Part shown: positions 1 through 64,000 of the stretch, piece by piece
Numbering within the stretch: the first letter of the stretch is position 1
Layout: each line of letters opens with the position of its first letter
Source of the DNA: an uncultured Planctomycetota bacterium
GTDB taxonomy: Bacteria; Planctomycetota; Planctomycetia; Gemmatales; Gemmataceae
Direction of reading: 5' to 3'
Length of the DNA: 64,000 nucleotides
Assembly: GCA_963849325.1 (NCBI GenBank)
Contig: CAWKHF010000006.1
Location: forward strand, 384,001-448,000
The notes under the pieces: model-generated
Told to the model about the DNA's origin: nothing
What the model saw: the letters and a program-made list of their open reading frames with translations, nothing else
Databases searched by the model: none
Made by a program: the position numbers and the translations under genes

Positions 1-355
1 GCTGAGCAAGGTCTTGTTGGTGGAGGCGCCGAAGGAACGGGTGCTCCAGCTGGCCGACCTGGCCGAGAAAGTCCACGGTGAGGCGAGCGCGATGATGGAC
101 AACGCGGCCAAGCTGGATCAATGGGCTCGCTTCTATGCACGGATCGTCAGCCAGCATCTGATGGAGCAGGCCCGGCAGCTGCCACCGGCCGATCAGCCCG
201 CCGTGCTGCGGATGGTCGCCACCAGCCTGACCCGAACCGAGAGCGACGCCTCCAAGCTGGCGATTCAGCTGCAGGCCGACGCGCCAGGATCGGCGGCGTC
301 CTTCGACCGGATCGCCGTCGCTGCCCGCAAAGGGCGAGACGACCTGCGCCTCTGA
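1..355 (+). CDS. Hypothetical protein, 3' end (5' part lies outside the window)
   Basis: Open frame from the window edge to TGA at 353-355; helical-looking sequence with host-like codon usage. Confidence 0.55.
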   Translation, partial: LSKVLLVEAPKERVLQLADLAEKVHGEASAMMDNAAKLDQWARFYARIVSQHLMEQARQLPPADQPAVLRMVATSLTRTESDASKLAIQLQADAPGSAASFDRIAVAARKGRDDLRL

Positions 356-397
356 TGCGGAGTTAGAGGCGGAGGAAAAAAGACGAGCGGGAGGGCA

Positions 398-874
398 TCA
401 CCCCCCCATCATCGTCCACAGATGCCCCAGCCAGGACGAAGCGAACGGCTCTTCGCGGCGGTAGGCCAGCATGTAAGTCCAGTTGGCCAGGAGCACGACA
501 TATCCCAGGATGAGGAGAACGCGGCCGAGGCGGGACGGCACCGTGACGTCGAAGCGGCGTCCGGTGGTGAACTCGATCGCCCACTTCAGGGCCAGCACGG
601 CGGCCAGCACCAGCACCGGCAACGTCAACGGGTTGAACAAAGTCGCATCGAACGGCCGGCCGCGCAGACACAGGGCGACGCCGCGCGTCATGCCGCACAG
701 CGGACAGGGCAGGCCGGCCGCATTCCGCAGCAGACACACTTTCGGACCTGGTTGCGACAGCGGATTCCACACCGACAGCACGCCGACGCCCAGTGCGATC
801 AGGCCGAAACCTTGCAGGCGCAGCGCGCGCTGCGAGGGGGTGGCGAACGGTCGGGTTTGGATGCGGACAATCAT
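398..874 (-). CDS. DUF2752-family membrane protein
   Basis: CLLRNAAGLPCPLCGMTRG...LFNPL motif and three hydrophobic segments; ATGA overlap with the upstream gene. Confidence 0.85.
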   Translation of the reverse strand: MIVRIQTRPFATPSQRALRLQGFGLIALGVGVLSVWNPLSQPGPKVCLLRNAAGLPCPLCGMTRGVALCLRGRPFDATLFNPLTLPVLVLAAVLALKWAIEFTTGRRFDVTVPSRLGRVLLILGYVVLLANWTYMLAYRREEPFASSWLGHLWTMMGG

Positions 875-1631
875 GGCGCGGTAACCATATCTGGTTGAGG
901 GCTTCCTGATAGATCATACCGAGAAACGGCAATCCGCAGAACAGGCACGGGTTGAGAAAGAAGACGACCTGCCGCAGTCCCGGCGTCTCCGGTACACCCG
1001 CCAGCGCTTGCGTGCGGCGGATCAGGTCCGACAACTGGAAGACAGTCACGTAGATCGCGTACGGCGGGAAAATCAGCATCAGCGACAGTTCGGTGCGCGG
1101 GTTGAAGTCCTTGCGGCCGGTGTATTCGCCGCACTCGCGCAGGACGCGATAGGCCCAGTAAACGAAGTAAAAGCCGCACGTCAGGTACGACAGCAGAAGC
1201 ACCCCCAGCGGATGCCGCACACGGCCGAGTGGCCGGCCGGCAGTATCCGTCCGCCGCCCGGTGGTTTTCGCGCTGTAGGCTCGGCACACCTGGAACGAGT
1301 ACACCAGGCCGAAAATACCCCCCGTCAAAATGGTCAGGGTGAGGACGAGCGCGGGGTGCATGTTCTCCCAGTCGAAGGACGGACGCGGCTTGCGTGCGGC
1401 GGGCGTTTTGTCGGCCGTGACCGGCGGGATGATCGCCGAATCCGTGATGGGCTTACCGGAGGGAAACAACCCCTTGACGGAACTGGCTTGTACCCAAGTG
1501 GACATGCCATCCTGCCAGACGAGGTCGGTCGGTTTGAGCTGCCCGGAGGCCGCCAGTTGCTTGAGCTGGGTGGCCGTGGCGGGAGCGGCGGCTTGCTGAC
1601 CGTTGAGCGTATAATGCCATTCGTTCGCCAT
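871..1631 (-). CDS. GYF_2 (DUF4339) domain plus DUF4234-like membrane protein; probable frameshift near the 3' end
   Basis: N-terminal EWHY...GQQ...LKQLAASGQL..TDLVWQDGMSTW; two LxxxTxGxY/F membrane repeats; the called ORF runs into the next gene, so the true stop is probably TGA at 871. Confidence 0.8.
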
Positions 1632-1776
1632 AAACGTCCGTCGGCACCGGGAGTTTCAGGTGGGTGGAGCGGGAGACGGCGCTGTCGATTGTATCGCTCC
1701 GCGCACCTGGCCCGATAGGGTCCGGTATCGTTTCGCGGCGGCTCGCAGAGCCGCCGCGAAACGAGGCGATACCGTC

Positions 1777-3240
1777 TCAGCGAATCGCGCGCGGCGCTTT
1801 CTGCCCCTTGGGGATCTTGGTCGTGTACGCGCGCCCCTTCATGCGCTCCTGAAAATCGGCGCGGGCGTCCTGGAGAGCCTGCGGATCTTGCAGCAGATCG
1901 ACGGCGCTGAGGGCCAGCACTTTGGCGGCGACCAGCAATCCCTTGTGCCCGATAGGCGAACCGATGGCGGCGACGTTCTGCCAGCTGTGCCCTGGACTGC
2001 CGGCCGCGAAGCAGACCGTATCCAGCCCGGAGGTCGGTACCTGCCAGCTGATGTCGCCCACGTCGGTGGAACCGCCGTCGGCGGGGTACGGTTTCTCCGG
2101 CAGCGGCTCGATGCTGTCATGCAGCGGCTGGCGTTCTTTGAGGGAGAACTCGGTTCGCAGCGGCTCTTGCAAGCGGCGCGCGAGTTCGCGGTCGGAATCG
2201 TCGAACTTCGGCGGCCCGACGAGGCGGAAGTTGCGCAGGACGACGCGCGACAGCGGCAGGTTCGGGATGATCTCGTGGCAGTCCGTATCGATGTGGACCG
2301 ACACTTTCGTCCGGCTCATCTTGGCCGCGCCCTCGGCGATGTCGCCCAGCCAATCGAAGTTGCGTTCGACGTCCTCATGGACATTGGCGCGGACGAAGTA
2401 CCACACCTGGGCGGTGGCCGGCACCACGTTCGGCTGAGCGCCGCCGTTGGTGATGACGTAGTGCAGACGACTGGTCTCCTTGACGTGCTCGCGCATGTAG
2501 TTGGCGCCGACGTTCATCAGCTCGACGCCGTCGAGCGCGCTGCGGCCCTTCTCGGGACTGCCGGAGGCGTGGGCCGGCAGACCGCGGAAGGTGAACTTGG
2601 CCGAGATCAGCGCCTTGGTGGACAGGTAGGCGACGCGGTTCTTGGTGCCGGGGTGCCAGTGCAGGCAGGCGTCGAGGTCGCGGAACTGGCCGTCCAGAGC
2701 CATGTACACCTTGCCGATGACGGTCTCCTCCGCCGGCGTACCGTAGAGGCGGATGGTGCCGTGAAGATGGTGCTTGTCGAGAGCGTCCTTGACGGCCAGG
2801 GCGGCGCCGACGGCGGCGGTGCCCAGGGCGCAATGTCCGCAGCCGTGTCCGGCGTCCTGTCCGGGGATGGCCTTGCGCATGCCTCCGCCGGCCTGCTGCG
2901 ACAGCTCCGGCAGGGCGTCGTACTCGGCGAGGATGCCGAGGACCGGCTTGCCCGAGCCATACTCGGCGACGAACGCCGTCGGCATGTCGCTGACGCCTTC
3001 CTTGACGCGGAAACCTGCCTTCTTCAGCACACTCGCCAGACGCGCCGCCGAACGGTGTTCCTGCAAACCCAGCTCGGCGTAGGTCCAAATGTCCTGGTTG
3101 ACGGCCACCAACTCGGGACGCAGGTTGTCCAGGTAACGAAGAATGTCCTGCTGGAGGGGCGTCGCTTTCGCCGGTTCCTCGGCCCGGCATGCCCGTGCGG
3201 AACAGGTGGCGGCGAGGGCGAGCAGTACGAGAGAACGCAT
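1777..3240 (-). CDS. M20 family amidohydrolase (AbgB-like) with N-terminal signal peptide
   Basis: LAEYDALP, GHGCGH, GTPAEE, GSTDVGDISW motifs; ATG after a GAGGAG RBS. Confidence 0.9.
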   Translation of the reverse strand: MRSLVLLALAATCSARACRAEEPAKATPLQQDILRYLDNLRPELVAVNQDIWTYAELGLQEHRSAARLASVLKKAGFRVKEGVSDMPTAFVAEYGSGKPVLGILAEYDALPELSQQAGGGMRKAIPGQDAGHGCGHCALGTAAVGAALAVKDALDKHHLHGTIRLYGTPAEETVIGKVYMALDGQFRDLDACLHWHPGTKNRVAYLSTKALISAKFTFRGLPAHASGSPEKGRSALDGVELMNVGANYMREHVKETSRLHYVITNGGAQPNVVPATAQVWYFVRANVHEDVERNFDWLGDIAEGAAKMSRTKVSVHIDTDCHEIIPNLPLSRVVLRNFRLVGPPKFDDSDRELARRLQEPLRTEFSLKERQPLHDSIEPLPEKPYPADGGSTDVGDISWQVPTSGLDTVCFAAGSPGHSWQNVAAIGSPIGHKGLLVAAKVLALSAVDLLQDPQALQDARADFQERMKGRAYTTKIPKGQKAPRAIR

Positions 3241-3333
3241 GGGGATGCTCCTCGGTGTGAAGGGAAGGGGTGCGCTCGGGGCATGGCGGAAGTGTATCAA
3301 CGGCCGGAAGGAATCGCCAATACCACCCGAACA

Positions 3334-3385
3334 AGCCGCGAGCGCCAGCGAGCGGGGATGCTCCCGTTCCCCGACGGTCGCGGCT
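3334..3385. repeat. Degenerate REP-like palindrome (AGCCGCGA...TCGCGGCT)
   Basis: Intergenic imperfect hairpin between truD and the amidohydrolase. Confidence 0.55.
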
Positions 3386-3397
3386 CGGGTTTTTCCG

Positions 3398-4457
3398 TTA
3401 GCTCTTCGTGATCTCGCGCAGCAGCACCGTGGCATAACTCCCGGCCGGCAGCGTGAAGCTCAGACACACGCCCTCGGCGTCCACCTCCGCCGTCAAGTCG
3501 TCCACGTAGACCAGATTATGCCGCCGCGTGCCCGCCAGCAGCTTGCCGAAGGCGTGAAACGCCGCCGGTGACACGCCGGCATCTTGCAAGACCTGCTCTT
3601 CGCGCTCGGCCGCCGTGCCGGCGGCGCGGAACATCTTCCGGCCGAACATCGGCCCCGCCGGCACGATCTCGCGCGCCTCCAGCCGGGCCTGCTCGCGATG
3701 TACGTCCTCGGCCACGAACAGGCCGCCGAACGGCCAGCGCGCCATCACGTCGCCGGCAAGCACACGGCGGAGCAGGCCGTCCGCCATCCGCCGGGCCAGG
3801 CCGTGGTTGAACAGGGCCGACTGCGCCGCCGACAGAGCCAACTTGCGCAGAAAGGGACTGCGGAGGTTCGCCTTCAAGCCGGCCGGCGGAGGTTCCTGAC
3901 GCAGCAGCGCCAGACCGAGCCGAACCGTTTCGCCCTCGTGGCCAAACCGCTGCGGCCCGTAGAAGTTGGCCAGGCCGTCACGCCGCAGGCGCTCGATCAG
4001 GAGGGGCAGACGTTCGCCGGCGTCCACCGTCACGTCGCGCACGCGGATACGGAAGCGATTGCCGTGCAGGTGGCCGGGCTTGAGCTTGTTGCCGTGCCAG
4101 CTCGACGTTCAACAAGCGGATCCCATCGCCATCGAGTTGACTCAGACGGGCCTCGGCGCGGGCCGGCACCGATACCATCTGCCGCGTCACCGCTTGCCGG
4201 TCCTTCAGGCCCGCCGTGCCCACTTCGGACGGCGAAACGTCAAGGCGGCGCGCGATCTGGCGCACGAAGTATTCGGCGCCCATGTCGCGCTTTTCGACCC
4301 ACAAGAACAGGTGATCGCCGCTACCGGAGGGCGGGTAGGCCGGCACCTCCTCGACCTCGAAATCCTCCAGCCGCTCCTTGATGCGGCCGCCGATACCGGG
4401 CAGGTCGGTCGTTGCCCAAGGCGGCGGTGTCAGCGGATCGAAGACCGGAATGTTCAT
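3398..4457 (-). CDS. truD: tRNA pseudouridine(13) synthase TruD (frameshifted)
   Basis: EDFEVEE, GTAGLKDRQAVTRQ, NFYGPQRFG and FTLPAGSYATVLLRE spread across two frames. Confidence 0.93.
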
Positions 4458-4771
4458 GGTGGCAAGACTCGCGCTTCGTACACGAAACCTCCGCTACTGT
4501 ACCGCATTTTCACGTGGAAATCTCTTGGTGAATGGGTCGGGCCTGGCTATAGTCATCTACGTTCGCCCCCATCGCTTCGACATCTCGATTCACGCCGGTT
4601 TCCGCTGCCGGTCTCGTGCAGACGGTGCAGCCCAGAAACCCTTCGACCTCGGCCGACCCCGGCCGTCCGGAGGGGCTTCGATGGCGCTGCGTTTCCCTTC
4701 CTTCCCTTTTGCTGCTTTTCCACGTCGGCCGCTGCCACGCGCCAGCCGGCCGACAACCCGCGAGGTACACC

Positions 4772-5803
4772 ATGTTCGACGAGCACGCCCCGGATGATTT
4801 CTTCGCCGCGACGCGCATGTCGTTGGGCGACCACATCGAGGAGCTGCGCACGCACCTGCTGCGTGCCCTGCTCGGCTTCGGCGTCGCCCTCGTTGCCGGC
4901 TTCTTCCTCAGCCGGCCGGTCCTGGTTTTCCTCGCCGCGCCGGTGGATCGGGCGCTGGCGAAGTTTCACCAACGCCGCATGGATCGTCTGACGCGGCAGC
5001 TGGCCGAAGGCGATCCGCGGCTGCGCGACGCCAACCAGCCGCGCGACGTGGAACTCCTCTTCCCCGCGCGTCGCCTGGGAGAATTGCTCGGTTTGCCGGA
5101 ACAACCAACATCGCAAGAATGGGCGCCCGTGCCGGTGCGCGTCCGGCCGCTGGACTTGGCGCTGTTGACCGGCGAAGCCTCGCAGCTGGTGAATCGTCCG
5201 CCGACCCTGATGTCGCTGACCTTGACGGAGCCGTTCACCGTCTATTTCAAGGTCAGCGCCTGGTGTGGCGTGGTGCTGGCCAGTCCGTGGATTTTCCATC
5301 AACTCTGGCTATTCGTCGCGGCGGGGCTGTATCCGCACGAAAAACGTCTGGTCCGCGTCAATCTGCCGTTGAGCATCGGTCTGTTCTTGGGCGGCATCGC
5401 CCTGTGCGAATTCGTCGTGCTGCCGGCCGGGGTGGATTATTTGCTGAGCTTCAACGACTGGCTCGGCTACGAGCCGGAACCGCGGCTGAGCGATTGGCTC
5501 GGCTTCGCTCTGATGATGCCGCTGGTCTTCGGCCTCGCCTTCCAGACGCCGCTGGTGATGGTCTTTCTGGAACGGATCGGCCTGTTCAGCGTGGAGAGCT
5601 ACCGTCGCCATCGCCGGCTGGCGATTTTCCTGCTGGCCGTGCTGGCGGCGGTGATGTCGGTGACGCCCGACTATTACAGCATGTTGGCCTTGGCGGCGCC
5701 GATGTGGGGGTTGTACGAGGTCGGGATTGTGCTCTGCCGCTGGTCGCCGCGACCGCCGACCGAGCCGGACGAAACGGAAGCCGAGGAGTTGATACATGTG
5801 TAA
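4772..5803 (+). CDS. tatC: Twin-arginine translocase subunit TatC
   Basis: MSLGDHIEELR, EPFTVYFKV, QLWLFVAAGLYPHEK, FQTPLV, TPD motifs. Confidence 0.95.
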   Translation: MFDEHAPDDFFAATRMSLGDHIEELRTHLLRALLGFGVALVAGFFLSRPVLVFLAAPVDRALAKFHQRRMDRLTRQLAEGDPRLRDANQPRDVELLFPARRLGELLGLPEQPTSQEWAPVPVRVRPLDLALLTGEASQLVNRPPTLMSLTLTEPFTVYFKVSAWCGVVLASPWIFHQLWLFVAAGLYPHEKRLVRVNLPLSIGLFLGGIALCEFVVLPAGVDYLLSFNDWLGYEPEPRLSDWLGFALMMPLVFGLAFQTPLVMVFLERIGLFSVESYRRHRRLAIFLLAVLAAVMSVTPDYYSMLALAAPMWGLYEVGIVLCRWSPRPPTEPDETEAEELIHV

Positions 5804-5815
5804 GTGCCTGTCCGT

Positions 5816-5855
5816 TAAGCCCCTCTCCCCCGGTACTCCGGGGGAGAGGGGCTTA
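5816..5855. repeat. REP-like perfect hairpin, possibly the tatC terminator
   Basis: TAAGCCCCTCTCCCCCGG-TACT-CCGGGGGAGAGGGGCTTA, an 18-bp perfect stem. Confidence 0.8.
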
Positions 5856-5998
5856 CCCGACAAACTCTCTAAGCGTTTACGCGACCGAGTGATTTCCTCC
5901 CTGACGCTTGCGCGAACGACATGATAGAATACCAGGAGTTTCGTCCGGCCTTGGCCTACCTTCCGCCCCTCCGCTTGCGAGCACAGGGATATTACCGC

Positions 5999-8309
5999 AT
6001 GAGGTCCACCGCCGCTCGGCTCGTCTGCCTGTTTCTGTGGTCCGTCCCGATGGCCGCGGTACACGCCGCCGACCGGGATGATCCGCGGGCCATCGAATTT
6101 TTCGAGAAAAACGTCCGTCCCCTGCTGGTCTCGAAGTGTCAGTCCTGCCACGGTCCGAAGCGGCAGCAAGGAGGGATACGCCTGGACTCGCGCGCCGCCG
6201 TGCTCCAGGGCGGCGACAACGGAGTGATCCTCGTTCCCGGCCAACCCGACAAAAGTCTCCTCATCCGCGCCATCCGCTATGACGGCGACGTGCAAATGCC
6301 GCCCAAGGGCAAGCTCCCGGCGGAGTCCATCGCGCATCTGACCACCTGGGTCCGCATGGGCGCTCGCCTGGCCGGACGGCGAGACCAAGGTCGAGGAGCA
6401 TTCGCTGTCGGTGGCCCAGGTGCGGCGCACGCACTGGTCGTTTCAGCCGGTGAGGAAACCGGCCCTGCCATCGGTACACCATCCCGCATGGGTGCGGACG
6501 CCCGTCGATGCCTTCGTGCTGGCGCGGCTGGAAGCGAAGGGTCTGGCCCCAGCGCCGACCGCCGATCGGCGCACGCTGATCCGCCGGCTGACGCTCGACC
6601 TGCACGGTTTGCCGCCGACTCCGGAAGAAGTGGCCGATTTCGAGGCGGATCGATCGCCGAACGCTTACGCCCGGCTCGTCGATCGGTTGTTGGCCTCGCC
6701 GCGCTACGGCGAACGCTGGGGCCGGCACTGGCTCGACGTGGCTCGCTACGCCGATTCCAAGGGCTACGTCTTCACCGACGAGCGTCGCTATCCCTTCGCC
6801 TACACCTACCGCGATTACGTCATCCGCGCCTTCAACGAGGATCTGCCTTACGACCAATTCGTCGTGCAGCAGCTCGCGGCGGACCAGCTGCCGCTGGGCG
6901 AAGACAAGCGGCCGCTGGCGGCGCTGGGTTATCTGACGCTGGGCCGGCGCTTCCTCAACAACATTCACGACATCATCGACGATCGCATTGACGTGACCAT
7001 GCGCGGCCTGCAAGGGCTGACGGCCGGCTGCGCCCGCTGTCACGATCACAAGTTCGACCCCATCCCGCAGAAGGACTATTACTCGCTCTACGGCGTCTTC
7101 GCCAGCTCCGTCGAGCCGAAAGACCTGCCGTTGATCGGCCATCCCGAGCCGACGCCGGAGTTGGCGGCGTTCGAGAAGGAGTTGGCCCGGCGCAAGGCGG
7201 AGGTCGAAAAGTATCGCACCGAGCACAAGGACGAGCTGGCCAAGGGCAACCGCAAGTTCCGCGATGGTCTGCGGGCCTTGCGGAAGAAGGTCGATCAATG
7301 GCAGGTGACGGCGCCGTCCGCTCCGCCGCGGGCCATGGTCCTCGAAGACGCGCCCTCGCCGGTGACGCCGCACGTCTTCCTGCGCGGCAATCCGCAACAA
7401 CCCCGGCCCCTCGGTGCCGCGTCAGTTCCTCGAAGTGGTGGCCGGCGAGCAGCGTCAGCCGTTCCGCCACGGCAGCGGCCGGCTCGAACTGGCTCGCGCC
7501 ATCGCGGATCGTAAGAAATCCGCTGACGGCCCGCGTCCTGGTTAATCGCGTCTGGCTGCACCATTTCGGCGCCGGCCTGGTGCGCACTCCCAGCGATTTC
7601 GGTCTCCGCGGCGATCCGCCCACCCATCCCGAGTTGCTCGACTGGCTCGCCGCCGCGTTCGTGGACGACGGCTGGTCGATCAAGAAGCTGCACCGACTCA
7701 TCCTGCTGTCCAGCACGTATCAGCAGTCCGGCCGCGACGACCCGCGGCAGTTGGAGAGCGACCCGGACAATCGCCTGCTGGCCGGCATGAATCGGCGGCG
7801 GCTCGACTTCGAGGCGATGCGCGATTCGCTGTTGGCCGTCGCCGGCCGGCTCGACACGACGATGGGCGGCCGAGCGGTGGAGTTGACGACGGCCCCGTTC
7901 AGCCCGCGCCGCTCGGTGTATGGCTTCATCGACCGCCAGAACCTGCCCGGCCTGTTCCGCACCTTCGACTTCGCCAGCCCCGATACCAGCACGCCGCAGC
8001 GCTACACCACCACCGTGCCGCAGCAGGCGCTGTTCCTGATGAACAGCCCCTTCGTGGTCGAGCAGGCCCGGCATTTCGCGCAGCGCGCCGACGTGGCGGC
8101 GCAGACAAAGGATGAAGAGAAGATAGAAAGGATGTATCGACTAGCTTATGGCCGTGCTGCCGAGACCGAGGAGATCGCGCTGGGCCTGCGGTTTCTCGAC
8201 CGAGGCGCGGAAGAGCGAGGGCGCGAAGAAGGCCGGGCTTCATCTGTCGGCATGGGAGCAGTATGCTCAGGTAGTGCTGCTGTCTAATGAGTTCGCCTTC
8301 GTGGATTGA
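5999..8309 (+). CDS. Planctomycete cytochrome c plus DUF1549/DUF1553 (PSCyt1/PSD1) protein (several frameshifts)
   Basis: FFEKNVRPLL..KCQSCHG, HWSF, ERWGRHWLDVARYADS, CARCHDHKFDP, NPLTARVLVNRVW, C-terminal SNEFAFVD. Confidence 0.92.
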
Positions 8310-8324
8310 ACGGGAGGGGGATAC

Positions 8325-8570
8325 ATGAACGAAAAACCGCGACTGGATCACGACGTTTACCGCGAGAACCGTTACCAGTTTTTGCCGGAGGATTTACTTC
8401 CGTATGCGGAAGAATGGGTAGCCTGGAGCCTGGATGGTTCGCGCATCGTCGCGCATCACCGCGACCTTCTGGAAGTAGCGAAGATGCTGGAAGCGTCTGG
8501 CATCGACTGGGGAGCGGAAGTGAACTTTGAATGGATTCCTCCTGGCGGCGAGATCGAGAGCCTGTTATGA
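8325..8570 (+). CDS. Small DUF5678-like protein (putative antitoxin-like partner)
   Basis: 81 aa, LLPYAEEWVAWSLDGSRIVAH; GGAGG RBS; ATGA overlap with the next gene. Confidence 0.65.
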   Translation: MNEKPRLDHDVYRENRYQFLPEDLLPYAEEWVAWSLDGSRIVAHHRDLLEVAKMLEASGIDWGAEVNFEWIPPGGEIESLL

Positions 8571-9022
8571 GCCTGCGCTTTCGCTACAAATCCTTTCGCT
8601 TTTCGCATCCGATCGTGCCGCTGGATGGGCGGACCATTCGCCCGCGTCCCGTGTTCAGCGTCACCGTGATCGGCCCTCGCGGTTCGATGCCCCAGGATGC
8701 GCTGCTCGATACGGGGGCCGACGACAACGTCTTCCCCGACCGAATCGCCCAGCTAATCGGCATCGATCTAACCAATGCGCCTTCGAGGCGCGTCGGAACT
8801 TTGCTGTCGAATTCTGTACTCGTTCGCTATGCTCGCGTCACTCTGCGTATCGCCGACAATCAGGAACGCCGCGAGTGGGAGGCCTGGGTCGGTTTCACGC
8901 CGGCCCCGATTCGCTTCCCAACACTCGGCTTTGCCGGCTTCCTGCAATACTTCACGGCGACCTTCCACGGCGATCGGGAAGAAGTCGAGCTGACAGTGAA
9001 TAGTCAGTATGCGGGGACGTGA
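8567..9022 (+). CDS. Retropepsin-like (clan AA) aspartyl protease
   Basis: ALLDTGADD catalytic motif and C-terminal LGFAGFLQYF. Confidence 0.85.
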   Translation: MSLRFRYKSFRFSHPIVPLDGRTIRPRPVFSVTVIGPRGSMPQDALLDTGADDNVFPDRIAQLIGIDLTNAPSRRVGTLLSNSVLVRYARVTLRIADNQERREWEAWVGFTPAPIRFPTLGFAGFLQYFTATFHGDREEVELTVNSQYAGT

Positions 9023-9033
9023 GGGAGGATGCG

Positions 9034-9438
9034 ATGGAAGAAGCTCTCTGGCCCATGCTCGCGGCTATCGTCGCCTGCCTGGTCGTCTTTGGCGTGCTCG
9101 GCGCCGGCCTGGTGCTGGTCATCCGCGACACGATGCGGCAGCGCGGCAAGTGGGGCATCAACTGGAAACCGGCCGCCTGCACCGAATGCGGCACGGCGGC
9201 GCCGGTGGTCCGCATGCCGGCCAATCGGCGTCAGGCGCTATGGGGCGGCTGGACCTGCGCCGAATGCGGCTTGGAACTGGACAAGTGGGGCCGGCCCATC
9301 GAGGGGCAGGACAGCCCGGCGAAATGGAAGGTCCTCCGCGCCGCCGAGGAGAGCGAAGAGCGCCCGCGCCGGCCGAGACGCCGCGACGAACGAATCCGCG
9401 ACGGAGACGATCACACGCAACGAGGAGATGCACCATGA
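9034..9438 (+). CDS. Membrane-anchored Zn-ribbon protein
   Basis: N-terminal TM helix, CTECG...WGGWTCAECG, DKWG. Confidence 0.65.
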   Translation: MEEALWPMLAAIVACLVVFGVLGAGLVLVIRDTMRQRGKWGINWKPAACTECGTAAPVVRMPANRRQALWGGWTCAECGLELDKWGRPIEGQDSPAKWKVLRAAEESEERPRRPRRRDERIRDGDDHTQRGDAP

Positions 9439-10884
9439 ACCAGCCCATCAACCTCGCCCACCTGCCCCTGACACGGCGCGATTTCCTGTGTCGTTCCGGC
9501 ATGGGCTTCGCCTCGCTCGGCCTGGCCGAGCTTGATGGCCTCTCAGGGTCTCGCCGCCGCCACCGACTCGGGCCGGGCCGTATCGCCGCTGGCGCCCAAG
9601 GGGCCGCACTTCCCCGCACGGGCCAAGCGCGTCATCCACCTGTTCATGAACGGCGGCCCCTCGCACGTCGATTCGTTCGATCCCAAGCCATCGCTGCAAA
9701 CGTATGCCGGCAAGCTGCTGCCGCGCACCAACCTCCGCACCGAACGCAGACCGGCGCCGCCTTCCCCTCGCCCTTCCGCTTTCAGAGGTACGGCAAAGTC
9801 GGCATCGAGGTCAGCGACCTGTTCCCGCACACGGCTCGCTGCATCGACGACATCTGCGTCATCCGCTCCATGCACGCCGACGTGCCCAATCACGAGCCGT
9901 CGCTGCTGCTCATGAACTGCGGCGAGGCCCGGCAGATCCGGCCGAGCATGGGTTCGTGGGTGACCTACGGCCTGGGCAGCGACAACCAGAACCTGCCCGG
10001 CTTCATCGCCATGTGTCCGGGCGGCTATCCCATCCAGGAGACGCAGAACTGGCAGTCGGCCTTCCTGCCCGGCGCCTACCAGGGCACCTACATCGACACG
10101 CGCCACACGGAGGTGGACAAGCTCATCGAGCACATCCGCAACACGACGCTGTCGCTGGCCGAGCAGCGCCGCCAGCTCGACCTGCTGCGCCAGCTCAACG
10201 AGCGCCACCAGCAGACGCCGCCGCCACGACGCCCAGCTCGAAGCTCGCATCCAGTCGTTCGAGCTGGCCTACCGCATGCAGATGGACGCCAGCGATGCCT
10301 TCGACGTCAGCCGCGAGCCGAAGCACATCCGCGACATGTACGGGCCCGGCACGCAGGCGCGGCAAATCCTCATCGCCCGCCGGCTGCTGGAAAAGGGCGT
10401 GCGCTTCGTGCAGGTCTGGCACGGCGCCGGCCAGCCGTGGGACAGTCACGACGACATCGAGGTGCAGCACCGCCGCCTGGCCCGCGAATGCGATCAGGCC
10501 ATCGGCGCCCTGCTGGTGGACCTCAAACAGCGCGGCATGCTCGACGACACGCTGGTCATTTGGGGCGGCGAGTTCGGCCGGACGCCGACGGTGGAGCTGC
10601 CGACGCCGGGCAACAACGCCGGCAAGGTCAACGGCCGCGATCACAACCATTGGGGCTTCACGATGTGGCTGGCCGGCGGCGGCGTCAAGGGCGGCCACGT
10701 CCACGGCGCCACCGACGAGTTCGGCTTCCAGGCCGTCGAGAACAAGGTCCACGTCCACGATCTGCACGCCACCATCCTGCACCTGCTCGGCTTCGATCAC
10801 GAACGGCTGACCTACCGCTACGCCGGCCGCGATTTCCGGCTGACGGACGTGCATGGGAACGTCGTCAAAGATGTGCTTGCGTGA
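9435..10884 (+). CDS. DUF1501 domain protein with Tat signal (frameshifted)
   Basis: [60 protein letters not shown]. Confidence 0.93.
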
Positions 10885-10982
10885 GCGAAAACAGAAAAAC
10901 CCGCGGGCCGGTGGTCGTCTCCCTTGGAGGAGAAGACCCCGGCCCGCGAATCCCAGACTTCAGCAATCCAGAGCTACGTTCT

Positions 10983-11189
10983 TCAGGAGCGCCTTGTACC
11001 GCCGAGCGGGCGGTAGATGCGCTGCCCATTCTGGTTGATGCTCGGCACGTAGCCATTACAGTCGGCCCGGCCCAGCATGTCGTCGCCGCCCTCGACGGGT
11101 CGGCCCGCCATGGCGGAATACAACTCGCGGGTCGTCAAACCGGCTTTCCGCCCCCTGTTGATGAGGATCTGATAGTGCGTAAGGCTCAT
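10983..11189 (-). CDS. Small hypothetical protein (68 aa)
   Basis: MSLTHYQILINRGRKAGL...; purine-rich RBS (AGAGAAGG); AT-rich upstream promoter region. Confidence 0.6.
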   Translation of the reverse strand: MSLTHYQILINRGRKAGLTTRELYSAMAGRPVEGGDDMLGRADCNGYVPSINQNGQRIYRPLGGTRRS

Positions 11190-11512
11190 CGTTGATGCCT
11201 TCTCTTTCTTTGGGTCTTGCAGTCGCAACTGCTTCTCTGTTCCTCTTCGCCAAATCCCTGCCTCTACTCTAACTCATAAAACGAGCACATTCCATGCCAT
11301 CATCAGTCCAGGAGGCGAGAGCATACGACATGTTTTTCTTAAAACCTTATTAACAAAATGCTTGCGCCGAAACCCGCTAAGGATGCCTATGGTCTGTATC
11401 GGCATGCCGGCTCGATGAAATGCAAGAAATGTTTTGAAATGGAACAGGGCCATGTTGATTTTTGTACATGAGAAGAAGCGGGGGATAAGGACGATCAAGA
11501 TAGGCCGTTAAG

Positions 11513-13012
11513 TCAAAAACCGTCCGGCCGGCACGCAAAGGCACGGTCGAGAACGAGCACATCCTGATCTGGCCAATGCTTGGCACGGACGACCTCCGGC
11601 CAGAAGCGGCGGTAGAGGACACGCAGACGCACACCGACCAGCGACGACGGGAACTCGTAGACGCTCTCATCGACCTGTCCCGGACTGAGGCGAGTGTCCG
11701 GCGGAGGATCGGGGGCGGCGAGCCAGAACGGCACCGGATGGTGGCCCTCGAAGTCCTGGAGAACGCGGGCATACAGTCGTCCCGGTTGGTCGGCCAGATC
11801 GGGACCGACCGGCGCCGGCAACCTCGGTCCCGAGCGCGGCGGCAGCGAACGACCATCCTCGCTTCGCCCCTCGACGATGAGAACCAGGTGCCGATCGACG
11901 AAGCCGGTCGGCAGGCGATGACCGACACCCTCGGTCCAGAGGCGCACCCGGGCCCGCACACCGTCCGCCTTGCGCTCGAAGAGCGCCGACGCCTTGATGG
12001 CGCGGCGCAGCATCGCCTCTCGGCTGCCATCGAAGAAGCGATGATTGGCGAGCGTGTGCGGGTCGCGCGCGATGCCGCCGTGGCCGGGGGCCATGTTGGT
12101 CATGCGGCCGGTCGGCTTCATGTGGCAATCCTGGCAGTGCTTGCCCTGGCGGCGGGCGGGACTGGCCTGCCATTCGGAGAACGTGCTGTAAACGTGGACG
12201 CCGAAGATGATACCTTCATGGCACGAGGCGCAGTAACGGCTGTCGCGGTACAGCGGCGAATAGGCGTCCTCGCCACGGTCCACGTCGTCGAGGGCACCGA
12301 AGAACAGCTGGCCCTCGGTCGGGCGCAGCAGCCGCAGGTTGAATCGGCCGTGCGTCAGTCCGATGGTTCCGTCGGCGACGTCGGCGATCTTGTGACAGTA
12401 ATCGCAGTGGACGCCACGAGCAGCGACGCCTCGGACTTTCCGGAGGTCGTAGTCTGTCGCCGTGGGAGCATGACAGGAGGCGCAGACGCCGGCGCCGTCG
12501 GGATACTGCGTGAGCAGGCCCCAGCTGACGCCCGGATGGCCGTGCCTGTCGGTGCCTTCGTAGAGGTTGCGGAAGTGTTGCCCCGTGACCGAGTGGGCGT
12601 GGCCGCTGTGCGACCATTCGCGGTAAATTTCGGCATGGCAGTTGGCGCAGTTGTGGACCTCGGCCGTGTTCGGCGCGGGATCGACCCATTCATAATCCGC
12701 GTTATCTTCGGACGGCAAACGAGTCAGGCGGATCGACAGCGGCGATTTCGTGCGTTCGACGCCGCCGATGAAGTACCCTTCTTTCCACGCCGTCAAGCGT
12801 CGCCCTGGTGATGGACGCGGCAAATGGAAGCGGCCGCCGACATCGGTGTGAGTGCTGGCCGCGGAACCCTTGAAGCGCACGCGCACGGTGGCGAGCGGGC
12901 CGTCCTCATCGAGGACCCGCCCCTCGACGCCGGTCGGTCCCGCAGGCAGCAGGGTCAACCCGGCGAGCAGAGCGAGCAGCAGCCCCAGCGTCAATCCCGG
13001 TGACAAGCGCAC
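11513..13012 (-). CDS. Secreted multiheme c-type cytochrome (c554/c-prime-like) with carboxypeptidase-regulatory-like N-terminal domain
   Basis: Five CxxCH motifs (CANCH, CASCH, CDYCH, CASCH, CQDCH); signal peptide after GTG at 13012; GHRLPTG motif. Confidence 0.88.
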   Translation of the reverse strand: MRLSPGLTLGLLLALLAGLTLLPAGPTGVEGRVLDEDGPLATVRVRFKGSAASTHTDVGGRFHLPRPSPGRRLTAWKEGYFIGGVERTKSPLSIRLTRLPSEDNADYEWVDPAPNTAEVHNCANCHAEIYREWSHSGHAHSVTGQHFRNLYEGTDRHGHPGVSWGLLTQYPDGAGVCASCHAPTATDYDLRKVRGVAARGVHCDYCHKIADVADGTIGLTHGRFNLRLLRPTEGQLFFGALDDVDRGEDAYSPLYRDSRYCASCHEGIIFGVHVYSTFSEWQASPARRQGKHCQDCHMKPTGRMTNMAPGHGGIARDPHTLANHRFFDGSREAMLRRAIKASALFERKADGVRARVRLWTEGVGHRLPTGFVDRHLVLIVEGRSEDGRSLPPRSGPRLPAPVGPDLADQPGRLYARVLQDFEGHHPVPFWLAAPDPPPDTRLSPGQVDESVYEFPSSLVGVRLRVLYRRFWPEVVRAKHWPDQDVLVLDRAFACRPDGF

Positions 13013-13032
13013 ATCAGCTTTCCACGAAAGGT

Positions 13033-14027
13033 TCAGCGTCGAGAAGACTTGCGGCGCCGCGGCTTGGGCGACGCCGGCAGCAGTTCCTCCCAGGAACGCA
13101 CTTGCCCTAAACGCAACAGAAGCTGCTCCAGCTGTTCCAGGTCTTGCATTTCCTCCACCCGAGCCTGAAGATCGGCAGGCGCGGGCGTCTGCAAATGCCT
13201 CTGCCCCAGTTGCAGCAGCATCTTGCGCGCTTCTTGCAACGCGCCTTCCGCGCGTCCCGCGGCAAGTCCTTTCCGAATGATGGCCTGATACGTCGTGGAT
13301 TCTTCCATATCGAGGACTCTTTGTAATAACTGCTCCACCAGAACATCTTGATAGCGCAGACCCATGAGCACGTACACCGCCGTCCACCAGCGCCCCAGCC
13401 GGCCTCGGTCGCGCATCCGCGCCACGCGCCGTCTCATCTCGCGCACCACTCCCGGCAGCTCCGCTTCGCTCACGGCGCTGACCGGCGCCAGGGCCAATCG
13501 TCCCAGGCCGCCCGCCAAGAGCGACTGAACCGGAAGTTCCCAAACACGAATCACCTGATAAGAGGCCCTAACAAAATGTGGCAACACGTTTTCAACGTGT
13601 TGGATTGTACGGCACGTTACAAACGTGCCGCCACATTCGGTTCGTGCCTCTAACGAAAGATTCGGTAGGGTTGGGATGCTTGCGGGACCTGTCGCTGATA
13701 TGTGCCGGTCAGCACACCCAGGTTAGCCTGCGGCCGCAGCAGCACCACTACGCTGGCCACCGGCAAGTCATGCCGATCTTCCAGCGCCGCATTATACACG
13801 TTGACGCGCCGAGGCAGCGAGGCGTCCGGCCCCGCTTGGAACTCGAAGTGCATCAGCGACGGCGGCGGCCCGTGCAGACGCAGCACCTTGTCGGCCGCGC
13901 CGCTGATCGTGGCAATGTCGGCGTCGATGACTTCGACCTGGGGATCGGATATGCCGGCCAGAATGGGCCAGTCCTCCGGCGCATCTTCCAGCAGCGCTTT
14001 CAGCGTGACGTCGAATTTCTTCTCCAC
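13033..14027 (-). pseudogene. Rpn-family / DUF4351-like putative nuclease gene disrupted by an 89-bp insertion
   Basis: FDVTLKALLE, ADKVLRL..LMHFEFQ, YQVIRVWE, MEESTTYQAII; removing 13562-13653 restores ...YRIFR-YQVIRVW in one frame. Confidence 0.85.
13562..13650. mobile_element. 89-bp MITE/REPIN with imperfect TIRs (17/21 match) and a TAA target duplication
   Basis: Ends GAGGCCCTAACAAAATGTGGC and (reverse complement) GAGGCACGAACCGAATGTGGC; TAA at 13559-61 and 13651-53; two internal hairpins. Confidence 0.88.
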
Positions 14028-14165
14028 CGCGCGTCTCCCGCCGCCCGCGTCGATCTTGGTGACAATTGCATGTCAGTGTTCCGCGCCTGGACAAGCCTGG
14101 AGCGTTCGCGACGAGTTGCGCCAACCCGTCGCTGGCAGGCTGTCCAGTGTAACAAATCGCGGCGC

Positions 14166-15832
14166 TCAGCGATGGCGATTCGCGTCCAGCATCAGCGGCG
14201 CCAGCGCCAGCCGCGTCAACGGCAAGAACAGCGCGATGCCAAGCACGAGGGCCGCTACGGACGTTCGTCCCTCCGGAAGCAGCACGTACAGTACGCCGAA
14301 CGACCCGCTGGCGAGGAGGAGCCACGCCGCCAGTGCTCCCCAAAGGACGCGCCGCGGCAAGATGTCTCGCCGTTTCAGAGCGCGGAGGGAGCACACGGCC
14401 GCCACGCTTTTCAGACCGGCGACTCCGCCCGCCAGCCACGGCAGAACTTCGGTGACGGTCGGCCAGTATCGAGGAGTAATCATCAACCACACGCTGAAAG
14501 CGAGCAAGGCGGTGAGACCGAAGGAGTTGAGGAGCGAGCCGGCCATCATCCACGTGCTCCGGACCATTCCCAGCCATAATGCCTGGAGCATTTGCAACCA
14601 CGTCAACACGACGGCGCCGACGACGAGCAGAGCCAGGCCGCACCAGGACGGGCCGGAGGGGTGACGCTGGCGCAGGGCGTCGAACAACGCCGTCAGCTCG
14701 GCGGCCTTGCCGTCCATCAGGGACCAGGCGAACACCACAAGCAGGAGTATGCCCCAAACAGCCAGCGTGCTCAGGGCAGCCGTTTCGAACTTGCGCGAAT
14801 CGAACAGCGCGGTGGCGACCGGCCGTGACGCCGCGAACGACGACAGCGATGTCGTCGAATGTCGCCCCGGCAACCGGCCAATGTCCCCTCCACAACCCGC
14901 TGAAAGCACGAGGACCAGATACGGCAAGCTCGCAAGGGGCAGCCATACACCGCCAACCTCAGCGGGAAGGCTCGGCGGAACGAGGCGGGCCCCATTCCGA
15001 GCCGCCTCGTTGAGGCAATGGGCGATCAGCAGCCAGGGCAGGGAGAAGCCGGCGACGAGGATGGGGAAGAGATGCCCCTTGCGTCGCCACTCGAACCAGA
15101 GTTGCGCCGCGCCGGCGACACGAATGGCCGGTCAACGGTCGTCGCGGAGGTCCAGCGCAGCCACGTCCGCCAACCCGGCCAGGCCCAGGTCGGCCCACCT
15201 CCGCGACGAGCGCGGGCGACGCCGTAGACGGCGGTCAGGTACGCAAGCGGCAACTGGATGGCGAGCGCGGCGCCACCGAGCGCTGTGCCGGGGTCGAACT
15301 CCGCGCGAAGCAATTGCGGCCCAATGACGGCGGCGACAAGCAGCGGACCAATAACGAATAGTCGTAGGCCCGGCAGCGGAAAGGGCAACCAGACGATGGC
15401 CTGCAACCAGGCCAGGGCGACGGCCAACGTCAAGGCCCCCCACCACGTGACGAACCCGAGTTCCACTCCGCCCATCCGCAGCACGCCGCAGGACAGCGTC
15501 AACCAGGCCAACGCTGGCACCGACGTTGTCCATAGCATCGGCCAGCCAGCCAGCGACCACGTCGGCAGCGGTAACGTCATCAGCCGCGAAGGGAACCCGG
15601 ACGCACCAACCTCCAGCCGTGCATCCCGGCCGACCAAAAAGACGATCACCAGGTAGCCGAAGACCACCGGGCACGGCCACACGAGCAGGAACGGGAAGTG
15701 TACAAAATGAGGGGACGTGATCGCCCACGCAGAGGCCAGGACCAATAGCAACAGCCAGTAGCCGGCGCAGAGCGTCAAACCGAGACGATGGCGCGTCCAG
15801 ACCTGCCAGCCAAATGCCAGAGAAGGAGACAT
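14166..15832 (-). CDS. ABC transporter permease-like polytopic membrane protein (frameshifted)
   Basis: Many TM segments over two or three frames; directly follows the ABC ATPase. Confidence 0.7.
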
Positions 15833-15835
15833 GAA

Positions 15836-16756
15836 TTACTCCGTTACGTCGGCCGCGGCAGGCCGGCCCATGCGGGCGACGAAGATTTCATCCAGGCCGA
15901 CGCCGTGCTCCTCGACGACGCGAGCGCCGCAGGCGGACACGGCCTCTTGCCAGGCGCTGGACGGACCGTGCCACACGGCCGTCCATTCGTGGCCGGCCCC
16001 TTCCCAGCTCAGCGCCCCGGACAACGCCGGCGGTTGCGCGAGCGGTTCCGCGAAACGCAGCGTCACTCGGCGATGATTGGCCTGAATCTCATCCATCCCC
16101 GCCGACAGCACGATACGGCCGTCGTCGATCATGGCCACGCGATCGACCACGCGCTCCATCTCGTCGAGCAGGTGCGAGGAGAACAGCACCGTCCGCCCCT
16201 CGTCGGCGACGGTGCGAATGATGGCGCCGAGAATGTCGCGCCGCACGAGCGGGTCCAGTCCCGACGACGGTTCGTCCAGGACCAGCAGCTCCGGCCGATA
16301 CGCCAGGGCGACGAGCAGCCCCGCTCGGGCCTGCTGGCCCTTCGACAGCTCGCCGATGCGCGACGACAGATCGAGGCCGAACTGATGTCGCAGCTCCTCC
16401 GCGTAGTCGTCGCGCCAGGCCGGATAAAAGGCCCGCGTGTAGCGGATCAGTTCGGCCACGGTCATCCACGACGGCAGATCGTTCTCTTCGGAGAGATAAC
16501 CGATCCGCGACAGGATGCCGACCGGATCGGCCACCGGGTCGCGTCCGAAGACACGCACGCGGCCGGTCTCGGCCCGCAGCAGGCCCAGGACGTGCTTGAT
16601 GAGCGTCGTTTTGCCCGAGCCGTTGACGCCGACCAGTCCGAAGACGCAGCCGCGCGGCACGCTCAGGACCACGTCGTCCAGGGCGACCTTGGCACCGAAG
16701 CGCCGCGTCACGCCCTGGATGTCGATGACGGTCGGCGCGGGACTCGTGGCGATCAT
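15836..16756 (-). CDS. ABC transporter ATP-binding protein (YtrB-like)
   Basis: GVNGSGKTT Walker A, LSKGQ signature, LLVLDEP Walker B, SSH; GGAGGAG RBS. Confidence 0.92.
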   Translation of the reverse strand: MIATSPAPTVIDIQGVTRRFGAKVALDDVVLSVPRGCVFGLVGVNGSGKTTLIKHVLGLLRAETGRVRVFGRDPVADPVGILSRIGYLSEENDLPSWMTVAELIRYTRAFYPAWRDDYAEELRHQFGLDLSSRIGELSKGQQARAGLLVALAYRPELLVLDEPSSGLDPLVRRDILGAIIRTVADEGRTVLFSSHLLDEMERVVDRVAMIDDGRIVLSAGMDEIQANHRRVTLRFAEPLAQPPALSGALSWEGAGHEWTAVWHGPSSAWQEAVSACGARVVEEHGVGLDEIFVARMGRPAAADVTE

Positions 16757-16761
16757 TGGCG

Positions 16762-17158
16762 TCACTCCTCCGAAGGACGTTCCGCGCAGCGCCTTGTCGC
16801 GCTGGCGAAGCAGGTCGATGATTTCGTCGGTGCCGACGTCGAGCTGGCGCGCTTCGACGAGCAGGGCGTCGATGCGTTCGGTCACGATTTTGAGACGTTC
16901 GCGGCGAGCCAAGGGCGAGCCGGCGTCGGAGACATAGGTCCCCGTCGTGCTCCGCTTGGTGACAACGCCGGCCGTCTCCAGTTCGCGGTAAGCCCGCGCC
17001 ACCGTATTGGGGTTGATGACCAGCTGCTCGGCCAGGGCGCGGATCGGCGGCAGCTCCTCGCCGGCTTGCAGTCGGCCCGAGGCCACCAGGTATTTGACCT
17101 GGTTGACGATCTGCAAGTAGGTCGGCACGCCGTTCTGGCGGCTAAGATGGATCTGCAC
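16762..17158 (-). CDS. GntR-family (YtrA-type) transcriptional regulator
   Basis: PTYLQIVNQVK...LPPIRALAEQLVINPNTVARAYRELE; the apparent fusion to the ATPase is probably an indel. Confidence 0.9.
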
Positions 17159-17198
17159 GACGATTCTCCCCGAGCCGGCGACGGACTCGATGAACCAC

Positions 17199-17237
17199 TG
17201 TATGAATACAGTAATACAAAGGAGAGGGAAATGTCAA
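17199..17237 (-). promoter_or_regulatory. Sigma70 promoter overlapped by a YtrA-type operator
   Basis: TTGACA-18 bp-TACTGT on the minus strand; palindrome TGTATGAATACAGTAATACA at 17199-17218. Confidence 0.75.
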
Positions 17238-17315
17238 GCCCGGATTTGCCCCCAAGCTAAAGTCCATGCCATTCTTTCCTGATACCTTTTCGCCTTTTCC
17301 TCTCTTTTCTCCTCC

Positions 17316-17662
17316 TACTCTTCGTGTTCGGCCCGACGGTTCGCTGGCGCAGCAAGCAGCGCTATTACCATCTGCACGTCCCGGACACGGCGGACGACAG
17401 CGGCGCCGACGGCATGCGCGTGGACCGCGACGGCCGGCCCTACGTGGCGACGCGCCTGGGCATCCAGGTATGCGATCAGGCCGGACGGGTCAACGCCATC
17501 CTGCCCACGCCCAACGGCAAAGTGTCGAACTTCTGATTCGGCGGCGCCGACTTCGATGTGTTGTTCGCCACCTGCGGCGACCGCGTTTTCACGCGCAAGT
17601 TGAAGGTCCGAGGCGCCCACGCCTTCCAGGAGCCGCACAAGCCCGCCGCGCCTCATCTGTGA
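17316..17662 (+). pseudogene. SMP-30/gluconolactonase C-terminal remnant
   Basis: ADGMRVDRDGRPYVATRLGIQVCDQAGRV..SNF*FGG..LFATCGD; no 5' part; in-frame TGA at 17534. Confidence 0.8.
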
Positions 17663-17767
17663 CGATGCAGGGTGGTCTCCGGATTCATGCTTGCCATTTG
17701 CCTTTCGCCGACTTACCGGGTAGTTTTATGTCTGTCCGACGACCGTCCGGTTGACGCGGAGGAGCGC

Positions 17768-18912
17768 ATGGCGATGTCGATGTCCGCCGAAGTCCGCGAC
17801 CTGCTGACCCTTACTCTGGTGCCGGGCATCGGCCCGCGCCTGAGCGCCGCCCTGCGCGAGCGTTTCGGCTCGGCCGGCGCTGCCCTGCGCCGAGCGCCGC
17901 CGAGTTGTCTTCCGTGCCCTACGTCACATCGCGTCTGGCGGAGAACATCCAGCAGGCGCGACTGCGCGACAATGCCGCGGCGGAACGGGAGCGCATGGAA
18001 CGTCACGGCGTCCGCCTGGTCGCGCTGGGTACGCCGGAGTATCCGCCGGCGCTGGCGAACATCGGCGATCCGCCGCCGTTGCTCTACGTCCGCGGTACGC
18101 TGACGGCGGCCGACGCCAACGCGGTCGCGCTGGTCGGCTCGCGCCATGGCACGGACTACGGCCGACGCGTCGCGGCTCGTCTGTCGGCTGGCCTGGTCCG
18201 AGCCAGTGTCACGGTCGTGAGCGGACTCGCGCGTGGCATCGACGGCGTCGCCCATCGGGCGGCGCTGGAGGCGGGCGGGCGCACGCTCGCCGTGCTGGCC
18301 GGCGGCCTGTCGCGCATCTATCCACCCGAACACACCGACCTGGCCCGTGAGGTCGAGGCATCCGGGGCCGTGCTGACCGAGGCGAGCATGGAGCAGGGAC
18401 CGCTGGCCGGCCTGTTTCCCGTCCGCAACCGCATCATCAGTGGGCTATCGAAAATCGTTGTGCTGGTCGAGGCGGCGGCAAAAAGTGGAGCGCTCATCAC
18501 CGCCAGCCACGCCGCCGACCAGGGACGCACCGTCATGGCCGTGCCTGGCCTGGTCGAGTCGGCGTCCAGTGGCGGCTGCCACGAGCTGATTCGCAAGGGT
18601 GCCGTGCTGTGCCGCGGTGTCGAGGACATTCTCGAAGAGCTGCACGGCGTCTCGGCGATGGCCGTGGCGGAGAAGAAGGCCGCGCCCGCCGCGCCGGCGG
18701 CCCCGTCCGGTCCACCGCCGGGGCTGGACGACGGCCAGCGGCGCATCTGGGAGATGCTGACGGAGGCGTGTCACCTGGATCAACTGGTGCAGCGTCTGGG
18801 GCTGGCGGTGCCGCAGGTCTCGGGAGCCCTGATGATGCTGGAAATGCGAAAGGTCGTGCGGCGACTGCCCGGCAATCGCTACGAACGCTGCGGAGCGGCT
18901 CACCAGCGATAG
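17768..18912 (+). CDS. dprA: DNA-processing protein DprA (frameshifted)
   Basis: YPPALANIGDPPPLLYVRG, VSGLARGIDG, FPVRNRIISGLS, SGALITA. Confidence 0.93.
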
Positions 18913-20706
18913 CTGTACATGAAATACAGGGAATCCGGCGAGCCCATCGGTCCCGTTTTGCGGAGAAAGTCGCCCTGGTAAAGATGGGAATACTGCACGA
19001 ACACGTTTTGGTGAAAGTCGATCGTGAAGTTGGCGACGGCGGTGAGGACTTCGCCGACGTCCGAGCCGGCTCGGCCGGTGATGTCCTGACGGATGGCCGT
19101 GCCGGCGGCGTTGTACAGGGCGTCCTTGGGACTGTCCAGCCGAAGGACGTGGTACTGCACGAACGTCGTCAGCCATCGGGTCGGGAAGAAGGAGATCTCG
19201 GTGTGGATGTCGTTGATGTTTTGCCGGCCCACCAGGTCGGTCATGCCGAAGTAGTAATGGCCAAACGGGAACAGTTGGTTGAAGGTGCGGTGAACGCTGT
19301 CGGTGCCGGGATTGGGATCGCCGGAAGCGTAGTCGTAGTAAACCCATAGCGTCGGCACGGTTGGCACCTTGGCGAAGTGATAGCCGCCGCCCATCGTGTA
19401 CGCCTTGGCCAGGATGCCCTGGTTGGAGTAACTGCCGAACTGGAGCATCCCCTCGGTGTCCCACAGCCAGCCGTTGCGGTCGCCGTACCAGCGGCTGCCG
19501 AGCGTGCTCAGGTTCAGCGCTCCCTTGACGCCGTACTGGCCGCTGTAAAGGTGGCTCACGTCGTCCAAATTCAGATAATACAGGTCTACTATTTCTCCCC
19601 TGACCGGCCGATACGTTCCCCACACGCCGGTGAATAACTGCTCGTAGTTGACCGAGGCGAAACTGTTGGCGCTGGGCACGACCGGCTGCACCATGAAGGC
19701 GTCGAGGCTGAGCTTTTCGCTCTGCCAGAACACCTTGCCGCCCTGGAAGGTGCGGCGCGTGTTGACCCATTCCAACGGCGAGATGAGGCGCTGCGAACCG
19801 TACAGCAGCTCCTGCCGGCCGCCGCGAAAGTACACGGGTTGTTCGCGGACGGTCCAGACCTTGACGTCGGCGAACAGGTTCAGGAAGTTGGGGTTGTACT
19901 GATCGGTGGCCGTCGGCGGAAGATCCTGGTTGAACGACTGGGCGTTGATGAATTCGCCGTAGACGCGGAAGAGGTCGCGATACCACAGGTCGCCCCAAAC
20001 TGCGCGTGCGCGTCAGCTCGTAGACGTTGTCCTTGCCCGACGCCCGGCTGTCCACCTCGTCGTTGTAGCGGTAGCGGAACTCGCCGCCGGTGGTGAACAT
20101 CATGTTGTCATCGAAGAAGTGGATGCGCTTGAGGAAGTCGAACGGATCGCGGTCGGGATTGCTGGGATTATCCAGGTAACGCCAATCGGTGTTGTAGAAC
20201 GAGAACATCATGATGCCGAAGCGCGGATAGGGATAGCGCGGCGGCTGCTGCCGGCGAATACCCCACAGCGCGTCTCGGAGCGAGTAGTAGCCGGCGTCGT
20301 TGGGCGGGACGACGGTGTTGCCCGGCGGCGGGAACGGCTGGACGTTGGGTACACGCGACCACCACGAGGTAACGTCCAGGCCGGTCGGCGCGGCCTCACC
20401 GGGGCCGCCGATGCTGGGGGCTTCTTCCTCGGGTGCCGGCCGTCCTTCCGTGCTGGAGGGTGCGGCATCGGGCGTTCGCGTTTCCAGGAACGCCGACGGC
20501 GGGCCGCCGATGCTGGGGGCCTCGGTGTCCGGCGCTCCCTGCTGGCTTCGCGACACCGGAACGACGTGAGGCGAAGCGGTGGTCTTCTCTGCCGAGGGCT
20601 TGGCAGGGACATCCTGTGCGCGGACGAAATCACCAGTCCCCAGAACCAAGACAGCGGCCAGGGCCACCACGCGGCATGACACCATCGCCTCACGAACGGA
20701 TGGCAT
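18900..20706 (-). CDS. Alginate-export-family outer-membrane beta-barrel (frameshifted)
   Basis: Signal peptide; GRQELLYGSQRLISPLEWVNTRRTF, YDYASGD, TFNQLFPFGHYY; C-terminal aromatic YSYRW. Confidence 0.85.
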
Positions 20707-21125
20707 GGCTCTCCTCTACCTGAGTCCTTCTCGCCTCCGGGTGAACGCCGCGCCGTCGGGAGAGCGGCTGGCTGGCTCACTCTCTTCTTCGGCCGCCCAA
20801 GTCGATTAATTCAGGAGAATCCGAACAATCGGCACAACAGGTGAAGCTTACCTCTCGGACCTTCTCCAGCCAGTCAACGCGGTTCGCCCTCGGGAAGTGA
20901 TCTTTTGTCCATGAATTGGACGAGGGAGTCGGGCTAAAAAGTCGCGGAACTTTTTTGCATATTTCATTGTCTTCTCATCAAGGGGAAGTTAGGATAGCGG
21001 GGTTAGAAGGACGCGATCTCGACCGGATCGCGCCGTGCCGGTTCGTATCCTCCCGCCAAGACCGACTCGTTTTTCCGAACCGGCCCGCCTGGATGACTTT
21101 TTTGTTTCCTTCCTCAGGTGCCGCC

Positions 21126-21764
21126 ATGTACGCTCGGCTTACCGTCTGCGCCGCGCCGCCTTCACGTTGATTGAGTTGCTCGTCGTCATCGCCATCATCG
21201 CCGTCCTGGTCGGCCTGCTCTTGCCCGCCGTGCAGAAAGGTGCGCGATCGCGCCGCCAAGATCCAGTGCGCCAGCAACCTGCACAACATCGGCCTCGCCA
21301 TCACCATGTATACCGATACCTATACCTACTTCCCCGATGCCGCCGACACGCCCACGGTTGCGACGGTCCCGGCCAACAAGGGAGCCTTGAATACGCTCAT
21401 TGGTCCCTTCTGCGAGAACAATCAAAAAGTCTTCATCTGTCCCGTCGATCAGTTCCGTTATCAGAAGCCGATCGGCACGCCGTGGAATAACACGGGTGTA
21501 CTGACGATGTGGTATGGTGCCCCTCCTCCTTCGGTCTCCTCGCAGGGACTCAGCTACGAGTACGGCCGCAACGCTCGGATCGTCAGCGGTCGTTGGACCA
21601 ATGGCAATCAGTCCGGACTGTGGAACTCGACTTACGCGCAGCTGGAAGGCGCCGGCCGGGGCGCCAGCAACGTCCTCATGGTCTACGACTTCGATCCGGT
21701 TCACGGCATGCCGTTCAGCGGCGTGGATCGCAACTACCTCTACGCCGACGGCCATCTGGAATGA
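21126..21764 (+). CDS. DUF1559 prepilin-type N-terminal cleavage/methylation protein (frameshifted)
   Basis: [32 protein letters not shown]-terminal H...NYLYADGH. Confidence 0.88.
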
Positions 21765-21798
21765 TCGTGTCCTCCTCTCGTTTTTCCAGGAGTGTGTC

Positions 21799-22761
21799 AT
21801 GAGTCTCCAGCCCGAACCTTCGCAGGACGAAACCAGGACCGCGCAACGACAGTTGTATCGTGCCGGACAAACGCCGGCGGTCCCCAAACCGGCGCTGCCG
21901 GGCGCCTCGTCGATCACGACGAAACCCTCGTCGTCCGCGCCGAAAACGCCCGCGTCCAAGCCGAAAACTTCTCCTGGGACGAAGGACGGCAAACGCCCCC
22001 TCTGGAAGCGCCTTCTCCTCGCTCTGTTGGTGCTTCTGGCCCTTCTGGGCATGGGCAGCCTCTCCTACTGCATCTTCCTTCCCGATCCGGTTGAAGAGGC
22101 GAAGCGGGAACTGGCTGCTCTGCGGGAGGACAAAACATTGACTCGGGAGCAGCAACGGGAAAAGTTTGGGCAGATCTGGTCCAGCCTGACGGAAAAGCAG
22201 AAGAACGACATGTTCCAGGATCGGCGGGTCAAGGAGCGCGAGCGCGTCAGTGCCTTCGCCAAGCTGTCCAAGGAAGAGCAGATTGCTCAGTTGAAAAAGG
22301 AAATCCTCAAGGAGGAGGCCGACCGAGCGCGCTGGCAGGCGCAGCGGGCCCAGCGTGCCGCCAACGGGGGTGGCGGTGGTTCCGGTCGAGGGGGTAGGGG
22401 CGGTGCCGGTGCGGGCGGTCGCGGTGGTTCCGGCGGCGGTGGTCCCGGTGGCGGCGGTGCCGGTGCGGGCGGTCGCGGTGGTCCCGGCGGCGGTGGTCCC
22501 GGCGGCGGTCCCGGTGCGGGCGGTCCGGGCGGGGGCGGTCCCGGCAGGAACAGTAGTATTGACCATGCCCGATCGAAGAATAGCCTCGATAGGTCGGACC
22601 CCGAAATGCGGGCGCAGTCGAGTTACATGCGTGGATTGAAGGGCGAGGTACGTCAGCAGATGGGTCTACCCCCGGGCGGCGGACGTGGTTTTGGTGGCGG
22701 CTTCGGCGGCCCCCCTGGCGGCGGCGGCCCTCCCGGCGGCGGCCGTGGCCGGGTGCCCTGA
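21799..22761 (+). CDS. Membrane-anchored protein with Gly/Arg-rich low-complexity tail
   Basis: AGGAG RBS; single TM helix; coiled region; GGPGGG and RGG repeats. Confidence 0.7.
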   Translation: MSLQPEPSQDETRTAQRQLYRAGQTPAVPKPALPGASSITTKPSSSAPKTPASKPKTSPGTKDGKRPLWKRLLLALLVLLALLGMGSLSYCIFLPDPVEEAKRELAALREDKTLTREQQREKFGQIWSSLTEKQKNDMFQDRRVKERERVSAFAKLSKEEQIAQLKKEILKEEADRARWQAQRAQRAANGGGGGSGRGGRGGAGAGGRGGSGGGGPGGGGAGAGGRGGPGGGGPGGGPGAGGPGGGGPGRNSSIDHARSKNSLDRSDPEMRAQSSYMRGLKGEVRQQMGLPPGGGRGFGGGFGGPPGGGGPPGGGRGRVP

Positions 22762-22783
22762 GCGCATTCCGACGGACGGTAGC

Positions 22784-22872
22784 CGAAATCCGAACGAAAC
22801 TCTTGGTGACGCGCACGTCCCGGCCTACATTGCCAGGACGAGCCGTGAGTGCCGGGTTTCGTTCGGATTTCG
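22784..22872. repeat. Intergenic long hairpin (REPIN-like)
   Basis: 17-bp perfect inverted repeat CGAAATCCGAACGAAAC/GTTTCGTTCGGATTTCG with an inner stem; GTAG just upstream. Confidence 0.65.
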
Positions 22873-22905
22873 CGTTTACGCCCAAGACCGTGTGGGGAAC
22901 GATCC

Positions 22906-24000
22906 ATGCTAACTGCGGAGGGATGCCGGCAGCGCCGGCAGCGTCTCTGGGACCGTCTCGATCCGCCGCCCGACAGCGATCATCTGCGACTGAATGATCC
23001 TATCCACCTCGTCTACCTGGCCAACTTTTTCGTCGATCCATTTAGCCTCGGCGCCGGCTTCGGTGGTTATCTGCTGCTGCGCCAGGACGGCCAGGCCAAG
23101 CTGCTGCACGATGACCGCCTGCCCCAGTCGGTGAACCAGGCGCATGTCGAGGAGCGAATCGTTGTTCCCTGGTACAGCGGCCAGGCGCCCGCCCGAGGCC
23201 CGCGCCAGCTGGCCTTGTTGCAGACGGTCAACCCTTCGCACGGTGGGCTGCGCATCCACGACCGGCCCGGCGATCCCTATGCCGCCACTGTCATCCGCAC
23301 CCTCGCCGAGATGCGTCGGCAGAAAGACCCCGACGAGGTGGAGTTGCTGCGCCGCTGCATGAGGGCGGCCGAGGCCGGACAAGCCTGGGCGCGGGCGAAC
23401 GTCCGTCCCGGCATGACCGAGTTGGACGTGTATTGTGGCGTCAACACCGCCTGCATCCAGACCGCCGGCCAGGCGGTGATCGTCTACGGTGACTTCGCGG
23501 TGTCACCTGGACCCGAGCGCCGCGGCGGCCCGCCCACCGGCCGCGTGCTGGAGCCGGGCGACATGCTGATCCTCGATTACTCGGTGGTGATCGGCGGCTA
23601 CCGCAGCGACTTCACCAACACGCTCGTCGTCGGACGCGATCCCACGCCGGACCAGCGACGGCTCTACGATCTGTGCGTGCAGGCGATGGCGGCGGGCGAG
23701 AAGGAGTTACGGGCCGGTCAGGCGTGCCGGACAGTTTACGAGGCGGTGCGTGACGTGTTCGATCGCGCCGGCGTGGCGCAGCACTTCCCGCATCACGCTG
23801 GGCATGGCCTGGGCCTGACGCACCCGGAAGCACCCTACCTGGTCCGCGAGGCCGACGAAACGCTACGGGTCGGCGACGTGGTCACGCTGGAGCCGGGCCT
23901 GTACGTACACGGCATCGGCGGCATCCGCATCGAGCACAACTATCTCGTCACCGCGGGCGGCCACGAACGGCTGAGCCAGCACACGATCGCGTTGAAATAG
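22906..24000 (+). CDS. Xaa-Pro peptidase family (M24) protein
   Basis: GYRSDFTNT, HHAGHGLGL..PE, TLEPGLY, GIRIEHN. Confidence 0.92.
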   Translation: MLTAEGCRQRRQRLWDRLDPPPDSDHLRLNDPIHLVYLANFFVDPFSLGAGFGGYLLLRQDGQAKLLHDDRLPQSVNQAHVEERIVVPWYSGQAPARGPRQLALLQTVNPSHGGLRIHDRPGDPYAATVIRTLAEMRRQKDPDEVELLRRCMRAAEAGQAWARANVRPGMTELDVYCGVNTACIQTAGQAVIVYGDFAVSPGPERRGGPPTGRVLEPGDMLILDYSVVIGGYRSDFTNTLVVGRDPTPDQRRLYDLCVQAMAAGEKELRAGQACRTVYEAVRDVFDRAGVAQHFPHHAGHGLGLTHPEAPYLVREADETLRVGDVVTLEPGLYVHGIGGIRIEHNYLVTAGGHERLSQHTIALK

Positions 24001-24072
24001 GGAATAGGGAATAGGGAATAGGGAATAGGGAATAGAGAGAAGTTTCTTCCCTATTCCCTATTCCCTATTCCC
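23996..24072. repeat. Inverted heptamer tandem arrays (AATAGGG)5+ and (TTCCCTA)3+
   Basis: Read directly from the sequence; lies between convergent genes. Confidence 0.9.
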
Positions 24073-24082
24073 TTTTTGAGCC

Positions 24083-24811
24083 TCACGGCGGGGTCAGTTC
24101 CGGTCCACCGCTGTTTCCGCCGGGGGCGGGATAAGGATACGGCGCCTGGGGGGCCAGCGGCGGCTGCTGGATCGAGGGTCGCACCGGCACCGCCGGGAAC
24201 GGAGCGGGCGGACCTGGCTGATAGGCCGACGTGCTCCGTCCTCCGGGGACCGGCTGAGGAGCGAGGCGGCCGTTGTTGGCCGGCGGCAAGATCGTCGTGT
24301 GAATGACCGGCGGCGCGGCCGGGTCGTCGGCGAGCGGCGGCTCCTTGGTCTGCGGCAGCAAGTCGTCCTTGCGCGTGCTGTGGTAGCCGCTCCAGTGATA
24401 TTGCAGCAGCGAGCTGCGGGCCTGCAGACGCACGCGCATGGACGAGTCGTTGTTCAGCGCCTGCTCCAGGGCCATGCCGGCCTGCTGGGAGATCGGTCGC
24501 ATTTTGCCGAGACTCTGGGCCGCCTCCGCCCGCACCGCCGGCTTCTTGTCCGTCAGCAGCACCTCGACCAGCACCGGCACAATCAGGGGAAACTGATTCG
24601 GGTCGTACAGCCGCAACTCCTGGGCGGCGGCGGCGCGTTTGCTCTCGTCGCCGTCCGTCTTGACAATGGCGAGCAATTCCGGGACGCGGTCGTTGGGGGT
24701 GGGCTTCTTGCTCTTCCTGCCGAAGAAGACGCCGGCCGAGGACGAACCGGCCAGCAGGGGCAGCAGTATCAACGGAACCAGCCACAGGGCGAGAAGTCGA
24801 TAGCATCTCAT
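24083..24811 (-). CDS. Secreted HEAT-repeat protein with Pro-rich tail
   Basis: Signal peptide; D.DESKRAAAAQEL, DKKPAVRAEAAQSLG, DSSMRVR repeats. Confidence 0.8.
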   Translation of the reverse strand: MRCYRLLALWLVPLILLPLLAGSSSAGVFFGRKSKKPTPNDRVPELLAIVKTDGDESKRAAAAQELRLYDPNQFPLIVPVLVEVLLTDKKPAVRAEAAQSLGKMRPISQQAGMALEQALNNDSSMRVRLQARSSLLQYHWSGYHSTRKDDLLPQTKEPPLADDPAAPPVIHTTILPPANNGRLAPQPVPGGRSTSAYQPGPPAPFPAVPVRPSIQQPPLAPQAPYPYPAPGGNSGGPELTPP

Positions 24812-24832
24812 GGAGAGCCTCCCCTGCTCGGA

Positions 24833-24901
24833 ATCGTTCGTCCGGGCCGCTTGCGGCTTAGCGAGGCAATCGCTACGCCGCAAGCGGCCCGGACGAACGA
24901 T
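24833..24901. repeat. REP-like palindrome, family GCCGCTTGCGGCTTAGC
   Basis: Long hairpin; related copies at 27130-27170 and 47271-47310. Confidence 0.8.
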
Positions 24902-25064
24902 ACTCACGGTGAAAGCCTCTGGGGAGAGGCGGAATCTCGTCGCCTTCCTCGGATCGGCCGGGGGGACGAGGCGAAATGCGTGAAAGCAGCGAAATGGGCA
25001 GGCCGACCGCCGCCGCTTCGCCGCACGCCTGCTACAGATTGACACGAGAGGACGGCCGGGTCCG

Positions 25065-25877
25065 ATGGATCTGCTTGGGGGGACACTGCTTCTGAGTGGG
25101 GCTTATCCGTTGGCGCAGGCGTTGCGGGCCAACCGGCGCACGACCCTGCGTCAACCGCTCTGGTGGACGTTGGCTGCCTGGGCCGCCTGGACGGGCCTCG
25201 CCTGGAGTCGCGTTCCCGGTCTCGGACACGAGGAGCAGTTGGCCCCCTACGCGGCGTTGTGTCTGACCGGCTGCGCTGGCATCGCCGTCCTGGGGGCGCG
25301 ACGGCCGGGTGTGGCCGCCTGGAACTTCGTCGTCGTCGGACTGCTGGCCGTCCTTCTCTTGCCGGTGCTCAACGGGATGGGCGAGCTACGGCTGGAGACG
25401 GCCCAGGTGCTGTTCCTGGGCGCAACGCTGGCCGTGCCTCTGCTGAATTATTTGCCCACCCGACTGGGACCGGCCGTCATCCTGGTGGCGGTCGGCTGCG
25501 GGATGGAGTTGGCCCGGCTGATCGGGGCGACCTTGCCGGCGGGGCTGGGGTCCGTGGGCCTTGCGCTTCTGGGGTTGGCGCCGTGGATCGCGTGGGCCGG
25601 CCTGCGCCGTCGAGTCGCCTCCGCCACGGCGTTCGATCGTTTGTGGCTGGCGTATCGCGATCGGTTCGGCTTCGTCTGGGGACAGCGGATGCGCGAGCAG
25701 TTCAATCGGGCGGCGGCTCACGCGGGCTGGCCGGTCGTTCTGCGCTGGCACGGTTTGCACGTCGTCGCGGCCGATGCCGCGCTCGACCCGGCGGCGCTGT
25801 TGGCCACCCTGCGAGCCGTCCTCAAGCGCTTTGCTTCGGAGGACGAACCCGGAAAGCCATCCGAGAAGGAGGATTAA
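25065..25877 (+). CDS. Hypothetical membrane protein
   Basis: About seven TM segments; LGARRPG..AWNFVV and RDRFGFVWGQR motifs. Confidence 0.75.
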   Translation: MDLLGGTLLLSGAYPLAQALRANRRTTLRQPLWWTLAAWAAWTGLAWSRVPGLGHEEQLAPYAALCLTGCAGIAVLGARRPGVAAWNFVVVGLLAVLLLPVLNGMGELRLETAQVLFLGATLAVPLLNYLPTRLGPAVILVAVGCGMELARLIGATLPAGLGSVGLALLGLAPWIAWAGLRRRVASATAFDRLWLAYRDRFGFVWGQRMREQFNRAAAHAGWPVVLRWHGLHVVAADAALDPAALLATLRAVLKRFASEDEPGKPSEKED

Positions 25878-26200
25878 TACCCGCGTCCACCCATGCCGCC
25901 GCCGCCCATGCCGCCGCCGCCCATGCCACCACCCATGCCGCCCCGGCCGCCCATGCCACTCATGGCGTTCATGGCGCTCATGTTCGGCGGTCCACCGCCC
26001 TTCGATTGGGAGGGACCATCCTGGTTGAGGGTGCCATCGGGATACTTGGGTGGGCTGCTGAACTTCGCCTCGGCCAGCGGAGGCAAGGTGAGTTCTTCGG
26101 GATGCTTGGGCGGTCTCGGGGTAATGTTCGGAGCGGCGCAGCCGGCCACGCTGAGCGCGGCGGTCAGCATCCAACCAAGCCCCTCCCACACCCTGCGCAT
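25874..26200 (-). CDS. Small lipoprotein with Gly/Met-rich tail
   Basis: Lipobox-like VAGC; GGMGG repeats; GAGAGG RBS. Confidence 0.65.
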   Translation of the reverse strand: MRRVWEGLGWMLTAALSVAGCAAPNITPRPPKHPEELTLPPLAEAKFSSPPKYPDGTLNQDGPSQSKGGGPPNMSAMNAMSGMGGRGGMGGGMGGGGMGGGGMGGRGY

Positions 26201-26298
26201 GGACCTCTCCCGCCCTGGTGAGGTGAACGAAGCGCTTCCTCTCCTCGGAACCGGGCGGACTATAACTTGCGTGAAATTGGGGTCAAGGTCGAAGTCCC

Positions 26299-26387
26299 AA
26301 GTTCTGAGTTCTGAGTTCTGAGTTCTGAGCGAAGAACAATCCACTTGCTTTTTTCACTCAGAACTCAGAACTCAGAACTCAGAACTT
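26299..26387. repeat. Inverted heptamer tandem arrays (AGTTCTG)4 and (CTCAGAA)4
   Basis: Read directly from the sequence; immediately downstream of sod. Confidence 0.9.
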
Positions 26388-26388
26388 C

Positions 26389-27006
26389 TTATTTGCCGCT
26401 TTGCGCCGCGGCGAAGCGTTTGCCGACTTCGTTCCAATTGACGACCTTCCACCATGCCTCCAGATAGTCGGCGCGGCGGTTCTGATACCGCAGATAGTAA
26501 GCGTGCTCCCACACGTCCACGCCCAGCAGCGGCGTCTGGCCGTTCATGTGCGGGCTGTCCTGGTTGGCGGTGCTGACGATTTGCAGTTTGCCGTTGTGCA
26601 GGACCAGCCAGGCCCAGCCGCTGCCGAAACGGCCCAGTCCCGCTTCCTTGATCTTGCCCTTGAAAGCGGCGACGTCGTTGAAGGTGGATTTGATCGCCTC
26701 GGCCAGCGGTCCCGACGGTTCGCCGCCGCCTTTCGGTCCCATGATCTCCCAGAACAGGCTGTGGTTGGCGTGTCCGCCGCCGTTGTTGATGACCTTTTGC
26801 CGGATGCCTTCCGGCACGCCGGCGATGTCGCGCAGCAACTGCTCGATCGGCTTGGACTGCAAGGCCGGCTGTCCCTCCAGGGCGGCGTTGAGGTTGTCCA
26901 CGTAGGCCTTGTGGTGCTTGCCGTGGTGGATCTCCATCGTGGTCTTGTCGATGGCGGCCTCAAGGGCGTCGGCGGGGTAAGGCAGGGCGGGCAAGGTGAA
27001 GGCCAT
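26389..27006 (-). CDS. sodA: Fe/Mn superoxide dismutase (Mn-type signatures)
   Basis: [30 protein letters not shown]. Confidence 0.93.
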
Positions 27007-27129
27007 CGCTGTATCCTCCTCGGGTGTTTCAATCCTCGCTCGGCCTTCGGGCCGGGCGCAACGGCTTCCCTGCTAGATACTGTATCCTCCCTTGCGCGGA
27101 CGGCAACGGCGCCGGCCCGTAAACGAAAC

Positions 27130-27170
27130 GCCGCTTGCGGCTTGGCGGGGTGCGCCAGGCCACAAGCGGC
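27130..27170. repeat. REP-like palindrome, family GCCGCTTGCGGCTT
   Basis: GCCGCTTGCGGCTTGGCG...CGCCAGGCCACAAGCGGC. Confidence 0.7.
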
Positions 27171-27188
27171 TTGGGGAATCGCATCGGC

Positions 27189-28078
27189 TCACGGTTGGGC
27201 TATCGGGTAACTGCGATTGTAGGCCCAGAACTCCTGCCACACGGCGTCATCGTTCAATCCCAGAGGGTTACTGCTGGGGAGGTAGCCGTAAGTATACAGG
27301 CTGACGGAACCGTCCGCCCACAGTACCGGCGACGAGCCGGGATGAGGACCGCCAAAATGGTTCTCGTCCACGCCGTTGCTATCCGGGAAAAAGCCGCGTC
27401 CGGCGTTGGCGCCGCCGGCCCCATTATCGCACCAGCGCATGTGGTCGTAGCCGGTCTGAGCCTTGGCCCAGTCCCAGTAGCCCCGATCCTTGTTGCTGCC
27501 GCCATTGTAGTTCTGCGGCTGCAAGATTTTATGGGCCGCCAGGAGAGTGCCGGAGGCGCCGCGCCGCCGGTCACCACGGCCAGGGTGGTTCCCTGCGAGT
27601 TCAGGATGGATCGATTGCCGCCCGCGTTCAGGGCGGGATAACTGGTGGCAGACGCTTCGTTGATCCCTCCGGTGTATGCCCCCGCATAGTCAATCCTGGC
27701 TCCGACGGCAGTCGTGCGGCGGCTGGGGCAGATGTAGGGCTTGATCGCCACGGCCTTGGTCGAAGCGTTAGCCTGCCCCGCGGCGATGAGGTTGTTATAC
27801 AGGGCCGACTGCTCCATGAAGGGCAAAATCAGGATCGGCCAGGTGGGATAAGTGCCGTCCTCGAAAGGAAATTGCTGATACGTGTCATGGTAGTTGTGCA
27901 GGGCCAGGCCGATCTGCTTGAGATTGTTGACGCACTGGCTGCGTGCGGCGGCCTCGCGCACCTTCTGCACGGCCGGCAAGAGCAGCCCGATCAGGATGGC
28001 AATGATGGCGATGACTACCAGCAGCTCAATCAGCGTGAACGCCCAGCGCCGCCGGACTTGGGGAGGATCGTGGACCAT
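27189..28078 (-). CDS. DUF1559 prepilin-type protein (frameshifted)
   Basis: [45 protein letters not shown]...ADGSV. Confidence 0.9.
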
Positions 28079-28124
28079 GGACGGGCTCCTTGGACAAAGA
28101 GAAAAAGAATAGGGAAGAGAAACC

Positions 28125-28532
28125 TTATGGACTTTTCAGTTCGAAATTCGCCGCCTCGGTGCCCTCCGGGGGGACCGTGAAGTTCAATTTGCTCTCCCGG
28201 TTGTACTGGGGCGGAACGAGTTCACGCAGGCTTTCCCCGCGCTCGATCCGGGAGATCTGGACGCGGTACGGGCCGGGGGCGGCGCCGTCGCGGTCGGCGA
28301 TGAGGGTCTTGAGAGAATAGCGGCCGTCGTCATTGGTGTTGCCCGACGCTTCCTTGTTCGGATCGAGGTTACCGTCCGCGCCGACGGACAGAAAGATCAC
28401 GCGGGCGTTGGCCAGAGGGCGGTTGTCCAGGGTGACGCGGCCGGACACCTTCACGGATTGTGGGCCTTTGCTGCCGCAGCCCAGAGGCAGCAAGGCGACC
28501 ATCGAGAGAACCAAAAGGAGCAAAGGACGCAT
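28125..28532 (-). CDS. Carboxypeptidase-regulatory-like lipoprotein, a typical DUF1559 neighbour
   Basis: LGCG lipobox, [26 protein letters not shown]. Confidence 0.85.
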
Positions 28533-28587
28533 CGGCCAATTCTCATCTAAGTTAACGATAGTTTAATCCGGAAGGGACAATGTTCTC

Positions 28588-28615
28588 ATGGTACAACAAG
28601 GGAAAAGCCTGTCAA
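28588..28615 (-). promoter_or_regulatory. Putative sigma70 promoter
   Basis: TTGACA-16 bp-TACCAT upstream of the lipoprotein/DUF1559 pair. Confidence 0.55.
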
Positions 28616-28699
28616 CGAGAAAGCGGAAGAACGAAGGACTTTAATCTTTTCTCATACTGAGCGGACCTCCGCCTCCAACGGGCTGGCTCATCTTCGCGG

Positions 28700-29599
28700 T
28701 CAAACAATCATCTCGCCCTCTTGTTCGGTGCGCTGACGAAACAACTCCAGGAGACGACGTGTCATTGGCCCGGCCGCGCCCGCGCCGATGTTACGGCTGT
28801 CCACTCGGACGACCGCCGCCAGTTCGCCCATCGTGCCCGTGCAGAACATCTCGTCGGCACGGTAAACCTCGGTGAGCGACAGGTCCTTCTCCTCATACGG
28901 TATGCCGGCGCCGCGGCAGATCTCCAGCACCGTGGCCCGCGTGATGCCTTCGGGGCACGCCAGGGCGCGGCTTGTGAGGACAACGTCCTGGTAGACGAGG
29001 AAAACGTGCGTGGCATTCGTTTCGGCGACGAAGCCGCGCAGGTCGAGCATGAGTGCGTCGTCGGCGCCGGCGGCGTTGGCCTCGATCTTGGCCAGGATGG
29101 ACGGGAGGAGGTTGCAGTGATGGATTTTCGGGTCCAGGCAGTCCGGCGGCGGCCGGCGGACGCTGCTGGTGATGAGCGTGACGCTGCCCTTGTCGTAGAC
29201 CGGCGGCTTGTGCTCGGCCAGGACGATGAGCGTCGGCCCCGTCTGGTTCAGGCGCGGGTCCATGCCGGAGGTGATCTTGACGCCGCGCGTCAGCGTCAGG
29301 CGGATGTGAACGCCGTCGCGCATGGCGTTGGCCGCCAGCGTCCGCCGGAGCTGCTCGACGATCTCGTCGTGGCTGGGGATGGACGCGAAGGCGAGGGCGA
29401 GGGCCGAACTGCGCAGGCGGTCGAGGTGCTCGCGCAGCTTGAAAATGCGGCCGTTGTACAGGCGCAGTCCCTCCCAGACCGCATCGCCGCCCTGTACCGC
29501 GGAATCGAAGGGACTGACGCCGGCCTGGTCGCGGTGGACCAGCCGGCCGTTGATGTTAACGATGAGATCGCGGTTCTTGTCGTTGAACGTTTGCAGCAT
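28700..29599 (-). CDS. Class IV PLP aminotransferase (IlvE/BCAT-like)
   Basis: GGDAVWEGLR, KIHHCNLL, AETNATHVF, PEGITR, GTMGEL. Confidence 0.9.
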   Translation of the reverse strand: MLQTFNDKNRDLIVNINGRLVHRDQAGVSPFDSAVQGGDAVWEGLRLYNGRIFKLREHLDRLRSSALALAFASIPSHDEIVEQLRRTLAANAMRDGVHIRLTLTRGVKITSGMDPRLNQTGPTLIVLAEHKPPVYDKGSVTLITSSVRRPPPDCLDPKIHHCNLLPSILAKIEANAAGADDALMLDLRGFVAETNATHVFLVYQDVVLTSRALACPEGITRATVLEICRGAGIPYEEKDLSLTEVYRADEMFCTGTMGELAAVVRVDSRNIGAGAAGPMTRRLLELFRQRTEQEGEMIV

Positions 29600-29614
29600 G
29601 GGGAGGTCTCGCCA

Positions 29615-30352
29615 TCACGACCGCAGCCGTTGCCGATAGAGCTGCTGATAGAGTTCTTCGCATTGTTCGTGCAGACTGCGCAGCGAGTCCGGAATGGGAT
29701 CGGACTTGGGTGTATACGGCTGAAACGTGGTCGTTTTCTCGACGGCGGCATACCAGTATTTCGCCCAGACGCCATCGGTCGGCCGCCGGCCCGGCGGCCA
29801 GGACAGCATCGTCTCGGTGAACGGAACATTCAGCGCGTCACAGAGCAGGCCGAGGATGCGACGAGGATTGTCGAGCACGTCGCGCGCGTCGAGGACTGGT
29901 GGTGTTCGTCCGCTGCGCGTCTGCACTTGCCGGAAGATTTCGAGCTGCTGCGGCAGTCCGGTGTCGGCGAGAGTGGGTCGCGGAAGGAAGTGCAACAGCA
30001 ACGTCAGCATCTCGCGCGGCTGGCGGATCAGGAAGCAATTCGTCACCCGATCGAGCCAGCCGCGTTCCATGTCCGGCAACAGATGATGGGCCATGTGCTT
30101 TTGATAGAAGATCGTCTGGCCTTCGGGGACCGGCCCGATCAGCCAGGCGACGACTTTGCGCCAGTCGTTCTCCTGATGGCGGATGACCTCGTCGGCACCA
30201 GGGTGAGCAATCCTCGTTTGCACGAGATAATGGGCGTAGAACGGCTCGTCGCAGACAACGGTGTCGGGCCGATTGCCCCACGAGCGCATGAGCGCCGTGG
30301 AGATGTTGCGCGGCCCCGACCACATGGCGATGCGTAAGGACGTTTGGCTCAT
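29615..30352 (-). CDS. Sulfotransferase-like P-loop protein (BCAT-associated family)
   Basis: RIAMWSGPRNISTALMRSW, DEPFY, QKHMAHH, MLSWP.G...DGVWAKYWY. Confidence 0.85.
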   Translation of the reverse strand: MSQTSLRIAMWSGPRNISTALMRSWGNRPDTVVCDEPFYAHYLVQTRIAHPGADEVIRHQENDWRKVVAWLIGPVPEGQTIFYQKHMAHHLLPDMERGWLDRVTNCFLIRQPREMLTLLLHFLPRPTLADTGLPQQLEIFRQVQTRSGRTPPVLDARDVLDNPRRILGLLCDALNVPFTETMLSWPPGRRPTDGVWAKYWYAAVEKTTTFQPYTPKSDPIPDSLRSLHEQCEELYQQLYRQRLRS

Positions 30353-30392
30353 GCTGTCCTCGGACGGGGCACGAACCGCACCGGAGTTCGGC

Positions 30393-33300
30393 TCACCGTG
30401 TTTCGACCGTCACGGCCATGACGATGGGGGCGGTACGGTCGCTTCCCTTGAGCAACTCAATCTCCTTGATCGTCTCCGCGCGCTCGGGGGTGATGGCGAA
30501 ATAGCGAACCTGTCGTCCGCGCAGGTCGAAGGCGAACTGCGAACCGGGCACGTCCACGCGGCGGATGTAGTCGGCGAAGTGTTCGCCGTTCTTCAAGGCG
30601 TGGTCCTCCGTCTGGCCGTCGGCGTAGTGCAGGCGCACGATCATCGATACGGAGCCTTTCGCGCCACCGGGGTAGCCCCAGCCACTGACGCCGCCGAGGA
30701 AGTGGATCGCCCGCGCCGCCGTGTTGCACGGCAGTGTCACCGACTTCGGCATCTTCGGCGGAAACGTGCCATTGCTACTGTTCAGCAGGATGACGTTCTT
30801 GACGCGGCCCTTCTGCGGATCGACCATCTGAAACGGCACGCCGTTGAACGTCTTGGGCTTCCAATCGGGGAAGCTCAGGCGTTCGGCGCCGGCGTCCTTG
30901 CTGTAGAACATGCCCTGCGTGCTGACGATGGTGGCGGCCTTGTCCAGCGGGATCAGCACGAATTTGCCCTTGGCCGTCAGGAACTCCAGCACGTTGACGA
31001 TGTCGTCCTTGCTCAGCTGCTTCTCGAAACCTTCCGGCATGATGGTGCGGTTGGAGGCGATCATTTCCTCGATGTCCTCGCGGAGGATGACGCTCCGTTT
31101 CGCCTCAGCGTCCACCACTTCGATCGCCGTCTTCGTTTCGGAGGCCAAAAGTCCGTTATAGACTCGCCCCGCCTTCGTGGTCACGGTGTACTGGCGATAA
31201 TTGCCCTCGACGGAGCGATTGGGATCGAGCATCTTTTGCAGAATTTTGCTCTTGGGGTGGACGTTGAAGCCGGTCAGGTTCGGGGCGATGGTCTCGCCGG
31301 TGTCGCCGTGACGGTGGCACTTGGCGCAGATGTTCTTGAAGACCTCGAAGCCCTTGTGTGGATCGCCGGTCTTCTCGACGAGCGGCAGGTATTCGTCGAG
31401 GACTTTCTGCCGATCGGGGCTGGGCAGCCGGCCGCCGCGAGCGAGGATAGCGCGAGCACGGTCGGCGATCTTCTTATCGGGGTGGTTGGTCAACTGCTGC
31501 GATTGATCGAGGCTCAGGTCGGTCGCCGAAACGGTCCCCTTGTCGAGAGCATCGAGCAGAACATTGGACCATTCGGGGCGGCGCAGCAGGATGGCAGCGG
31601 CCTGCTGGCGCAGGCGCGGCGTCAGTTGGTTCCAATAGGCAACGAGGACGGCGGCCAGCTCGGGAGTCGTCGCCTGCCCGGCGGCGTCGAGAATGCCGGA
31701 CGAGAGGGTCGGACTCGCCTTGGGCGATGCCTCGGCGAGCAGACTTTCGAGCACGGTACGGTCGGGCTGCATCTGGGCGAGGCGCTGGGCGGCCTCGATG
31801 CGTTCCTTGTCGGACTTTTTCTCGTCGGCGACGAGGGCAAGGAGCGATTTGCGCAGCCCAGCCATCGCCTTCTCGAAGCGCGGGGCCAGCCCCCAGCGGC
31901 CGGCCAGCGCGGCCAGATTTAACTGGCCATTGGGGCCAAGTCGCCCCATCAGAGCGACGAGATCGTCGCGCGCGTGCGCTCGTCGAGTTTCGGCGTGTTG
32001 CCCTTGGGCCAGCCAGCGGCCAGTCCTTCGAGCAACACGTCGGCATCGGCGGAATCGGCGTCCTTCAACTGGGCCAGCAACTCGGCAACGGAGCCGGAAG
32101 CGTCGCCGCGGGCGTAGTGTTCGGCGACGATGCGAACCATGTGGCGAACGGTGTCGCTGTTCTTTTTCGCCGCGAGGGTCGCGGCGAGGAAGCCGATGTC
32201 GTGGCGGGCCGCGGCGCTGGTGGCGGCCAGCGGAATCCAGCGATCCTTTTCGTTCTCGGGAACCAGCAGCAACGCATGAATGGCCGTCCCGGCGTCTCGG
32301 GAGGAGGGCATTTCGCTGAGGGCCAGAAGCGCGGCACGACGGACGAGCGGTTCGCGGTCCTGGAGCAGATCGGCCCGGAGGATCGCCCCGACGGACTCCG
32401 CCGAGCGCGGCAGGAAGCCGCACGCTGCACGCCGAACCCCGGCCGAGGCGTGTTTCAGGTCTTTGTGGAGTAAGGCCGTCGTTTCCGCCGTGGGTTTGAC
32501 GAAGGCGCCCAGGCCGCTCAAGGCTCCAAGGGCATGGATGGCCGGCAGGTTCTCGCCGGTCGCATCGGTTTCGGGGTTGCCGGCCAATTCCGCCAGCGCC
32601 GGCAACACATCCGATTTCCCGCGATCGACCAGCAGGCGTTGGGCCGTCACGCGCCAGAACATATTGTCCTGCTTGAGAGCGGCGACGAGCTGCGCCGGTG
32701 TGGTGCTATCAAGGTTGAGGAGGGCGGGCGTCTTCGCGCTCTCATTGATGATGCGGTAAATGCGGCCGTGTTTCTTGTCGCGCAGCGGCGTGACGTAGGC
32801 GGCGCCCTTGCCGGTCTCGAAACCGGGCGGCGTCGGGTTGTGCTGGACGATGTAGTTGTACCAGTCGAGCACCCAGACCGCGCCGTCCGGCCCAACCTCG
32901 GCGGCGATGGGGGCCGTCCATTCGTCGCTGCTGGACAGCAGATTGAAACGGTCGTGCGTGACGAAATTGCTGCCCTGCTTGTCGAGCAGGCACATGGCGA
33001 CGAGGTGGCCGGTCGGCTCGGCCACGAGGGCGATGCGATTCCAGTAGGGCGAGGGAAACTGGCGAGCGGTGTAGACGGCGTGACCGGCGGCGGCGGTGAA
33101 GCCGTCATGGAAGTCTACTTGACGGATCGCCGTAATCGGATGATAGCGCCAGTAGTCGGCCATGCGCACCGTGCCCTTGCCGAGCCAGCCGCGCACCGAC
33201 TCGAAGTAGCGGTTCGGGATCGCCAAGTAGGAGGAGTGTTCGCCGTTGGCCGTCGAGTAGAAGATTTCGCCCGTCTCGCCCAGTCCCAGTCCCCAGGTGT

Positions 33301-34723
33301 TGTTGGTCGTCGAGCCGAGGAACTCCAGCTCCGAGCCGTCTGGCCTGAAGCGAAAAACGCCCTGGCGGAACTTGTGCTGTTTGCCGCCGACCATCCCCTC
33401 GAAGCCGGCGTAACCGACGGTGGCGTAAATCCAGTTGTCCAGTCCGAGGCGAAGATTACTCGGCCCGGCGTGGGTGTCGTGGATGTGGAAGCCGGTGAAG
33501 AGCACCTTACGGACATCGGCCTTGCCGTCGCCGTCGGTGTCCTTGAGGAACAGGATGTGCGGCGCCTGGGCCACGATCAGGCCGCCGTTGGCGAAGACCA
33601 TGCTGGTGGGGATGCTGAGCTTGTCGGCGAAGACCGTGAACTTGTCGGCCCGGCCGTCGCCGTCGCTGTCCTCGGCGATGACGATGCGGTCGTGCCCCTG
33701 GCCGTCGGGCTGCTTGTTGTTGGGATAGTCGAGCGTCTCGGCGATCCAGGCCCGGCCGCGAGCGTCCCAGGCGATGGCGATGGGCTTGACGATGTCCGGC
33801 TCGGCGGCGAACAGCTCGACGCGAAAGCCGCCCGGCACGCTCAGGTGTTTCATCGACTCGGCTGGCGCGACCGGCGCCTGCATCTGGTGCAGCCGGGCGG
33901 ACTTGCCGGCGCGATAATTCGGCAGTTCGCCGGGAAGATACGCGAACGGCTTGGTGACGTACTCGTGATCGGGCCGGCCGACCGCCCAGCGGACGGCCTG
34001 GATGACGAGGCGCTGATAGTCGGCGTTGCGGAAGACGCGCTCGTCGTGGCCGGAGGCGGTGTAAAAGACGCGGCCCTTGCCCTGCCGGCGCACCCACGTC
34101 CACGGCTCTTTCTTGTCGCCGTCCTCGCGGACCATGAGAACGTGGCGGTCCTCCATGACGCGATGATGGACGTAGGTTTCATCCCACGCCTCGAATTCCT
34201 GGACGCCCTTCAAGGCGGGGTGCTTCGGGTCCACGATGCGCGGACGAAACGTGCCGGTCTTGTGACTCTGGAACTGTCCGCCGACAAGCGAGATGTACTT
34301 AGGAGAATTCAAGAAGCAATACGAGGCGCAATGCAAGGCAATCAATCCCTTGCCGTTCTCGACGAAGGACAGCAAGGCCGCCTCCTGCCGCGGCGAAATC
34401 GTCGTGTGGTTGGCATAGATGATGAGGCCGTCGTAGCGAGCCAGGTTCGCCTTGTTGAGGTCGTTCAAATCGTCGGTGTAGGCCATGTCGATGCCGGCGC
34501 GGGCCAGCGCCGGCATCAAATCGCCGGCACGCTCGATCGGCTTGTGATGGCCATTATCGCCCAGAAACAGCACCTTGATCCGCGGCGACTCCGCGCGAAC
34601 GGGGAAGACCGTGCAGGTCAGCACGAAGCAGGCGACGACAAATGCCTTCATCGCCGTCCGCACTTCGACCGGCGCGGAGGCGATAGGTTGCGAGCTTGGA
34701 TCGAGGGATGGATGTCGCTTCAT
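30393..34723 (-). CDS. PVC-type heme-binding CxxCH protein with N-terminal ThuA domain and beta-propeller dehydrogenase-like domain (frameshifted)
   Basis: ThuA (LHCAS, DETY, GRVFYTASGH); ELFAAEPD..KPIAIAWD.RGR; DWYNYIVQHNPTP; CAKCH; MPEGFE. Confidence 0.9.
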
Positions 34724-34984
34724 AAGGCAATCACCTTGGAAAAGGTTGGAGGGCAACTCGCCAATCCGGCCCCAGCACCCTAAGCCCGGCTGGAAGACGT
34801 TCCGCCCGATCACGGCCCGGTGAAAATATCGCCGGCGTTGTGCGTCATCAGGGCCGAGATGGCGCCCGTGCTCTCGTAATTGATCAGGCGCACGCTTCCA
34901 TCATACATGCCAAAGGGGGCGCCGCCAGAGAATGCCGAGCCCCAGAAGGGGCCACCGTTGGAGGGCAAGTTGGGGGCATTCTTA

Positions 34985-35854
34985 TCAATAATCGACGTTG
35001 ATGTCCCCCGCGTTCGGGGTCAGGAAAGGTTGGAGCAAGCCGTTGGTCATCGTGTAATGCAGCATGCGTACGCTGCCGTCGAAGAACACGAACGGACACC
35101 CGCCGGTAAACGGCGAACCCCAGTTGTTGTCAACCTCTGCGGTATCCCCAGCCGAGGCGGGCGGATCCTGGATGACCCACCAGCCCGAGCGGGAGGAACC
35201 GCCCCAGGAGATGAACGCGGGATCATCCCAGGAGGTGCCGGTGTTGGTATTGTAGCGATATTGGGCCAACCCCTTCTCCCCCACTGCGGCCGTGTTCGAC
35301 GTCCCGTCGGCGATCTGCGTCAGGGTGGCCTGCACCAGGGTGGCCTGGGTGTTACTCCACAGCAGGTTGCCGTTGGTCGGCGAGGAACCGTACGCGACGC
35401 CGTTGATCGCATAATCGGTCAAGGCCGTGAACGGCGCCCGGTCGCTGCTGTTGGCCAGAGTCCGCCCGCGGCCGGGGCACAGGAGGGCCTTGACGGGGGT
35501 GGTTTGCCAGTTGCCCTGGCCGCTGAAGATGGCGTTCTGTTCGAGGTACGGCAAGATCTGGAACGCCCAGGATCCCTGCTGCTGGGACGGGGCCGCGCCG
35601 GCGACTGGGATTGCCCCGCCGCCGATGCCCGGGGTCGGCAGCCCGTTTGTCGAATCGTGGCAGTTCTGGAAAGCAAGACCTATCTGTTTGAGGTTGTTGA
35701 CGCCCTGGGTGCGGGCGGCGGCCTCGCGCACTTTCTGCACGGCCGGCAGCAGCAGGCCGATGAGGATGGCAATGATGGCGATCACCACCAACAGCTCGAT
35801 CAGGGTGAAGGCGATCCGCGACGCGAGACGAACCGAGGGGGAGGAAGGAAACAT
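34985..35854 (-). CDS. DUF1559 prepilin-type protein
   Basis: FTLIELLVV..., [29 protein letters not shown]. Confidence 0.9.
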
Positions 35855-36061
35855 GGCGAACTCCAAAGATTCGGGAGACGAGGTAGCAATACCCAATAAA
35901 ACGTACCCATTTCGTCTCCGTCCCTCCATGAGATATTGCGCAAAAAACTTAAGATATTTTACCGGGAGCGGCGCGACCGTTTCCGTGAACTTTCTCGGCT
36001 GCCGTGCGTCTCATCGAAAGGACACCGAAGATTTTTTTCGCCTCCGCCTCGGGTTCGCACC

Positions 36062-37241
36062 ATGCCTACGGTTGCCCTTCGCCGACCGGCCGTCGCCCTG
36101 CTCATCGAGACCTCCAACGCCTACGCGCGGGCTGCTGCAGGGGATCATCTCCTACGTCCGGGCCCACCAGCCCTGGTCCATTTACCTGCCGGAGCAGGGC
36201 CGCGGCGATCCCTCGGCCGATTGGCTGCCGCGCTGGCGCGGCGACGGCCTGATCGCCCGCATCGAGAATGCGCGCATCGCCGCCCTCGTGGACCAGACGG
36301 GACTGCCCGTCGTGGACGTCAGCGCCGGCCGCTATCTACCGCGGGCTCCCTGCGTCGAGACGGACAACCGAGCCATCGCCGAGGCAGCCGTCGATCATTT
36401 CCTGGAACGCGGCTTTCGCAACTTGGCCTTTTGTGGCGAACCCGTCTTTGCCTGGTCCAACGAGCGGCAGCATTTCTTCCAGCAGATCGCCGCGCAAAGG
36501 GGGCTGCACTCTTTTCTGTTCACGCTCTCCTCTGCTCGAGGCCGCAAGAAAGTCCTGTTGGCGCGGCAACAGCAGGAGTTGGCGGAATGGGTGCGTTCTC
36601 TGCCCAAGCCGGCCGGCGTGTTCGCCTGCTACGACATCAAGGCGCAGCAATTGCTTGAAGCGTGCCGGACGATCGATGTGGCCGTCCCCGAGGAGCTGGC
36701 GGTGCTGGGCGTCGATAACGATGAACTGCTCTGCAACCTGGCGACGCCGCCGCTGTCGAGCATCATCCCCAATTCGCACCGCACCGGCTACGAGGCGGCC
36801 GCCCTTCTGGATCGCCTTCTGACCGGCCACAAGGTCTCGCCGGAGGTCGTTCCCATCGCACCGCTCGGCATTCAGACGCGCCAATCGACCGACACCTTGG
36901 CCCTCGACAACCGCGACGTGGCCGCCGCCGTCCGCTTCATTCGCGAGCACGCCTGCGCCGGCATCAACGTGGAGGACGTTCTCTCGGCGGTGCCGCTGTC
37001 GCGGCGCGTCCTCGAGAGCTTGTTCCGCAAATACCTGGGCCGCACGCCCCACGAGGAGATCGTGCGGCTCAAGATCGAGCGCGTCAAATTGCTGCTGGCC
37101 GAAACAGACCTGAGCATGGCGGAGATCGCCCGTCGCGCGGGATTTCCCTACGTCGAATATCTGAGCGCCGCCTTCAAAAAGGCCGTGGGCATGGCTCCCC
37201 GCCAATATCGCCGCCAGAGCCAGACCGTCGAGGGAAAGTAG
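36062..37241 (+). CDS. XylR-type regulator (LacI sensor plus AraC HTH; frameshift near the 5' end)
   Basis: VALLIETSNAY, DGLIARI, VPEELAVLGVDND, C-terminal AraC HTH. Confidence 0.9.
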
Positions 37242-37270
37242 AAGCGTAAGGACTACCGGACAAAACTCGA

Positions 37271-37328
37271 AGCGGGGGGCGTCAGCCCCTGAGTTTCCCG
37301 AATGCTCAGGAGGCTGACACCCCCCGCT
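37271..37328. repeat. REP-like palindrome, family GCGGGGGGCGT(C/A)AGCCCC
   Basis: Hairpin between convergent genes; a second copy at 43743-43808. Confidence 0.75.
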
Positions 37329-37356
37329 CCGGGAGTTTTTTCCGTTACCTCTTTTC

Positions 37357-38487
37357 TCAAGACAACGTGAATGCGGGTAGCTTGACGATCTCTCCGCCCT
37401 TGAGGGCCGATTCGTGGGCGCAGATGCCGACGCACGTCCAGTTGGCCGACTGCACCGCGTTGGGGTACGGATCGCGGCTCTGCGCCAGCGCCGACAAGAA
37501 CTCGTTAGCCAGGTGTGGGTGCGAGCCGCCGTGTCCGCCGCCCTGGACGAAGGACAGGTGAGCGTGTTCGCCGGCATCGTAGACGCCGCGCGTCGTGAAG
37601 CGCTGAATCTCCGGCGGCAACAGGTGAGCGTAGTCTGGCACCTTCACGCGCTGCGGAATTTCCGGCTCCGGTTTCTTGGCCGTGTGAACCACCGGCTCCT
37701 CGCCCTCGATCAACTGCCACTCGAACGATTTCTTGGTGCCGTACACGTCGAAGCTCTCGCGGTACTGGCGGGCCGTGTCGAACAGCGAGCGGGAGATACG
37801 GGCCGTCAGGTCGGAGTTGCGTAGCTTGACGTGTGCCGTTTCGACGGCGAACGGTGAATTGTATTTGCCGATCAGCTCTTGCCGGATGGTGCCCGAGCCG
37901 AAGCAGGAGACGTACTCGGCCTCGGCCTTCGTCAGCGCCAGGCACGGGCCGACGCAGTGAGTGGCGTAGTGCATCGGCGGCAGGCCCGGCCAGTAGTTCG
38001 GCCAGCCGTCCATGTCTTGCTGATGGCTCGCCTGCAAGAACTGAACCTTGCCCAGCTCACCCTTCTCGTACAGTTCCTTGACGAACAGGAACTCCCGAGC
38101 GTAGACGACCGTTTCGGCCATCATGTACTTCAGGCCGGTCTTCTTGACCAGCTCGACGATCTGCTGGCACTCCTCGATGGTGGTGGCCATCGGTACGGTA
38201 CACAGGACATGCTTGCCGGCCTTGAGAGCGGCGATGGCCTGCGGAGCGTGGTCGGGAATCGGCGTGTTGATGTGGACGAAATCGACGTTGCGGTCGGCCA
38301 GCACGTCCTCGTATTTCCGGTAGCGCGTGGCGATGCCGAAGGCGTCGCCGACCTGCTTGAGCTTGCCCTCGCCGCGCTGGCAAATGGCGTACATCTCGGC
38401 CAGCGGATGCTTCTGATAGATGGGGATGAACTCGGCGCCAAAACCTAGACCGATGATCGCCACCTTGAACTGCTTCTTGTCGGCCAT
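37357..38487 (-). CDS. Gfo/Idh/MocA family oxidoreductase
   Basis: AIIGLGFG, HINTPIPDH, GKHVLCTVP, GGHGGSH. Confidence 0.9.
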   Translation of the reverse strand: MADKKQFKVAIIGLGFGAEFIPIYQKHPLAEMYAICQRGEGKLKQVGDAFGIATRYRKYEDVLADRNVDFVHINTPIPDHAPQAIAALKAGKHVLCTVPMATTIEECQQIVELVKKTGLKYMMAETVVYAREFLFVKELYEKGELGKVQFLQASHQQDMDGWPNYWPGLPPMHYATHCVGPCLALTKAEAEYVSCFGSGTIRQELIGKYNSPFAVETAHVKLRNSDLTARISRSLFDTARQYRESFDVYGTKKSFEWQLIEGEEPVVHTAKKPEPEIPQRVKVPDYAHLLPPEIQRFTTRGVYDAGEHAHLSFVQGGGHGGSHPHLANEFLSALAQSRDPYPNAVQSANWTCVGICAHESALKGGEIVKLPAFTLS

Positions 38488-38851
38488 GCCTGTTGCCTCG
38501 CTGGAGGGGAAAGTGAGCCGCCGGCGGGAGGCGGTATTTAGGCTCTTTTGGTTAGAGCTTCTGAGGGAGAAACGCAAGGGATAAAATAATTTTTTCCGCG
38601 CACCGGCAAGACGGGGACCATGATGGAGACGACACGAAAGACCGACGGGCAGCGGTACGGCGAGGACTTGAAACAACGGCTGGGGCTGGAGACGGCCATC
38701 TTGCAGGAATCGCACGCCCTCCGCCTGGCGGAACGAACCTACGGCGCCGCCCGCGACGTGGCCGACTTCGCCATGCTCGACATCGTTGTGCCGCACTACA
38801 ATAATGCGGGCCACGTCAGAGCGGCGGGCGTCGGCAACCGGAGGGAGCCTC

Positions 38852-40142
38852 ATGGATTCGAGTCATCGGGTGGTGATCGTCGGCGGCGGCTTCGGCGGGT
38901 TGTACGCGGCGCAGGCGCTGGGCAAGGCCGACGTGCGCGTGACGCTGATTGATCGCCGCAACTTCCACCTGTTCCAGCCGCTGCTCTACCAGGTGGCGAC
39001 CGGCGGCCTCTCGCCGGCCAACATCGCCGCGCCGCTCCGCGACGTGCTCAAGCGTCAGAAGAACACTCGCGTCCTGCTCGCCGAGGCGGTCGGCTTCGAC
39101 CTCGACCGCCGGCTCGTACACCTCAAGGACGGCAGCGAGCCGTATGACTCGCTGATCGTCGCCACCGGGGCGCGCCATCACTACTTTGGACATCCGGAAT
39201 GGGAGACATACGCGCCGGGCCTGAAGTCCATCGAGGACGCCACGACGATGCGACGGCGCATCCTGTCGGCGTTCGAGCGGGCCGAGCGCTGCACGGACCC
39301 CGAGGAATGCCGGGCCTTGTTGACGTTCGTCGTCGTGGGCGGCGGACCGACCGGCGTCGAGCTGGCCGGCACTCTCGGCGAGGTCGCCCACACCACGCTG
39401 CGCGGCAACTTCCGCGTCATCAACCCGGCCAGCGCCGCGCATCCTCCTGCTCGAAGGACTCGACCGCATCCTCAACGGCTACCCGCCGAAATTGTCGGCC
39501 AAGGCGGTTCGATCGCTCAACCGACTCGGCGTCACCGTGCGCACCGGGACGACGGTGACGGACGTGCAGCCCGGCCGCGTGACGGTGCGCTCGGGCGAAA
39601 CAACCGAGGTGATTGGCGCCTGTACCGTGCTGTGGGGAGCAGGCGTCGATGCGTCGCCGCTGGCCAGGGCGCTGGCGCAGGCCACGGGCGCTCCGCTCGA
39701 TCGCCAGGGGCGCGTCGTCGTACAGCCGGACATGACGCTGCCGGGACATCCGGAAGTGTTCGTCCTCGGCGACATGGCCAATTATCCGCATTATGACGGC
39801 AAGCCGCTGCCGGGCCTGGCGCCGGTGGCCATGCAGCAGGGACGCTACGTCGCCGACCTGATTCAGCGACGCCTGCGCGGCGCCGAGCCGGTGGCGTTTC
39901 GCTTCCACGATCGCGGCAAAATGGCGACCATCGGCCGCGCCGCCGCCGTCGCCGACCTCGGCTGGATCACCTTCTCCGGCTTGCTCGCCTGGCTGACCTG
40001 GCTGCTCATTCACATCCTCTACCTGATCGAGTTCCAGAATCGCATCCTGGTGGTGTTGCAATGGGCGTGGAACTACTTCACGCGCAACCGCTCGTCGCGT
40101 CTGATCACCGGAGGAGATTTGTCCAAAAGTGACTCCGTTTAG
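38852..40142 (+). CDS. ndh: Type II NADH dehydrogenase (frameshifted)
   Basis: GGGFGG, HLFQPLLYQVATG, GGGPTGVELAG, AMQQG, WAWNY. Confidence 0.92.
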
Positions 40143-40195
40143 CCGCGACGCGCAGCGGAGCGCATCGCGCGCTCCGCTGCGCGTCGCGGCTAAAC
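40137..40195. repeat. REP-like perfect hairpin
   Basis: GTTTAGCCGCGACGCGCAGCGGAGCGC...GCGCTCCGCTGCGCGTCGCGGCTAAAC. Confidence 0.8.
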
Positions 40196-40286
40196 TCTGG
40201 CGTAGGAGTGCCCGTCCGGAGTATGATGAGGTCCATCACGGCCGCGGCGCCGTGACGGAATCGGGGTTCTCCCGCGGAGGTTCGCC

Positions 40287-41027
40287 ATGTCTCGCTTCGC
40301 CGTCATCCTGCCGGCCGCCGGCAAATCGTCGCGTTTCCGCGACCGCGAGAAGAAGCCGTTCGTCAACCTCGATGGCCGGGCCGTCTGGCTTCGCTGCGCC
40401 GAACTGTTCATCACCCGCGACAACGTCTGTCAGTGTCTTGTCGTTGTCGCGCCCGAGGACCAGGAGACGTTTCGCCGCCGTTACCAGGCCAACCTCGCCT
40501 TCATGAACGTGCAGATCGCCGACGGCGGCGCCGAGCGCTTCGAGTCGGTCGCCAATGCGCTGGCGCTGGTCAAGGCCGAGGCCAACTTCGTCGCCATCCA
40601 CGACGCGGCCCGGCCCTGTTTGACCAAGGAGCTGATCGACACTGTCTTCGGCTGCGCCGCCAAGAGCGGGGCGGCCATGCTGGCCGTGCCGGTAGCGGAC
40701 ACCATCAAACGTGCCGACAACAAGGGAGTGGTGCAGGAGACGGTGCCGCGTTCCAATCTGTGGCTGGCACAGACGCCGCAGGTGTTCCGCCGCGATTGGT
40801 TGGTCGAGGCTTATGCTCGGCGGGCGCAGCTCGGCCGCGACATCACCGACGACGCCCAGCTGATCGAGGCGGCCGGCCATCCCGTCTATCTCGTCCAGGG
40901 ATCGACCGGCAACATCAAGATCACCGCACGCGAGGACCTGGCCCTGGCCGAGGCGATCCTGAAAGCCCGGCCCAAGCCGAAGGCGGCCCGGCCCATCCAC
41001 CCCTTCCAGGACGAGCATCAATGGTGA
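40287..41027 (+). CDS. ispD: 2-C-methyl-D-erythritol 4-phosphate cytidylyltransferase
   Basis: ILPAAGKSSRF, GGAERFESV, IHDAARP, AQTPQVF, TDDAQL, NIKIT. Confidence 0.95.
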   Translation: MSRFAVILPAAGKSSRFRDREKKPFVNLDGRAVWLRCAELFITRDNVCQCLVVVAPEDQETFRRRYQANLAFMNVQIADGGAERFESVANALALVKAEANFVAIHDAARPCLTKELIDTVFGCAAKSGAAMLAVPVADTIKRADNKGVVQETVPRSNLWLAQTPQVFRRDWLVEAYARRAQLGRDITDDAQLIEAAGHPVYLVQGSTGNIKITAREDLALAEAILKARPKPKAARPIHPFQDEHQW

Positions 41028-41036
41028 GCCGCCCTC

Positions 41037-41672
41037 ATGGCCGAGCCTGATCGCGTTGTCGTTTCGCGTCATCCGCTGGTGGCGCACAAGCTGGCCCGGC
41101 TGCGCGAGCGGACGACGGGACCCGAACCGTTCCGCGTCCTGGTGCGCGACCTGTCGCAGCTGCTTTTGTACGAGGCCACGCACGATTTGCGTCTGGAGCC
41201 GTGGACGGTGCGGACGCCGCTGGGTGAGTGTACCGGCCAGCGCCTCGCCGAACACATCGGTCTGGCGCCGATCCTGCGGGCGGGACTGGGCATGGCCGAC
41301 GCCATCCTGGAGTTGATTCCGTCGGCGTGCGTCTGGCACCTCGGCCTGTACCGCGATCACGAGACGCTGCGGCCGGTGACGTATTACAACAAGCCGCCGG
41401 CAAACCTGGCCATCGACCTGGCGCTGGTGGTCGATCCCATGCTGGCCACCGGCGGCTCGGCGGCCGCCGCCATCACCATCCTCAAGGAGGCCGGCCTGCG
41501 CCGCATCAAGTTCCTCGGCCTGATCGCCGCCCCGGAAGGAGTACGCTTGCTGACGCAAACGCACCCCGACGTTCCCATTCATCTGGCGGAGATCGACAGT
41601 CATCTCGACGAGCGGTCGTACATTGTGCCGGGCCTGGGCGACGCCGGCGATCGCCAGTTCGGCACGCATTGA
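41037..41672 (+). CDS. upp: Uracil phosphoribosyltransferase
   Basis: PILRAGLGM, DPMLATGGS, YIVPGLGDAGDRQFG. Confidence 0.96.
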   Translation: MAEPDRVVVSRHPLVAHKLARLRERTTGPEPFRVLVRDLSQLLLYEATHDLRLEPWTVRTPLGECTGQRLAEHIGLAPILRAGLGMADAILELIPSACVWHLGLYRDHETLRPVTYYNKPPANLAIDLALVVDPMLATGGSAAAAITILKEAGLRRIKFLGLIAAPEGVRLLTQTHPDVPIHLAEIDSHLDERSYIVPGLGDAGDRQFGTH

Positions 41673-41681
41673 GAGGCGGTA

Positions 41682-41933
41682 TCAGGAGCCGGGGTCTTCC
41701 GTGCGCCGCACCAGTCGCGGATCGATGGCGCCGCTGATTTCCTCGCCAATTTTCTCCAGGCGTTCGCCGAGGCGATCCAATTCCAGGAGCAGCTGCGCCT
41801 GCGTCGAGACGGGCAGCAGGACGGCCCCGGCGGCCTCGGTCTGTTCGGCTTCCGCAGCCAGGTCGGCCAGCTCATCCACGGCCGCACGGAGGGCGGCCAA
41901 CCGCTGCCGGACGAGCGCGAGAGTGGTGAACAT
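41682..41933 (-). CDS. Small coiled-coil hypothetical protein
   Basis: GGGAG RBS and amphipathic helices; no motif recognised. Confidence 0.45.
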   Translation of the reverse strand: MFTTLALVRQRLAALRAAVDELADLAAEAEQTEAAGAVLLPVSTQAQLLLELDRLGERLEKIGEEISGAIDPRLVRRTEDPGS

Positions 41934-42177
41934 CGCGGGTTCTCCCATGAGGGCCGTCGCCTGGTCCTTCCAGCATACCACGGAAGGGGCTGAAGGTGGG
42001 CCTTGTCTGCTTTTCCTGTCTTCCCCCGAGCACCAACATTTCGCATCCGCCGCGCAAATCTGCCGATAATCCTTGGGTGCGCTCGTGGGACGCGATTGCA
42101 TTTCTCCGTGCTTTCGCTATAGTCGCCAACCGGATCGGCGGATTCGATCTCGGGTGAGCACGAGCAAGGAGGCGGTG

Positions 42178-43243
42178 ATGGTCTTGCAGGTCCACCTGCC
42201 CAGTCCGACTCCCCAGGCCGGCCGGCGTCTCGACCACGCCCGGCAGGTCGTCCGCGCCGAGGCGGCCGCCCTGGAATCGGTCGCCCAGCGGCTGGACGAC
42301 TCCTTTTTGCAAGCCGTCGATCTGTTGCAGCGACTGACCGGCCGCGGCGCCGGCCGCGTCTGCGTCACCGGCACCGGCAAGTCGGCCGACGTCGGCCAGA
42401 AGATCGCCGGCACCCTCAGCTCGACCGGGACGCGCGCCTACGTCCTCGACGCCACTCGCGCCTTGCACGGCGATCTCGGCATGACTCATCCCGACAACGT
42501 CGCCCTGATCCTGTCGCACAGCGGCGAGAGTGAGGAGATTGTGCGCCTGCTGGGACCGCTGCGGCCGCTGGTGCGCGGCGTCGTGGCGTTGACCGGCAAT
42601 GCCAAAAGCACGCTGGCGCGCAAGGCCGACGTGGCCGTCGTGTACGGGCCGCTGGAAGAGGTGTGTCCGCTCGGGCTGGCGCCCAGCGCCAGCACCACGG
42701 CCATGATCGCCCTGGGCGACGCCCTGGCCTTCGTGCTCAGTCAGGAACGCGCCTTCACGCACGAGGACTTCGCGCGTTTCCATCCGGCCGGCAGCCTGGG
42801 ACGCAAGCTGCTCAAGGTCGAGGGCGTCATGCGGCAGGGCAGCGAGCTGCGCCTCGCCGCCGTCGGCGCGACGGTGCGAAGCGTGTTCGCCCAGTCGCGC
42901 CATCAAGGGCGGCGCACCGGGGCCGTCATGCTGGTGGACGACGACGGCCGGCTGTGCGGCCTGTTCACCGACAGCGACCTGGCCCGTCTCATCGAAGCGC
43001 GGCGCGACGAGGCGCTGGATCGGCCCATCGGCGAAGTGATGACGGCCGACCCTATCACGGTGCCGCTTGGGCGTCCGCGTCGGTGACGCCATTGAGTTGC
43101 TGCGGCGGCACAAGATCAGCGAATTGCCGGTCGTCGATGACGACGGCCGGCCGGCGGGCCTGCTCGACATTACCGACCTCATCGGCGTCGCCCCGGCCGA
43201 CAGCGCGGCACCGCCCTCCGCGCCGCGGAGGATCGGCGCGTGA
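42178..43243 (+). CDS. kdsD: KpsF/GutQ arabinose-5-phosphate isomerase (SIS plus CBS domains; frameshifted)
   Basis: TGTGKS, HGDLGM, SHSGES, LAPSAST, HPAGSLG; GTGA overlap with kdsC. Confidence 0.92.
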
Positions 43244-43743
43244 AAACGCTGCAACAGCGCTGCGCCGCCATCGACATGCTCGTCGTCGATGTCGATGGCG
43301 TCCTGACGGCGGGCGGCATCGTTTACGGCGGCGCCGAGTTGGAACACAAGCAGTTTCACGTCCGCGATGGCTCCGGTCTCAAAATGTGGCACCAAGCCGG
43401 CAAGCGGACAGGACTGATCACGGGTCGGCGTTCGGTGGTGGTCGATCGTCGGGCGGCGGAGCTGGGCATCGCCTTCGTCCTCCAGGGAGCGGCGGAGAAA
43501 CTGCCGGCCTTTCGGCGCCTGCTGGCCGATGCCGGTGTCGGACCCGAGGCGGTGTGCTACCTCGGCGATGATCTGCCCGATCTGCCGCCGATGCGTGCCT
43601 GCGGCCTGGCCGTGGCCGTGGCCGACGCCTGTGCCGAGGCGCGGGCCGACGCCCACTACATCACGCGCACGCCGGGCGGCCATGGCGCCGTCCGCGAGAC
43701 CATCGAGTTGATCCTGCGTTGTCAGGGGCAATGGAAGATTTAG
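43240..43743 (+). CDS. kdsC: KDO 8-phosphate phosphatase (HAD family)
   Basis: DVDGVLT, FHVRDG, ITGR, GDDLPD, GGHGAVRE. Confidence 0.93.
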   Translation: MKTLQQRCAAIDMLVVDVDGVLTAGGIVYGGAELEHKQFHVRDGSGLKMWHQAGKRTGLITGRRSVVVDRRAAELGIAFVLQGAAEKLPAFRRLLADAGVGPEAVCYLGDDLPDLPPMRACGLAVAVADACAEARADAHYITRTPGGHGAVRETIELILRCQGQWKI

Positions 43744-43808
43744 GCGAGCGGGGGGCGTAAGCCCCCTGTTCTTCGTCGAGAACAGGGGGCTTACGCCCCC
43801 CGCTCGCC
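43743..43808. repeat. REP-like perfect hairpin
   Basis: GGCGAGCGGGGGGCGTAAGCCCCCTGTTCT...AGAACAGGGGGCTTACGCCCCCCGCTCGCC. Confidence 0.8.
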
Positions 43809-43831
43809 CTGCATCCTGTAGGGGAACGACC

Positions 43832-46800
43832 ATGTGGACCCCCAAACGGATCTTGCTGCTGGCCGTTGGCTTCGTGCTATTCACGCTGGTGTATCTCCTT
43901 TATTCGGCGACGTCGCTGGGCCGCATCAATACGCTGCCGCCGCTGCCGGAACAGTACAGCGAAGGCAATTCGTCGTCGTCCGGCGATCGGCCGCCGCGGA
44001 GTCGGTCCGACCCCCCTGGAACGCAAGATGGAATTGGCGTTCGGCATCGGCTGCAAGGAACTGAAGTGGCCGGTCCTGCTCGGAGCTGAACGCCAAGAGC
44101 ATGGTGATGGCCGCCGGCAATTTCTCGGTCGAGGACGACGGCCGCGTCAAGCTGGAGCCGATGAGCATCGGCCTGTTCGGCAAGAAAAAGAACGACGGCC
44201 GGGACATCGAAATCAATACCCTCAAATGTAAGCAAGCCTTCATCACCTTCGACCGGCCCGTTGCCTCCCTGAGTCCGAGCGAACTGAACGGCCGCAAGGT
44301 CGTCAAGGCGGAACTGTACGGCAGCCATACCCCATTGAAATCATCAACAATCGCCGCACGGCGCTGCGCGATGACGATTTGACGGTCATTATCGATACGG
44401 GTCCGCTGCACTACCTGGAGAAGAAGCAACTCATCTGGACGACCGACGTCGTCCACCTGCAGGACGGCCAGCTGACGCCGCCCAAGGCCGACATCGTCGC
44501 CAAGGGGATGGAGATGGAGCTGACAACGTCGTCGCCGCCGCCCAAGCCGGGGGCCATCGTCCACAAGCCCAAGAACGAGAGCATCTCCGGCGTCAAGCGC
44601 ATCGTGCTGAAGCAGGACGTGACCATGCACCTGTACATCGCCGGGGCGATGCCGTTCCCCGGCGGCGACAAGACGCGCCCCGCCGGCGGCGGTCAAGGGC
44701 AAGAATGAGCCGCCGCGCCGGAACCCTCGCACGTCATCATCCGCACGCCGGGGCGCTTCCAGTACGACCTGTACAAGGACCACGACATGGCTCGTTTCGA
44801 CGTGCCGGAGGGCCAGGACCAGCCCAATTCGCCGCAGGACGTCACGGTGCAACGCATCAACGAGCGGTTGGGCACGAACGACCAGCTGGTGTGCAAGCAC
44901 TTGCAATTGCGCGTCAAGCGGCGTGACGGGCCAACGCCGCCGGCCGGGGCGCCGGCGTCCTCGACGGAGCAATCGCTGGAAATCGAGACCGCTCACGCCA
45001 CCGGCCCGGAAGTCACGCTGACCTCCGACGCCGAGAAACTCGACGCCCACGGCAACGATTTCTTCTACGACGCGGCCCAGAAGCTCACCATCCTCAAAGG
45101 CGTCCCGTACATGGAGGCCGAGAAGGAGGGGAGCCTCATCCAGGCGCCCGAGCTGCGCATCCGGGACGTGCCGCTGTCTCCTTCTGCTCCGGGCAGCGAG
45201 AAAGGCGGGGCCAATCCGCCAAGGACCTATCAGCAGATCCACGCCAACGGACCCGGCAGCATTCACATGCTCAACAAAGCCACCGACAAGAGGAACATAC
45301 ACGCCTTCTGGAACGATCAGCTCATTTCAACGCGCGACGGCGAGCTGGATCTGCTGATCCTGATCGGATCGGCGCGCTTCGTGGACGATGAGCACGAACA
45401 GTTGCTGAAGGCGGAGACCCTCAAGGTTTGGCTGCTCGCCGACGACAAGAAACCTCCGCTTTCTCCCTCGCCGGCGGTGAAGGCGAAGACGGCGGGGGCG
45501 CCGGCGAGTCCCGAGTCGTCGCGCCGGCCGCACCACGTCGAGGCGCTGCGCAACGTCGTGGCCCGATCGGCCGAGCTGAACGTCCACGATACGAGCCGGC
45601 TCCTCGTCCGCTTCACGGACGTGCCGCCGTCGCGCATGCCCCCTCCCGCGTCGGGCAGTGCGAAGCCCGAAGGCCGGCCGCCGGAGAGCAAGACGTCCGC
45701 TCCCACCGTAATAGCCAAACCCGTCTCCTCCGCGGCGCCGGCAGTCGTGGCGCAGCCGAACAAGCTCGCCGCCGCGTCTCCGGTGGCCAACGTCCGGGGT
45801 TCCGCCGGAGCGCCGATGCCTGCCGGACCCGCAATGCCGGCCACCGGAGCAATGGGCAAGCCGGCGAGTGCGTCCGGAGCCGCGCAACCGGGGGCGTCCG
45901 CCAAGACCGGCCCAGCGCCGGCGCGGCCGATCGATCTGACGGCGCGCTCGGTCGAGGCGGAGGTGCTGCGCTGTGGCGAACGCAACGTCCTGGACCACCT
46001 GTGGACCGAGGGCGACGTCAAGGTGCGGCAGGAGCCGGCCAAGCCGGGCGAAAAAGGCGTCTACATTGAGGGCGATACGCTGGACATGAAGGCGTACCCC
46101 GAGGGCAACCTGCTTGTCGTCACCGGCGACATGGCCCAGCTGCAAATGGACAAGATGCTCATCTTCGGGCCGGAGGTGAACATCGATCAAGCCAAGAACA
46201 AGGCGTGGGTCTACGGCAGCGGCGCCATGCGCATGGAGAGCAACACCACCCTGGAGGGCAAGCCGCTGGGCCGTACCGTGCCGCTCACCATCCACTGGAG
46301 CCAGGACATGCTCTTCCAGGGCGATCACGCCGAATTCCGAGGCAACATCAATGCCGAGCAGGAAAGCGCTCTGTTGGCCTGCCAGTTCCTGCAAGTGTTT
46401 TTCGATCGGCCCATCTCGCTGAAAGAGGGCAATCGCGGCGATCATCCGCCCAAGGTCCGCAATCTCGTCGGCGACAAGGAAGTGCGGGTGGAAGACAAGG
46501 TGGTCGAGCGCGACCGTCTGCAGAAGTACCAGCTGCTGGAGGGCCGGTCGATCACCATGAATACCGTGCCGCGCGATGACGCGCCTCCCTCTTTATCCAC
46601 TCCTGGAGCAAGAGGCGAGAAAGGAGGGGGCCGCGGCAGCGATGCCAGCGAGGTGCATCTGTCCGGCCCCGGCAGCGTGCGCATCCTGCAGCGCGGAGGG
46701 ACGGACCTCGCTACGCCGTCCGGCAAGCCGGCGCCGGGCAAACCCGGCACTCGACCGCCGGCGGCCGCCGACCAGGAGATGAAGCTGACCTACGTGAGCT

Positions 46801-47255
46801 TCGAGCATTCGATGCAGGCCAGCAATCGGACGAACACGGCGGTTTTCTGGAAATCGGTGCGCCTCCTCAATTTGCCCTGCGAGAACCCGTACCGCGAGAT
46901 TGACCTCGACGCCATGCTGGCCTCGGAACTGCCGCCCGGAGCGATGTACCTGCGCTGCAACCGGCTCAAGGTGCTCAGTCAGCCGGCGCCGGACGGCAAG
47001 AGCCATCAGGAGATGGAGGCCAACGGCCAGGTCATCGTGCAGGCCAAGGAGTTCACGGCCCAGGCCGACCACATGACCTACAACGAGGCCAAGGACCAAA
47101 TCATCTTCATCGGCGAGGGCGGCAACCACGCAACGCTATCGAAGATCATCGCCAAGGGCGTCGAGCCGCAGGTACTGCGGGCGCGGAAAATCATCTATAT
47201 TCGCAGCACCGGCTATGCCTGGGTGGATAAAGGCGAGGAGTTGAACGGCAATTGA
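43832..47255 (+). CDS. Large membrane-anchored beta-rich protein, probably LptC/LptA (OstA)-like (frameshifted)
   Basis: N-terminal TM helix; repeated beta-jellyroll-like segments (GNDFFYD..LTIL.G, EGDVKVRQ, ADHMTYNE..DQI); follows kdsD-kdsC. Confidence 0.65.
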
Positions 47256-47270
47256 GAAGCAATCTCCCAA

Positions 47271-47310
47271 GCCGCTTGCGGCTTAGCGGCCAAGCTAAGC
47301 CGCAAGCGGC
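47271..47310. repeat. REP-like palindrome, family GCCGCTTGCGGCTTAGC
   Basis: GCCGCTTGCGGCTTAGC-GGCCAA-GCTAAGCCGCAAGCGGC, perfect stem. Confidence 0.8.
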
Positions 47311-47321
47311 GTCGAGGCCGC

Positions 47322-48082
47322 TTACTCCTTCTTGCTCGGCAGCTCGATGACCTCGACCTTGCGATACTTGACGACGGTGCCGGGATCGTGTCCTTGCAGG
47401 GCGAAGTGCCCCTTGCTGTAGTTGTTGTTCTCGTCCACGAAGTCCACCGTCGTCTTGTCGTTGACCTTGATGACGATGTGATTGCCCTTGGCGATCACTT
47501 CCTGGGTGAACCACTCGTCGGGCTTGACCAGCTGCTCCTTGATCAAAATCTTGTCGTGCGCTCCGGGGGTGAGCTTGATCGACGGATACAGGCTGCCGGT
47601 GCGGATGGGGTCGCGGTGCGTGCTGTTGATCTGGGCCTCGTAGCCCTTGGGGAAGTCGGCGCCGAACTGCGGTGCGGAAATACTGGCCGCTGTTGCCGTG
47701 GTCGTTGATCTTGGCCTCGACGCGGTAGCGGAAATTCTCGTAATCGCCGCGTTCGGTGAACAAATGGCTGTGAGGACCGCTGCCGATGAGGATGCCTTCC
47801 TCGACGTGCCACAGCGGCACTTCCTGCCCTTGTCCTCCCTTTTTCAGCTTGCCGTGGTAGGCGATCACCTTGCCGTCCTGCTCTTTCTTGACGATCTCTT
47901 CGATGTCTCCGGGATTGGGATTGGAGTACATTTTCCATCCGGTCAGATCCTTGCCGTTGAAGAGTGGCGTCCACTTGCCGTCGTCCAGGCCCTTGGAATC
48001 GGCGGCGGCCGGCAGGGACGCGAAAGCCAGCGCCGCCAGGCCGGCCAGCAGCACGGCGAAACTCAGCAGATGTCGTAGGCAT
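47322..48082 (-). CDS. DUF1080 (3-keto-disaccharide hydrolase-like) secreted protein (frameshifted)
   Basis: LFNGKDLTGW, GNSGQYFR, GHFALQGHDPG. Confidence 0.9.
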
Positions 48083-48117
48083 GTCCAGATGCTCCTTCGT
48101 CGGAGAAATTCGGATCT

Positions 48118-48152
48118 CAGCGTAAGCGAGGGAATGTCCCTCGCTTACGCTG
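48118..48152. repeat. REP-like palindrome, family AGCGTAAGCGA
   Basis: CAGCGTAAGCGAGGGA...TCCCTCGCTTACGCTG; relatives at 54310-54364 and a half copy at 52711-52734. Confidence 0.75.
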
Positions 48153-48166
48153 CGGGCTGTTAGCCC

Positions 48167-49088
48167 TTACTTCTTCGACTTCTGGGGCGGCGTGGGCAAT
48201 TCGCTGGCGTGGGGGGCGGCGGATCTTCAGGTTGGGCGTAACGTCGGCCTCGACGCGGCCCAGCGTCCACGCCAGGGCGCCTGAGAGCAAGGTTTGCATG
48301 ACCGGACTCTCCCAGACGTCCTCGCGGTGGCCCATCGACGTGTAGAAGACACGGCCCTTCTCGTGCTTGCGCGCCCAGGTGGCCGGGTAATTCGGCCGTT
48401 CGTAATCGAAATTCTTCATGCCCTTGGTGTCCTGCACGAGGATGACGTGCAGGTCCGGCGCGAAGTTCTTCAGCGAATACCACTCCTCGTTCAGCTCAAA
48501 ATCCTTGGCGTCCTTGATGCCGGGGAAGTGGGGATCGACCACGCGCATCCAGGCTTTTTGCTGCTGGCCGTGCTTGATGAACTCGCCGCCGAGCATGGCG
48601 ATGTAGGGATCGACCTTGTCGCGCTCCTGGTTCTGCCACTGGCCGCCCTTGCTGTGGAAGGTATCGCTGGCGCAGTGGCAGCCGACGAAGCCCTTGCCGC
48701 CGGCGACGGCGTCGAGCAGCGCCTTCTTGCCGGCCTTCGACATCGGCGGCGAACCGTCCTTGCACTTTTCGCTGAGCAGATCGCCCTGCGTCTCGAACAG
48801 GAAGCCGTCGAACGTGGGGAAGTCCTTCGACTCGAAGACGCGGCCATCCTTTTCGCAAAGGACGTCGAGGTTGAACTTGGCGCCGAACTCGGTGACGATC
48901 CGCTCGGCCAGCGACGGCTTGCCGCCCTTGCGCTCGACCACGGAGTGCTGGAAGCCGACCGAGCGCGTGTACATGAGGAGGCGGCGTTTGGCGGCGTCGG
49001 CCCCGGCCGTCCAGCCTTGCGGCAGGCGGGCGGCGCCCAAGAGCAGCGCGGCGAGACTCGATTGTTGCAGCCATTGACGTCGATTCAT
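48167..49088 (-). CDS. ThuA-like domain protein with Tat signal (frameshift near the 3' end)
   Basis: NRRQWL; GFQHS, GFVGCHCASDT, EEWY, GRVFYTSMGHRED. Confidence 0.88.
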
Positions 49089-49265
49089 GGGTGTTCTCCT
49101 GTGAGCGGCGCGGGTTGGGGGATCGGGGTCAGTGTAAGAGATGATGCCGTGGACTGCCAGGGGATAACGGCCTTGACGCCGCCAAGGCGGTCCTTATGCT
49201 GCCGGACTGCCCGGAAGGCACTGGAGGCTCCCTAGCGTTTCCGAGGTAGCGGAGGTCGGCAACAC

Positions 49266-51346
49266 ATGGCAGCCGTCGGCTCATCCCGCACGGCTCGGCT
49301 CGGGGCGTGCTTTGTCATCCTGATGCTGGCAGCCCTGCCGGGCTGCGCCTCGATCCGCGTCGATCGGACGCATCAATCCGGCCTGCTTGCCGACTGGCAC
49401 GCCAGCGCCGTCGGCCGCGACGAGTTGTCGCCGCGCACGGCGCAGACGCTGCGACAATGGGATCTTGCCGACCTGTATGCGCGCTCTGCCGACGAGGCCG
49501 AGGCGCGGCTGCACGACGAGGCCGTGCGCGAATCCGCAGCCGGACCTGGTGTTCGCCCTGGCCGAGATCAACTATGTCCGGGGTCGAAAGGCCGAGCGGC
49601 ACGACTGCGCCCACGCCACTGCCTACTACTACCTCTGCGCCGGCTACGCCTACCACTACCTGTTCGACGAGCCGCCGCGTCCGGCCCCGGACATGGAGTG
49701 CAACCTGAGAACGGTCGGCAACCCGCCGGGTCCGCTGCCCGACCGCTTCTCTCCACGCGCGTCCATCTTCGACCCGCGCTTCCGCCTGGCCTGCGAGCTG
49801 TACAACGCCGGCCTGGCCAAGTGCATCGCCGCCGCTCAGCGGGTCGGCCAGCTCGACCCGCGCCATGAGCTGCGCCTGCCGACGCCGGACGGCAAGGGCT
49901 TCACGCTCTCGGTCGCCCACACCGGCTTCACCTGGACGCCAGAGGAGTTCGGCCGGCTACTCATCTGCGCCGACTACGAAGTCATCGGCGTGGCCAACCA
50001 CCATCGCAACTATGGCCTGGGTGTGCCGCTCATCGCCACGCGCGCCGCCGGCACCGGCGACGACGAACCGGGACAAACCTTCTATCCGCGCGATGCCAGC
50101 TTCGCGGCCACCGCCTTCTTCCGCTTCGCGGGCAGCCTGGCCGACCTCGGTACCCAGCGCTGCGGCCGACTCGAACTGTACAATCCGCTCACCGTCAAGA
50201 CCGTTGAGACGGCCGGCCAGACCGTGCCGCTGGAGACCGACCTGACGACGCCGCTGGCCTACTTCCTGGCCAACAGTGACCTCGGCAACCTCGCCGACTT
50301 GAAGGGCTTCGTCTACGGCGAGCACATCCGCGGCCAGACCGGCATCCGCATGATTTCCCCCTATCAGCCCGGCAAAGTGCCCGTCGTCCTGGTCCACGGT
50401 CTGCTGTCGTCGCCCTTGACCTGGGCGCCGGTCATCAACGACTTGCAGGCCGACCCGGTGCTGCGCGAGCGCTACCAGTTCTGGTACTACTACTATCCGA
50501 CGGGCGCTCCCTACCTGGCCTCCGCCGCCGAGCTGCGCCGCCAACTGAACCAGCTGCGCGACGAGGTCGATCCGCGCCATCAGGACTCGGCCCTGGACAA
50601 CATGGTGTTTGTCGGCCACAGCATGGGCGGGCTAATCTCGAAGCTGATGACGGTCAACTCCGGCAACGACTTCTGGAAGCTGGTCAGCAACGATCCGTTC
50701 GACAAGGTGAATCTGCCCGAGGCGGCGCGGGCGGACCTGGAGCAGACGTTTTTCTTTCGCCGCGAGAGCTGCGTGACGCGCTGCATTTTCATCGGCACGC
50801 CGCACCACGGCTCGAAGCTGAGTCCGTCGCCCCTGGGCCGGCTGGCGGTCCACCTGATCCATCTGCCCGAAGACCTGATGACGGCGAGCCAGGATCTCAT
50901 CAAGGACAATTCGGAGCTGCCAACGCTATTGCGGCCGCGGCCGCTGCCGACCAGCGTCGATTTGCTGGACCCCAACGCGCCGGCCCTGGTGCTGATGGCC
51001 AACCGCCCGCGACCGGAGCGCGTTCACTATCACACCATCGCCGGCGTCGTCTCGACGGCGACGACCGACTTCGAGCGCTGGCTGGCCGGCGACCGCCGCG
51101 ACCCCGGCGACGGCGTCGTGCCCTACAAGAGCCCACATCGACGACGCCGATTCCGAGTTGGTGGTGCCGGCCGATCACTTCCACGTCCATCATCATCCGC
51201 TGGCGGTGCAGGAAGTACGGCGGATCTTGCTGGAGCACTACCAAATGTTCATCCGCCAGAAGGACGCTCAGAGGGAATTGCAGCTAACGTCCTCAAATGC
51301 GGACAAAGATGCCACGCCGGTACATCCACAAGCAGATCAGCCATAG
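49266..51346 (+). CDS. Alpha/beta-hydrolase lipoprotein (esterase/lipase; frameshifted)
   Basis: LPGC lipobox, VLVHGLLSSP, GHSMGG nucleophile elbow, GTPHHGS, DGVVPY. Confidence 0.88.
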
Positions 51347-52633
51347 CACAAGTAACACCGCGCCCGCCTCCGTAATTGGCCCAAAGGTGTTGTTGAGCCA
51401 CACCGGATCGACGGCAACGTGGAACATGCCCAACAGCGGCTTGACGACGTGCGCCAGGCTGGGCATGGCGAGCGGTCCCAGGTGAATGCGCAGCGTCGAA
51501 CGGGTCCAGCCCTTGATGAGCTGGGCCATGCAATACATGGCGATGGAGTTCATGCCGACGACGATCAGCGGAAACGCCCAGCGTTTCCAGCCCTGAATGT
51601 CGAGCACCCAGAAGAAACCGGCCAGCATCCAGAACGTCCAGCCGGCGCTGTACAGCGCCCACGACGGCGTCCAGATGCGCTTGACGATCGGACAGATCGT
51701 CTCGCCCGCTGCCCAGCCGAGAACCAGGCAGACCGCGCCGGCGGCGACGAGCCAGGCCAGCTTGCGCCATTTGCTCCGCGGCGTGCGCAGCATCTCGCCG
51801 GCCATGAGGCCGAGGAGCATGGTCGCCAGCGACGGCACGAAGTTGAGCGTCTGATAGCCGCCCGCGTTGAAGCGGAAGGGTTTGTCCGCTTCGGCCGGCG
51901 GGAAGAGGTTGAGGAACCACGAATCGAACGCCGCCGCCGCGTTCGTGTTCTTGTCCCAGTGGGCGAACCAGCCTCCCAGGCTTTGCCAATCGTCCTTCCA
52001 GCCGACCGCATGAGCATCGAACCCCGACGCCGGAAGCGGCCAGAGGAAGAACAGCAGCCAGTAGCCAATTAGGATACCGGCCAGCGCCGCCAGCTGCACG
52101 CGCAGCCCGCGCCCCAGCAGCAGATACAGAAAGGCGTAGCCGAGACCAATCTGGGAGAGCACGTTGGTGAAGGTAAAGTAGGTGCTGCCCTTGCTCCCGT
52201 TGGAGGACAGGAAGATGCCCAGCAGCACCAGAAAGACGGCCCGATAGAGGACGTGGGCGACGATCTTCGTCGGGGAGTCGCCTTTGGCCCGGCGGCTGGC
52301 GATGGAGTAGGGCATGGCCACGCCGACCATGAACATGAACGACGGCTGAATGAGGTCCCACAGCGAACAGCCGATCCACGGCACGTGATCGGTGTTGAAG
52401 GCGAGGAGCTGCCAGGTACGGTTGTCGGGGAAGTTCCGAGCCACGGCCGGCAGCGCCAGACCGCCGGAGGCCATGAAGAGCATGATCGCGCCGCGGTAGG
52501 CGTCCAGCGACGCCAGCCGGGCCGGTTTCTCGCGCGGGGCCGGCATCGCCATCGGCGTTTCCCGATGCGCCGGTTGTTCGACCTGTTCGAGTGGCGGAGA
52601 GGTGGTCAGAAGCGAAGTCATGGTAGGTATCAC
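51293..52633 (-). CDS. DUF5009 / heparan-alpha-glucosaminide N-acetyltransferase-like membrane protein
   Basis: RLASLDAYRG, WDLIQPSFMFMVG, PIVKRIWTPSW, VGMNSI. Confidence 0.88.
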   Translation of the reverse strand: MIPTMTSLLTTSPPLEQVEQPAHRETPMAMPAPREKPARLASLDAYRGAIMLFMASGGLALPAVARNFPDNRTWQLLAFNTDHVPWIGCSLWDLIQPSFMFMVGVAMPYSIASRRAKGDSPTKIVAHVLYRAVFLVLLGIFLSSNGSKGSTYFTFTNVLSQIGLGYAFLYLLLGRGLRVQLAALAGILIGYWLLFFLWPLPASGFDAHAVGWKDDWQSLGGWFAHWDKNTNAAAAFDSWFLNLFPPAEADKPFRFNAGGYQTLNFVPSLATMLLGLMAGEMLRTPRSKWRKLAWLVAAGAVCLVLGWAAGETICPIVKRIWTPSWALYSAGWTFWMLAGFFWVLDIQGWKRWAFPLIVVGMNSIAMYCMAQLIKGWTRSTLRIHLGPLAMPSLAHVVKPLLGMFHVAVDPVWLNNTFGPITEAGAVLLVLWLICLWMYRRGIFVRI

Positions 52634-52835
52634 GGTCTTGGGTGGGAAGAGCGAACAGCATCAAGGAAACCACTTCCGCCAGGCGTTGTCAATCGTGTTC
52701 AACAAACGCTTCCGAGCCTGAAGCGTGAGTGAAGGAAAAGAAACTTCTGCTTAGCTTGACATTTGTTCACAAGAAGAGTATCTTCCGGCCCGTGTTTCGC
52801 CAACTATCCAGAGTTTTTGAGAAGGAGGAAGAGCC

Positions 52836-53291
52836 ATGTCGAAGCGACCCGCGCGGCCGCAAAGTTATCCGTGGTTGTCTCCGTACCTGACCGTGAAGGA
52901 TGCGGATGCCGCCATCGACTTTTATCAAAAGGCGTTCGGCTTCGAGAAACGCATGTCTCTGCACGGGCCGGATGGCCGAACCGGCCACGCCGAGATGACG
53001 TGGAAGGAGGCGATGATTATGTTTGGGGCGGTCCCGGAGTCGAAGCGCGACGAATGGCCCTGTCGGCCTCCGGCCGAGAAGGGGATCCACTCGCCGATCA
53101 CGCTGTACGTTTATTGCGAGGACGTGGACGCCCTGTTCACCCGCGCCGTCGCGGCGGGCGCCAAGGCGATCAAGCCGCCGCAGGACGTTTTCTACGGCGA
53201 CCGAATGTGTACGCTGGAAGACCCGGACGGCTACTGGTGGAGTTTCGCCACCAATGTCGCCGACTTCGATCCGAGCAAGGTGCCCGGATAA
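52836..53291 (+). CDS. VOC/glyoxalase family protein (PhnB-like)
   Basis: PYLTVKDADAAIDFYQKAFG, HAEM, FYGDR, DPDGY.W. Confidence 0.9.
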   Translation: MSKRPARPQSYPWLSPYLTVKDADAAIDFYQKAFGFEKRMSLHGPDGRTGHAEMTWKEAMIMFGAVPESKRDEWPCRPPAEKGIHSPITLYVYCEDVDALFTRAVAAGAKAIKPPQDVFYGDRMCTLEDPDGYWWSFATNVADFDPSKVPG

Positions 53292-53295
53292 CGAC

Positions 53296-54098
53296 TCAGG
53301 TTTCCACGACCGCCGACTGCAACGCATGCAGCAGGTGGTCCAACCAGGCGACCAGGGTATCGGGGTTGGGGACGTGGGCCGCGGCCGACAGCGGCGCCTG
53401 CGGGCCGACGCCCAGGGTGATGCCGCCCAGGGACGTCACGGCCGCGAAGGCGTCGCTGTCGTTGTCGGCATCGCCGGCGTAGAAGACGAAGGCCGGTTCG
53501 CCAACGTGGTCCACGATCTTCTGTACGGCCTCACTCTTGGTCCCCGCGCCGGCCACGGTAACCTCCAGGGCCCGTGGGACATCGACGATGCGCAGCTCCT
53601 TGGTCCAGCGCTCCAGGAAACCCAGGACGCGCGAACGCACTTCCTCCGTCTGAGACGGCGCGACGCCGCGATAATGGACCGTGAAGCCGTAGCGCTTGTG
53701 TTCGACCCACGCTCCGGGATAGACCTGCTCGATGGTCGCCAGCCGCCGCGTCACCTCGTCGATCAGCTGGACGCTCTGCAGGGCGGCGGGGTGGACAAAG
53801 GAGGAGCCGTCATGCAGCTTCAGTTCGATGCCGCTCAGGCCGCCGTACAGTAGGTCGGGAATGTCGATCAGCTTCTCAACGTCTTCGAGCCGTCGGCCGC
53901 TGAGGACGCCGACGTGCGTGCGCGGGAGGGCGGCGAACTGCCCGAGCAAGTCGCGCGTCCGGGCGCGATCTTCGCCAACCACGGAAACTCGACGAGCGGC
54001 GTCAAGGTGCCGTCGTCGTCGAAGAGCAGGACCAACTTTTCACCGGCGTGATGGGCGGCAACCAGGGGCACCAAAACGTCCGGCAGAGATTCGTCCAC
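53296..54098 (-). CDS. otsB: Trehalose-6-phosphate phosphatase (frameshifted)
   Basis: LFDDDGTLTP, LSGR, VEHK..TVHYR, AGDADND..AF. Confidence 0.85.
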
Positions 54099-54266
54099 GT
54101 TTCACTCCTGTTCTGTTGCCGTGGACGTGTCCGTGTCGCGGCGCCACAAAGGGGCCGGCGTCGAAGGAGGGCAAGCCAGCCCAGCAATAGGTGAAGGGTG
54201 TCGGCGGTTTGCTGGGTATCCGCCTCCACGGATGGGAAATAACAACCTTTGTTCAATGTATCATTT

Positions 54267-54283
54267 TGCAAACGAGATGCCAA
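54267..54283 (-). promoter_or_regulatory. Sigma54 (-24/-12) promoter upstream of otsB
   Basis: TTGGCATCTCGTTTGCA, which is GG-N10-GC and close to consensus. Confidence 0.7.
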
Positions 54284-54309
54284 CGCCGCGATGGATACGA
54301 GGGGCCTCC

Positions 54310-54364
54310 TCCGAGCCTGAAGCGTAAGCGAAGAGATGCTCTTCGCTTACGCTTCAGGCTCGGA
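54310..54364. repeat. REP-like perfect hairpin
   Basis: TCCGAGCCTGAAGCGTAAGCGAAGAG-ATG-CTCTTCGCTTACGCTTCAGGCTCGGA. Confidence 0.8.
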
Positions 54365-54388
54365 TAAACACGTTTTGTCCTCTCGCTC

Positions 54389-56245
54389 CTAATCGTTATC
54401 GGGATGATGATTGAGGGCGCGCGAGCTGAGACGCGCCAGGAAGCGTCTTTTCTGCTCGCCGGTCAGCTCCTTGGTGTAGCGTTTGCGCGTCGCGTCGAGC
54501 CAGCGGACAGGACGCTCGCCGTAGTCGGTCACGACGCGCGTCAGCACCGGGCCGGGGTGATCGAGGGCGGCGTGGAGTCCGCCGCACAAATCGCCCGGCC
54601 CGGTGATCTCCACGTATTCCAGCCCGAAGGCGTGAGCCAGGGCGGCGTAATCCAGGTGGGCCAGCATTGTCGCCGTCGTGCGGCGGTACGCCTTGAGCTG
54701 CAACGCCTGCATGTAGTGAAACGCCCGATCGTCCAGGATGAAGAACTTGACCGGCAGACCCTCGCGCGCCGCCGTGGACAGTTCCATCGCCGTCATGAGG
54801 AAACAGCCGTCGCCGGTGAGGGTCACGACCTGCCGGCCGAAATGGACGCGCTGCGCGCCGATGGCGGCGGGGACCGACCAGCCCATCGACTGATTGTCGG
54901 TTGGGTTGAAGTAAGTGCGCGGCTGGAGCACCGTGAACGCCTCGGCGGCCCAGTGCTCCGAACAGCTGACATCGACGAAGACGAGGGCGTCCGGGCAGGT
55001 GGCCTTGCGCAGCGCCAGGATGAAGGCCATCGGATCGACGCCGCAACGGTTGTAGCATTTGGCGTGCTCGGCGGCGTCCTCGCCCTTCCATTTGTGGATG
55101 CAGGCGACGAGGTCGTTATTGGGCGGACGGCGGATGTCGTCGGCATGGTCGAGAAGGCGGTCGAGGAAGACGCCGGCGTCGGCGTTGACGCACACCTCGG
55201 TCTTGAGGATGCGGCCGATGTTCTTGGGATTGATGTCCACGTGGATGATGTGCGGACTCTGCGGGATCGAGTAGAAGGCGGTCGAGACCTCGCTGTAGCG
55301 GACGCCGATGGCCAGTACCACGTCCACCTTGTTGAAGGCGTTCTCGGCCGTGTGAGTGCCCTGCGGGCCGTAGCCCCAGCCGACGGCCAACGGATGACAC
55401 TCGCTGACGACGCCCTTGCCCGAAACGCTGGTGGCGATCGGCGCTTGCAGCACCTCGGCCACATTCACCAGTGACTCCGTGTAGTCCATGCAGCCCATGC
55501 CGGCGTAGATGCCGACCTTCCAGACGCGATTGCTGAGCAATTGCAAGGCGCAGTGAAAGGCGCCCTCGTCGAAGGGCAGATCGCACGGGGCCAGCGGCAG
55601 GCAATCGTACTTGCACGTGTCGATCAGCAGCGTGTACGGCACGACGACGGCGGTCGGACCCGGTTCGCCGCACATCGCCAGACGAAAAGCCTGGCGCACC
55701 GCGTTGGGAATCTCACAGGCATGGCAAACCTCGAAGACGCCCTTGCACACCTGCTGGAGCAGACCGACCTGCGGCAGTTCGTGGACCTGGAAGGGGCGAT
55801 ACTTGTCGCCTCGGGCCACGTCGCCGACGATGGCCACGATCGGCACGCTGTCCAGCAGCGCCTCGCCAAGTCCGCTGAGCGAATTGGTGACGCCCGGTCC
55901 CGGAACAATGGCGATGACACCGGGCCGGCCGGTGCTGCGCGCAACGCCGTCGGCCATGTACGCGGCCGACATCTCATGCGTCACCAGCAGATAAGGGAGG
56001 TGCTGGCTCTTCATTTCGTCCCACAGTTCGTTCTCCTGGGCGCCGGGGATGCCGAAGACACAGGGCACGCCTTCGGTTTTCAGGGTCGCCACCAGCGCCG
56101 CCGCTCCGGTCATCTTGCCGGCGATGACTTCCGGCGGCGCCTTGTGGGCGGCGTCGGCCGGTCCCGGCCGCCCCGCCGGCAGCGAAACCAGGCATCCGGC
56201 GGCCATCGATTTCAGGACGGTTCGGCGCGAAACGGGCTGTGGCAT
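54389..56245 (-). CDS. ThDP-binding enzyme (acetolactate synthase large subunit-like) with twin-arginine signal
   Basis: FGIPG, HEMSAAYMADG, PGPGVTN, SMGWSVPAAIGA, GDGCFLM; N-terminal SRRTVLK. Confidence 0.9.
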   Translation of the reverse strand: MPQPVSRRTVLKSMAAGCLVSLPAGRPGPADAAHKAPPEVIAGKMTGAAALVATLKTEGVPCVFGIPGAQENELWDEMKSQHLPYLLVTHEMSAAYMADGVARSTGRPGVIAIVPGPGVTNSLSGLGEALLDSVPIVAIVGDVARGDKYRPFQVHELPQVGLLQQVCKGVFEVCHACEIPNAVRQAFRLAMCGEPGPTAVVVPYTLLIDTCKYDCLPLAPCDLPFDEGAFHCALQLLSNRVWKVGIYAGMGCMDYTESLVNVAEVLQAPIATSVSGKGVVSECHPLAVGWGYGPQGTHTAENAFNKVDVVLAIGVRYSEVSTAFYSIPQSPHIIHVDINPKNIGRILKTEVCVNADAGVFLDRLLDHADDIRRPPNNDLVACIHKWKGEDAAEHAKCYNRCGVDPMAFILALRKATCPDALVFVDVSCSEHWAAEAFTVLQPRTYFNPTDNQSMGWSVPAAIGAQRVHFGRQVVTLTGDGCFLMTAMELSTAAREGLPVKFFILDDRAFHYMQALQLKAYRRTTATMLAHLDYAALAHAFGLEYVEITGPGDLCGGLHAALDHPGPVLTRVVTDYGERPVRWLDATRKRYTKELTGEQKRRFLARLSSRALNHHPDND

Positions 56246-56434
56246 GGGAGCCTCCTGACAGGCGGGTCGCTTGCACGGCAGCGCGAAGCCATGAGTAGCT
56301 ACCACCTTTATCGGCTTTTCCGGTCTCGCCCTTTATGCGGAGTTTGCCGATTTGTCGATGCCAGGTATGCCTTTCGAGGGTCTGGTTAGGCGCCAGGGAG
56401 GATCGCTCCTACAATCACGGTAGGAGGTGCAGCC

Positions 56435-56659
56435 ATGACACCCGTATCGTCCGTGGTCCATAGTGACCCCGACATCCTGGGCGGCGTGCCGGTGTTCGTT
56501 GGCACCCGCGTGCCCGTCCGGGCGCTGATCGACTACCTCGGCGGCGGCCAGCCGCTCTCCGAGTTTCTAGAGGACTTCCCGTCTGTCAGCCGCGAACAGG
56601 CGGTGGCTGCCCTGCGGCTGGCTGCTGAGGCACTGATGGCCCATGCGAATTCTGCTTGA
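56435..56659 (+). CDS. DUF433 antitoxin
   Basis: DPDILGGVPVFVGTRVPV..L.DYL..G.....FLEDFPSV. Confidence 0.92.
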   Translation: MTPVSSVVHSDPDILGGVPVFVGTRVPVRALIDYLGGGQPLSEFLEDFPSVSREQAVAALRLAAEALMAHANSA

Positions 56660-56965
56660 CGAGTGTGTGCCCCAGCGGCTGGGCCGGGAGCTGACCGGCC
56701 ACGCCGTCCAGACGGTCCCGCAGCAGGGCTGGTCGGGCAAGAAGAACGGAGAGTTGCTCGGCCTCATGGCGGCGGCCGGGTTCGAGGTGCTGCTGACGGT
56801 GGACCAGGGCATCCCGCACCAGCAGAACCTGCCGCGGCCGGGGTGGCGGTGGTGGTGATGGCCGGCCCGAGCAACCAACTCGTGGATCTGGTGCCGCTAG
56901 TGCCTGGCGTAGTGGCCGCGCTGGGAACGATTCAGCCAGGCGATGTGGTCGAGATCCGCACCTAA
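56643..56965 (+). CDS. DUF5615 PIN-like toxin (frameshifted)
   Basis: MRILLDECVP, GWSGKKNGELL, LLTVD..IPHQQNL; overlaps the DUF433 gene. Confidence 0.9.
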
Positions 56966-56992
56966 CAAGTTGTTGCAGTAGACCCGCCATGC

Positions 56993-57056
56993 AGCTTTGC
57001 CACGCATTAGCGGTTTTTTAGCTCAATGCGTGGCAACTTTCCTCAATGCGTTGCAG
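56993..57056. repeat. Left end of element 1: TIR plus two 14-bp subterminal motifs
   Basis: TCAATGCGTGGCAA at 57023-36 and TCAATGCGTTGCAG at 57043-56 (20-bp period). Confidence 0.88.
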
Positions 57057-57100
57057 GAAACGCGCCAGAACTGTAGTTCCAAAAAGCGAACATTTTTTGC

Positions 57101-57129
57101 TTGACAGGTGTCAACATTCCGGCTATCGT
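57101..57129 (+). promoter_or_regulatory. Sigma70 promoter with palindromic operator; probably a leaderless transcript
   Basis: TTGACA-17 bp-TATCGT; TTGACA-GG-TGTCAA palindrome on the -35; ATG 6 nt after the -10. Confidence 0.75.
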
Positions 57130-57135
57130 TCCTGA

Positions 57136-57418
57136 ATGGGAAGGCCACGGCATCCGAATAAGCACATCGAGAAGGCCGTCCAATACGCGGAGGCTCTCGG
57201 ATGGCGCGTCGAGCTATCAAATGGTCATGCTTGGGGCCATTTGCTCTGCCCACAGAGTACCCGTGAAGGGTGCATTGTCGGGGTCTGGTCTACTCCCAAA
57301 AACGCTGAAAACCACGCTCGCCACATCCGGCGTGAAGTTGATATTTGTCCTCATGGAACACCTAGCAAAGGCAACGTTGAAGAACTACAGTGTGCAAGAA
57401 AAAAGGGGAGGGAAATGA
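57136..57418 (+). CDS. HicA-like putative toxin
   Basis: HPNKHIEKAVQYAEALGWRV...GHAWG.L.CP...VWSTP; probably ends at the ATGA overlap (57415-18), the fusion being an indel. Confidence 0.6.
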
Positions 57419-57981
57419 AAACCGGGAAGCCGTGTGAGCGGGAGCACGACTTTGTCCTGGTCCTGACTGGCATTAACGAGTTGACGCCATCAGTGGAGGA
57501 AGCTCTGTTTGAGGCCGGCTGCGATGACGCTACGCCTAGCGTCCGATTCGGTCGAGTATACCTAACCTTCTCGCGTTGTGCCGCATCTCTGAAAGATGCA
57601 ATCCTGAGCGCAATTCAGGACGTGAGGGCGGCCAAGATCGGGGCAGATGTACTCCGAGTCGATCACTGCAACCTTGTCACGCAGGCCGACATTGCCCGTA
57701 AAATCAACCGAAGTCGGCAGCTTGTTCATCAATACTACACTGGAGTCCGTGGCCCTGGCAACTTCCCGCCCCCGGTTTGTCACATATGCGATGAGTCGCC
57801 ACTTTGGTATTGGTGCGAGGTTGCCTATTGGCTTTGGGAGAACGACATGATTACAGAGGATGTGTGTCGGGAGGCTGAACATGTCGCCTTCATCAATACT
57901 GTACTAGAGCTTAAAAACCAACGAGAGATTGATCCGAAGTTAGCAGAAGAGGTACTCCAATCAATCGGTGCAGCTCAGTAA
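57415..57981 (+). CDS. Putative antitoxin (HicB-like N-terminus plus HTH)
   Basis: GGGGAGGG RBS; LFEAGCDDA, LVTQADIARKINRSRQLVHQY, FPPP, PLW.W.EVA.WL. Confidence 0.7.
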   Translation: MKTGKPCEREHDFVLVLTGINELTPSVEEALFEAGCDDATPSVRFGRVYLTFSRCAASLKDAILSAIQDVRAAKIGADVLRVDHCNLVTQADIARKINRSRQLVHQYYTGVRGPGNFPPPVCHICDESPLWYWCEVAYWLWENDMITEDVCREAEHVAFINTVLELKNQREIDPKLAEEVLQSIGAAQ

Positions 57982-57999
57982 GTTTTTGCTTCCAGTATG

Positions 58000-58034
58000 C
58001 GGCAAGTCCCAGTCTAATAAGCCGGGACTTGCCG
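58000..58034. terminator. Hairpin between the convergent antitoxin and transposase genes
   Basis: CGGCAAGTCCC...GGGACTTGCCG, an 11-bp stem. Confidence 0.65.
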
Positions 58035-58035
58035 T

Positions 58036-59321
58036 TTAACTAGGTCGCTGCATTCTTAGGATCATCCCCGCGCCGTCCTGTCGCTCCTCCGGCTCCTCAT
58101 CCTTCCAGAATACCGGCACGATGCCAAGCGTTTCTTGCTCCTGAATCAAGCAGGACAGGTTGTGGCAGAGGATTTTGCACAGCACTTCGTTGACCATCGA
58201 CATTTCGTTCTTGCTCGCCACCCTGTCGCCGAACTTCCGCTTGATGGCGCGAGAAGGTGATCTCGACGTTGCTGCGCTTGTGATAATGGGTCATGTACTC
58301 TTCCTGGTTGCACTGAAAGTAGTGGTAGGCTTTCTCGAAAGCGCCGCCAATCGCGCCCGTGCTGTTGGACTTGAAGGCAATGAACGCCTGCCCGCCGCAA
58401 GCTGCAACCTCTTCAAAGTTCTCCACGGAAAGGTAAGCCTTGTCGGCGCTCACTTCGCCGATCTCAAAATGCGTCTTCGTCTCGCGGACCAGCGGGACGA
58501 ACTGAGGGCAATCATGGGCATCCTTGTCCAGAATGCGGACGGCAGTAACGACATTCGTTTTCACGCCGGAGGCGATATGCGTCTTGACCCAGATGCCGCG
58601 CGTCCGCGTGACGCCGTACTTGTGGTCGTACCAGCGCTCGTAGACGGCAAGTGCTGAACCCGCTGCTGTCGATGGCGAAGTCTTTTTCGACCGGATCGCA
58701 ACGGACGGGCCTTTCGCCGACGAGCTGCTTGAGAACCGGCGTGTAGTACGGGTCTTCCATGAACGTTGTCGCCTTCATGCCGGGAATCAGCTTGCGGGTG
58801 AATCCTTTCTCGTAGGCTTCCTGCAAGGTCTGTGGAGAAGCGGCGGGCGCTGTAAACCGCAGTAAACCTTGTAGGCCATCGTGAAGACGGCATCACTAGA
58901 ACGCGTGCGGCTTCGTGCCCGTCGTGCTTGCCGGCCGCTGCGCGATCTGGCACGACGGCGAGCAGAGGTCGTGCAAGAGGACGCGGAGGCGGCGCTTCTC
59001 CGTGGCTTGCGCCATGTTGTACTTCGGCCAGTCCTGCTTGTAGGTCTTCCGCTCGGTGAGCGTAATCGTCTTCGTCTCAATCACGGTGCCATCCGGCAGC
59101 ACATCCCTCTTGTGGACGATGGACGCGGCGTAGAAGTGCTTGCAGGTGTTGCCGCCGTCAACGTGATCCAGGCAAGTGCAGGTCTTCGCTTCCAGGTTGA
59201 CGCGGTACGTCGCGTTACCGCTCTTGTTGGACTGGCTCGGCACAAGCCAGGTGCCGTCGTTCATGCGGTTCAGCCGACAGGTCGCCGCGATGATGAGTCC
59301 ACGCTGCTCTCTGGCGTCCAT
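58036..59321 (-). CDS. Transposase: N-terminal SWIM Zn finger plus IS4/IS5-type (DDE_Tnp_1-like) DDE domain (several frameshifts)
   Basis: WLVPSQS..YRVNL...CTCLDH.....CKH; FAIDSSGF; SADKAY; YHKRSNVE; NEVLCKILCHN. Confidence 0.88.
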
Positions 59322-59357
59322 TTTCTCAATCTCCGGGACAACGCTCTTGTCCACATT

Positions 59358-59400
59358 ATTGTATACACCGGAGACAGATTTGTAAACATATTGGTAGACA
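59358..59400 (-). promoter_or_regulatory. Transposase promoter with repeated TGTnnAC(A) boxes
   Basis: TTTACA-17 bp-TACAAT; boxes TGTCTACC, TGTTTACA and TGTATACA, with TGTGGACA just downstream. Confidence 0.7.
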
Positions 59401-59443
59401 GTTTTCCTAGTTTTTCTCGGCTTTTTTCGTAATCGCTTGCCAG

Positions 59444-59677
59444 TTACAGAAGGTCTTTCAGGTTCCGGTTGATGGCCCAAGCAAAGTCGAGAAGAGTGGA
59501 AAGACGGGGATCGTAGTCCGATTCAGGATTGAGCAGGCGAGACACTGCCTGCCGTGCCCCTCCCTTAGCAAGCCCCATGCGGAGGCCGATCTCTTCCTGC
59601 GTCATGCCGCTTTCTTCGGCTGCCTGACGCATTCTCTGTCGGACAGAGGCGACCGCGAGATGGTTCACCTTCCCCAT
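59444..59677 (-). CDS. Xre/cI-like HTH regulator, probably leaderless
   Basis: GMTQEEIGLRMG...RQAVSRLLN....DPRLSTL; upstream TTGCCC-17 bp-TAGACT, then ATG 6 nt later. Confidence 0.88.
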   Translation of the reverse strand: MGKVNHLAVASVRQRMRQAAEESGMTQEEIGLRMGLAKGGARQAVSRLLNPESDYDPRLSTLLDFAWAINRNLKDLL

Positions 59678-59808
59678 GTTGTAAGTCTACACCTTCGTAG
59701 TCATTCGGGCAACATGAACGTTGGCAACAGTAACTGCCACGAAAAGACACCCTGCTGTGGAGAATGGTCCTCGTAACTCCTTTTGCGTCACCGTCTTGCG
59801 ATGTTCTA

Positions 59809-59837
59809 TTGACATAAGCCCTTATCGAGCTTACAAT
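59809..59837 (+). promoter_or_regulatory. Strong sigma70 promoter for the cargo operon
   Basis: TTGACA-17 bp-TACAAT. Confidence 0.8.
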
Positions 59838-59888
59838 TAGGACGAGTGTAGGAGCACTAGATGCCCCCGTCCTCAGCTGAGGTCCGGT

Positions 59889-62445
59889 GTGAAATTCACA
59901 AGCGCAGTGCAGGAGCAATCATTCCGCGCGGTGCTGCGCGCGTTGGAGCGGTTGGGTTACACTCGCGACGTTTTGTTGAAAGAGGAGTATCCCTTCGACG
60001 ACTGGTTCTTGCCCGGCAACCAAGAGCGAGTCGCCCCAGCCGTGGCCTTCGGCCAGACCCCTCTCGCTTACGACAGCGCTTGCTTCGCGGTGGTGGTGTC
60101 CAACGGCCAGCAAGGCCCCGAACTGGTCAACCAGTATCGTGCCTTGGGTGCCCCCCTCGCTATCGAAGTTCGCCCTGACAAGGTAGTACACTGGCGAGTC
60201 AGCCGAGCCATGTCGGCTGGAGATGAGCAGTTCGTCATCCCCCCGGATCGGGTAGAGGATGCCTTCCAGGAGAATGCGCACAAGTGGAACCCGGAAAGTG
60301 TTTTTCGGGCAAAGAACATCGCCGCAACATCTCCCCGCCAAGCCGACTTCGTGGACCTCGGCTTAATCCCTGCACTGGAGCAACACGTTCGCGCCAAACT
60401 CGATCCCTTGCTGCGGGAGGTATTGCACGCGGGGAAGAAGGAGTATGAATACCGCAAGGGAGGACCGCCGGACCCAGACAAACTGTACCGCCTTGTATTC
60501 CGGACCCTCGCGGGGAAGATGATGTCTGAGCGGGGGGTGTTAGGCTTCCACTCGGCCAACGGTGCGCCGAACGCCCCGGATCTCTAGACAAGGTTGCCAA
60601 ATTCTACAGTGATTCCCAGCCGGTCGTTGCCGATGTGTCAACCCAACGGGTTGTCGTGGAAAGGCTGTGGCAGAGCATCAGCCTGAGAAATCTGTCCGTC
60701 GAAGTGCTGGCGTTCGTCTGGGAGAACACCCTTGTAACCAGGGATATTCGCGAGGAACGAGGCATTCACGCCACCCCGCCCAGCATCGCCCGATACCTCG
60801 TTCACCGCCTGCCTATCCAAGACATTCCACAGGCTGAGCGGCGCATTGTCGAACCTTGCTGTGGGAGCGGCACGTTCTTGGTTGCGGCCCTCCAGCGACT
60901 GCGTGAACTGCTACCGCCTTCGATTGACCCGCGGAGTCGGCACAAGTATTTCACCGACATGCTCAGCGGGTTCGACAATGAAACCTTCGGCTTGGAGGTG
61001 GCGCGTCCAGCCTAATGCTTGCCGACTTCCCGAACCCGAACGGGTGGGCGCTCGTCGAGGAAGACGTTTTTGGGACGCCCGAGCAGTCGCCGCAGTTCCA
61101 CGCCGCTTTGCAAGCAGCCCGCGTGGTTCTGTGCAACCCGCCATTCGAGCCGTTCAAGCCACGGGACCGCGCTTTGTACGAGTTACGCTCCGTCCATAAG
61201 CCGGTGGAACTATTGCAGCGAGTCCTCGACCAACTCGGAAATCAGGGGCTTCTTGGCTTCGTACTTCCCCAGCAACTACTCAATGGGGTGAGTTACCGCA
61301 GCATTCGAGAGAGACTGGCCGAGCGGTATGAAGAAATCGAGTTGGTCGGCTTGCCGGATAAGGTCTTCGAGAAGTCTGAACACGAAACAGCTCTCCTGCT
61401 GGCGAAGGTCCCGCGAACCCATCGGGGGCCGCTGTCCATTCTCCACCGCAAGGTCGAGGACAGGGGTTGGCCTCTCTTTAACGCTTACTCCCAGGTCAGC
61501 CGAGAAGACGCCGGAGCCAAGACCCCAGCGCAAGCATCCGACAACATCGGGATACCCGACCTCCAAAGCATCTGGACGCGCACTGGCCGGATCACCCACG
61601 GTCGGCGATGTTACGGGCGGGAACGTCCACCGCGGCATCGAATGGAATCTTCCACTGGACGAGAACAAGTGAGCTGTTGATCTCCAAGGCTGCACAGCCC
61701 GAATATGGCGCGGCGTGCCGCGTGCGCGAAGAGGCTTTTACTCCTACCAGTGCCCATCTCTCTCATACCTCTGCATGAAGGAGGAGTACCGAAGAAGGAA
61801 CGCTTTCAACTTGCCTTGGAATCTACCCAAGGTAATCATGAACGCGAAGCGGAAGTGCGCGGTCCCTGGCGGATTGCGGCATACGCCGACGAGGCCGGAC
61901 TGGTTTGCTACCAGACGTACACCGCCCTGTGGCCGTCTGGGGATTGGACTGCGACGGCTCTGGCCGCAGTCCTCAACGGGCCGGTTGCGAATGCGTTCGT
62001 TGCGTCCCACGAAGGCAATCGTGACATCACCGTCGAGACAGTCAAGGCAATTCCGGTTCCGCCGCTGACGAATGCCCTGAAAGGGGGGCTTACGAAGTTG
62101 GTAGCCGAGTATCGGACAGCCGCCGAGCGAATGGAGCTTGAAGTCAGGTCGGGCGAGCGCTCAGCGCGCGACATCCTTCGCGAGATTGACGCGGCCATCC
62201 TGAGAGCCTACGACCTCTCGCCTAGGCTCGAACATGAACTGCTCAACTATTTCAGCGGGTATGGCACGAAGAGGCCAGTGCCCTTCAACTTCGGCGACTA
62301 CTACCCGGCCGACTTTAGCTCGCATATCCCCTTATGGATGTTTCTCTCGCCAGAGTTCCAGAGAGGCAACCCGCAGGACATCTTGTCGAAAGCTCCTAAG
62401 ATCACCGATCCGGCATTGATCGACGCATTCCGTGAAGTGGAGTAA
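59889..62445 (+). CDS. Type IIG-like N6-adenine DNA methyltransferase with TRD (frameshifted)
   Basis: RGIHATP, VEPCCGSGTFL (motif I), LCNPPF (motif IV), GFVLP, TRD-like AVLNGPVA and EIDAAILRAYDL. Confidence 0.85.
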
Positions 62446-62451
62446 CCTGCT

Positions 62452-63010
62452 TTGCCAAACGGAAAACTGCTCGACAATAACGTGATTTCGGTTCTTGCGA
62501 GTGCCAAGGACCCAAGGAGGCCGATAGCGGAGGCACACCTAGCCGCGTCTGGTTTCGGGCCGATTGTCTTTCCGTGCATCGCTATCGGCGAAATCGAATT
62601 TGGGATGATGAAGGCGACAAACCCAGACGCGGCACAACAGGCGAGCATGAGGGCATTCCTTAAGCGCTATCCGATTCTCCCTTTCGACCATCACACCGTC
62701 GAACCGTATGCGATGATTCGCGCAAAAACTCTGGCTCATGTTCGGCACTGCGAAGGTGCGCGGTCACGCCGAAAAACTCCCAGAAGAGTTGAAAGACCGC
62801 GCAACAGGACTCTGCCTAGGTATCGATGAACGAGACTTACTCATCGCCAGCATCGCGGTAGCGTTTAACCTATTCCTGGCGACGATGGATCGCAATGACG
62901 GGATGCGGCGGATTGAGGCAGCTGCGGCGGTCCTTGAAGCAGAAGGCAAGCCTGTTTGCCTCCGGATTGAGGATTGGTCGAAACCGTTGCCCGGCGCGTC
63001 TGACTATTGA
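62452..63010 (+). CDS. PIN-domain (VapC-like) nuclease (frameshifted)
   Basis: LLDNNVIS, IGEIEFG, IDERDLLIASIA, LATMD; starts 6 bp after the methylase stop. Confidence 0.82.
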
Positions 63011-63011
63011 G

Positions 63012-63140
63012 TCAAAACGTTGCAGACCGCCTCAAAACGTTGCAGCTCGCCAATGCGTTGCAAAGCTCCGCCATGCAGCTTTGCCACGCATTGACACTTT
63101 TTCACGTCAATGCGTGGCAACTTGCCTCAATCCGTTGCAG
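63012..63140. repeat. Junction: right end of element 1, 9-bp target duplication, left end of element 2
   Basis: TCAAAACGTTGCAG twice (63012, 63032); CAATGCGTTGCAAAGCT | CCGCCATGC | AGCTTTGCCACGCATTG; TCAATGCGTGGCAA at 63107; TCAATCCGTTGCAG at 63127. Confidence 0.92.
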
Positions 63141-64000
63141 GCGGCGAAAACCGTAGGACCATCCGCGCGCTGTCCTGTCGCTCCTCTAGCTCCTCATCTT
63201 TCCAGAAACCGGGCACGATGCCAAGCGTTTCCTGCTCCATGAATCAGGCAGGACAGGTTGTGGCAGAGGATCTTGCAAAGCACTTCGTTGACCATCGACA
63301 CGTTCGTTCTTGCTCGCCACGTCTGCCCCGAACTTCCGCTTGATCGCGGAGAAAGTGCGTTTCGACGTTCCACCGCTTGTGGTAGTGCGCCATGTACTCT
63401 TCCTGGTTGAACTGGAAGAAGTGAAACGCCTTCTCGAAAGTGCCGCCAACCGCGCCCGTGCGCGTTGGACTTGAAGGCGATGAACGCCTGCCCGCCGCAC
63501 TCGGCGACCGCCTCAAAGTTCTCCACGGATGGCGTAAGCCTTGTCCGCGCATCACTTCGCCGATCTCGAAGTGCTTCCGCGTCTCGCTTGACCAGCGGGA
63601 CGAACTGCGGGCAATCGTGGGCGTCCTTGTCGAGAATGCGGACGGCCGTAACGACGTTCGTTTTGACGCCGGAGGCGATGTGCGTCTTGACCCAGACGCT
63701 GCGCGTCCGCGTGACGCCGTACTTGTGGTCGTACCAGCTTCTCGTAGCCGCGAGCTGCCGAAGCCGCTGCTGTCGATGGCGAAGGCCGTTTCGAGGGAGC
63801 GGAGCGGGCGGGCGCTGTCGCCGATCGAGTTGCTCTGAGGATCGGCGTGTAGTACGGGTCTTCCGCGAACGACGTCGCCTTCATGCCGGGAATCGGCTTG
63901 CTGACGAAACCCATCTCGTAGGCTTCGTGCAGGTCCGTGGTGAAGCGGCGGGCGCTGCAGGCCGCAGTAGACCTTGTAGGCCATCGTGAAAAGGGCATCG
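63077..64000. mobile_element. Second, diverged element of the same family (element 2), extending beyond the window
   Basis: Same left-end architecture as element 1 and a paralogous transposase. Confidence 0.9.
63127..64000 (-). CDS. Transposase paralog, C-terminal DDE part (frameshifted; 5' end outside the window)
   Basis: MAYKVYCG, FAIDSSGFG, YHKRWNVE, NEVLCKILCHN, FWKDEE...SPPATD; stop TGA at 63127-29. Confidence 0.88.

Follow-up and report, generated by a model that had tools for sequence, protein, structure and literature searches.

Two related DDE transposons stacked in the L'' arm of a solitary attC-like site of a Gemmataceae genome

The stretch of DNA analysed here (the window) comprises 64,000 nucleotides, positions 384,001 to 448,000 of contig CAWKHF010000006.1 from an uncultured bacterium of the family Gemmataceae (assembly GCA_963849325.1). 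It carries a gene pair of the DUF433 and DUF5615 type, a putative toxin–antitoxin (TA) module, which is directly followed by a transposon with terminal inverted repeats (TIRs) along with a 9-bp target duplication, and the initial annotation had placed this insertion inside an integron attC-like site. The question raised by the locus is whether the interrupted sequence is an attC, whether the gene pair is an integron cassette, and whether the transposon was directed to this position by the attC or by some other property of the target DNA.

Anatomy of the locus and of the inserted elements

The motifs GTTAGGC, ACCTAAC, AAGTT, GTTGCAGTAGAC and CCGCCATGC, on which the initial annotation relied, were all confirmed in the sequence, and the features of the locus are collected in Table 1. 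Taken by themselves, the 7-mers GTTAGGC and ACCTAAC carry little weight: either class, GTTRRRY or RYYYAAC, turns up about 0.45 times per kb of the genome, and the probability of finding by chance both a GTTRRRY in the 80 nt upstream and a RYYYAAC no further than 21 nt from the stop is roughly 3e-4. At the 5' end of the cassette, TTAGGC complements the R'' of the same cassette, (A)CCTAA, as would be expected for a unit that had once been circularised. Three copies of CCGCCATGC were located, at 56984–56992, at 63068–63076 and, outside the window, at extended positions 66792–66800 (C6:450792–450800; extended positions continue the numbering of the window past its end).

Table 1. Features of the interrupted cassette and of the stacked elements (window numbering; "ext." marks extended positions).
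Feature	Position	Strand	Length, composition or basis
GTTAGGC, left cassette boundary (G/TTAGGC)	56385..56391	+	sequence
DUF433 gene, putative antitoxin, first gene of the cassette	56435..56659	+	Pfam PF04255, 64.3 bits, E 9.1e-18
DUF5615/PIN_10-like gene, putative toxin	56643..56965	+	two frames: 56643-56858, 56663-56965
attC R'' box ACCTAAC	56960..56966	+	overlaps TAA stop of second ORF
attC unpaired spacer AAGTT	56967..56971	+	columns 8-12 of alignment A1, unpaired in consensus structure
attC L'' arm GTTGCAGTAGAC (56972-56983), then first CCGCCATGC	56972..56992	+	kin consensus GCTGCAGCAGAC/CGG...
Element A, cargo transposon	56993..63067		6,075 bp; 16-bp TIRs, subterminal GTTGCA-type repeats at both ends
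Unknown 281-aa ORF	57136-57981		in element A
Element A transposase	58097..59480	-	N-terminal SWIM region + DDE_Tnp_1; at least 3 frames
Small HTH gene	59444-59677	-	in element A
A cargo block	59889..63010	+	unknown 232-aa ORF, methyltransferase pieces, PIN gene
N6-adenine/MmeI-like DNA methyltransferase, in pieces	60635-62445	+	A cargo
PIN-domain gene, two frames	62452-63010	+	A cargo
Second CCGCCATGC, between A right tip and B left tip	63068..63076	+	sequence
Element B, diverged relative of A	63077 to ext. 66791	+	decayed transposase, tRNA-Thr(GGT), two ORFs
Remaining attC past third CCGCCATGC	ext. 66801-66875		L' arm CGCGTAAGCCGGTTGCTGGGC, 14-nt spacer, GTTGAGG

Elements A and B lie in the same orientation, both on the plus strand. 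The left end of A is AGCTTTGCCACGCATT and its right end is the reverse complement of AGCTTTGCAACGCATT; the 16-bp TIR of both elements can be written as AGCTTTGC[C/A]ACGCATT, the right tip of B being diverged, and each end contains two or three more GTTGCA-type repeats. The transposase of A scored 33.6 bits with DDE_Tnp_1 and 18.2 bits, below cut-off, with SWIM, and its nearest NCBIfam model was NF033579 (IS5 family), at 42 bits with a cut-off of 140. An intact 424-aa homologue from the same-genus genome G177 gave 59.1 bits with DDE_Tnp_1 and 97 bits with NF033579 (cut-off 140). The invader is a DDE transposon of IS5/IS903-like type whose transposase has a SWIM region at its N-terminus, its score with the IS5 model being below cut-off.

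The N-terminal region of the transposase is 62% identical between A and B (with one TGA in B), and DNA segments of the two elements are 80–95% identical. In view of this divergence the stack is read as the product of two separate insertion events, each of which hit the same 9 bp of the L'' arm. A third close copy was found at C10:71028–71043...74453–74468, with the flanks GCTCCATCG and GCCCCATCG. All three close transposase copies (A, B and C10) are split by frameshifts, which makes their activity uncertain, although assembly error is likely. A conserved peptidase gene next door is broken up as well, over at least four frames, so that indel errors in the assembly are likely and the frameshifts were not read as proof of decay. 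Likewise, the two-frame reading of the DUF5615/PIN_10-like gene may reflect either a frameshift or an assembly error. Its 71-aa first piece scored 23.9 bits with PIN_10 and 18.8 bits with DUF5615, both below the Pfam cut-offs, and its homologue in genome G202 is an intact ORF of 107 aa.

Homologues of the N-terminal transposase piece are present in 48 of 201 sampled genomes of the family, and a search of a collection of genome contigs with the 194-aa N-terminal piece gave no relative. Duplications of 9 bp accompany A, B, C10, L072–L074, L076, L090, C5 and C4, with TIRs of 16 bp; the duplication is missing at L075, and of the three distant copies in the window genome (C5, C4 and C6) the last has flanks that are unmatched at 9 bp.

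The interrupted attC and its cassette

The Gemmataceae are rich in integrons, TIGR02249 integrases above cut-off being present in 86 of 201 family genomes, two of them of the same genus as the window genome, and in none of 14 control genomes. The window genome contains at least 39 attCs and no IntI above cut-off.

The target was rejoined in silico by deleting A and B together with two copies of CCGCCATGC, the third being kept. A strict test combining a RYYYAAC/GTTRRRY regular expression with a minimum-free-energy (MFE) fold rejected the site, R''/R' being unpaired in the first fold of the 107-nt bottom strand (z = −0.84). Since the same test also missed the genuine dfrA17 attC of a class 1 integron, taken as positive control, it was replaced by a relaxed attC finder and by profiles. 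In this control (L157) the R''-spacer-L'' segment is like that of the window, with an identical L'' box, GTTGCAG. Covariance model R1 is unable to span the 9.8-kb insertion, and when each half of the site was given to it as a truncated stretch no relevant match was obtained.

Eight IntI-adjacent loci were inspected, with clear arrays in L152 and L153, plus L147, one of four short loci. The relaxed finder recovered arrays of 97–101-nt sites beside IntI in the same-genus genome G193 (five sites in L152 and one in L153) and in G043. Nine array sites were aligned, with invariant GCCGAAC ... GTTCGGC; the kin attCs fold in textbook fashion, with a 7-bp R''/R' stem, spacers left unpaired and two extrahelical bases in the L stem; their consensus structure has 21 pairs, with compensatory changes in four. 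No usable attC model could be drawn from the repeat units that adjoin IntI in G060 or from the inverted repeats of L150/L152.

A first attC profile, built from the G193 and G043 arrays adjoining TIGR02249-positive genes, gave 39 matches at E<1e-3 when run on the genome of the window, many of them paired or clustered. The rejoined site scored 23.4 bits with this profile (E 4.6e-4 in a 16-Mb search), as compared with 11.4 and 12.9 bits for the unjoined halves. With an enlarged profile, comprising the kin array attCs and the window genome's own attCs, the score of the rejoined site was 33.3 bits (E 6.8e-7) over profile positions 3–87, the last 11–12 positions of the site being left unaligned. The left arm matching attCs reads ACCTAAC AAGTT GTTGCAGTAGAC CCGCCATGCG..., with the R'' box ACCTAAC aligned at profile positions 3–7 with the kin R'' box GCCGAAC, and the right arm past the stack, ...CGCGTAAGCCGGTTGCTGGGC, also matches attCs.

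The initial annotation had predicted that the sequence after the last duplication would continue into an L' box and then into GTTRRRY. The L' box is present as CGCGTAAGCCGGTTGCTGGGC, which forms with L'' nine Watson-Crick and four G.T pairs among the 14 L pairs, and G and A are retained at the two extrahelical positions; the median for the window genome's own attCs is 16 of 21 Watson-Crick pairs. The second part of the prediction was borne out loosely: the sole candidate for R', GTTGAGG, ends in G instead of Y, lies 8–9 nt too distal, falls outside the profile alignment and forms four of seven Watson-Crick pairs with R''. In arrays the TTRRRY part is supplied by the recombination partner, and some R''/R' mismatch is to be expected. 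Homology to genuine attCs on both arms upholds the designation of the site as attC-like, and there is solid ground, in the comparison with kin sites, for regarding the rejoined site as an attC homologous to those of Gemmataceae chromosomal integrons, one that appears to be decayed at its 3' end.

At all three other loci (L112, L113 and L114), homologues of the DUF433/DUF5615 pair adjoin or neighbour attCs. DUF433 of L113, at 4527, comes directly after an attC at 4411–4509; the TA pair of L114, at 1347–843 (−), directly follows an attC at 1452–1357 (−); and in L112 attCs lie 1.2–1.6 kb downstream. On this basis the pair can be regarded with good confidence as a real, solitary integron gene cassette, in agreement with the initial annotation; with the transposons removed, it would span from about 56386 to extended position 66869 or so.

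The surroundings of the cassette are conserved: the left flank in each of the 10 other same-genus genomes, where conservation stops at about 56357, and the right flank from about extended position 66881 in G202, the furthest-reaching match, conservation starting further downstream in the other eight matching genomes. The TA pair of G202 is homologous from 56406 onward, and at the syntenic G177 locus a different TA pair is found between the same two genes. A direct repeat of about 55 bp flanking the TA module was considered as an att duplication and rejected, as it is conserved upstream sequence in other genomes, present there regardless of whether the loci adjoin. What lies upstream of GTTAGGC is intergenic sequence, conserved and not an attC, and the profile gave no second attC within the 16-kb locus L002, the two halves aside; the locus is therefore a singleton attC and falls short of the definition of a CALIN, which has at least two sites.

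Insertion register and competing accounts of target choice

The insertion point of A lies 12 nt past the start of the L'' box, plus the 9-bp duplication (together 21 nt), and within the L'' arm the duplication follows directly on the invariant GAC (A1 columns 22–24). With a matrix of the 33-nt attC left arm, the window site scored 24.4 bits, 36 of 16.3 million genome positions scoring as high. The C10 site scored 7.1 bits at the exact same register, a value reached at 336 of 16.3 million positions (p = 2.1e-5); with the full attC profile it gave 7.4 bits, and it is without an L' or R' partner. The C10 element is oriented opposite to the window stack, the two sites thus showing both orientations. 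Both independent close-lineage sites in the genome are therefore attC left arms or similar to them at the same register, and the position of insertion appears to be non-random.

These two sites nevertheless fall short of showing the class of attC-targeting DDE transposons proposed in the initial annotation: among 12 more distant family insertions, none is in an attC. None of nine complete relatives (in G177, G144 and G065) was located in an attC or attC-like arm by profile and matrix, and none of the three distant copies in the window genome was attC-left-arm-like by left-arm score; the C7 MITE gave no attC match with the profile. In 252 family genomes the window itself was the sole exact match to the pattern of left arm, 9 nt and tip; junction matches with up to two mismatches were as numerous as in the control, and of about 150 such matches none of the 30 inspected was real. 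Pattern scans of the genome collection and of metagenomes returned two matches each.

What recurs across the family is an end-like hexamer at a set distance, and not the attC as such. In 10 of the 47 distinct flanks, RTTKCA reads toward the tip and begins 21 ± 1 nt away from it, the expectation being 0.16% per flank; both the hexamer rule and its distance range were set post hoc, and the flanks are partly non-independent (L074 and L075 share sequence). The 47 flanks were picked by eye for the end architecture of the family, and TIR-pattern matches that corresponded to tyrosine-recombinase coding sequence (...SFATHLL...) or to other repeat families were left out. The remaining 37 flanks are without RTTKCA at that distance; a second flank group has ATTGCA at −24 to −27, and the C10 hexamer, GCTGCG, does not fit RTTKCA. 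At a real tip the hexamer stands 11 nt from the edge, so that a neighbour 9 bp away meets the same geometry, as at the A/B junction and in the unrelated metagenome contig L161, where a second stack of right tip, 9 bp and left tip was found. The ends of A, B and C10, six in all, contain nine occurrences of the heptamer G[CT]TGCAG, the genome rate being 1.5e-4 per position, and it is present in 20 of 48 attC left arms.

Since RTTKCA recurs at a fixed distance across the family flanks, the insertion into the attC is read as pseudo-end targeting, and the joint reading of a solitary TA cassette, a 3'-decayed attC and two independent insertions directed in this way is considered probable. The transposase would bind the GTTGCA-type repeats at its own ends, would take an end-like hexamer in the target DNA for a pseudo-end, and would carry out strand transfer into the 9 bp beginning 12 nt past the start of the hexamer. 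In the window this hexamer would be the L'' box GTTGCAG, a mimic of the transposon tip. The real tip of the resident copy would then offer the same geometry to the next copy, giving a head-to-tail stack with a shared duplication, and the insertions, by splitting the attC hairpin, would leave the cassette fixed in place. We infer recognition by the transposase, the order of the insertions and the loss of IntI-mediated excision from this arrangement; as a targeting mechanism, deduced from a pair of close sites and from a pattern in the family that was defined post hoc, pseudo-end targeting appears the likeliest.

The same register could also be the mark of a dedicated attC parasite, the A/B/C10 lineage being specific for the R''-L'' arm or for its folded form, in the manner of IS1111-attC elements and group IIC-attC introns, and the hexamer rule of the relatives being a separate matter. 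Dedicated specificity of this kind is possible, as the C10 match reaches into an R''-like box: both sites match the attC left arm over 33 nt, including an R''-like CT.ACAA, that is, beyond the hexamer, and a 13-nt stretch of the element's subterminal repeats is identical in the left arm of the dfrA17 attC (L157). However, the sites are two only, and that of C10 is a partnerless one of 7.4 bits; none of the at least 39 attCs of the window genome is occupied by an A/B/C10-type element, no other exact junction exists in the 252 family genomes, and the relatives keep the hexamer geometry at places that are not attCs. On balance we consider a dedicated parasite unlikely. In an account by chance and stacking, the first landing would be accidental, the second drawn by the resident end or a local hot spot, and the likeness of C10 to an attC left arm fortuitous. 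Stacking with a 9-bp spacer does occur elsewhere without an attC (L161), the 12 more distant insertions all lie outside attCs, and insertion sequences (IS) are common in integrons at large, being found in a fourth of complete integrons according to PMC4889954. Against this, attCs (about 39–50, of about 100 bp each) make up by our own arithmetic only some 0.06% of the genome, the exact shared register together with the p of 2.1e-5 per position for C10 would be hard to reach by accident, and the hexamer recurs at −21 ± 1 in 10 of 47 flanks; an accidental origin is accordingly judged quite improbable.

An account that dispenses with the attC altogether would make GTTGCAGTAGAC the relic right end of a third decayed transposon copy ('Z'), with the TA pair as its cargo. 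The left flank does resemble the right tip of B (score 37, 0 of 500 shuffles), in an alignment that includes the identical 9 bp, and the segment 56290–56330 is weakly like a left end (p = 0.046 against A). Nevertheless, the TA copy of G202 has the same 3' tail with no transposon or TIR nearby, the presumed left end belongs to a promoter region whose sequence is conserved in each of the 10 other same-genus genomes, and both arms of the site, including the one past the stack, match attCs. Element 'Z' was rejected, being contradicted by the G202 tail, by the conserved promoter region and by the attC profile match, and this account is hardly credible.

Relation to known systems and significance

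Those site-specific invaders of attCs that have been described are the IS1111-attC elements, whose target choice is guided by a seeker RNA according to PMC11187229, and the group IIC-attC introns (PMC3001079, PMC7923331). The IS1111-attC elements (IS110 family) are, like those of the window, mobile elements at a fixed position inside attC, but they have a DEDD transposase and are without such TIRs or target duplication, whereas the window elements combine DDE_Tnp_1, 16-bp TIRs, a 9-bp duplication, a position in the L'' arm, and cargo. The group IIC-attC introns likewise invade attCs; they are retroelements that move via RNA, without transposase, TIRs or duplication. The window genome itself harbours a 1.47-kb IS110-family IS in four copies (98–99.9% identical), each in the L' arm of an attC, which has the IS1111-attC feature of DEDD_Tnp_IS110 together with Transposase_20.

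In mechanism, the nearest analogue would appear to be the IS1202 family (ISAjo2/ISAba71), whose members, according to PMC10132070, are DDE elements with TIRs that target dif/pdif and insert 5 bp from the Xer site. The likeness lies in the fixed distance from a tyrosine-recombinase site and in the extra transposase-binding sites near each end, and the differences from the window elements in the TnsB-like transposase, the 5-bp duplications, the fixed orientation and the use of Xer sites instead of attC.

With the IS903 group the window elements share a DDE_Tnp_1 transposase and 9-bp repeats, and their nearest NCBIfam model is an IS5-family one. Transposases of the IS903 group are of about 300 aa. 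The elements of that group are of about 1.05 kb, whereas window-type elements have transposases of 420–550 aa with a SWIM-like N-terminus, lengths of 2–6 kb, cargo and multiple subterminal repeats. The 9-bp direct repeats of the IS903 group of the IS5 family are listed in Table 2 of PMC3281130.

An insertion site set by resemblance to, or presence of, an element end links the window elements to IS30 and IS26. IS30-type elements target sequences like their own ends, and the targeted mode of IS26 makes no duplication, whereas the tips in the window are separated by a 9-bp duplication. IS26 'preferentially inserts adjacent to another IS26' in the words of PMC4196232. As to the integron itself, PMC4889954 defines a CALIN by at least two attC sites, its authors, those of IntegronFinder, having discarded singletons as possible false positives. 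The window genome is CALIN-like in that its attCs, many paired or clustered, occur without IntI above cut-off; in contrast to the discarded singletons, the single attC of the window is supported by homology to kin attCs.

Among literature listings and abstracts, no DDE transposon with TIRs and a target duplication at a fixed position of attC was found. The usual view of integron cassette arrays is that of reservoirs which IntI shuffles. One may tentatively suppose, though we hold it to be rather doubtful, that the repeats bound at the ends of this SWIM-DDE cargo lineage mimic the spacer-L'' arm, so that attCs would serve as landing pads in a third, DDE-based route of invasion accompanied by a duplication. 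If so, cassettes would be locked in place, and restriction-modification-like, TA and tRNA cargo would be loaded into cassette arrays. If the pseudo-end rule holds, it would offer a simple account of target choice by a cut-and-paste or copy-paste transposase, and would explain both the head-to-tail pile-up of such elements and the presence of TA cassettes fixed in chromosomes that have lost the integrase.

attC sites and an attC-inserted IS110-family element

At least 39 attC sites were found genome-wide in G000, the genome holding the window, many of them paired or clustered. No integron integrase (IntI) above the cut-off was detected in this genome (84.7% complete). Among 201 Gemmataceae genomes sampled, 86 carry IntI that passes the cut-off.

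A 1.47-kb IS110-family insertion sequence was found in G000 in four copies (98–99.9% identity), its 337-aa ORF containing the domains DEDD_Tnp_IS110 and Transposase_20. All four copies were inserted without duplication at the same point, in the attC L' arm just after GCTGCT. This insertion sequence is a Gemmataceae counterpart of the IS1111-attC elements. In addition, in three or four attC sites of G000 one common sequence ending CATGAGTATC stands in place of the R'' box and forms the beginning of an opposite-strand ORF; it may represent an inverted cassette that is repeated, or a different element lying directly against the attC.

Features located in this analysis (C, contigs of G000; L, extracted loci; extended coordinates run past the window end)
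Feature	Location	Strand
attC, R'' box replaced	C5:954860; C7:540442; C12:879980; C12:1472002	
attC pairs/clusters (examples)	C12:1173.4k/1174.1k; C5:64-67k; C5:706-713k; C6:46.9/47.6k (outside window); C8:199-200k	
IS110-family copies (L162-L165)	C5:713265; C5:67156; C7:540355; C12:960143	
tRNA-Thr(GGT) gene, cargo of stacked transposon B	extended 64563-64637 (L002 8563-8637)	minus
16-nt TIR sequence inside tyrosine-recombinase genes	window 55541-56305 region; many TIR-pattern matches	
Split secreted peptidase gene	L002 11036-13812 (extended 67036-69812)	
AATGGATTGCA[C/T]TGCGC motif beside insertion	L084 5230-5412 (genome G144); L082; L024; L029; L022; L080	
Different TA pair, genome G177	L115 (G177:C3:2219000-2225000), about 2340-3200	

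Insertion sites of related transposons

Relatives of the stacked transposons of the type found in G144 showed a different conserved motif beside their insertions, AATGGATTGCA[C/T]TGCGC followed by a GCGCACAC-like sequence, at 24–27 nt from the element tip; in L084 this motif belongs to a tandem repeat of roughly 79 bp. Other Gemmataceae genomes contain recurring long intergenic palindromes of the form GTTTAGC-stem-loop-stem-GCTAAAC (L095, L098, L105, L118/L123). In G104 a family element has flanks that both read GTTTAGCG(C/T)CCGC in the direction of the tips, which makes this kind of hairpin a possible target in that genome.

The 16-nt TIR sequence was also found within tyrosine-recombinase genes, where it encodes a conserved ...SFATHLL... 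stretch, and pattern searches with the TIR are therefore contaminated by integrase genes. Downstream of the stack, a conserved secreted peptidase gene is split into at least four reading frames despite orthologues 81–87% identical, an indication that the assembly contains indel errors.

A different TA pair at the corresponding locus of G177

In G177, of the same genus, the counterpart of the window's intergenic locus holds a different TA pair, a RelE/HigB-like gene and an XRE HTH gene. The pair begins just behind GTTGGGGC and extends to GCCTAAC; no recognisable attC was found with it. TA cassettes may have inserted repeatedly at the intergenic locus shared by the window and G177.

Follow-up and report, generated by a model that had tools for sequence, protein, structure and literature searches.

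Stacked SWIM-DDE cargo transposons at a single 9-bp site in a Planctomycetota genome

Two transposons at one 9-bp site

The window, by which we mean the whole 64,000-nt stretch of DNA analysed here, ends in two transposons that lie side by side. Element 1 occupies positions 56993-63067, and element 2 runs from 63077 to about 66791, past the window end. Their features are listed below; the last line is taken from the whole-genome contigs.

56984..56992, no strand: target-site duplication copy 1 (CCGCCATGC), starting 19 bp past the stop of an upstream small gene
56993..57057, plus strand: element 1 left end, with the 16-nt tip and two inverted internal copies of a ~13-nt motif (57024-57036, 57043-57055)
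57136..57981, plus strand: element 1 cargo ORF of 281 aa, matching PDC-M06A on residues 1-75 and PDC-M06B on residues 115-263
58039..59321, minus strand: element 1 SWIM-DDE transposase gene, spread over three frames
59889..62445, plus strand: element 1 cargo, predicted single-chain N6-adenine methyltransferase of ~850 aa with a type IIG-like architecture, spread over four frames
62452..63010, plus strand: element 1 cargo, putative PIN-domain (VapC-like) gene, in two frames
63011..63067, plus strand: element 1 right end, with three direct copies of the motif A(A/T)(A/G)CGTTGCA, the last being the tip
63068..63076, no strand: target-site duplication copy 2 (CCGCCATGC), common to both elements
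63077..63141, plus strand: element 2 left end, with the tip and two internal repeats
63133..64000, minus strand: element 2 transposase gene, 3' two-thirds; the remainder lies past the window end
64001-66800 (window-equivalent): element 2 cargo, right end and third CCGCCATGC

The coordinates and tips confirm the preliminary description, in which element 1 was bordered on both sides by the 9-mer and the left terminal repeat of element 2 began at the next base. A further copy had been predicted after the far end of element 2. On the extended contig this end was located at C6:450776-450791 (window-equivalent 66776-66791), and CCGCCATGC comes directly after it. Both elements are thus bordered by the 9-mer, which is present three times. 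The far tip of element 2 has diverged (3 mismatches); its right end carries two CTGCAACG subterminal repeats, identical to those in the right end of element 1.

The 16-nt tip AGCTTTGC(C/A)ACGCATT occurs at 56993 (plus), 63052-63067 (minus) and 63077 (plus), three matches in the window against 0.05 expected; three or more were found in 0 of 100 shuffles. CCGCCATGC alone is not rare (4 copies in the window against 1.84 expected, with at least 4 in 10 of 100 shuffles), and its other two sites, at 3281 and 37114, carry no element. The significant feature of the 9-mer is its placement relative to the tips, not its count. A repeat search of the window returned a 20-nt inverted repeat (90%) for element 1, 9 nt between the adjoining ends of the two elements, and likeness of their left ends over 74 nt at 88%. 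In element 2, the tip can pair with the first repeat as a perfect 15-nt hairpin. Only 65 nt of the left end (86% identical) and the transposase gene (1284 nt, 85% identical) are common to both; the cargo differs, so the elements are distinct, as had been claimed.

An order of duplication, element, duplication, element, duplication would also arise without targeting if one element had been duplicated in tandem by unequal exchange between its 9-bp duplications and had then diverged and replaced its cargo. We regard this as very improbable. The transposase genes are 85% and the left ends 86% identical and the cargo is unrelated, yet 27 of 27 duplication bases are unchanged, and 9 bp is very short for homologous exchange. 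Moreover, element 3, a third family member on another contig of the same genome, stands at 84% and 81% to elements 1 and 2, about as close as these are to each other. Diverged genes beside unchanged duplications are seen in the other arrays too, with transposase gene identities of 66-92%.

The assembly is error-prone, with a completeness of 84.7% and an rpoB gene split over three frames, which raises the question of a false join at 63012-63140. Such an artefact is extremely improbable: the errors observed take the form of indels and not of false joins, the two sides of the junction have only ~25 identical bases in common, too few to mislead a long-read assembler, and the same architecture is found in independent assemblies. 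The transposase genes of elements 1-3 are all frameshifted; because rpoB is frameshifted too, this carries no information on activity.

The neighbours of the two elements are housekeeping genes and one DUF433 small-gene pair. A pre-existing defence island was rejected on this ground, and the 'island' amounts to the two transposons alone. No clean empty site was found among 30 relatives. In one genome of the same genus (G407), both flanking genes lie ~960 bp apart with no family element between them; instead there is a different toxin-antitoxin-like pair, and the only 9-mer there has one mismatch and is out of register. In another (G412), a homologue of the left flank is similar up to the duplication and the context is different. 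Neither was accepted as the empty site.

A transposase family with defence-type cargo

Elements 1 and 2 belong, as distinct members, to a family of cargo-carrying DDE transposons that is widespread in soil and freshwater bacteria. We collected 364 family proteins at E <= 0.001 among 542 candidates, mostly of ~420-430 aa. The ~425-aa transposase consists of an N-terminal SWIM zinc-finger region and an IS5-type DDE/YREK domain. Across 24 aligned members, no variation was seen at D216, at E351 or in the Y-2-R-3-E-6-K signature (Y344, R347, E351, K358), and conservation of D291 is 90% or more. Pfam DDE_Tnp_1 scored 67 bits in a full-length relative, and SWIM was above cut-off in many members. Together with the delimited cargo, these domain matches bear out the initial assignment as SWIM plus DDE_Tnp_1 cargo transposons. 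In element 1, a tblastn search with a 427-aa relative covered residues 1-425 in frames -3, -1 and -2, and the pieces retain the DDE and YREK motifs. An AlphaFold2 model of a full-length relative was mediocre, with a mean pLDDT of 67 and the catalytic stretch 288-351 below 50; when the PDB was searched with it by Foldseek, nothing matched at E <= 0.001, and the ISCth4 and Tn5 transposases were the best of the weak rows.

Family ends are of the GGCTTTGC type, starting (G/A)GCTTTGC, and have several subterminal repeats. The target duplications measure 9-10 bp. At 28 of 48 genome loci, both ends were recognised together with a duplication of 9 or 10 bp (25 perfect, 3 with one mismatch), and the 80 metagenome loci added 16 perfect and 2 near-perfect duplications. 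The length is 9 bp in elements 1-3 and most relatives, and 10 bp in 9 of 30 sites. All delimited elements, 2.5-9.8 kb long, contain cargo, mostly predicted defence, toxin-antitoxin or restriction-modification genes; matches in relatives include BamHI, D12 and Eco57I-type methylases, AAA_21 with RloB, HicB, SocA_Panacea, PIN, HSDR_N_2, DUF4145 and an SDH protease.

The cargo of elements 1 and 2 is likewise classed as defence-type by family match to known or candidate defence models, most of the names being candidate-level. The 281-aa ORF of element 1 matches both genes of the PADLOC candidate system PDC-M06 (1.2e-28, 1.4e-24), and a profile search gave it no Pfam or NCBIfam match. The element also matches type II/IIG methyltransferase models. 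The first 232 aa of its methyltransferase matched the N-termini of 229 proteins (E <= 0.001); among the 120 matches listed, nearly all were of 809-894 aa and three of 502-655 aa, most with N6_Mtase, with or without MmeI_Mtase. The PIN gene scored weakly (PIN, 20.9 bits against a cut-off of 23.6; VapC model, 32.6 bits against 140). Element 2 carries a 283-aa ORF of unassigned family and a Bro-N/PDC-S13 protein. The PADLOC-type matches in both elements agree with the defence-like cargo first proposed. Element 3, with the 9-bp duplication GC(T/C)CCATCG, has Schlafen/AlbA_2 and HATPase_c_4 cargo matching a pAgo-associated model.

By sequence, the family is closest to IS5/IS903-type elements. It shares with the IS903 group of the IS5 family the DDE_Tnp_1 domain, the YREK signature and transpos_IS5_2 as the best NCBIfam model, and it has the 9-bp target duplication given for IS903 (Table 1, PMC2577343). 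The terminal repeats open with a G-rich GGC..TTG motif, as do those of the plasmid-borne IS5-family element ISRhba5, whose ends we read. The tip of IS903 is probably of this GGC..TTG type as well. Unlike the IS5 family, the proteins have an extra, highly conserved N-terminal region of ~200 aa with the SWIM zinc finger; their NCBIfam score of 97-108 bits, from the C-terminal half only, lies below the cut-off of 140. Plasmid IS5-family transposases align with the catalytic half only, at 24-29% identity, and none of the records spans 80% of the protein. IS903-group elements are compact (~1 kb, a ~300-aa transposase, no passengers), whereas here a ~425-aa enzyme is found in elements of several kilobases with extra genes. 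Several subterminal repeats, 1-7 kb of cargo as a rule, duplications of 9 or 10 bp and stacking at resident ends also set the family apart.

IS-type ends around passenger genes are a likeness to passenger-carrying 'transporter IS' elements and to the MIC231 cassettes of IS231, the latter as described in PMC6199540. MICs are without transposase and an occasional form, whereas autonomous cargo-bearing elements are the norm here. In our full-text literature search, neither an IS5-like cargo family with a SWIM-DDE transposase nor stacking by such a family was described, and the search gave no name to what had already been called an unrecognised system. The family appears to be absent from curated transposase models, with PGAP-type naming giving just 'transposase'.

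Target duplications and stacked arrangements in relatives

Two distinct elements at one 9-mer had initially been taken to imply sequence-specific targeting. A transposase recognising CCGCCATGC or its consensus, as in casposons or Tn7, would fit the three identical copies and the C-N-C-C-A-T that the element 3 duplication has in common with them. However, almost every one of the ~55 target duplications read in the family is different, three identical 2698-bp copies within one genome have three unrelated duplications, the arrays occupy six unrelated 9-mers, and the CCGCCATGC copies at 3281 and 37114 are unoccupied. Nor did the search for a family-wide consensus return one, in the duplication or in 15 bp to each side (21 nine-bp and 9 ten-bp sites). 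Recognition of a specific 9-mer is largely refuted by this diversity, and we consider it quite improbable.

Stacking itself is recurrent. At least six other assemblies, belonging to several phyla, contain distinct members that have one duplication in common or are nested in each other's ends. Distinct members are arrayed at three copies of GGCCTGGCG (G403:C14) and of AGCGGATTC (L043), three elements share CGCTGCTCG (L050), and an array with three copies of CATAAAAAT is located within the right end of another member (G403:C2). Nested insertions inside ends occur at L046, G404:C1 and L198; in G404:C1 the duplication corresponds to positions 10-18 of the outer terminal repeat. At L131, only 2 bp separate a 98-bp miniature element from a resident end. 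One 3.2-kb element has four nested copies in G404, and for three of them both the type of end and the position within it are identical; these three may descend from one event and have later moved as a composite.

Among 128 loci (1.22 Mb), five pairs of inward-facing ends lie 0-40 bp apart, at spacings of 8, 9, 9, 9 and 12 bp, against one pair in the opposite order; the G403:C2 array is a further case beyond these five. Tandem arrays recur, but the same-orientation, head-to-tail order of the preliminary description is no rule: four of the six readable junctions are head-to-tail and two head-to-head (L050 Ey|Ez and G403:C2 A|B). Across 401 genomes of the phylum, the junction pattern was matched in 45, with comparable scattered matches for a reversed-pattern control and no 9-10 bp peak among the matches listed. 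Thirty matches were fetched, and a family transposase lay within 1.5 kb of none of them; one 10-bp case was a plain hairpin. These matches are at chance level. In five family-bearing genomes, 6 of 24 matches had the 9-bp spacing, 3 of them real junctions (all in G403) and 3 chance matches with no nearby transposase.

Stacking would require no resident element if all members strongly preferred an intrinsic hot spot, made up of the 9-mer and the flank outside it or of a structure that is palindromic or easily bent, so that two independent insertions struck it. This would resemble IS903, which prefers palindromic flanks about a free 9-mer; Table 1 of PMC2577343 lists for it a duplication of 9 bp and a target motif that is symmetric in the flanks. 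Some pairs of loci point this way. L039 and L040, in one genome, have the palindromic 10-mer duplication GGGGTACCCC in common, L030 and L046, also a pair in one genome, have CGCGCACA- in common, and in both cases the flanks are related, a hint that some preference for targets may exist without a resident end. L045 and L056 have CACAG...CTGTGGAAAA flanks in common, and the element 1/2 and element 3 sites share the C-N-C-C-A-T noted above. We nevertheless judge a hot spot unlikely, given the missing consensus in sites and flanks and the identical copies at unrelated duplications. A first insertion swaps half of any symmetric flank for the tip, yet re-use is base-exact in at least five arrays, and a chromosomal site cannot explain nesting inside ends.

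Resident ends as possible targets

Recurrent stacking at varied 9-mers suggests that the target is the end of the resident element, not the 9-mer. We therefore lean, with modest confidence, towards stacking by insertion of members at the ends of resident relatives, giving small defence-gene islands; the end as signal and the chemistry are what we infer. Against end-directed insertion stand the mostly solitary elements with unrelated duplications, the mixed orientation and the chance-level phylum search.

At the present site, a first element would have entered an ordinary intergenic site, duplicating CCGCCATGC. A second would then have entered exactly the 9 bp beside the resident end, and insertion into those 9 bp would duplicate CCGCCATGC once more. 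Transposase bound to the resident tip and subterminal repeats may recruit the incoming transpososome. One strand transfer would fall on the tip-flank phosphodiester, the bond that the transposase normally cleaves, and the other 9 bp outside. Strand transfer onto this bond would let unlike cargo transposons dock onto each other, and repeated rounds would stack different cargo elements as a defence-type island. The broader proposal, that resident ends are landing pads at which relatives dock and defence islands grow stepwise at arbitrary chromosomal sites, is more tentative.

Tandem casposons are reportedly distinct elements at one target duplication. Tn7-like elements at attTn7 form arrays with copies of one duplication and cargo islands. 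Our arrays resemble both, with distinct elements separated by copies of a single duplication. Casposons and Tn7-like elements use a fixed chromosomal target and Cas1 or TnsABC+D, whereas here the sites vary by array and a profile search of elements 1-3 saw no Cas1 or TnsABC+D genes.

End-directed insertion would be comparable to the inverted-repeat targeting of IS30, a DDE element described as integrating beside a resident inverted repeat to give a junction of two inverted repeats with a 2-bp spacer (PMC9333248). In IS30, and in IS911 by the same logic, the junction spacer equals the duplication length; here the window junction and three of the five close junctions have a spacer of 9 bp. IS30 junctions are described as highly reactive, short-lived and always IRL-IRR (PMC9333248), whereas those found here are retained in genomes, connect cargo elements of different kinds and run in either orientation. 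IS30 also belongs to another, copy-out-paste-in family, and the enzyme here is IS5-type, not DDE_Tnp_IS30-type.

Most documented routes by which defence genes cluster into islands depend on tRNA genes, attTn7, the hot spots of integrative elements or other fixed attachment sites. The new point is stacking at resident ends, here in bacterial hosts of the Planctomycetota and other phyla. If resident ends do act as targets, a family with defence, toxin-antitoxin and restriction-modification genes as its routine cargo would build islands anywhere and shuffle their content. This self-templated process would operate in Planctomycetota, Acidobacteriota, Eremiobacterota and other soil phyla. Its agent would be an IS5-type enzyme with a SWIM DNA-binding module, without description in the literature searched, and the end-directed target choice of such an enzyme would offer a tractable model for target selection by DDE transpososomes.

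The array in the window

The window covers G000:C6:384001-448000. The stacked elements 1 and 2, the second of which runs past the window edge, are delimited by copies of one 9-mer and by their tips, the outermost 16 nt of each end. In window positions, the features are:

56435-56965: DUF433 small gene and its 100-aa partner, directly upstream of the array
56984-56992: CCGCCATGC, first copy, followed by the tip AGCTTTGC(C/A)ACGCATT
63068-63076: CCGCCATGC, second copy, preceded by the inverted tip and followed by the tip again
66776-66791 (window-equivalent; C6:450776-450791 on the contig): diverged tip at the far end of element 2, directly followed by a third CCGCCATGC

These copies and tips give the order duplication, element 1 (6075 bp), duplication, element 2 (3715 bp), duplication. 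The far end had been predicted in the preliminary description, and a search of the whole genome located both its tip and the third 9-mer. The window holds three tips where 0.05 are expected. The 9-mer by itself is not rare (four copies against 1.84 expected), and the signal therefore lies in its placement relative to the tips. The 6–10 nt that follow GGCTTTGC are variable, and each end contains two further copies of a 12–14-nt motif; the far end of element 2 carries two CTGCAACG subterminal repeats, as does the right end of element 1.

A blastn comparison found elements 1 and 2 alike only over 65 nt of the left end (86%) and 1284 nt of the transposase gene (85%), with different cargo, which bears out the earlier view that two distinct members occupy one 9-mer. 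Duplication of a single element followed by divergence is a very unlikely origin for this pair. Element 3, a relative of 3441 bp on contig 10 flanked by GCTCCATCG and GCCCCATCG, is roughly equidistant from both (84% and 81%).

Three cargo genes are present in element 1. One is an ORF of 281 aa with matches to both genes of PDC-M06, a PADLOC candidate system; another encodes a type IIG-like N6-adenine methyltransferase of ~850 aa, and the last is a PIN/VapC-like gene with a weak match. The first 232 aa of the methyltransferase match the N-termini of 229 proteins; among the 120 matches listed, nearly all are 809–894 aa long and most contain N6_Mtase with or without MmeI_Mtase. The cargo of element 2 comprises a 283-aa ORF without an assigned family and a Bro-N protein matching PDC-S13, and that of element 3 a Schlafen/AlbA_2 and HATPase_c_4 protein matching a pAgo-associated model. 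Apart from the DUF433 pair, the neighbours of the array are housekeeping genes (downstream a TPP enzyme, ThuA and a Met-zincin). The proposed defence island thus extends no further than the two transposons themselves.

An empty site for the array was not found among the related genomes examined. In G407, a genome of the same genus, both flanking genes lie ~960 bp apart without a family element and with a different toxin-antitoxin-like pair between them; in another genome, G412, similarity to the left-flank homologue stops at the duplication, and a homologue of the 100-aa partner gene is found at another place. The slot upstream of the array is a variable small-gene slot.

The transposase genes of elements 1–3 are each read in several frames, as are the methyltransferase and PIN genes of element 1. 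In the same genome, rpoB is split over three frames (G000:C1:334967-338611), and the Met-zincin gene downstream of the array is split too (L010:10667-13319). Because rpoB is affected too, the frameshifts in the elements are most simply assembly indels and carry no information on decay or activity. Frequent indel errors also account for the genome completeness of 84.7% (14 contigs).

The transposase and its family

With the N-terminal 141 aa of the element 1 protein as query, 364 longer proteins were matched at E ≤ 0.001 among 542 candidates. Among the 120 matches listed, relatives are mostly 415–430 aa long, share 65–86% identity over the N-terminal region and are named only 'transposase' or 'hypothetical' in their sources. 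Cultured Gemmataceae are among the hosts of full-length relatives, as with the Zavarzinella or Limnoglobus copies (L016, L048). Full-length relatives match DDE_Tnp_1 with 67 bits, while the SWIM match is slightly below the cut-off in some and far above it in many others. The top NCBIfam model, transpos_IS5_2, scores 97–108 bits against a cut-off of 140 and covers the C-terminal half only. D216 and E351 are invariant across 24 aligned members, and D291 nearly so; Y344, R347, E351 and K358 form the Y-2-R-3-E-6-K signature of IS4/IS5-type enzymes. Among 72,556 plasmids, IS5-family transposases were matched by the catalytic half only (24–29% identity), and no record covered 80% of a family transposase; one match, ISRhba5, encodes a transposase of 310 aa between G-rich ends of the GGGCGTTG type. 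A structure model of mediocre quality gave no significant PDB match. On the basis of the domain, motif and plasmid comparisons, the family forms its own branch within the IS5 superfamily and carries an additional SWIM region that is highly conserved. The start of its terminal repeat is presumably IS903-like. The duplication length of 9 bp is also that listed for IS903 (PMC2577343 Table 1).

A genome scan, with one genome per species, yielded 48 loci from Planctomycetota, Acidobacteriota, Actinomycetota, Chloroflexota, Fibrobacterota, Eremiobacterota/Vulcanimicrobiota and Proteobacteria. GGCTTTG-type inverted ends span the transposase gene at 30 of these, of which 25 have perfect duplications (9 or 10 bp), three have duplications with one mismatch and two have none; no end pair was found at the other 18, many of them at contig ends. 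A metagenome scan (181 relatives, 80 kept) added 16 perfect and two near-perfect duplications as well as four end pairs without one, and further copies from two multi-copy genomes supplied about a dozen more duplications. All delimited elements measure 2.5–9.8 kb, compared with ~1.5 kb for the transposase gene plus ends, so that cargo is the rule in the family. Among the Pfam matches in 150 ORFs, from 32 stretches covering delimited elements and arrays, are domains of toxin-antitoxin type (PIN, HicB-like, SocA_Panacea), domains of restriction-modification type (BamHI, D12 and Eco57I/N6 methylases, one in a protein of 1289 aa, HSDR_N_2, PD-(D/E)XK) and further domains associated with defence or regulation (AAA_21 with RloB, AAA_14-DUF4143, SDH-type protease, HTH-Peptidase_M78, Bro-N, P22_AR_N, DUF4145, protein kinase).

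The genome of the window also contains, outside it, miniature elements of ~98 bp made of two family-type ends with tips AGCTTTGCAACGTAAT / GGCTTTGCAACGTAAT (C4:46224-46321, C6:555210-555307, C12:1479294-1479391, C7:194471-194567); CTCTTTTGT forms a clean 9-bp duplication around the C6 copy. At G000:C2:190700-194971, another family transposase gene is interrupted by ~3 kb between residues 334 and 318-405 and therefore contains an insertion. At two other loci, the terminal 16 nt (L209:6561-6598) or 29 nt (L113:9428-9485) of a tip are duplicated in tandem, which may be a transposition footprint or a long-read artefact. Several metagenome contigs start or end exactly at element tips (L128:1, L162:2-3543, L190:3665), and one of them comprises precisely a single element, consistent with assemblies breaking at multi-copy ends or where flanks vary.

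Target sites

Duplications across the family are nearly all different, and counts at each position of the duplication and of the 15 bp on each side (21 nine-bp and 9 ten-bp sites) revealed no target consensus beyond GC-richness. Three identical 2698-bp copies in one genome are flanked by CTGTAGGGG, ATGATTGAG and CAAAAGCCT, and in another genome, which has six near-identical copies of 3.2 kb, two of them have the duplications GGGCCACGC and TCGCCAGGG. The other two CCGCCATGC sites in the window are unoccupied. The sequence-specific targeting of one 9-mer put forward in the preliminary description is not supported by these data, and we regard strict 9-mer recognition as highly improbable.

Four sets of sites are exceptions. 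Two identical 2474-bp copies on one contig have the palindromic 10-bp duplication GGGGTACCCC in common (L039:8774-8783 and L040:8774-8783) and flanks related to each other in inverted orientation, which suggests insertion into a repeated palindromic element or exchange between copies. The duplication CGCGCACA(G/C) is found at two different elements within one genome (L030:6149-6157 and L046:8236-8244); their similar left flanks, TTGCA(C/T)TGCGCC..., resemble a family subterminal motif. Two Terriglobia elements have similar flanks, CACAG.A. followed by repeated CTGTGGAAAA (L045:8965-8973 and 11775-11815; L056:6383-6391 and 11258-11300), which look like a cluster of DnaA-box-like motifs, so that these insertions may lie near a replication origin. 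Lastly, C-N-C-C-A-T is common to the site of elements 1 and 2 and that of element 3. These exceptions are evidence for some target preference. That an intrinsic hot spot underlies the stacking is unlikely in our judgement, given how the arrays re-use their sites.

Stacking and nesting at resident ends

Tandem arrays of distinct family members recur at four further loci, each with copies of its own 9-mer between the elements. For the array in the window, an assembly artefact is a scarcely credible explanation. On contig 14 of genome G403, GGCCTGGCG occurs three times, and the pair is alike only in its ends and a 92%-identical transposase gene. A Terriglobia array (L043) has AGCGGATTC three times. 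In L050, three elements are separated by CGCTGCTCG; at one junction, which spans 38 bp (L050:7930-7967), several additional partial copies come after the 9-mer and may reflect repeated use and vacating of the site, or a simple repeat or sequencing artefact. On G403:C2, the 9-mer common to elements B and C, CATAAAAAT, lies 26 nt into the right end of element A, and the whole structure is bounded by element A's own duplication, CACGCCCGG.

Insertions inside resident ends were found 84 bp inside a left end (L046), ~45 nt inside another end (L198) and on G404:C1, where the duplication CGTTTATCC equals positions 10–18 of the outer terminal repeat. At metagenome locus L131:94-191, a miniature element of 98 bp, flanked by a 10-bp duplication, lies 2 bp from a resident end; it is similar to the miniature elements in the genome of the window. 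Three of four nested copies of the 3.2-kb element occupy the same position of the same end type, and may thus represent a single event, afterwards copied as a composite.

Across the 128 loci of both scans (1.22 Mb), inward-facing tips 0–40 bp apart occur in five cases (spacings 8, 9, 9, 9 and 12) and the outward-facing order in one. Four of six readable junctions are head-to-tail and two head-to-head. Arrays hold a minority of copies: five of ~12 in G403 and two of eight in the genome of the window, with ~16 copies in G404. Junction-pattern searches outside family-bearing genomes gave matches at chance level only.

Taken together, the exact re-use of 9 bp beside a resident tip, at unrelated 9-mers, and the insertions inside ends are best accounted for if the resident end acts as the target signal for incoming relatives, a reading towards which we lean. 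If a DDE transposase inserts with a 9-bp 5' stagger, the attack on one side would strike the phosphodiester between the resident tip and its flank, the bond that an end-bound transposase is built to activate. The second cut would fall 9 bp outside the resident tip, and after repair the 9-mer would be present once more, at the newcomer's far end. For IS30, integration is described either into hot spots or beside its own inverted repeats, with formation of a new IR-IR junction, and a similar 'targeted' mode is given for IS911 (PMC9333248). The family resembles IS30 in inserting next to a resident inverted repeat, but differs in its kind of enzyme, in junctions that last in genomes and in their mixed orientation.

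Full-text literature searches turned up no description of the SWIM-DDE family or its stacking; an entry in a transposon database is possible. Stacking with one common duplication is known from casposons. What is new is how broadly the family occurs in bacteria, along with the evidence of members targeting each other's ends.

Follow-up and report, generated by a model that had tools for sequence, protein, structure and literature searches.

An uncultured member of the Planctomycetota carries two different transposable elements that stand one directly behind the other, with a single 9-bp sequence between them, and the locus raises the question of how two insertions came to share one target. The initial annotation of the window (the whole stretch of 64,000 nucleotides that was analysed) had proposed that the right end of the first element imitates the target, that the transposase reads the same motif in its own ends and in target DNA, and that every insertion thereby rebuilds a landing site on which further elements may stack.

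Read from the window and from the whole of its own genome (G000, in which contig G000:C6 carries the window), the locus has the order flank, CCGCCATGC, E1, CCGCCATGC, E2, CCGCCATGC, flank. The first copy of the target-site duplication occupies positions 56984 to 56992. Element E1 follows on the plus strand at positions 56993 to 63067 (6075 bp); its termini, AGCTTTGC(C/A)ACGCATT, form an inverted repeat in which 18 of 20 bases pair, and the 9-bp duplication around it is perfect. The second copy, at positions 63068 to 63076 (inverted-repeat pair I13), is the sole spacer separating E1 from E2. The left part of E2, likewise on the plus strand, fills positions 63077 to 64000; the whole element measures 3715 bp and ends outside the window, at G000:C6:450791, with ...GCGTTGCAAAGAC, directly after which the third copy of CCGCCATGC is found (G000:C6:450792-450800).

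The contents of the two elements differ. E1 comprises, in order, its left end, a 281-aa ORF (orf281), the transposase gene, a small helix-turn-helix ORF, pieces of an N6-methylase, a PIN-domain gene and its right end; all of these ORFs other than the transposase gene we count as cargo. The only Pfam matches on the E1 ORFs are DDE_Tnp_1, SWIM, a weak Sigma70_r4, N6_Mtase/MmeI_Mtase/UPF0020 and PIN, with no ATPase partner among them, and five of the ORFs match no Pfam family at all. E2 has a left end at positions 63077 to 63141, a transposase gene on the minus strand and a cargo unlike that of E1, namely a tRNA-Thr(GGT) gene (G000:C6:448563-448637, past the end of the window), an ORF without a family and a Bro-N protein. 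The two elements have in common only the transposase region (85% identity over 1284 nt) and the left end (86% of 65 nt), and their cargo genes are unrelated. E1 and E2 are thus different elements, which implies that two insertions took place at one 9-bp target: the junction consists of two different members of one transposon family, arranged head to tail in the same 9-bp target. Either order of arrival would yield the identical structure. A search for sequencing reads that support the junction found no public run containing more than 0.05 of the sampled words.

The transposase gene of E1 (positions 58039 to 59321, minus strand) is read in three frames, implying at least two frameshifts in the assembly. 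All three family copies of the gene in this genome are interrupted in the same manner, being read in three to five frames with 2 to 5 frameshifts each, and host genes near E1 and E2 also look frame-shifted. Together with the state of the assembly (14 contigs, 84.7% completeness), this makes assembly indels a more probable source of the frameshifts than decay, and for the same reason spacings that differ by a single base deserve some caution. The right tip of E2 deviates from that of the other elements, with GAC in place of GCT, and E2 was therefore left out of the element counts given below.

Transposases of this family are about 425 aa long, with a probable N-terminal SWIM zinc-finger region followed by a DDE_Tnp_1 catalytic domain. 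The DDE_Tnp_1 model (PF01609, cutoff 23) scores 33.6 bits on the E1 fragment and 59 to 71 bits on intact homologues. The SWIM model (PF04434, cutoff 19.6) scores 18.2 bits on the E1 copy and 18.6 on P0001, compared to 26.5 on homologue P0028 and 29.4 on homologue P0041; two of five intact homologues pass the cutoff, and the CxC...CxH pattern is visible in the translated E1 transposase. Among the NCBIfam models the best match is the IS5 model NF033579, which covers the C-terminal half only and gives the family transposases 97 to 108 bits, short of its equivalog cutoff of 140. The identity shared with plasmid-borne IS5 transposases amounts to only about 24%. When longer relatives were sought, 227 of 739 candidates scored at E <= 0.001; the matches listed, 120 in number, are 347 to 450 aa long, and a few of them go under names such as "transposase", "Transposase DDE domain/SWIM zinc finger", Zavarzinella formosa or Gemmataceae bacterium.

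Judged from sequence features, the family is IS5/IS903-like, with a SWIM plus DDE_Tnp_1 transposase, RGCTTTGC termini and a 9-bp duplication. An annotated plasmid-borne copy of ISAba10 (locus L084) has AGCTTTGTTGCA... ends and the 9-bp duplication CCTTTCATT, and it is the terminal signature and duplication length shared with this copy that tie our elements to the IS903-type IS5 elements; the group name, IS903 group, is one that we take to apply to them. The catalytic domain, the duplication length and the termini match those of the IS5/IS903 type, but the family transposases have an additional N-terminal region of some 200 aa with the SWIM finger. The elements differ as well: they measure 2618 to 9283 bp, carry 1 to 7 kb of cargo genes and have three phased sites at each end, whereas IS5 elements are compact, with a single ORF in about 1 kb. 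IS903 itself is tabulated as having a palindromic target motif around its 9-bp duplication (PMC2577343). Of 252 genomes belonging to the same taxonomic family, 73 contain the transposase, as do 2 of 401 sampled across the phylum, G000 being included in both counts, and a limited collection of papers contained no description of the family or of such stacks.

Further members and relatives were seen in the source genome. A third family copy, E3, has no GTTGCA on its left-end side; to the eye, the flank of its right end looks similar to an inner repeat. Two intact but more distant paralogues of the transposase (C5:717253-718449 and C6:234613-235821) have 45 to 48% identity to P0001, and the one on C5 lies within an element of 3289 bp that has the 9-bp duplication TAATAATGT. 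There are also three 98-bp miniature elements with family termini AGCTTTGCAACGTAAT ... ATTACGTTGCAAAGCC, at G000:C4:46224, C6:555210 (equivalent to window position 171210, outside the window) and C12:1479391. Their first 90 nt and last 40 nt are identical as far as printed, and one has a perfect 9-bp duplication, CTCTTTTGT; their sequences suggest recent mobilisation by a family transposase. A 97-bp element at G000:C7:194471-194567 has GGCTTTGCCACGCATT inverted repeats like the ends of E1, and its flanks do not form a clean 9-bp duplication.

The ends of E1 are built from repeated copies of one short site. In the left end (positions 56993 to 57057, plus strand) the terminal site is inverted, with its core at 56998-57004 on the minus strand, and two inner sites in the other orientation follow at 57028-35 and 57048-55, that is, at +35 and +55. 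The right end (positions 63012 to 63067, plus strand) holds three direct 8-mer sites, 63017-24, 63037-44 and 63055-62, which end 43, 23 and 5 nt from the tip. The CGT(T/G)GCA core lies at each of the seven places reported earlier (57029, 57049, 63018, 63038, 63056, 63113 and 63133), with spacings of 20, 20, 18 and 20 bp, and we add to these an inverted terminal copy at 56998 and another at 63082, both on the minus strand. Across the window the core is not enriched overall (24 matches compared to 26.7 expected), and 9 of the 24 matches fall within about 210 bp of element ends. The same layout recurs in the family. Left ends with one site at +5 and two oppositely oriented sites, mostly at +35 and +55, were found in 13 of 38 elements, and 12 of 38 have right ends in which at least three direct sites stand, for the most part 5, 23 and 43 nt from the tip. 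The threshold for a site was agreement with the terminal 8-mer at 7 of 8 positions, and in the remaining elements the inner repeats diverge too far from that 8-mer to be counted. Such a conserved layout is what functional binding sites would show.

We turn to the native sequence to the left of E1, where the proposed mimicry begins. The left flank reads T (56971), GTTGCA (56972-77), GTAGAC (56978-83) and then CCGCCATGC (56984-92), and the right end of E1 reads C, GTTGCA (63057-62), AAGCT (63063-67) and then CCGCCATGC (63068-76). Direct reading thus bears out that the same hexamer stands before the 9-mer in both places and comes one base nearer to it after insertion, 5 bp instead of 6; the right end of E2 likewise has GTTGCA 5 bp before its 9-mer. 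As an imitation of an end site the native hexamer (positions 56972 to 56977, plus strand) is weak. By our own count it agrees with 6 of the 8 positions of the element's own 8-mer, GCGTTGCA, and with 10 of the 14 in the 14-bp repeat, and the C found without exception in the nine real sites is missing from it. Chance was estimated for this locus alone from 300,000 random genome sites with the 25 nt before each. The chance that any 6-mer from the final 25 nt of the right end reappears ahead of a random site, within one base of register, is P = 0.014, and for GTTGCA itself at 5 to 7 nt it is P = 0.0006. The native GTTGCA is where it was said to be, but as a target motif it is a weak match (6 of 8) with a single-locus P of about 0.014. 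With E3 having none on its left-end side, the native mimic may be a matter of chance, while the E1-E2 junction is a true case of a family habit.

The history of this flank bears on whether native DNA by itself could have drawn both elements. The congener G007 has conserved this flank next to the same toxin-antitoxin gene, with 84% identity over 580 nt reaching to window position 56983; after the gene 14 of 18 positions match, and CTTGTA takes the place of GTTGCA. A different insertion sequence, IS630-like by our own reading of its ends, sits in G007 a few bases from the equivalent position, which indicates that this intergenic spot tolerates insertions. These observations would suit a site-specific hot spot set by the native 9-mer and its flanks, at which the element ends play no role, as would the CCAT that the duplication shared by E1 and E2 has in common with that of E3, at positions 4 to 7. 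We consider such a hot spot unlikely, on grounds that come from the other members of the family and are given below.

Just left of the insertion, at window positions 56435 to 56965, lies a DUF433 plus DUF5615/PIN_10 toxin-antitoxin pair. The second gene of the pair is spread over two frames (56643-56858 and 56663-56965), as happens with several other genes here, and the frame breaks are probably assembly indel errors. In another genus the same toxin-antitoxin gene recurs (L016, G022:C715, about 2060 to 2400), followed by an imperfect palindrome and then by a homologue of the N-terminal part of the 281-aa ORF of E1 (57136-57981), with no recognisable element end between. This small domain, HPNKHI...HAWG...NHAR, was seen by eye to recur near such modules. 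We considered whether the left flank is the relic right end of an older element ("E0") that had carried the toxin-antitoxin genes, and we rejected this, since the flank is conserved in G007 without GTTGCA and no second site is present 23 nt further in.

To place the locus among its relatives, we assembled two sets of elements whose ends are defined by an inverted repeat and a 9-bp duplication. Set 1 was drawn from 60 fetched regions, 10 loci from a search of contigs with a single protein and five stretches of G000; 82 transposase matches yielded 38 elements with ends that passed the filters, of which 37 had enough flank. A palindrome without a transposase (L007, at 16262) and an element with too short a flank (L081) were dropped. 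Set 2 consisted of 40 regions, from which 15 elements passed. Among the resulting 52 elements, which have GGCTTTGC-type ends, the duplications match at 8 or 9 of 9 positions.

Tandem stacking recurs in these sets, in line with the initial annotation. Head-to-tail tandems with only the shared 9-bp duplication between the partners were found for 6 of the 52 elements with defined ends, in five genomes (G000, G633, G652, G584 and G607). Four are among the 37 elements of set 1, namely E1, the two that form a pair on G633:C14 and the middle element of a run of three at L082. The other two are among the 15 elements of set 2 (L096 and L112), each adjoining the left end of a neighbor. The G633:C14 pair repeats the arrangement of E1 and E2, with one 9-mer present three times, before Ea (9283 bp), between Ea and Eb (8105 bp) and after Eb, and with transposase regions that are 92% identical but cargo that is different. 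Elements were also found inside a resident end, L066 in a right end and L083 in left-end-like sequence, and L012 is nested. All six tandems are head to tail; a counter-example to that arrangement is L051, where two elements stand tail to tail about 60 bp apart.

These tandems speak against a hot spot in the native DNA. Their 9-mers in the other genomes (GGCCTGGCG, ACAAGGAAG, ACAGATCGG and GGGCTGGGG) are unrelated, and the end of a neighbor is the only feature that the tandem sites have in common. The 37 targets of set 1 have no consensus either: a sequence logo of the sites across homologs, which had been suggested as a check on the upstream hexamer, gave no position-specific signal, the maximum being 0.4 bit per position.

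The tandems also bear on the possibility that the copies arose together, by duplication or recombination, either as dimers of the kind formed by IS30, IS21 and IS911 or through unequal exchange. Dimers with short spacers are known transposition intermediates of insertion sequences, with IS30 treated in PMC9333248. Here, however, the partners differ in all of their cargo and their transposase DNA is only 85 to 92% identical, and the spacer is a full 9-bp duplication, further copies of which border the tandem on its two outer sides. None of the six tandem elements has an identical partner and a spacer unrelated to the outer duplications. We regard an origin of this kind as very improbable.

To ask whether the end motif is read in target DNA, we searched the flanks of both sets for the hexamer at the core of that motif. 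In set 1 (37 elements), GTT(G/T)CA was found on the left-end side of 6 and TG(C/A)AAC on the right-end side of 5, and the opposite orientation gave 0 and 0. Against a null mean of about 0.5, the observed numbers were reached in 0 and 1 of 3000 draws. For set 2 (15 elements) the test was fixed beforehand, and it gave 5 and 4 instances in the proper orientation and 1 and 1 in the improper one, against a null mean of 0.18, with the observed value reached in 0 of 3000 draws. Pooled over both sets, 20 instances are in the proper, head-to-tail orientation and 2 are not. Since the two orientations are reverse complements of each other, base composition cannot explain this difference. Set 2 is not fully independent of set 1, because genomes G474, G002 and G607 are common to both; the properly oriented flanks stem from about 10 genomes, and 37 of the 52 elements have no such hexamer within 40 bp.

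When each element's own 8-mer was sought within 40 bp of the duplication (at least 7 of 8 positions), the 33 elements of set 1 outside tandems gave 7 proper instances and 1 improper. The mean was 1.04 for random sites in the same loci and 1.55 for permuted flanks, and neither null reached 7 in 2000 draws. This result was not replicated in set 2, where the 15 elements gave 1 proper and 2 improper flank instances.

The distance from the motif to the duplication ranges from 5 to 27 bp and is never below 5 nt, the distance at which the site stands within the ends. The proposal of an enrichment upstream of the duplications thus holds in part: GTT(G/T)CA is enriched in both sets and in one orientation, but at no fixed offset of 5 to 6 bp. 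The idea that the right end in particular is rebuilt as a landing site is not borne out, as both ends attract insertions and not the right one alone. The broader claim, that the transposase reads the same motif in its ends and in the target, gains partial support from the orientation-specific enrichment and loses some to the weak match of the native GTTGCA.

Several flanks consist of repeats. Dense intergenic arrays of CGTTGCA/TGCAACG or CGTTTCA/TGAAACG were found at L102 and L104 (G474) and at L030, L091 and L114 (G002), and relatives lie within intergenic clusters of short palindromic repeats at L063, L091, L102, L104 and L114. The dense arrays in G474 and G002 have been struck repeatedly by different elements of the family. 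In G000, by comparison, only 13 repeat clusters with at least 3 hexamers were found that might serve as landing pads, and 3 of them are element ends. The left flanks of L096 (G584) and L122 (G566) have nearly the same target, ..TTAACTAGACG(T/C)TTCTAG followed by AC(A/G)G(A/G)TCG(G/A), and this common target may be a conserved mobile or repeated sequence.

A large number of flanks belong to intergenic repeat clusters or to other elements, and this raises an explanation of another sort, in which insertions are random and those next to or within mobile DNA or intergenic repeats are harmless and so persist, so that end-like motifs would accumulate in flanks with no targeting involved. Nested and neighboring insertion sequences are indeed common in these genomes (L012, L051 and L077). 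Survival of this kind should nevertheless be blind to orientation, in conflict with 20 proper and 2 improper instances, and it leaves the exact re-use of the same 9 bp by 6 of the 52 elements unexplained. We think it improbable that survival accounts for the pattern.

The reading that we consider best is end-directed target choice, as described for IS30, to which we assign a probability of roughly 0.55 on the comparisons above. The part of the protein that binds the end sites would also bind the same motif in target DNA, and the transposition complex would thus be drawn to resident ends of the family and to look-alike genomic repeats, in a head-to-tail orientation. With the terminal site of a resident end 5 nt from its tip, the next insertion would often take the 9 bp that abut it. 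These 9 bp are the resident's own duplication, so that the same 9-mer appears three times, as it does around E1 and E2. We infer from the sequences that the transposase does the reading, and which of its domains does so: distances that scatter in this way are easier to reconcile with a flexible tether than with a rigid mode of recognition by the catalytic core, and the SWIM region would be that tether.

A more far-reaching form of end-directed choice, which we offer tentatively and at clearly less than even odds, is that the end-binding domain of this SWIM-DDE family acts as a homing device, for which resident ends and the repeats that mimic them serve as landing pads, so that one 9-bp site accretes a head-to-tail train of different cargo modules. 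The modules of such trains would include methylases, toxin-antitoxin parts, tRNAs and Bro-N proteins. If the transposase does read its end motif in the target, this would be a simple and testable form of self-directed target choice in an IS5-type enzyme, with the N-terminal SWIM region as the candidate sequence-specific tether. Its visible consequence in the genome would be that unrelated cargo modules gather side by side at one site, and it would explain why elements of the family so often lie in intergenic repeat clusters.

The homing reading, if true, would amount to a transposase-driven analogue of the accretion of integron cassettes. The initial annotation had mentioned attC DNA, and this is not supported by the stretch covered: sixteen ORFs of at least 110 aa between positions 30393 and 56302 gave no integrase, only matches to metabolic and regulatory families or none.

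Other known systems resemble this family in one respect or another. The ends of Tn7 and Mu have several transposase sites, arranged differently at the two ends, and both transposons avoid inserting near their own ends, a behavior known as target immunity. The comparison with Mu and Tn7 made in the initial annotation is apt as to the asymmetric, multisite ends, the layout of which recurs in the family, but it does not extend to membership. The duplication is 9 bp rather than 5 bp, and no ATPase target selector (TnsC, MuB) is among the Pfam matches of E1; the likeness is for these reasons only architectural. As regards target choice, elements that insert beside their own ends do the opposite of what target immunity does.

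Insertion sequences that target REP palindromes are described (PMC1525189), and the presence of several of our relatives in clusters of short palindromic repeats is reminiscent of them. The present family differs from these in that the arms of the repeats resemble the element's own end core and that their orientation relative to the element is fixed. A link between transposon ends and target motif has also been proposed for the P element, the terminal bases of which would rebuild the target motif after insertion, a link that extends to recurrent insertion at hot spots (Linheiro and Bergman 2008, PMC2577343). That system is eukaryotic, its motif is a 14-bp palindrome and three terminal nucleotides are involved; here the whole end-binding motif would be involved and tandem cargo arrays result.

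The closest analogue, on the features compared, is the insertion of IS30 next to its own inverted repeats. IS30 has a dual choice of targets, nearly palindromic hot spots or sites next to its own inverted repeats, and the latter show a pronounced orientation specificity, with left-right junctions only (PMC9333248). Our family shares with it both the proximity, in that 6 of 52 elements adjoin a family end and L066 and L083 lie inside one, and the orientation specificity, in the tandems that are all head to tail and in the hexamers. "Targeted" transposition of IS911 is likewise reported as insertion next to its own inverted repeats. IS30, in contrast, has a transposase of another family and a copy-out-paste-in pathway with circles and dimers, and its junctions, which are themselves reactive, have a 2 bp spacer and a duplication of 2 to 3 bp, compared to an IS5-like DDE enzyme and a full 9-bp duplication between diverged, cargo-carrying partners here.
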